Source of the DNA: an uncultured virus (IMG/VR IMGVR_UViG_2576861727_000003)
Lineage: Duplodnaviria; Heunggongvirae; Uroviricota; Caudoviricetes
Direction: 5' to 3' (one strand)
IMG/VR virus record: IMGVR_UViG_2576861727_000003
DNA: 20,000 nt
Part shown: positions 1 through 20,000 of the stretch, piece by piece
Layout of the letters: every line of letters starts with the position of its first letter
Numbering within the stretch: the first letter of the stretch is position 1
Notes under the pieces: model-generated
Databases searched by the model: none
What the model saw: only the letters and a program-made list of their open reading frames with translations
What the model was told of the DNA's origin: nothing
Position numbers and translations under genes: made by a program

Positions 1-28
1 ATTGCGCCCAGAAAGAGGTAGATTTTTT

Positions 29-505
29 ATGGCAAAATTCAATGTTCGCATAGCAAAAGCGCCCAGAAATTGGTACGGATTTTCTGTACCCGAAGGCGCT
101 GCTTTTGGATCGGAATATCTCACCTCGGGAGATTTCGAATCCAAGAAATACTACGACTATGTATATCTCGGACAGAATAGGGTCGTAAAGCGCCCTGATG
201 GAACTGTCTGCGGTCGTGAAGTGAAGATTTTTCTTCATCATCATGACGACGCGGCTGCAAGGTTTGATAAGCCCGACGCAGAACTTTTTCGCGGGTATTT
301 CCAGCCTGTCTGGTTCTTCTGCGCTAAAGGTTCTTTGGCGGAGAAATTACTAAACCGTCATATCAAGACGGTGAAGCAACCAAAGCCCGATAATAGGGCA
401 GAATTGCGCAATTTTCATATCCACGAAACAACGGATATGAGTTCCGCAATCAAGCGCCCCAGCTCTGCGGGTGCTATCTTCGCAATGGTTCGTGATAGGC
501 AGTGA
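29..505 (+). CDS. hypothetical phage protein
   Basis: ORF 2..505; likely start ATG 29 after AGAGGT RBS; no recognised domain. Confidence 0.7.
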   Translation: MAKFNVRIAKAPRNWYGFSVPEGAAFGSEYLTSGDFESKKYYDYVYLGQNRVVKRPDGTVCGREVKIFLHHHDDAAARFDKPDAELFRGYFQPVWFFCAKGSLAEKLLNRHIKTVKQPKPDNRAELRNFHIHETTDMSSAIKRPSSAGAIFAMVRDRQ

Positions 506-703
506 CCATCCTGTCTATCAATAAATAAGGAGTCAAAAGCCCCATTTTCCTCGGATTTTGGGGCTCTAATTATGCCCCGATTTTCGCGGGCGAAAACTCC
601 TAACCCATGCCCTCGGGTGCTCCCTACGCGGGCAAATTGCGTCAGAACAAAGCAAACGACAAAATTTCAAGGGGCGAACTGCGCCCAAAAAGGAGATATA
701 ACT

Positions 704-970
704 ATGAAAATTAACGAATTAATAAGCCTGTTTTATCAGGCTACTGGCTTCACCATAAAGAGAACTCACGGCGGTTATAAATTCGAGGTTACAACCGATC
801 TTGTTACCGCACCTATATCTCTCGCAGATATAAAGCGTCGGGTTAAGGCATATTGCGAGCTTAAAGCTTCTATTTACGAAGCAAAAGCCGCGTATTGCGA
901 AGACACAGACGGAGCTACATGGTTCTCCGACTGTGCCGATAACTGGCGCAGAACTCTGGAAAGAGTCTAG
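704..970 (+). CDS. hypothetical protein
   Basis: AAGGAG RBS then ATG 704 (MKINELI...), inside ORF 572..970. Confidence 0.7.
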   Translation: MKINELISLFYQATGFTIKRTHGGYKFEVTTDLVTAPISLADIKRRVKAYCELKASIYEAKAAYCEDTDGATWFSDCADNWRRTLERV

Positions 971-1104
971 TTTTACAGGCAAATTATCAGAATACACATT
1001 TCCCGTGAATTTCCGCCCAGAATTTTCTCGGGATTTTTCTTCGGAGATTTATCTGGGATTTTTATACCCGAATTTCTTGGGTAAATATATTTGGAGGTAT
1101 AATA

Positions 1105-1689
1105 ATGAAAACAATGAAAGTATTGTATGGCGGTGAGTTTGTTGAATTTGTCAGCGATTGTTTCAGTGATTACGCTGCCGAAACAGGAAAACTCGGCAAT
1201 CTCTTCATGAAAGACGGCGTGATGCTGTTTGATGGCGAAAAGTCAGTGATTTTTAGCGGGCATTTTATCGACTTTAGCCACATGAAACATTACAATGGAG
1301 ATATATGCTTCTCCATTGAAAGCACAAAAAATCCTGCAAACGCAAGATTATCAGGTGCAAAGATCATATATTCCGCTTTGGAATTAGAGGAGGCATATTT
1401 TGACCGCTACCGTACAATAGTTTCAATGCTCTGTGACGGCGCAAAAGAGGACTCTGAGGAATCTGATTACGTCGGAGTGTGTCTGATTAAAATTGGAAAC
1501 ATTTCCGACGAAGAGTTAGAAGCGATTATATCGGTAATGGCAGAAAATAATTGCCGCTATTGGTGCGGCGAACCTAGAATTGACCTAAAGCGAGAATATG
1601 AGCTTTGGGTGGAGTTTGTTCCAAACGAAGAGAGCGGAATATTTAAATGGGGATTATACCCCTCGAACTACATAATAAGGAGAGGATAA
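1105..1689 (+). CDS. hypothetical protein (acidic)
   Basis: 194-aa ORF with GGAGGT RBS. Confidence 0.8.
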   Translation: MKTMKVLYGGEFVEFVSDCFSDYAAETGKLGNLFMKDGVMLFDGEKSVIFSGHFIDFSHMKHYNGDICFSIESTKNPANARLSGAKIIYSALELEEAYFDRYRTIVSMLCDGAKEDSEESDYVGVCLIKIGNISDEELEAIISVMAENNCRYWCGEPRIDLKREYELWVEFVPNEESGIFKWGLYPSNYIIRRG

Positions 1690-1691
1690 TT

Positions 1692-1925
1692 ATGAAAACT
1701 ATAAGGGATTTTATGTGGTTTGTATTTCCCACAAATAACGATGTCTTTGTCATCAAAGATATAAAGACTGGCGACAAGGTCTCTTTTACAAGAGATTCCA
1801 CTAAATCGCCTGACTGGGGCAAATTCGTAGAAAAATACTACGATATGCCAATAAGCTATGTCGAGTTTGAGCAAGGTGACAATAAGACAATAGTAAATCT
1901 TATTGTCGGTATGGATAGATTTTAA
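1692..1925 (+). CDS. hypothetical protein
   Basis: AGGAGAGG RBS, ATG 1692 (MKTIRDF...), abuts the upstream stop. Confidence 0.75.
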   Translation: MKTIRDFMWFVFPTNNDVFVIKDIKTGDKVSFTRDSTKSPDWGKFVEKYYDMPISYVEFEQGDNKTIVNLIVGMDRF

Positions 1926-1945
1926 CTCTATAATATAACCCTCCT

Positions 1946-1963
1946 GCCCCGATTTTTCGGGGC
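1946..1963 (+). other. GC-rich hairpin just 5' of the first ribozyme (terminator-like or stabilising stem)
   Basis: GCCCCGA-TTTT-TCGGGGC perfect 7-bp stem; only a weak U-tract. Confidence 0.5.
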
Positions 1964-1967
1964 TTAT

Positions 1968-2018
1968 GAACACATGAGTTGACCTCCCCGTGGTGTGTTC
2001 GGGTAACGCTAACAACTC
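1968..2018 (+). ncRNA. minimal HDV-like (theta-type) self-cleaving ribozyme 1
   Basis: P1 GAACAC/GTGTTC, P2 GAGTTG/CAACTC, P3 ACC/GGT, L3 TCCCCGT, P1.1 CC/GG, tiny P4, J4/2 GCTAA with candidate catalytic C. Confidence 0.85.
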
Positions 2019-2024
2019 CCTAAC

Positions 2025-2078
2025 GAACCGTAGAAGTCAGCCTCCTCGTGGCGCGGTTTGGGTAATGCTAATGACTTC
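2025..2078 (+). ncRNA. minimal HDV-like (theta-type) self-cleaving ribozyme 2
   Basis: P1 GAACCGT/GCGGTTT (G1-U wobble), P2 GAAGTCA/TGACTTC, P3 GCC/GGC, L3 TCCTCGT, P1.1 CC/GG, J4/2 GCTAA; compensatory changes relative to copy 1. Confidence 0.9.
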
Positions 2079-2302
2079 ATTCACACACCATCCCGACTTT
2101 GTGTGAAAAACTGCTGACAAAATTTATGCTAAAGGAGATGATAATTTTCATGATTTAACCAGCGTGAACGCGACAGCGCAGAATAAAGTGCCGCGGGAAT
2201 TTTACCGACATATTCAGCCGAATCAGCTCAGAATTTTGTTAGGTAATTTTTCTTGAAATGATTGAGCGGGGTAGCATCCGCAAGAAAGGGGTGATGATAG
2301 AT

Positions 2303-2368
2303 ATGTTTGATATATTGGTTCGCCGCAGAACCGTCGTGTGTCGGAAATATTCGATACATGAGAAATAA
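2303..2368 (+). CDS. putative 21-aa basic peptide (MFDILVRRRTVVCRKYSIHEK)
   Basis: strong RBS AGAAAGGGGTGA upstream; followed by hairpin GTCAGC/GCTGAC; too short for the ORF track. Confidence 0.4.
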   Translation: MFDILVRRRTVVCRKYSIHEK

Positions 2369-2420
2369 GTCAGCGATAGCGGCTGACGTACTTGTGCATT
2401 GCGGTTTATGCGCAAGACAA

Positions 2421-2495
2421 GCTCCCGTGGCGAAATTGGCAAACGCAGTGTATTTAAGGTACATACAACTATGGGTTCGAATCCCATCGGGAGTA
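2421..2495 (+). tRNA. trnL: tRNA-Leu(TAA), short variable region
   Basis: acceptor GCTCCCG/CGGGAGT, D-loop TGGC, anticodon stem GTGTA/TACAT with loop TTTAAGG, T arm ATGGG-TTCGAAT-CCCAT, discriminator A. Confidence 0.85.
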
Positions 2496-2558
2496 TCCTC
2501 TTCTATGACATTATACCTCCTTAATTATGGCGGCGTGGAAATTTCTGCGCCGTCTTTT

Positions 2559-2670
2559 GTGCCATTAGCTCAATCGGTTAGAGCGCGTATTGTGTCTTGT
2601 AGAAGACACTTACAGCAGATTTATTTGCTATTCCAAAGCCGAGATGTGGGTTCGAGCCCCACATGGCGCA
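2559..2670 (+). ncRNA. tRNA-like RNA with a structured insert in place of, or interrupting, the anticodon arm
   Basis: acceptor GTGCCAT/ATGGCGC, D arm GCTC/GAGC, T arm GTGGG-TTCGAGC-CCCAC; ~39 extra nt including hairpin GTGTCTT/AAGACAC followed by TTACAGCA. Confidence 0.75.
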
Positions 2671-2674
2671 TTTT

Positions 2675-2716
2675 ACGGCACGAACAGCATTTCACATTTG
2701 CATAAAGTGTGCCGTG
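2675..2716 (+). ncRNA. small stem-loop with ACAGCA motif (same module as the insert of the upstream tRNA-like RNA)
   Basis: ACGGCAC-GA-ACAGCA...GTGCCGT-G; 7-bp stem. Confidence 0.55.
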
Positions 2717-2774
2717 TTAACCGCCCATTTTGGGTAAATTTTATAAGGCAAAACGCCTAGGAAGGAATTTTAAA

Positions 2775-2936
2775 ATGAAAAGTTTCAGATTTGTAGACAG
2801 GAAAACAAGCAAGGTTTGGGTAGAAACCGCACCAGACTTCAAGACCGCTAGAGCAAAGATTTATAAGGCTCTCAAAATCAAACCCAATGTGTTCACCGTT
2901 AAAGCGCCGATGAATACATGGGTCATAGAAAGGTAG
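2775..2936 (+). CDS. small basic hypothetical protein
   Basis: AGGAAGGA RBS, ATG 2775 (MKSFRFVDRK...). Confidence 0.7.
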   Translation: MKSFRFVDRKTSKVWVETAPDFKTARAKIYKALKIKPNVFTVKAPMNTWVIER

Positions 2937-2946
2937 GCGAGAAAAA

Positions 2947-3045
2947 ATGCTGAAAGTTTTATTCCAGAAATTTTTCGGCAAAAAGCAGAGCATAGCTGCG
3001 GAGCTCAAGTATTACCAGAGCCTCGCGGCGTATAACAAATTTTAA
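2947..3045 (+). CDS. putative 32-aa peptide
   Basis: MLKVLFQKFFGKK...; fills the gap between neighbours; weak RBS AGGTAGG. Confidence 0.45.
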   Translation: MLKVLFQKFFGKKQSIAAELKYYQSLAAYNKF

Positions 3046-3059
3046 AAGGAGGAATTATA

Positions 3060-3440
3060 ATGGAAGAGTTAAAAAAAGATAAACTTGAAGAATTAAGAGA
3101 AGCATTAGAACTTAACGAACACATGGCAAATTCACTCAGCGAGGAAGTAAAAAGATACACGGAAAAAGCCGCCGAAATAAGAAAAGAGATTATGGTGGAG
3201 AGTGTAGACAGAGCCAGATTTTTCTACCATACGAGCTTCGGTAATGACGGTCTTGAATCCATAGGTAAAGTAGTAAGTTTTCTATCGTTTTGTGAGTCAT
3301 TAGGCTTAAAATGGAAGAGTGGATGTAACCCGCTCAACGAACACGCGATTGACACAGTTGACGACGCTCTTCATGACCGCTACACAGTGTGGCGCATTAA
3401 CATATCCGACGAGGGTAAGTTAACACTGGAGGTGATATAA
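3060..3440 (+). CDS. hypothetical protein, N-terminal coiled coil, C-terminal 'GLKWKSG' domain
   Basis: AAGGAGG RBS; motif shared with the C-terminus of 6927..9137. Confidence 0.8.
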   Translation: MEELKKDKLEELREALELNEHMANSLSEEVKRYTEKAAEIRKEIMVESVDRARFFYHTSFGNDGLESIGKVVSFLSFCESLGLKWKSGCNPLNEHAIDTVDDALHDRYTVWRINISDEGKLTLEVI

Positions 3441-3441
3441 A

Positions 3442-3600
3442 ATGAACACATATATAGTAACATCTGACTACGGATTTATCAAAAACGTTTCCGAGGTAAA
3501 GGCAAGAACAAGGTTTGGGGCGAAGCTTAAAGGTCGCAAAAAAACTTGTTTTGGGTTTCCTGTCAAAAAGGTAACGGTAGAAAGAGTGGTGGAAGAATAA
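3442..3600 (+). CDS. 52-aa basic hypothetical protein
   Basis: GGAGGTGA RBS; MNTYIVTSDYGF...VVEE; stop overlaps the next start. Confidence 0.65.
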   Translation: MNTYIVTSDYGFIKNVSEVKARTRFGAKLKGRKKTCFGFPVKKVTVERVVEE

Positions 3601-3764
3601 TGAGTACAATTACCAAAGAGCTACTCAAATCAGTTTTAGAACTGACCCAGTTGTGCAATAATACGAACAAAGTAATAATTGCACAGTCTGAAAAAATAGA
3701 AGAGCTCGAAAGTCGTATCAAGACTTTAGAGCATTATCGCGCCTATCACGGCGACGAAGAATAG
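3600..3764 (+). CDS. small coiled-coil hypothetical protein
   Basis: TAATG overlap, MSTITKELL... Confidence 0.65.
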   Translation: MSTITKELLKSVLELTQLCNNTNKVIIAQSEKIEELESRIKTLEHYRAYHGDEE

Positions 3765-3776
3765 GAGGGGTAAACT

Positions 3777-3884
3777 ATGATGATAGGATTAAGCGGAGAA
3801 GAATATCTCAAATTACTAGAGTCGCTTATAGAAGCGAAAGAAGAGGATAAAACAGAAAAGGAGGAAGAACCAGATGAAAAGTAA
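3777..3884 (+). CDS. 35-aa acidic peptide
   Basis: AGGAGGGG RBS; MMIGLSGEEYLKLLESL... Confidence 0.5.
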   Translation: MMIGLSGEEYLKLLESLIEAKEEDKTEKEEEPDEK

Positions 3885-4170
3885 ATTTTATGAGCAGTCG
3901 TTCGTTGGCATAATCCTTGCGGCTCTAGTGCTTTCAGTCTCTATGTTTTCGCTCGGATATTTATTTGGAAACTTCTCAGCTAAAGAAACTGAGAAGGAAT
4001 ATCCTGAGCCTGTCTCAGCGATAGTTGACGGCGAAGAGATGCCTGTGATATCGGTAAAAACGCATGGCAATTATGCTGAAGTTGTCACCGATGGTGACGA
4101 AAAAATTATCATTTCAACGAAAAATCTCGTAATCTATGAGGACGAGAAATTTTATAACGGAGAGGAATAA
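3874..4170 (+). CDS. membrane-anchored hypothetical protein
   Basis: AAGGAGG RBS; N-terminal hydrophobic helix FVGIILAALVLSVSMFSLGYLF. Confidence 0.8.
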   Translation: MKSKFYEQSFVGIILAALVLSVSMFSLGYLFGNFSAKETEKEYPEPVSAIVDGEEMPVISVKTHGNYAEVVTDGDEKIIISTKNLVIYEDEKFYNGEE

Positions 4171-4173
4171 ATT

Positions 4174-4401
4174 ATGAACCACACACAGGCGGTAAAACAC
4201 GCCTATAACAAAAGCAAGGAATTTTTCTACGGAGATATTCCCGCGTTTGAGTTAGCACTGAAATTTGCCGAAAAAGGTAAGTATAATACAGCAAATGATT
4301 TATTAATGGTGGCAAAAGCCGAGTGCGTAGAAGCACTCAAATTTTGTGAAATGGATATTTCGCTTGCAGACATTGAATTATACGAGGTGGCAAAAAAATG
4401 A
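4174..4401 (+). CDS. hypothetical protein
   Basis: 75-aa ORF, GGAGAGG RBS. Confidence 0.7.
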   Translation: MNHTQAVKHAYNKSKEFFYGDIPAFELALKFAEKGKYNTANDLLMVAKAECVEALKFCEMDISLADIELYEVAKK

Positions 4402-4625
4402 AAATTGAGTATTCAAACAGTTCATTTATCCGACTTAGTAATATCTTGTCGGGTGAAACGTTTATTGCCGATAACACTCTTTATATAAAGGGCGAGAAAT
4501 CAGGCATAGACGATATTGTGTGTGTCAGCCTTGCTGACGGACACATAAAACATTTCTTTGAAGCGGATATGGTAAGACCAGTTAAGACGAAAATTATCAT
4601 TGAGTCTTCTATAGGTTTTGTATGA
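4398..4625 (+). CDS. hypothetical protein
   Basis: ATGA overlap, GAGGTGG RBS. Confidence 0.7.
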   Translation: MKIEYSNSSFIRLSNILSGETFIADNTLYIKGEKSGIDDIVCVSLADGHIKHFFEADMVRPVKTKIIIESSIGFV

Positions 4626-4699
4626 TTTTTTCAATGAGAAGATAACTTTCTCAAATTAAAGCAAAGTTATAATTGAATAATCGAATGGAGGTATCTTCT

Positions 4700-5119
4700 A
4701 TGGAAATTAAAGACTTTGTTATATCAAGGGATGTGGCAAATGGCAGATTATATTTTTGTCCCGAATGCGGAGAAGAATTTTTCATTAATACTCAATCCCC
4801 ACTTATACCTTTAAGTATGGCTTGTTACGACTGTGAAGATTGCGACCTTCATATAGAACACGGCGGAAAATGTCGGCGCTTTGAATATAATTGCCCGTTT
4901 GACTTTTATCTGCTTTTAGATGGGTTTCCAGTAGAAACAGCAGAGATTACATCTTTACTTAATGAGATTAAGTGTGCGGACAAAAGAATTCAGGAAATAG
5001 TTGATAAAACACACAGCTATGGGATAAGAGCTCTTGATAATTTGCATTGGGCGATTAGTCATCTCGATGATGACATTGCTTCTGCCGAAGAATGGGCAGA
5101 AATAGATGAGGAGGAATAA
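4700..5119 (+). CDS. putative zinc-binding hypothetical protein
   Basis: GGAGGT RBS, ATG 4700; CPEC, CYDCEDC and further Cys/His. Confidence 0.7.
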   Translation: MEIKDFVISRDVANGRLYFCPECGEEFFINTQSPLIPLSMACYDCEDCDLHIEHGGKCRRFEYNCPFDFYLLLDGFPVETAEITSLLNEIKCADKRIQEIVDKTHSYGIRALDNLHWAISHLDDDIASAEEWAEIDEEE

Positions 5120-5121
5120 TA

Positions 5122-5718
5122 ATGGCGGTATTTGGTAGAGTAATAATCAAAGACATCACCGAACAGGAAGTCGTAAATATCGCGGCAGCGTTTGGCTGTT
5201 ATCGCAATAACAAGAAATATAGACCGCAAAACCAAGGATGTTATAGTTCTATACTTAATGGCGGTACCTATTATCAGTCTATGCCAGACCTCGACACAGG
5301 ATTCTGTCAGGCAGAGTTCCAGATTATTGTAACACAGTCCAATATTGATGCGGGTTTCGTGCATCAGGCAATAGAACAGTCTATCAGGGATAGCATTTTC
5401 CGCAAGGTAAAAATCGAATATACCCTGACATGGCGGGAGGGAGAGGTATATTTTTACGACCGCGGGAAGTCATATGTCGTTAATATAGAGTATTTTATCC
5501 CGTCTGGAAGGGGTTGCCCTCAAAAGACAGATGATGAACTTCATCCTTACCCTGACTACAAAAATGTTATCCATGTAGTGTTGGACGAAACGAATATGGT
5601 AAGCGGCACCCCTGAAGAAAAGAAAAAGGAGATGAACAAAGAAGAGATAAAAGCAGAATTACAAAAGGTAATTGCGGAATCACTAAAGACGATTATGGAG
5701 TTAGTGAAGAAGCTGTAA
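5122..5718 (+). CDS. hypothetical protein
   Basis: 198-aa ORF, GAGGAGG RBS. Confidence 0.8.
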   Translation: MAVFGRVIIKDITEQEVVNIAAAFGCYRNNKKYRPQNQGCYSSILNGGTYYQSMPDLDTGFCQAEFQIIVTQSNIDAGFVHQAIEQSIRDSIFRKVKIEYTLTWREGEVYFYDRGKSYVVNIEYFIPSGRGCPQKTDDELHPYPDYKNVIHVVLDETNMVSGTPEEKKKEMNKEEIKAELQKVIAESLKTIMELVKKL

Positions 5719-5744
5719 ACACGGAAAACGAAGGAGAAATTTTT

Positions 5745-6119
5745 ATGAATTTTTCAGATAAACTAATTCGATTGCGTAAAGCATTCGGATACACAAAGAA
5801 GTATGTAGCTGAAAGTGTCGGCGTATCATGTACCGCTATAGCGGCATATGAGGATGGCAAAACTGCACCTCAGTACAAAATAATCTATAAGGGAATCGCG
5901 AATCTGTTCGGTGTTCCGTTAGAATTTCTAATGGTAGAAAAACCTCATGATGAGGTAGTTCTGGCGAGTATTACAAAACGGCAAACACGACTTCGTATAA
6001 ATGCGATATCGTGCGATATCGACCGCATTTGTGCAGAAATTCGTGGACTGAGAAAAATAGAGCGTCTTACCGCAGAGGATGCGCTAAAAATAATCGGGGC
6101 GGTGACTGGAAATGAGTAA
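5745..6119 (+). CDS. XRE/Cro-family helix-turn-helix regulator
   Basis: FSDKLIRLRK..YTKKYVAESVGVSCTAIAAYEDGKTAP..IANLFGVPLEFL is an HTH_3 pattern. Confidence 0.9.
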   Translation: MNFSDKLIRLRKAFGYTKKYVAESVGVSCTAIAAYEDGKTAPQYKIIYKGIANLFGVPLEFLMVEKPHDEVVLASITKRQTRLRINAISCDIDRICAEIRGLRKIERLTAEDALKIIGAVTGNE

Positions 6120-6387
6120 TGTTTCGCTAATAAAAGGAGAGTTAGTAATCGCTTTACCCCATAGCCGTTATGGCGTAACAAATAATGGCTGGACAGGTCA
6201 TTATTTGGGAAAATCGGAATGGACAAACGGTGAGATTTTCGTTTCCAAAAAAAATAAGTTTTCAATAAAGCCAAACACAGTAATTCCATATTCCGAAAAT
6301 ATGGAAACTGCAAACTTCAAACATTTCACAGGTATCGTAGACGACCATCGTGTACTTGTGTATAGAACGGAGGAAGATCATGATTAA
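6112..6387 (+). CDS. hypothetical protein, IPYSEN-motif family
   Basis: GELVIALP..YG.T..GWT..IPYSENM, paralog of the next ORF. Confidence 0.8.
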   Translation: MSNVSLIKGELVIALPHSRYGVTNNGWTGHYLGKSEWTNGEIFVSKKNKFSIKPNTVIPYSENMETANFKHFTGIVDDHRVLVYRTEEDHD

Positions 6388-6655
6388 AGACTTTCTGCGA
6401 GAGGGGGAATTAGTGACAGCGTTACCTAATGATGATTATGGCTATACAACTGACGGATGGACGGCATATGTTTTAGCGCTACATAGTGGCTACAACGGAG
6501 AGGTATCCGTTCAAGGGTATAATGACCGCGGAAATGTCACCAGTCCCGACTGGGCAGTAGACCCAGAAGTTTTAATTCCGTATTCCGAAAATATGGTAAC
6601 ACAAAGCTTCAGAAGCTTTAAAGTTCACCCAGATGCTCCGCCTGTGATATTTTAG
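6380..6655 (+). CDS. hypothetical protein, IPYSEN-motif family
   Basis: GGAGG RBS, ATG 6380; GELVTALP..YG.T..GWT..IPYSENM. Confidence 0.8.
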   Translation: MIKDFLREGELVTALPNDDYGYTTDGWTAYVLALHSGYNGEVSVQGYNDRGNVTSPDWAVDPEVLIPYSENMVTQSFRSFKVHPDAPPVIF

Positions 6656-6668
6656 GCGGATTTTTTTT
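6637..6668 (+). terminator. intrinsic terminator
   Basis: TCCGCCT/AGGCGGA stem followed by T8. Confidence 0.7.
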
Positions 6669-6683
6669 ATTCAAAAAAAGGAG

Positions 6684-6878
6684 TTGATAAAGATGGATTT
6701 CATAAAAATGGTAAACGCTGAACATCGGTTTCAGGTGCTTACCGACGAAGCTTGCGAGAGAAGTGTACTCTCAAAAATAAGAACTGAGAATCGTAGGATA
6801 CAGCGTATCAATACGACTCTTATCAAGATGAGCGCCGTATTTGGCAGCGTAGCGATTCTTGCACTGATAATCAAGTAA
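6684..6878 (+). CDS. small protein with C-terminal hydrophobic segment
   Basis: AAGGAG RBS (start may be ATG 6693); tail AVFGSVAILALII. Confidence 0.7.
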   Translation: MIKMDFIKMVNAEHRFQVLTDEACERSVLSKIRTENRRIQRINTTLIKMSAVFGSVAILALIIK

Positions 6879-6926
6879 AAAACAAAAACGCCTAAAATGG
6901 CGTAATATTTTAGGAGGAATAAAAAA

Positions 6927-9137
6927 ATGATAAGTTATGGCTATCAGGAACACATCACAATGTTTACATCCGAAGAAGGAAAGCAGTTTATCCGCCGTAT
7001 AATGGCGGCATCAGAAGACAAAGTAAGACTTGTCGAATTCGGTTGGGTTGCGAAAGAGAAATGTTCTCTGCCTCTCAACGTTGGAGATAAAGTCTTTTGT
7101 CTTAACGGCAGCCACGAAGTTACAGCAATCCCAGAGACTGAGGACGGATTTTCATTCAGGACTTGTAAAGAATTTACAATAGAAAGCGGGACAAAGATTC
7201 CGCTCGTAGTTGAAGGAATAAGACTGAATTTCACAAGAATCTTGGATAATTCAGATACTTGTGAAGTTGAAAGTCCTATATTCAAACAAATGACTGCTTT
7301 CTTAGACGAGGTTGGTTACAATTATAGTAATAACGTAATCGCTGATATTGTCAGCAAAGCGTATTCGGCAAAAGAAAAACTGCGCGAAAAATTCAGAAAG
7401 TCAGAGTTCTGGAACGAAGATTTACAAGCTCTGATTGTACCAGATTTTAAGTTCACGTCAGAGCCTAATTACGACGACGTGTCAACCTGGATTAATCAAA
7501 TATTTAGACATTCAAATATTTCATATCCAGATTCGGTACTTAGAATCGCTAAGAACGCCGTCAACAACCACTTATACAAAAACCATGTGTATTTAAATGA
7601 TTACGACGCATATGCTTTGGAACAGGGTATAGGGGATTACAAGTATTCCCATGGAGCAAAAGTCACAAAATTTCTCAGAGGAATATTCGACGGTCTTAAC
7701 CTCGGAGAAAACAACAGTGATTACGAGAGGCATTTTGCTATGCTTGCTGACTCGGCATCACCCAAGGAACATAAGCGTTTACTTGTAATATCCTTGAATG
7801 TCATGGACTTTCTTACCATGAGTGAAGGCAATTCATGGAAGAGTTGCCATAATATTCGAGAGAGAGGCTGCTATCATGGCGGATGTTTGTCGTATGCGCT
7901 TGATGAAGTAACCGCGATTTTGTACACGCTTCCTGCCGACACAGACATTTCAAACGGCGAACTTTGGAAAATTCCGAAGATAAATCGTCAGCTTTTTATG
8001 TTCGGCGATTCGTATGTCGTAGAAAGCCGACTCTATCCCAATTGCGAGGCACTTCATATCAGAAAGGCGCATCATGAGATAGTGAATAAAATTTACACAA
8101 AGATTATGGAAAAGCGTTTTAACCCAGTAAAGGGAAGTTATGAGAGGATTACTCAGAACATATACGACCATGTTGAAACATGCGGACTTCACTATCCCGA
8201 TTATAACTATAATTGTTATTATATCACTGCCTTAATTTCGGATGATTATAAAAATGAAAAGTTAACAATCGGTCATGATGTGCCAGATATCGTGACGGGT
8301 GGAATTAACCAGCATCATGACTCCATGACCACAGAGGGTGGAAGCTCTGGCGGAAATAGCGTCTGGTTTGAAGATGCTTCACACGGATATGCAATCACTG
8401 ATTCAGAAGAGGTAGAGTACTTCCGCGGTGAAGTTTATCACCATGAATACTGCTACTGGAGCGACGAAGAAGACTGTTATATCCCTGACGATATAGCAAT
8501 ATATATCGACGATGACTACTATTCTCCAGAATATGTAGAGGAGAATTTCGTCGAGTGCAGTCAGTGCGGCGAATATGTTAGAAAGAACCGTGCAGTATGG
8601 TGCGATGATGAGCCTTATTGCTCTAGTTGTGCAGATACATATTTGACAATGTGTGAAGAATGCGGCGAATATGTTCGTCAGTCAGATGCCGAATATGTTG
8701 ATGATAAATGCATATGCCCCGACTGCGTAGAAACAAAAACCCGTGTCTGCACAGTATGTGGTGAAAGACACTTTAACCAGTATTTTAATGCAGATTCGAC
8801 TGTATGTATGGACTGCGCAGAGGAACATATACAGTATTCTCTTCCTGAATCGGGAGTAGTTGTTGTTCATAACAGAGCAGAATTAAAGAAAGTCATTGTA
8901 TCCGCTCATAATAACGGACTGAAATGGAAGAACGGTGAACCCGCGAACGACGGATATACGGTAGACGTAATGCGTCGAACCTTAATGAATCCACGAATCA
9001 CTGCTCTGGGAATTATTATTGGAGAGACTCTGATGTATGCGCCTGAAGCAGAGGGACTTCCAATACCCGATACTTTTGGAGAACAGATTCAGTTTTCTGA
9101 ATTACCCGTAAAAACAACCGAAAATATAAACGCATAA
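6927..9137 (+). CDS. large multidomain hypothetical protein: SWxSCH domain, tandem CxxC zinc-ribbon repeats, C-terminal GLKW domain
   Basis: 736 aa, AGGAGG RBS; MSEGNSWKSCH..GCYHGGCLSYALD; six CxxC pairs (CSQC, CSSC, CEEC, CPDC, CTVC, CMDC). Confidence 0.9.
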   Translation: MISYGYQEHITMFTSEEGKQFIRRIMAASEDKVRLVEFGWVAKEKCSLPLNVGDKVFCLNGSHEVTAIPETEDGFSFRTCKEFTIESGTKIPLVVEGIRLNFTRILDNSDTCEVESPIFKQMTAFLDEVGYNYSNNVIADIVSKAYSAKEKLREKFRKSEFWNEDLQALIVPDFKFTSEPNYDDVSTWINQIFRHSNISYPDSVLRIAKNAVNNHLYKNHVYLNDYDAYALEQGIGDYKYSHGAKVTKFLRGIFDGLNLGENNSDYERHFAMLADSASPKEHKRLLVISLNVMDFLTMSEGNSWKSCHNIRERGCYHGGCLSYALDEVTAILYTLPADTDISNGELWKIPKINRQLFMFGDSYVVESRLYPNCEALHIRKAHHEIVNKIYTKIMEKRFNPVKGSYERITQNIYDHVETCGLHYPDYNYNCYYITALISDDYKNEKLTIGHDVPDIVTGGINQHHDSMTTEGGSSGGNSVWFEDASHGYAITDSEEVEYFRGEVYHHEYCYWSDEEDCYIPDDIAIYIDDDYYSPEYVEENFVECSQCGEYVRKNRAVWCDDEPYCSSCADTYLTMCEECGEYVRQSDAEYVDDKCICPDCVETKTRVCTVCGERHFNQYFNADSTVCMDCAEEHIQYSLPESGVVVVHNRAELKKVIVSAHNNGLKWKNGEPANDGYTVDVMRRTLMNPRITALGIIIGETLMYAPEAEGLPIPDTFGEQIQFSELPVKTTENINA

Positions 9138-9150
9138 AGGAGGATTAAAT

Positions 9151-10461
9151 ATGAATAAGATTTCTATGTCGGATTGTTGTACAAAACCCCAGAAGACTCT
9201 CAAGCCATTTCTCAGAGACGAACTTATAGAAAGAGGGTACTCCGTTCTTGACGAGGACGGATTTTTATTTGCAGAAGGTGAGCTACCAGTAATGCTGGTG
9301 GCGCACATGGATACGGTACACCATGACAACTGTACAATAGTCTGCACGTCTCCTGACGGCAAGTATTGGATGTCTCCACAGGGCATCGGCGGTGACGACC
9401 GATGCGGTATATACGCAATTATGAAGATTACTGAGACACATAAGTGTTCAATTCTCTTTACCGAAGATGAAGAGATTGGATGCGTGGGAGCAAAAAAGTA
9501 TGCAAAATTTATTGCGGAAAATTCCACAGCAATCCCCAAAAACTTGAATTATATTGTCGAGCTTGACAGAAAGAATGCAAATGACGCGGTATTCTATAGT
9601 TGCGATAACGCCGAATTTGAAAAGTTCGTAACAACAGACACAGGTTTCAAAACCGCATATGGTAGTTGTTCCGACATAAGTTACGTCGCTCCTGCACTTG
9701 GAGTTGCGGCGGTGAATTTTTCGTCGGGGTATTACAACCCTCACCAGACTTGCGAGTATATAAATCTCGCAGAACTTAATGAGAATATTCGCCGTGTAAA
9801 GGCAATCATTGATAAGCCTAGTGACAAGTTCGAGTATATCGAAAAAGTCAAGACAACATACTCGTATAATAAGAGTAGCGGTTCGAGTTATAAGGAATAC
9901 GATTACGATTACTATTCAAGAGGTTATTCCTCAAGATACGATAAAGAGGATGACTCGTATGGGCTTGACTATGAAGGATATCAGATATCCTTGTGGGCTC
10001 CACAGAATCTAGCATTTGAAGACTTCATGTTGGATTTGGGGCTGTATGCTCAGGATTATGCTGAACGTTTTAGTGAGTTAACCCGCTTCGGCAAATATGT
10101 CGTACAGGACAAAGTAAAGAACGAACAGTACTCGTTCCAAGTAGAAGAAGGTAATCCCGAAAGATATTATCAGGATGAGAACTTCAATATTTTCAAGTAC
10201 GACGAGGAACTCCAGGTCATGGTAAGTTGTGACTGCGAAATTATTGGAAGAGAATTTAGCTACTCTTCCACAACAACAAAGCCTTGGTTTAATAAGTATG
10301 ACGCGGAATATTTTTACGTCATCCCAAACGCGCTTTATTCAGACTTTTACAACTACTACATGGAGAATAAAGATATATACGAGGAGGAAGAATGCGATAA
10401 AAAAGAAGAGCCCGCAACTGAAGATAACATGGAGAATGATATCTTAAAATTATACAACTGA
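9151..10461 (+). CDS. M28/M20-clan zinc peptidase-like metallohydrolase with Tyr/acid-rich C-terminal extension
   Basis: LVAHMDTVH, GGDDRCG, EDEEIG, ELDR, SDI and GYYNPH metal-ligand motifs. Confidence 0.85.
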   Translation: MNKISMSDCCTKPQKTLKPFLRDELIERGYSVLDEDGFLFAEGELPVMLVAHMDTVHHDNCTIVCTSPDGKYWMSPQGIGGDDRCGIYAIMKITETHKCSILFTEDEEIGCVGAKKYAKFIAENSTAIPKNLNYIVELDRKNANDAVFYSCDNAEFEKFVTTDTGFKTAYGSCSDISYVAPALGVAAVNFSSGYYNPHQTCEYINLAELNENIRRVKAIIDKPSDKFEYIEKVKTTYSYNKSSGSSYKEYDYDYYSRGYSSRYDKEDDSYGLDYEGYQISLWAPQNLAFEDFMLDLGLYAQDYAERFSELTRFGKYVVQDKVKNEQYSFQVEEGNPERYYQDENFNIFKYDEELQVMVSCDCEIIGREFSYSSTTTKPWFNKYDAEYFYVIPNALYSDFYNYYMENKDIYEEEECDKKEEPATEDNMENDILKLYN

Positions 10462-10596
10462 TAGCGAAAATATGAAAGGTGGTGATACCAATGCAGTATT
10501 AAAGTCGGTCGCGACAAAAATTACGAATAAATACATACGAAAACGAGGACAAACTTATAAGAAAACTTTTTTTTAATTACAAAGGAGATTTTAATT

Positions 10597-11412
10597 ATGA
10601 TGAACAAGAATTCACTTAGAAACGGCGATATGGTAGTTATGAACAACGGCAAGAAGGCAACCTACATGGTAGTCAATGGTACACCGATATTCAGATATCA
10701 TACAAAGGCGGGCTCTTTCAGCTACGTAAATAAGTATAGCGACTCTCTTGTACACCCCTCAAACCATGATTACTCTGTTCGTGAGGTATACAGAGTTCGC
10801 ACCGATGTAGCCGAAAAGGTACGCGGCGACGCGATTTTTAATCCCGACAAGATGTATGAGTACGGCGAGAATATTTCTAACAGATACTTCTACGACAATG
10901 ACGTTTCGTCTAACACCGACGCAACCGATTTCGGCGCAAAGATTTATGATATTCAGGGTACGAAGACTGGAGACCTTATCATTTTTGCTAATGGCAAGAC
11001 TGGTACAGTGTTCAGAGATATGCCTAACTGCCCTGATATCGTAAGATTCCACACCGAGAAGAACAGCTTCATGCCGCTTACAAGATGGGACGGTCTCGAC
11101 CATAAGAGCAAGGCAGAGTATAACATCGAGAAGATTTATAGAGCAAGCACAGAGGGAGATGCTTCAAAGCTTTATGATGTTATCGGTCATCCCGATAGAA
11201 TGATGGAGTCTGGAATTCTCTTCTTTGACGCTAACGCTGATTTGAACGAGGATGACTACAGCACAGTAGCAGACAATCTGGCATGCGGATATCATATGTT
11301 TAATGTTGACCTTGAGGATACTAAAACAGAGACTTCGGATACTGTTACCGAACTGCTGAAAATCCTCGGAGCGAACACTAAGATTATTAGTGAGCTGATT
11401 GCAAAGCTGTAA
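10597..11412 (+). CDS. hypothetical protein with two tandem internal repeats
   Basis: repeat1 LRNGDMVVMNNGK..FRYHT..SF..YSVREVYR..P.KM; repeat2 TKTGDLIIFANGK..VRFHT..SF..YNIEKIYR..P.RM; followed by its own terminator. Confidence 0.85.
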   Translation: MMNKNSLRNGDMVVMNNGKKATYMVVNGTPIFRYHTKAGSFSYVNKYSDSLVHPSNHDYSVREVYRVRTDVAEKVRGDAIFNPDKMYEYGENISNRYFYDNDVSSNTDATDFGAKIYDIQGTKTGDLIIFANGKTGTVFRDMPNCPDIVRFHTEKNSFMPLTRWDGLDHKSKAEYNIEKIYRASTEGDASKLYDVIGHPDRMMESGILFFDANADLNEDDYSTVADNLACGYHMFNVDLEDTKTETSDTVTELLKILGANTKIISELIAKL

Positions 11413-11447
11413 TAAGCTGTAATCTAACAAAGGGTAAAGTAATAGAT

Positions 11448-11478
11448 GGGGCTGTTTCGACAGCCCCTTTTATTATTT
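11448..11478 (+). terminator. intrinsic terminator
   Basis: GGGGCTGT-TTCG-ACAGCCCC followed by TTTTATTATTT. Confidence 0.85.
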
Positions 11479-11491
11479 AAGAAAGGATGAA

Positions 11492-11857
11492 ATGATGGCG
11501 GTAGACATACGAAAGCATATTACAAAGGAGTTAAAAGAGGCAGTTAAAGCAAAATCTTCAACTTGTTTTTATTGCGGAAAAAAGTTGAATGATTCAAATA
11601 GAACAATAGACCATATTGTGCCAATCACAAAAGGCGGTACTAATGATATCAATAATTTAGTCTGTTGTTGTCATGACTGCAATCAAGCTAAGGGTGGCGA
11701 AACAATTTTTGGCGCGATAAAAGTTTTAGAGAATAAGGTCAAATTTTGCCACCCCGAATTTGAAGAAGACCAGATTCGAAAAGAAAAATATCTGAATTAT
11801 ATCCAAATCTTTAAAAACGCTAACAAGAAAATCAAAGCTCTAAAAGAGTTAATTTAA
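11492..11857 (+). CDS. HNH endonuclease
   Basis: CFYC..TIDHIVPITKGGTNDINNLVCCCHDCNQAKG, classic zinc-bound HNH signature. Confidence 0.92.
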   Translation: MMAVDIRKHITKELKEAVKAKSSTCFYCGKKLNDSNRTIDHIVPITKGGTNDINNLVCCCHDCNQAKGGETIFGAIKVLENKVKFCHPEFEEDQIRKEKYLNYIQIFKNANKKIKALKELI

Positions 11858-11877
11858 AATAAGAGAGGTAAAATGCA

Positions 11878-13482
11878 ATGGCTAGATATATTAGAATTAA
11901 AAAACATCAGTTAAGAACTAAGGACAATGAAGCTGTCTTCGACTTTGACACTAAAGAAGGCAATAAAGATATTATATGTCCAATGGGAAAACCGTCGGAA
12001 CCTATAGTAACTCATTGGAGATATCATATGTACCCTGTATATGTAGATGATACTATATATTATATTCGTACATACGAAGATCAGATACGTCACTTGGAGC
12101 AGCTTCTTTTTTATGGTGAAAAGATTCGCATAAAAGGCAAAGGAACAGATGAATATAAAATAGTCGGTGGCGGTTCAAAAATGTATAGAGCGAAGAACTC
12201 GAACGGCGTTGAAGTTCGTCGTAATTATATTAACAAAAAGGGTGAGTTAACATTTGAACCAATAACTCCCGCGGATCGTAAAAAAGAAGAAATCAATATC
12301 GTAGAATCAGACGGATTTAATATGTTTGTTGATGCTATACATACCAATAGCAGATACGACAGAGAAGATTATCTTCCTGCGATTTACAAAAACTACGAAG
12401 CGGCAACTAAAGCAAAAACTCGACTAAGAGATATACTTCGTAAACATCCAAACTGGAACGAAGAACAGCAGTGCGTTGAGATTTCTGTAGCAATATCGAG
12501 GAATATTGACCCAGAGAGAATTTTTAACGATATGGCTGCGCTTGATGACGAAGTATCTAAGCAGCCAATATTTTCAAGAAATAGCCTGACGCTATGGAAT
12601 GAAGTAGTGCGTACCCTCAAATACACCGACCCATATGAAATCAGAGACAACGTATATAAGATACGTCCGCAGTATGCCGACAGAATACAAAAGATAAATT
12701 TCTCTGTAGATTTAACAGATATAAATTATACACAAAAGGCATCTCGCGTAATTCACTCAATTATGACTAAATTTAAAGTGAATTTTAATTCGGATATCGA
12801 AAGAGCTTTTGCGAATGTATCCGACTCGCTCAGCATCAAATCAAAAAAATATAAGCTTGTGCTCTCGATAAACCCCGCGGATTTTGTAACCATGAGCCAC
12901 GGCAATTCATGGCAGAGTTGTCACTCGTTCAGAGCTAATAACTGCTACCATGCTGGATGTTTGTCGTACGCGCTGGATAATTCAACCATGATTGCGTATA
13001 TAATCCCCGAAGATTCTACTGGTGATAATTACAAGGTCGATAAGATAATGAGACTGCTCTATATGTTCTCTGAAGAGGGTAAGGGATTTATAAGTACAAA
13101 AATGTATCCCAATAATAACGATAAAGCCGCAAGAGCTTCATTCGATAATGCTGTGTATAATATCTTAAAAGCATGTGAGGTAGAACTTCCTGAAACTTTA
13201 CATAGCCCTGATTCATGCGGACGTATTCGTACATTTGGTCGTCATTATCCAGATTATCAGTACGGATACATGAATCACTTTGGAGAGGATTATCAGAATT
13301 ATACAATTGGCTCAGATGCTTATAATTTCGAAGACCCATCATTAATTATCAACACAAGTAATTCATGTACTACTATATCTCGGACAACAACCAGTGTTGA
13401 CGAAGTTATTCTTTTAACAGAAGAAATCGAGTCCGCACTGAAAGCCATTAGCGAATCAGAAAGCGTAGCGGTTTCAGCATAA
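11878..13482 (+). CDS. hypothetical protein, paralog of the central domain of 6927..9137
   Basis: LVLSINPADFVTMSHGNSWQSCH..CYHAGCLSYALD..MYP..HYPDY. Confidence 0.9.
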   Translation: MARYIRIKKHQLRTKDNEAVFDFDTKEGNKDIICPMGKPSEPIVTHWRYHMYPVYVDDTIYYIRTYEDQIRHLEQLLFYGEKIRIKGKGTDEYKIVGGGSKMYRAKNSNGVEVRRNYINKKGELTFEPITPADRKKEEINIVESDGFNMFVDAIHTNSRYDREDYLPAIYKNYEAATKAKTRLRDILRKHPNWNEEQQCVEISVAISRNIDPERIFNDMAALDDEVSKQPIFSRNSLTLWNEVVRTLKYTDPYEIRDNVYKIRPQYADRIQKINFSVDLTDINYTQKASRVIHSIMTKFKVNFNSDIERAFANVSDSLSIKSKKYKLVLSINPADFVTMSHGNSWQSCHSFRANNCYHAGCLSYALDNSTMIAYIIPEDSTGDNYKVDKIMRLLYMFSEEGKGFISTKMYPNNNDKAARASFDNAVYNILKACEVELPETLHSPDSCGRIRTFGRHYPDYQYGYMNHFGEDYQNYTIGSDAYNFEDPSLIINTSNSCTTISRTTTSVDEVILLTEEIESALKAISESESVAVSA

Positions 13483-13494
13483 AGGAGGTTCTGT

Positions 13495-14022
13495 ATGACC
13501 TTTGAAGAAAGAAGACATATAATAACAACGGCGAGCAAAAAAATGTTCGCCGATTTTTTATGGCTTAAAAAACACACAAAAACAGCGTATGTTTCTAGCG
13601 AGTTCGTTATAAATGAAAAGTATTCTATATTCGCATTTGAGGAGTTTGATGAAGAAGATGTAGAAGATAGATGGATAACTATTACGCTTGAGAAATATAA
13701 CGAAAGAGGACGATGCGTTAATGATTTCGTTGTGACGGCAATAGCGTATAAAATGTCTAAGCAAGCTATCTCTGTAGCCATTAGCAATCTATTTACTGCA
13801 TTTGAGAATAAAACACATAACCTTGACGAATTAAAACTTAGAGCAACTTATGAAGAGCTCGGCGAAGAAGAAGAAAAAGGTATGACGCGGAAAGCCTTAA
13901 CAAGAATCCATTGGCTATTTGATAATACAGATTTTACAGAATCTCAGATAGCGAACATTATGGATTTAGATGTGGGTACAATAAATATTATGAGAAAGGA
14001 GTGGAATGGATGCGCTGTATAA
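13495..14022 (+). CDS. hypothetical protein with possible C-terminal HTH
   Basis: AAGGAGG RBS; FTESQIANIMDLDVGTINIMRKEW resembles a helix-turn-helix. Confidence 0.7.
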   Translation: MTFEERRHIITTASKKMFADFLWLKKHTKTAYVSSEFVINEKYSIFAFEEFDEEDVEDRWITITLEKYNERGRCVNDFVVTAIAYKMSKQAISVAISNLFTAFENKTHNLDELKLRATYEELGEEEEKGMTRKALTRIHWLFDNTDFTESQIANIMDLDVGTINIMRKEWNGCAV

Positions 14023-14432
14023 CTTTAAACGAGATACTCAAGAATTTCGATAAAAGCACTATCGTTTTACTCCCAGCTTCAAGACTAGAATTGAAGATAA
14101 TATTTCAATCTTTTAAAACACGCAGTTACGTTAATCTCGAAGCCCAATATATTGATGGGTACGGAATAAGGATTCAAAATTGCGAAATTCAAGGAATAAG
14201 CCCTGTTGAGTGGTATGAAGAACAGGGTCTTGTGACATACAAATTTGTTGTTAACCCAAATGCTTATAAAACTATTAACGACGGAGAGGCAGTCATTGTA
14301 CTGCCCGCTCCTCGTCTGCAAGGTTGGGTATGGTCGCACAACAAGGCGATTGTGACAAAATATAATAAAGCTGTACATGGAGTCATGGATTCTTATTTTA
14401 TTCCATATAGCGAAAATGCATTTCTAGCATGA
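14010..14432 (+). CDS. hypothetical protein, IPYSEN-motif family
   Basis: AAGGAG RBS, ATG 14010; GEAVIVLP..GW..FIPYSENAF. Confidence 0.75.
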   Translation: MRCITLNEILKNFDKSTIVLLPASRLELKIIFQSFKTRSYVNLEAQYIDGYGIRIQNCEIQGISPVEWYEEQGLVTYKFVVNPNAYKTINDGEAVIVLPAPRLQGWVWSHNKAIVTKYNKAVHGVMDSYFIPYSENAFLA

Positions 14433-14467
14433 CTACACATTATGTTACAAATTTTATATAAAGGAGC

Positions 14468-15067
14468 GTGGAGAAAACGATAGATGTAACAAATATTAAC
14501 GAGTTAAAGAAAATTAAGAAAGGAATTATATTTGCCCCTAACATGGAATTGGGGCAGATTTTAATTGAGGCGATGATATCGCCCGAAAATAAAGATGATT
14601 ATGTTTCCCATTTAAAATCCCGCATCAACCAGAAAGGCGGTTTTGCGCTGCGAATTGACGAAGATAAACGGTGTTATGGTCGTGGCGCATGTTATCTATC
14701 AAATCGTTCTACGACTTATGCAGATTATCAATTTTATAGAATTAATTATGCACCAAAAACTGAAATGTTACAAGGACATTTAGTGCATAAGGTTGGCGAT
14801 TTTATAAAAATAATTGATAATTTGGAAAAGTTCAAGAAGTATGACGGTACGTGTCTATGTACTAGCGAGATGTTTGAAAATAGAGGGAAGTCTTATGTAA
14901 TCAAAGATGTACAACCAACCTATTCCGTAGATAGTCCTGTATATCTTTTACAAGACGATACGTGGTGCTGGTCGTTATCCATGATAGATGATGTGGTTTA
15001 TATTAATTATCTTAAACCAATAATGATTCCTATCTCTGAGAATTTAGTAAAAGATGAGGAGGTATAA
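14468..15067 (+). CDS. hypothetical protein, IPYSEN-motif family (paralog of 19124..19681)
   Basis: NINELKKI..GII..FALRI..VGDFIKI..VIKDV..WSLSM..IPISENL; exact start uncertain. Confidence 0.8.
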   Translation: MEKTIDVTNINELKKIKKGIIFAPNMELGQILIEAMISPENKDDYVSHLKSRINQKGGFALRIDEDKRCYGRGACYLSNRSTTYADYQFYRINYAPKTEMLQGHLVHKVGDFIKIIDNLEKFKKYDGTCLCTSEMFENRGKSYVIKDVQPTYSVDSPVYLLQDDTWCWSLSMIDDVVYINYLKPIMIPISENLVKDEEV

Positions 15068-15074
15068 ATAAAGT

Positions 15075-15377
15075 ATGGGTTATGTTTTTAATAAAGAGGG
15101 TAAGTTTGAAAAGTCGGATAAAGGAGAGGATAATATTTATGAAGCCGCATTGCAACGGCTCGAAGATTTACTAAGGATAATCTCAGACGAATCTGAACTT
15201 GAGGTCGGATACCGCGAAGAAGACGACTCTTGGATTGTCTATGAATATTTTCCAGAGCGCGAACAGGCAATAGAATTTCGCGATGAAAAAGGGAATCCAG
15301 TGGTTGCCTTTACAGGAATTCCGTATGATATTATGACTGAGATACTAAATAAAAGCGACGTTTGGTTCGTTGGATAG
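15075..15377 (+). CDS. acidic hypothetical protein
   Basis: 100-aa ORF, GAGGAGGT RBS. Confidence 0.75.
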   Translation: MGYVFNKEGKFEKSDKGEDNIYEAALQRLEDLLRIISDESELEVGYREEDDSWIVYEYFPEREQAIEFRDEKGNPVVAFTGIPYDIMTEILNKSDVWFVG

Positions 15378-15388
15378 GAGAGATATAA

Positions 15389-15661
15389 ATGGTTGTAAAA
15401 GACGGAAACGACTTCAAAATTACCAGTATAAATGGAAGTGAAATTACGATAACTTTTCAGGAAGCCTTTGAGGTAATGAGAGCTGTCGAAAGACATTATT
15501 ACGAAGAAGACGTGCGCGACATGCTTGACGACCTCGGGCTTAGTGTGACCGATACAGAACTCGATAATATTATTGAGGAGTACGAGGACAGAATGAGCGA
15601 TGATGATTCGTGGCGCGATGTTCTTAGAAGTATAATCAAAGAGTTTAAGGAGGCAAATTAA
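15389..15661 (+). CDS. acidic hypothetical protein
   Basis: 90-aa ORF, AGGAG RBS. Confidence 0.75.
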   Translation: MVVKDGNDFKITSINGSEITITFQEAFEVMRAVERHYYEEDVRDMLDDLGLSVTDTELDNIIEEYEDRMSDDDSWRDVLRSIIKEFKEAN

Positions 15662-16180
15662 ATGGATTATTCTTGGAACGTAACAGGTAAAACATTGCCT
15701 AAAGAAACAGGTAAGTATCTTATTATAACTGAAGATGGCGATTATCAGATTGCAAAATTTATTCGCTGTACTATTCCTGGTGTGGCAGAAATGGTGCGAT
15801 GGGAGACAAATCATGGTGAACTCCCAAAATATTGGACAGAGCTTCCAGAGAAGCCGAAAACTTTAAAAGTCTTTATTTCTCAGCCAATGTCAGGCAGAAC
15901 AGCGGATGAAATCGTCGAGGAAAGAGCAATGATGATAAGACGTATATCCCAAAAATATTCGTATTTGTTACCGTTGCAAATCGTCGATAGTTTCAATCCC
16001 AAGGCTCTTAACGACGGAAATCCTATAGAGGAGTTAGGAAAATGTATATCACTTATGCATGATGCCGACTATGTAGTTTTTGCGAACAATTGGGATAAAT
16101 CGAAAGGTTGTAGAACCGAAAATTTTGTCGCAACTGAATATGGAATAAAAAGAATCTACCCAGAGGACTATATGTTTTAG
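15662..16180 (+). CDS. fusion: DUF551-like N-terminus plus DUF4406-like (nucleoside deoxyribosyltransferase-fold) domain
   Basis: N-term LPKETGKYLI..YWTELPEKP; C-term KVFISQPMSG..SFNP..ADYVVFANNWDKSKGCRTE..YGIK. Confidence 0.7.
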   Translation: MDYSWNVTGKTLPKETGKYLIITEDGDYQIAKFIRCTIPGVAEMVRWETNHGELPKYWTELPEKPKTLKVFISQPMSGRTADEIVEERAMMIRRISQKYSYLLPLQIVDSFNPKALNDGNPIEELGKCISLMHDADYVVFANNWDKSKGCRTENFVATEYGIKRIYPEDYMF

Positions 16181-16202
16181 TTAATGGAAAGGAGTTTCAT
16201 TC

Positions 16203-16439
16203 ATGAGTGCAAAGTTTGTTATTCCAGTATGTTGGGAAGTTTATTCAACGGTAGAGGTTACTGCTAATTCTTTTGAAGAAGCTGTAAAAATTCTTACGGA
16301 TAATATAGATGATGTGCCTCTCGGAGAGAGCGAATATGTAGACGAATCGTATCGAATAGATGAGTGCGACGAGTTTACCTCAAAACATCTGAGACATATT
16401 GGTGGAATTTCTATTGATAAGGACGGTATACATAAGTAA
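16203..16439 (+). CDS. hypothetical protein
   Basis: AAGGAG RBS; VEVTANSFEEAV small phage-protein pattern. Confidence 0.75.
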   Translation: MSAKFVIPVCWEVYSTVEVTANSFEEAVKILTDNIDDVPLGESEYVDESYRIDECDEFTSKHLRHIGGISIDKDGIHK

Positions 16440-16450
16440 AGGAGAACGAT

Positions 16451-16675
16451 ATGTATAAAGTTGAGTTTCAAGGATTAAGTGGGAAACGTCGGGCGATTGG
16501 AGTAGCCACAACAAAAGAGTGGTGTTTTAAAATCATCAATGAGTTTCTTGTAGAAAAGAATTACAAAAGCCCCTATACAAGAACGTGGGAAGTAGATGAT
16601 AAAACAACAAAAGTTGATGTTGGTAGTTGGTCTGAATTCTTTTTCATAACTAAAGAAGATAGCCAAACTATCTAA
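16451..16675 (+). CDS. hypothetical phage protein
   Basis: AAGGAG RBS; YTRTW..DVGSWSEFF. Confidence 0.75.
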   Translation: MYKVEFQGLSGKRRAIGVATTKEWCFKIINEFLVEKNYKSPYTRTWEVDDKTTKVDVGSWSEFFFITKEDSQTI

Positions 16676-16872
16676 GATTTTTGAAGTTAGAAATCTATTG
16701 ATTTAACGGCGATTTTCAGCGCATATAAAACTTAAATTTCCAGCGGGCTTTGCCCCACACTCGCGGCGGCTTGTACTTAGCATAGCTCCGTTATCATCAA
16801 CGTATGAGACGTGTTCTATGTGGAATAATATTCATAGCGAAAAGTTTCTCGCTAAAAAAGGAGGAAGACATT

Positions 16873-17028
16873 ATGTATGTCAATGAAAATGGTGAGTATG
16901 TTACAGTACGTTCTGGAAAGGATGAAGCTGGTGCGTATATAGAGTACCGCACATATCAGGATAATGGCTGGATACGCATTAATCGCGAGTATAATCACTG
17001 TACAACAGAAACGTTCGAAAGAGAATAA
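16873..17028 (+). CDS. small hypothetical protein
   Basis: AAGGAGG RBS, ATG 16873 (MYVNENGEY...). Confidence 0.65.
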   Translation: MYVNENGEYVTVRSGKDEAGAYIEYRTYQDNGWIRINREYNHCTTETFERE

Positions 17029-17070
17029 TTTTAGTTTTTTTGAGGTGGATAATAGATATTCACCTCGTAT

Positions 17071-17145
17071 TGGGCGTTCGTCAAGAGGTAAAGACCACAG
17101 GCTTTGACCCTGTTATCACTGGTTCGAATCCAGTACGCCCAACCA
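17071..17145 (+). tRNA. trnQ: tRNA-Gln(TTG)
   Basis: acceptor TGGGCGT/ACGCCCA, anticodon arm ACAGG-CTTTGAC-CCTGT, T arm ACTGG-TTCGAAT-CCAGT, encoded CCA. Confidence 0.95.
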
Positions 17146-17203
17146 CTTACGAGTTACACCTCCTTCGATTTATGGTACGTCGAGTAAAATCGGCGTATCA
17201 TTT

Positions 17204-17277
17204 GCTCCTGTAATCCAATAGGCAGAGATGGCAGATTTAGAATCTGTAAAGTATGGGTTCGAATCCCATCAGGAGCA
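17204..17277 (+). tRNA. trnL: tRNA-Leu(TAG), short variable loop
   Basis: acceptor GCTCCTG/CAGGAGC, anticodon arm GCAGA-TTTAGAA-TCTGT, T arm ATGGG-TTCGAAT-CCCAT. Confidence 0.9.
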
Positions 17278-17279
17278 TT

Positions 17280-17408
17280 TATGTAGTGGTGGAATAGGTA
17301 GACACAATGAGCAGATGATTAGCACAAGTACGCGCATAGTCGTTACTGTTGCCCCAGCTAGAGACTAATCATGTAAGGTGACAGAAATTCAAATCCTTAC
17401 CTACATAT
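17280..17408 (+). ncRNA. tRNA-like RNA with expanded central domain and enlarged T loop
   Basis: acceptor TATGTAG/CTACATA, D arm GTG-GAATAGGTAGA-CAC, stem ATGATTAG/CTAATCAT, T stem GTAAGG/CCTTAC with a 16-nt loop ending TTCAAAT. Confidence 0.65.
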
Positions 17409-17415
17409 TATATAT

Positions 17416-17497
17416 GCTCCTATGGCGAAATTGGCAAACGCGCTGACTTCAAGTATCAGTATCGAAAGGTTTCCGAGTTCGAGTCTCGGTAGGAGCA
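17416..17497 (+). tRNA. trnL: tRNA-Leu(CAA)
   Basis: acceptor GCTCCTA/TAGGAGC, loop TTCAAGT (one stem mismatch), variable arm ATC-GAAA-GGT, T arm CCGAG-TTCGAGT-CTCGG. Confidence 0.85.
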
Positions 17498-17499
17498 TT

Positions 17500-17821
17500 A
17501 CGGCAAAATCTACATACGACGAGAAGCTGTAGAAATTAGCCTACCCGCTGTGCGGGGTCTTGCGAAAGCAGGATAACGTTCCCGATAATACGTCACTGGA
17601 CTACCTAATGGGTTAATCGGCGTAAGAAAAGTCTTGCTTGGTAATACTTATTTCTCGGAGTATTATCTGACAGTTCGGAAAGACGAACATTTATTGGGGA
17701 GCGAACCCCGCCATAAAGACAAGCAGAAGTCTATAACATTCTGAGGGTTCGCCGTGCGTGGTACAGGGAGAAGGACAGAGACACGCATTTTTCTTCTATG
17801 TTGACAGCTCGGAAAGACGAG
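17500..17821 (+). ncRNA. two candidate structured RNAs, each ending in a TGACAG-N-TCGGAAAGACGA hairpin
   Basis: no plausible ORF; stems TCTACA/TGTAGA, CCCGC/GCGGG, TCTTGC-GAAA-GCAGGA, GCGAACCC/GGGTTCGC, TGCGTG/CACGCA; motif at 17668-17688 and 17802-17821. Confidence 0.5.
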
Positions 17822-17884
17822 AAGCGCCCGAACGTTTGAAATCTTGCAAGAGTATCCATCATTCGGATATAAAGGGCGCAACCA

Positions 17885-17969
17885 GTAGAGGTAGTTTAAT
17901 CGGTCAAAACAATCAGCGGTGAGGTCGCGGCTCACATGATAGTTGTAGGTTCGAATCCTGTCCTCTGCA
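17885..17969 (+). ncRNA. tRNA-like RNA with elongated anticodon arm
   Basis: acceptor GTAGAGG/CCTCTGC, D arm GTTT/AAAC, arm ATCA/TGAT + internal loop + GTGAG/CTCAC, T loop TTCGAAT. Confidence 0.7.
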
Positions 17970-17973
17970 CTAA

Positions 17974-18381
17974 GGCGATACTCTTCGAGCCTTGGTTGAC
18001 AACCGAATTTACGGGAAAGAGCGTTAGGCACATTCGTAATATGTGTAGGTTATGCGACAAACCTAGTATGGTATACCATTACTGAACAGCTAGTCACCGA
18101 GTCGTAGAAGATTAAAAAGTGGGGTGAATTGTGTCGCCCAGCGAATTGTGCCGCCTGTGATAAGGTTAGGCAGATTGGCTTAGTCAATACACAATGTAGA
18201 TAGACCTTCTTGCCCAAGGCTATCGAAAATGAAGAGTGGCGCAATGACGTACTTGACAGTTGAGCGTTGTTGTAAGACCGATTGAAATATCCGTCCGTGG
18301 TGTTAAACTGTAGGAGCAGCGGTCGAAGTAGTCTAAAGGAGTCCGCTTACCTGTGGAGCTGGTGGTCTTAAACAGGTGATA
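17974..18381 (+). ncRNA. large structured ncRNA, ROOL-like (compact)
   Basis: long-range helices ACTCTTC/GAAGAGT and AGCCTTGG/CCAAGGCT, ACAGTT/AACTGT with pseudoknot GACCG/CGGTC, ACCTGT/ACAGGT; tRNA-island context; family resemblance is from memory, not a search. Confidence 0.65.
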
Positions 18382-18382
18382 T

Positions 18383-18503
18383 GCAGAATTGATGGAAGTG
18401 GCAGACATTCGGGGTCAAGGGTTTGAGCGAACATCCGCAACCGTAGCCCTAAGTCTAATAGATGTTGGATTAGACATTGCAGGTTCGAGTCCTGTATTCT
18501 GCA
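18383..18503 (+). ncRNA. tRNA-like RNA with extended anticodon and variable arms whose loops are complementary
   Basis: acceptor GCAGAAT/ATTCTGC, D arm ATG/CAT with TGGCA, T arm GCAGG-TTCGAGT-CCTGT, arm GTCTAAT/ATTAGAC; loops AACATC and GATGTT. Confidence 0.7.
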
Positions 18504-18514
18504 TTTGATACACT

Positions 18515-18539
18515 AAGGGTTCAAATCCCTTCTCACCCA
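18515..18539 (+). pseudogene. tRNA 3' fragment (T arm plus acceptor 3' strand)
   Basis: AAGGG-TTCAAAT-CCCTT-CTCACCC-A with no matching 5' half upstream. Confidence 0.55.
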
Positions 18540-18570
18540 ATAATTAATTATAATGCGAAAGGAGTATAAT

Positions 18571-18768
18571 ATGAAAAAAATATATGTTGTTGTTCATGGT
18601 GCATATGATGATTGCCGTATATTAGCTGTATGTACATCTAAAGAAAGAGCAATGGAAATTGCAGACCAATACAATATGTTATATACAAGTTACGAGGGAG
18701 AAGAAGCAAGCATAGACGAATATGAGGACGGTTATTGTTATCAGTTAAAAGATATTGGATATTTCTGA
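18571..18768 (+). CDS. small hypothetical phage protein
   Basis: AAGGAG RBS, ATG 18571; KIYVV..G.Y....ILAV..SKERA pattern. Confidence 0.8.
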   Translation: MKKIYVVVHGAYDDCRILAVCTSKERAMEIADQYNMLYTSYEGEEASIDEYEDGYCYQLKDIGYF

Positions 18769-18783
18769 TGCTGTCATTAATAT

Positions 18784-18869
18784 GCAGAGGTGGCGGAATA
18801 ATTTGGCAGTCGCTAATCCTATTTAGGTGAGAGAACGGTCTCGTACAGGTTCGAATCCTGTCCTCTGCA
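18784..18869 (+). ncRNA. tRNA-like RNA with truncated anticodon arm
   Basis: acceptor GCAGAGG/CCTCTGC, D arm GCG/CGC, mini-arm CCT-ATTT-AGG, variable arm GAGA/TCTC, T arm ACAGG-TTCGAAT-CCTGT. Confidence 0.7.
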
Positions 18870-18947
18870 CTAACAGGTTAGGTAGTTAGCCTCTGGTTTT
18901 AGTCCAGCGTGGTTTAAGAATTGGAGAAATTGAGGGTGGTAATTTTT

Positions 18948-19109
18948 TTGAAGAAAAAACTTTGGGTTTTAGGTATCGGTATTTTAATATTTTTTGTCAC
19001 ATGGTTTGTCGTCTCTAACTTTGGAATTGAACCAATGCCAATTATACTTAATCTTTCATGTCCAGTAATATGCGCCCTTATATATTATGATGACGACGAG
19101 AATATTTAA
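18948..19109 (+). CDS. small membrane protein (two hydrophobic segments)
   Basis: GAGGGTGG RBS before TTG 18948, inside ORF 18921..19109. Confidence 0.6.
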   Translation: MKKKLWVLGIGILIFFVTWFVVSNFGIEPMPIILNLSCPVICALIYYDDDENI

Positions 19110-19123
19110 AAGGAGGTTTAATT

Positions 19124-19681
19124 ATGCAAATAATTAGTAATATCAATGATTTAAAAAAGATTGAAAGTGGTATTATATATGTTCCGACAAAATCGTTATA
19201 TGAGCTTTTGCTAAAAACAATATGTGAAAATAAATTTCAGTGGAAAACATGGTTAAGTTATTATTCAGAAGATTATGAATTTGCAATTCGAATTGAGCAT
19301 TTTGAAGTGCGTACATATGATAATTTAGCCTACTATAAAAGTCAGTCACATTTTAGTAATTATAATTATTACCAACTCGGATACGCGAGAAGAAATCCAA
19401 GTTATCGTGTTGGTGATATTGTTAAAATTTGTAGTAAACTCAGAAATCAGTGTTATTACGGTGGTGTATATTGCAATAAGCTTATGGTTGAGCATAATGG
19501 TGAGGCTCATGTTATTAAAGAAGTTCTGTTGGGATGTAGATATAGGGTAGTAGTAAATGAATCAACGTCTGAAGATTGGGTTTATAGTAATGATATGTTA
19601 GAGAATATCGTAATGATTAAAGATGTCGAAATTCCATGTTCAGATAACTTAGCTTTGTTGGGATATAAGGAGTTAAAATAA
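19124..19681 (+). CDS. hypothetical protein, IPYSEN-motif family (paralog of 14468..15067)
   Basis: AAGGAGG RBS; NINDLKKI..GII..FAIRI..VGDIVKI..VIKEV..YSNDM..IPCSDNL. Confidence 0.85.
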   Translation: MQIISNINDLKKIESGIIYVPTKSLYELLLKTICENKFQWKTWLSYYSEDYEFAIRIEHFEVRTYDNLAYYKSQSHFSNYNYYQLGYARRNPSYRVGDIVKICSKLRNQCYYGGVYCNKLMVEHNGEAHVIKEVLLGCRYRVVVNESTSEDWVYSNDMLENIVMIKDVEIPCSDNLALLGYKELK

Positions 19682-20000
19682 TGACAAATAATAACGAGTA
19701 TGATATGTCTGATTGCGGCACTTATGTAACGCTTCGGCGCGTAACAGAACAAGATGAACTTCTTGGAAGATTTGTTGGAGAAATTGGGGTGTTTCAGTGT
19801 ATAGACCCCGAAGACCCGAAAGTGGCGCTGGTAAAGTTCCGAGATTTTGGCGGGTATCGCGTATACAGAAACGATTTGAGTTTCTTCAAGACTGCAACAA
19901 TAGAATCGATTTTAGACGCATTCAACCTTGAAAACGCTACCGAACTTGTATCAAGGCTGAAAAAATATGTAAAGAAGGAGTGTAATACTATTGACAAACA
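19681..20000 (+). CDS. hypothetical protein (runs off the window end)
   Basis: AAGGAG RBS, TAATG overlap, frame open from ATG 19681 to the end. Confidence 0.7.
   Translation, partial: MTNNNEYDMSDCGTYVTLRRVTEQDELLGRFVGEIGVFQCIDPEDPKVALVKFRDFGGYRVYRNDLSFFKTATIESILDAFNLENATELVSRLKKYVKKECNTIDK

What the first reader, a model, noticed from the sequence alone, without database searches (positions are those of the whole stretch)
17885..18503. Compact ROOL-like large RNA precisely bracketed by two tRNA mimics
Seen: ~410 nt without a credible ORF, with long-range helices (17980-17986/18231-18237; 17988-17995/18214-18221), several local hairpins, a 3' domain with a pseudoknot (18276-18280/18320-18324) and a terminal helix ending a few nt before the next tRNA-like RNA. 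Known: ROOL and GOLLD RNAs are large ornate RNAs of Firmicutes phages, often beside tRNAs, with unknown function; ROOL is typically nearer 600 nt. Blocks such as TGAATTGTG, TGAAGAGTG, TACTTGACAG and GGTCGAAGTAGTC resemble ROOL as I recall it. Inference: a reduced ROOL variant or new relative, excised by tRNA punctuation (3' processing of the upstream mimic, RNase P on the downstream mimic), which would explain why the flanking mimics need no anticodon.
Basis: partly seen in the sequence, partly recalled or inferred. Interest (0 to 1): 0.8.

Follow-up and report, generated by a model that had tools for sequence, protein, structure and literature searches.

The report
Strain-variable noncoding cassette, not ROOL
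The gene-free 408 bases between two odd tRNA-like genes of a ruminant-gut phage are not a ROOL RNA but a patchwork non-coding insert that close relatives lack exactly, and whose first third also occurs in an unrelated phage.

Summary
The stretch is real and gene-free, and two tRNA-like elements flank it. It is not ROOL or GOLLD: Rfam 15 gave no hit to either family at E<=10, on the whole window, on 3.2 kb or on the segment alone.

DNA contigs of ~96-98% identical relatives in two animal-gut runs join 17971 directly to 18380. They lack exactly 17972-18379 (408 nt), with no shared letters at the joint. The insert is a composite:
- **5' module (17972-18106):** 87% identical in an otherwise unrelated 53-kb IMG/VR phage contig. 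There it sits alone in the same kind of slot, right after a tRNA 3' end and right before TAT plus a GCAGA-type tRNA-like gene.
- **Middle (18107-18246):** replaced by 168 other letters in a third strain.

But it pairs the 5' module with the swappable middle, so it is not conserved. Whole-segment folding is unremarkable (z -0.52), and no pair covaries (0 of 29, two sequences).

Best reading: an exchangeable non-coding cassette in a recombining tRNA array, probably co-transcribed and freed by tRNA processing. Expression and function were not shown.

The parts
17885..17969 (+). Left flank: tRNA-like gene with a lengthened anticodon arm. Acceptor is GTAGAGG/CCTCTGC and the T arm is normal.
   Evidence: Rfam tRNA 47.3 bits with 21 nt in place of 9. 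ARAGORN tRNA-Leu(gag). Fold z -2.2.
17972..18379 (+). The 408-nt non-coding insert (cassette A), present here and precisely absent from close relatives.
   Evidence: DNA contigs in X1 (6766 nt) and X3 (1169 nt) join 17971 to 18380, skipping 408 with 0 shared letters. No ORF or protein-family signal. GC 0.44-0.48 against 0.25-0.40 in the neighbouring genes.
17972..18106 (+). 5' module (~135 nt), the only part with a retrievable homologue.
   Evidence: 87.4% identity over 159 nt to L008 1385-1541, where it ends exactly at the 18106 equivalent and is followed by TAT plus a tRNA-like gene. 15 of its 17 differences lie in 17972-18041 and 2 in 18042-18106 (Fisher 0.0014). Covariance model R1 finds only these two copies in 81,593 bases.
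18107..18246 (+). Middle module (140 nt) with two tandem GAATTGTG(T/C)CGCC hairpin units. It holds the 3' strands of the long-range helix.
   Evidence: Replaced by 168 other letters in X3 record 14. Repeat D2. Best-folding module, z -2.31.
18247..18379 (+). 3' module (133 nt) ending in the hairpin 18350-18377.
   Evidence: Kept in X3 record 14, with 24 other letters and 8 gaps over 18247-18447. Absent from L008. Fold z 0.04.
17980..17995 (+). The partners are 18214-18221 and 18231-18237.
   Evidence: Exact complementarity. Used in the MFE fold. A composite of 15 bp or more arose in 1 of 300 shuffles. L008 keeps this strand (15 of 16 letters) without the partner strand.
18383..18503 (+). Right flank: 121-nt tRNA-like element with a 7-bp acceptor stem, a T arm and two or three extra hairpins.
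   Evidence: Rfam tRNA 26.2 bits, below the cut-off of 29. Fold. 96% identical over 126 nt in metagenome contig L001 and 70% in L002. ARAGORN with introns allowed: tRNA(cta) with a 27-nt insert.
18511..18540 (+). Orphan tRNA 3' fragment (T arm plus acceptor 3' strand) preceded by CACTAAGG, the same 8 letters that span the left junction of the insert.
   Evidence: Repeats D9 and D4. Hairpin. The only forward-strand GGGTGRG in the window lies far away at 12240, so no nearby 5' partner was found. Resembles the 3' end of the intron-bearing tRNA in L008.

Best explanation
Window 17972-18379 is a non-coding, strain-variable cassette. It sits in the spacer between two co-oriented tRNA-like genes in the tRNA array of an uncultured animal-gut (bovine-gut type) phage. 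It is not a ROOL or GOLLD RNA.

It is built from at least three pieces:
- A ~135-nt 5' module that is conserved and also occurs alone in an unrelated phage, in the same kind of slot.
- A swappable ~140-nt middle.
- A ~133-nt 3' piece.

At the DNA level (shown), the array is a mosaic whose variable segments begin and end at the edges of conserved tRNA-like blocks. Inferred: cassettes are gained and lost by recombination within those conserved blocks, possibly stimulated by homing endonucleases of the kind seen in the same slot in a relative.

At the RNA level (inferred, not shown), the cassette is transcribed with the array. It would be released by RNase P cleavage at the 5' end of the right-hand tRNA-like element (18383) and by 3' tRNA processing just after 17969. 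That would give a ~410-nt RNA or smaller module-sized RNAs, comparable to the extra stable RNAs encoded in T4-type tRNA clusters. What the RNA does is unknown. The conserved 5' module is the best candidate for a functional small RNA.
For: Not ROOL or GOLLD. There was no hit to either family at E<=10 in three cmscan runs. Both models are in the library: RF03087 has 574 positions and RF02032 has 416.

Precise presence/absence. The joint 17971->18380 appears in one contig each from two DNA runs of different studies, with depths 14.7 and 63.8 and no shared letters.

Composite nature.
- L008 holds only the 17970-18106 equivalent, bounded by ...ACACT|AAGG on the left and |TATGCAGA on the right, as in the window.
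- X3 record 14 has 168 other letters in place of 18107-18246.
- The three modules are not paralogues (z 0.86, -0.43, -1.22).

Constraint on the 5' module.
- It is 87% identical between two contigs that share no protein match (tblastn, E<=1e-3). Their only other nucleotide match is tRNA-Leu(CAA), at 78%.
- Its differences cluster: 15 in the first 70 nt and 2 in the last 65.
- 3 of 58 paired columns differ against 14 of 77 unpaired columns. All 3 keep the pair. This is circular, because the structure was predicted from the same two sequences.

The slot is variable. Upstream of tRNA-like-2 homologues lie:
- a 5-nt spacer (X1, X3);
- a tRNA fragment preceded by an HNH endonuclease gene (L001; phrog_59, E 1.2e-29);
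- tRNA-Gln with an ~11-nt spacer (L002).
Other contigs carry different joins (tables 5, 5c and 8).

Co-transcription is plausible.
- All tRNA genes and long ORFs lie on the + strand.
- Promoter-like and terminator-like sites in 16600-19200 are at chance level: 10 against 7.2 +/- 2.6, and 1 against 1.6.
- GC is raised across the whole array.

Precedent. [quoted passage not shown]
Against: - No RNA evidence for this segment was obtained, so transcription, ends and stability are all inferred.
- Only one homologue sequence could be retrieved. There is no compensatory change (0 of 29 pairs), and the 5' module folds no better than shuffles (z 0.01).
- The 87% identity could reflect a fairly recent transfer instead of constraint.
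- The composite 15-bp helix is rarer than chance (1 of 300). That fits a single larger fold better than independent modules.
- No homing endonuclease gene lies beside the cassette in the window. The only HNH found is 6 kb away at 11492-11857.
- It is not known whether relatives deleted the segment or the window gained it.
Confidence: 0.55

Rival explanations
1. A single new ~410-nt structured RNA, which is the reader's idea without the ROOL label. A closing long-range helix (17980-17995 with 18214-18237) encloses a multi-hairpin domain with a variable periphery, followed by a 3' domain. L008 would then carry a truncated copy.
For: The composite 7+8-bp helix was reached by 1 of 300 shuffles, and the MFE fold uses it. 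The middle module folds better than shuffles (z -2.31). A strain with 168 nt in place of 140 but with conserved flanks could be a variable peripheral domain. GC is raised as in structured RNAs.
Against: L008 keeps the 5' strand of the helix (15 of 16 letters) with no partner and no remaining 273 nt, yet its 135 nt are well conserved. Whole-segment z is -0.52. There is no covariation and no Rfam family. Close relatives do without it entirely.
Confidence: 0.17
2. Functionless recombination debris: spacer DNA left by repeated rearrangement, insertion and decay of tRNA genes, introns or endonuclease genes in a fast-changing array.
For: The array holds obvious debris, such as the orphan tRNA 3' fragment at 18511-18540. 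Many alternative joins exist among strains. Mobile genes sit in the arrays of relatives: HNH in L001 and TnpB in L010. Relatives lack the segment. Folding is unremarkable.
Against: No remnant of any protein family in six frames and no tRNA-model hit inside it at E<=10. GC of ~0.46 is unlike the AT-rich endonuclease gene seen in that slot. The 5' module is 87% conserved where the two phages share almost nothing else, and one stretch of 65 nt has only 2 changes.
Confidence: 0.23
3. A reduced ROOL or GOLLD family member.
For: Gene-free, beside tRNA-type genes, in a phage from an animal-gut habitat. ROOL was first found in cow rumen and is often near tRNAs (PMC5737381, passages read).
Against: No hit to RF03087 or RF02032 at E<=10 in any of three searches. 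408 nt against an average of 581 nt. Not conserved as a unit.
Confidence: 0.02
4. A mobile intron or transposon-type element: a group I or II intron, a MITE, or an IS200/IS605-derived non-coding element.
For: Precise absence in relatives. The base before the insert is T, as before group I introns. A TnpB element and a tRNA with a 259-nt insert occur in the related array.
Against: No intron or ribozyme family at E<=10. The insert ends in A, not G, and does not begin GUGYG (these rules are from general knowledge). It lies between genes, not within one. No target duplication (0 shared letters) and no terminal inverted repeats. The L008 copy has a different right end, which a transposable unit would need to keep.
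Confidence: 0.03

Closest known systems
ROOL RNA (Rfam RF03087)
   Same: A gene-free stretch of several hundred nucleotides next to tRNA-type genes in a phage, from an animal-gut habitat. ROOL was first seen in cow rumen data and is often near tRNAs and in prophages (PMC5737381, passages).
   Different: No covariance-model match at E<=10. [quoted passage not shown] Not inherited as one unit.
GOLLD RNA (Rfam RF02032)
   Same: A large phage RNA often beside tRNA islands, sometimes with tRNAs inside its linker (bioRxiv 10.1101/2024.12.08.627333, passages).
   Different: No model match. Many GOLLD members exceed 800 nt, twice this size.
[quoted passage not shown]
   Same: Extra non-tRNA RNA genes lying among phage tRNA genes and varying between related phages (PMC2330249, figure legend read). 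That they are cut from the tRNA precursor is recalled, not read here.
   Different: No sequence relation was tested. Expression of the present cassette is not shown.
SegB-type homing in phage tRNA regions
   Same: An endonuclease that recognises the conserved T-psi-C stem-loop drives one-way replacement of tRNA-region segments between related phages (PMC2330249, abstract). Here a relative carries an HNH endonuclease gene in the same slot, and the segment boundaries sit at tRNA-like edges.
   Different: No endonuclease gene adjoins the cassette in the window. No cleavage site is known. The mechanism is an inference.
Earlier scan finding e1-5525183: orphan 745-nt RNA in a rumen phage tRNA cluster
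   Same: A gene-free stretch in the tRNA cluster of a rumen phage that is not ROOL or GOLLD and is missing from related phages (an AI note, unchecked).
   Different: No shared sequence words with this window. That one was reported as abundant in RNA libraries, which is not shown for this segment.

Membership tests
ROOL (RF03087) | Match to the family covariance model (574 positions, gathering score 99.1 bits) | tested here: not met
   No ROOL row at the gathering threshold or at E<=10 on 3.2 kb or on 431 bases alone. The model's presence was verified. No positive control rang.
ROOL (RF03087) | [quoted passage not shown] | tested here: not met
   408 nt. The predicted fold has one large junction and a 3' domain. 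Pseudoknots cannot be judged from one sequence.
ROOL (RF03087) | Located near tRNAs, often in phages or prophages | tested here: met
   Lies inside a phage tRNA array.
GOLLD (RF02032) | Match to the family covariance model (416 positions, gathering score 150 bits) | tested here: not met
   No GOLLD row. The model's presence was verified.
tRNA (RF00005), for the two flanks | Score at or above 29 bits with a normal cloverleaf | tested here: inconclusive
   Left flank scores 47.3 bits but has 21 nt in place of 9 in the anticodon loop region. Right flank scores 26.2 bits, below the cut-off. ARAGORN calls the left one and, only with introns allowed, the right one.
Group I intron | Model match; sits inside a gene; upstream exon ends in U and the intron ends in G | tested here: not met
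   No intron family at E<=10. It lies between genes and ends in A. The boundary rule comes from general knowledge.
MITE or IS-derived non-coding element | Terminal inverted repeats and target-site duplication, or conserved ends at every copy | tested here: not met
   0 shared letters at the joint. No terminal inverted repeat. The L008 copy has a different right end.
Stable RNA cut from a phage tRNA-cluster transcript (T4 species I/II type) | Lies within a co-oriented tRNA cluster with no terminator between | tested here: met
Stable RNA cut from a phage tRNA-cluster transcript (T4 species I/II type) | Accumulates as a discrete RNA with ends set by tRNA processing | not testable with these tools
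   No run carrying this insert could be examined as RNA. The only hint is for the neighbouring spacer 17499-17884.

The most novel reading that the evidence does not exclude
These animal-gut phages may carry a family of exchangeable non-coding RNA gene cassettes, including a conserved ~135-nt small-RNA module. The cassettes would move between unrelated phages by landing at a fixed point just upstream of GCAGA-type tRNA-like genes. They would be released from the array transcript by tRNA-processing enzymes. Together with the remodelled tRNA-like RNAs, they would act on the host, for example as decoys against tRNA-targeting defences.
Probability: 0.13. Interest if true: 0.65.

Novelty: new member of a known kind. 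Interest (0 to 1): 0.3.

Why it matters
The main value is negative: a plausible-looking "compact ROOL" is shown not to be one, which keeps it out of that family.

The positive part is modest. The tRNA array of this phage lineage is a mosaic of swappable units, including tRNA-like RNAs with lengthened anticodon arms and non-coding cassettes. One ~135-nt module is better conserved between two otherwise unrelated phages than a true tRNA gene. If that module proves to be a stable RNA, it would add to the very small set of non-tRNA RNAs known from phage tRNA clusters, whose roles remain open.

Tried and rejected
**Homologue searches that found nothing**
- blastn of 17500-18900 against 50,697 phage records.
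- Neighbour protein 19124-19681 in IMG/VR.
- Exact patterns in IMG/VR.
- Two genome-contig scans.

**Chance matches**
- In the 17-mer scan, 6 of the 7 loci (L003-L007, L009) matched only the pattern itself.
- In one search, L011 was also a chance match.

**Resources not available**
- No whole genome is held for the window.
- The records of L001 and L002 could not be searched whole.

**Further copies and paralogy**
- Covariance model R1 of the 5' module found no further copy in 81,593 bases.
- The three modules and the neighbouring spacer are not paralogues.

**Coding readings rejected**
- No frame opens under any single stop reassignment.
- No protein family matched.

**Tests that failed or were uninformative**
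- The duplexfold test of the 5' module against the rest was uninformative, because it builds unrealistically long duplexes (265 of 300 shuffles did as well). It was replaced by the helix count.
- timed out and was rerun in smaller form.
- Searches failed on wrong ORF coordinates and were corrected.

**RNA libraries**
The two RNA runs laid (X18, X19) gave no contig over 17894-19000. This says nothing about expression of the insert, because the strains in those samples may lack it.

**Other points**
- RF01998, which I recalled as GOLLD, turned out to be another family. The correct accession is RF02032.
- Loop-loop and D-arm complementarities noticed by eye (for example I1) are at chance level by my rough estimate.

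Full report
**What is there**

The window reads like a phage. Almost all long ORFs are on the + strand and few have known families. Those found are an M28/M20-type peptidase, a nucleoside 2-deoxyribosyltransferase-like protein, an HNH endonuclease and DUF7336. From about 17070 to 18870 lies an array of tRNA and tRNA-like genes.

The segment in question lies between two tRNA-like elements.
- The left one, 17885-17969, scores 47.3 bits on the Rfam tRNA model but has 21 nt where 9 are expected in the anticodon loop region. ARAGORN calls it tRNA-Leu(gag).
- The right one, 18383-18503, is 121 nt and scores 26.2 bits, below the cut-off of 29. It has an acceptor stem, a T arm and extra hairpins.

**Checking the observation**

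The stretch has no credible ORF. All six frames of 17881-18560 carry all three kinds of stop codon, so no single stop reassignment opens a frame. The six frames read through with X, and the short ORFs that overlap the stretch, match nothing beyond noise in Pfam or PHROGs.

A helix of 8 bp is common: 120 of 300 dinucleotide-preserving shuffles had one. A 7+8-bp composite with gaps of 10 nt or less is rare: 1 of 300 shuffles reached 15 bp (a test designed after seeing the helix).

Against that, the whole segment folds no better than shuffles (z -0.52, with 30 of 100 folding at least as well). Of the three parts described below, only the middle one stands out (z 0.01, -2.31, 0.04). GC is 0.44-0.48 across the array against 0.25-0.40 in the flanking genes.

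**ROOL and GOLLD**

Rfam 15 cmscan gave no ROOL or GOLLD row in any of three searches:
- at gathering thresholds on the whole window;
- at E<=10 on 16800-20000;
- at E<=10 on 17960-18390 alone, where filters are laxest.

The only rows in the last search were noise, at E 1.8 and 7.5. Both models are in the library: RF03087 has 574 positions and a cut-off of 99.1 bits, and RF02032 has 416 positions and a cut-off of 150 bits. I had no known ROOL locus to serve as a positive control.

[quoted passage not shown] This segment is 408 nt.

**The decisive new fact: the segment is an insert**

Sequencing runs that hold near-identical DNA are animal-gut metagenomes. Four of them were laid on 16900-19000.
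- In X1, a 6766-nt contig runs from 17369 to 17971 and continues without a break at 18380. Its flanks differ from the window by 9 and 13 letters.
- In X3, a bovine-gut run from another study, a 1169-nt contig makes the same join.
- The joint skips 408 nt (17972-18379) and has no letters shared between its two sides.

So close relatives have the two tRNA-like genes 5 nt apart.

A third contig, X3 record 14 (1884 nt), holds a diverged copy. It has 18015-18106 with 6 other letters, then 168 unrelated letters in place of 18107-18246, then 18247-18447 with 24 other letters and 8 gaps. Other contigs show still other joins after 17972 and after 18505. The array is therefore a mosaic among strains.

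**Homologues elsewhere**

Most searches found nothing.

A 17-mer scan of IMG/VR returned one true relative among 7 loci. This is L008, part of a 53-kb contig (G001; CheckV completeness 34%). Its positions 1385-1541 match window 17948-18106 at 87.4% over 159 nt.

The layout in L008 is as follows.
- The homologous piece starts right after the 3' end of a tRNA that carries a 259-nt insert in its anticodon loop (ARAGORN with introns allowed, 1064-1407).
- It ends exactly at the equivalent of 18106.
- It is followed at once by TAT and a GCAGAGA-type tRNA-like gene.
- The junction letters match the window's: ...CACT|AAGG on the left and |TATGCAGA on the right.
- The remaining 273 nt of the window's insert occur nowhere in that contig.

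The two contigs share no protein match by tblastn at E<=1e-3. Their only other nucleotide match is tRNA-Leu(CAA), at 78%.

The 17 differences in the module are unevenly spread: 15 in 17972-18041 and 2 in 18042-18106 (Fisher 0.0014).

RNAalifold on the two copies predicts 29 pairs forming a self-contained fold. Three pairs change on one side and stay paired, and none changes on both sides. Differences avoid paired columns (3 of 58 against 14 of 77, p 0.03). This comparison is circular, because the structure came from the same two sequences.

A covariance model built from them finds only these two copies in 81,593 bases. The three parts of the insert are not paralogues of each other or of the neighbouring spacer.

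The long-range helix pairs the conserved 5' module with the swappable middle. L008 keeps the 5' strand (15 of 16 letters) with no partner. A single conserved ~410-nt fold is therefore not supported by the copies I could see. The statistical oddity of the helix keeps that reading alive at about one in six.

**Mechanism: what is shown and what is inferred**

Shown:
- The insert is present in the window and absent in relatives, with exact boundaries.
- It has a module structure.
- The same slot holds different contents in different phages.

The slot just upstream of tRNA-like-2 homologues holds a different thing in each relative:
- a 5-nt spacer (X1, X3);
- a tRNA 3' fragment preceded by a 176-aa HNH endonuclease gene (L001; phrog_59 at E 1.2e-29);
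- tRNA-Gln with a spacer of about 11 nt (L002).

Inferred at the DNA level: segments are exchanged by recombination within the conserved tRNA-like blocks, possibly helped by homing endonucleases. T4 SegB is the precedent. It recognises the T-psi-C stem-loop and replaces tRNA-region segments in co-infection (PMC2330249, abstract and passages read).

Inferred at the RNA level: the insert is transcribed with the array. There is no excess of promoter-like or terminator-like sites. It would be freed by RNase P at 18383 and by 3' tRNA processing after 17969.

The only RNA hint concerns the neighbouring spacer. Contigs from two RNA libraries of one study cover 17520-17879 (a 361-nt contig) and 17607-17877 (a 271-nt contig). 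They stop 6-8 nt before the left tRNA-like gene, while DNA contigs run on.

**Comparison with what is known, and novelty**

The segment is not a member of ROOL or GOLLD. It is not an intron, MITE or IS-derived element by the features tested.

It most resembles the extra RNA genes of T4-type tRNA clusters (RNA species I and II; PMC2330249, figure legend) in position. It resembles homing-driven segment exchange in how it varies.

I did not check that note, and it shares no sequence with this window.

**Verdict**

This is a real but ordinary-looking variable insert. The ROOL label is wrong. One ~135-nt module deserves a follow-up as a candidate small RNA.

Noticed in passing
window 17499-17884: An ORF-free spacer between tRNA-Leu(caa) and the left tRNA-like gene. 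Contigs from two RNA libraries of one study cover 17520-17879 (361 nt) and 17607-17877 (271 nt), while the adjacent genes have none. No Rfam family at E<=10. This is a better candidate for a tRNA-bracketed stable RNA than the reported segment.
   Followed up: partly
window 17668-17690 and 17801-17823; L008 1720-1740; L001 4083-4070 and about 3655-3640: A recurring hairpin with a GAAAGA loop (stem-GGAAAGAC-stem), often preceded by TTGACAG and often just upstream of a tRNA(-like) gene. The stem letters differ between copies while staying paired. 21 nt are identical between the window and L008. It could be a processing or promoter-linked signal.
   Followed up: partly
window 18511-18540: An orphan tRNA 3' fragment (T arm plus acceptor 3' strand) with no nearby 5' partner. 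It is preceded by CACTAAGG, the same 8 letters that span the left junction of the insert. It looks like a recombination scar.
   Followed up: partly
window 2559-2670, 17279-17403, 18784-18869: More tRNA-like elements with enlarged or odd interiors. 2559-2670 is 112 nt and scores 43.1 bits; ARAGORN with introns allowed reads tRNA(gtt) with a 32-nt insert. 18784-18869 scores 31.1 bits and shares its 3' half with the left flank of the insert.
   Followed up: partly
L010 817-1920 (= L008 up to 898) and L008 1064-1407: The related IMG/VR phage has a TnpB (OrfB_IS605) gene inside its tRNA array. Next to it is a tRNA with a 259-nt insert in the anticodon loop. That insert gave no Rfam group I intron hit at E<=0.1.
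   Followed up: partly
L001 2997-3527 (minus strand): A 176-aa HNH homing-endonuclease gene sits just upstream of a tRNA fragment and the 96%-identical copy of the right-hand tRNA-like element.
   Followed up: yes
L002 1712-1802; window 18382-18504: ARAGORN reads a tRNA with anticodon CTA (amber-reading type) in L002. With introns allowed, it reads the same in the window's right-hand tRNA-like element. Window ORFs end in TAA 18, TGA 4 and TAG 4 of the 26 counted. Recoding was not examined further.
   Followed up: no
window 18068-18079: A perfect 12-bp palindrome, ATGGTATACCAT, lies in the most conserved part of the 5' module and is identical in L008. It could be a hairpin in RNA or a protein-binding site in DNA.
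   Followed up: no
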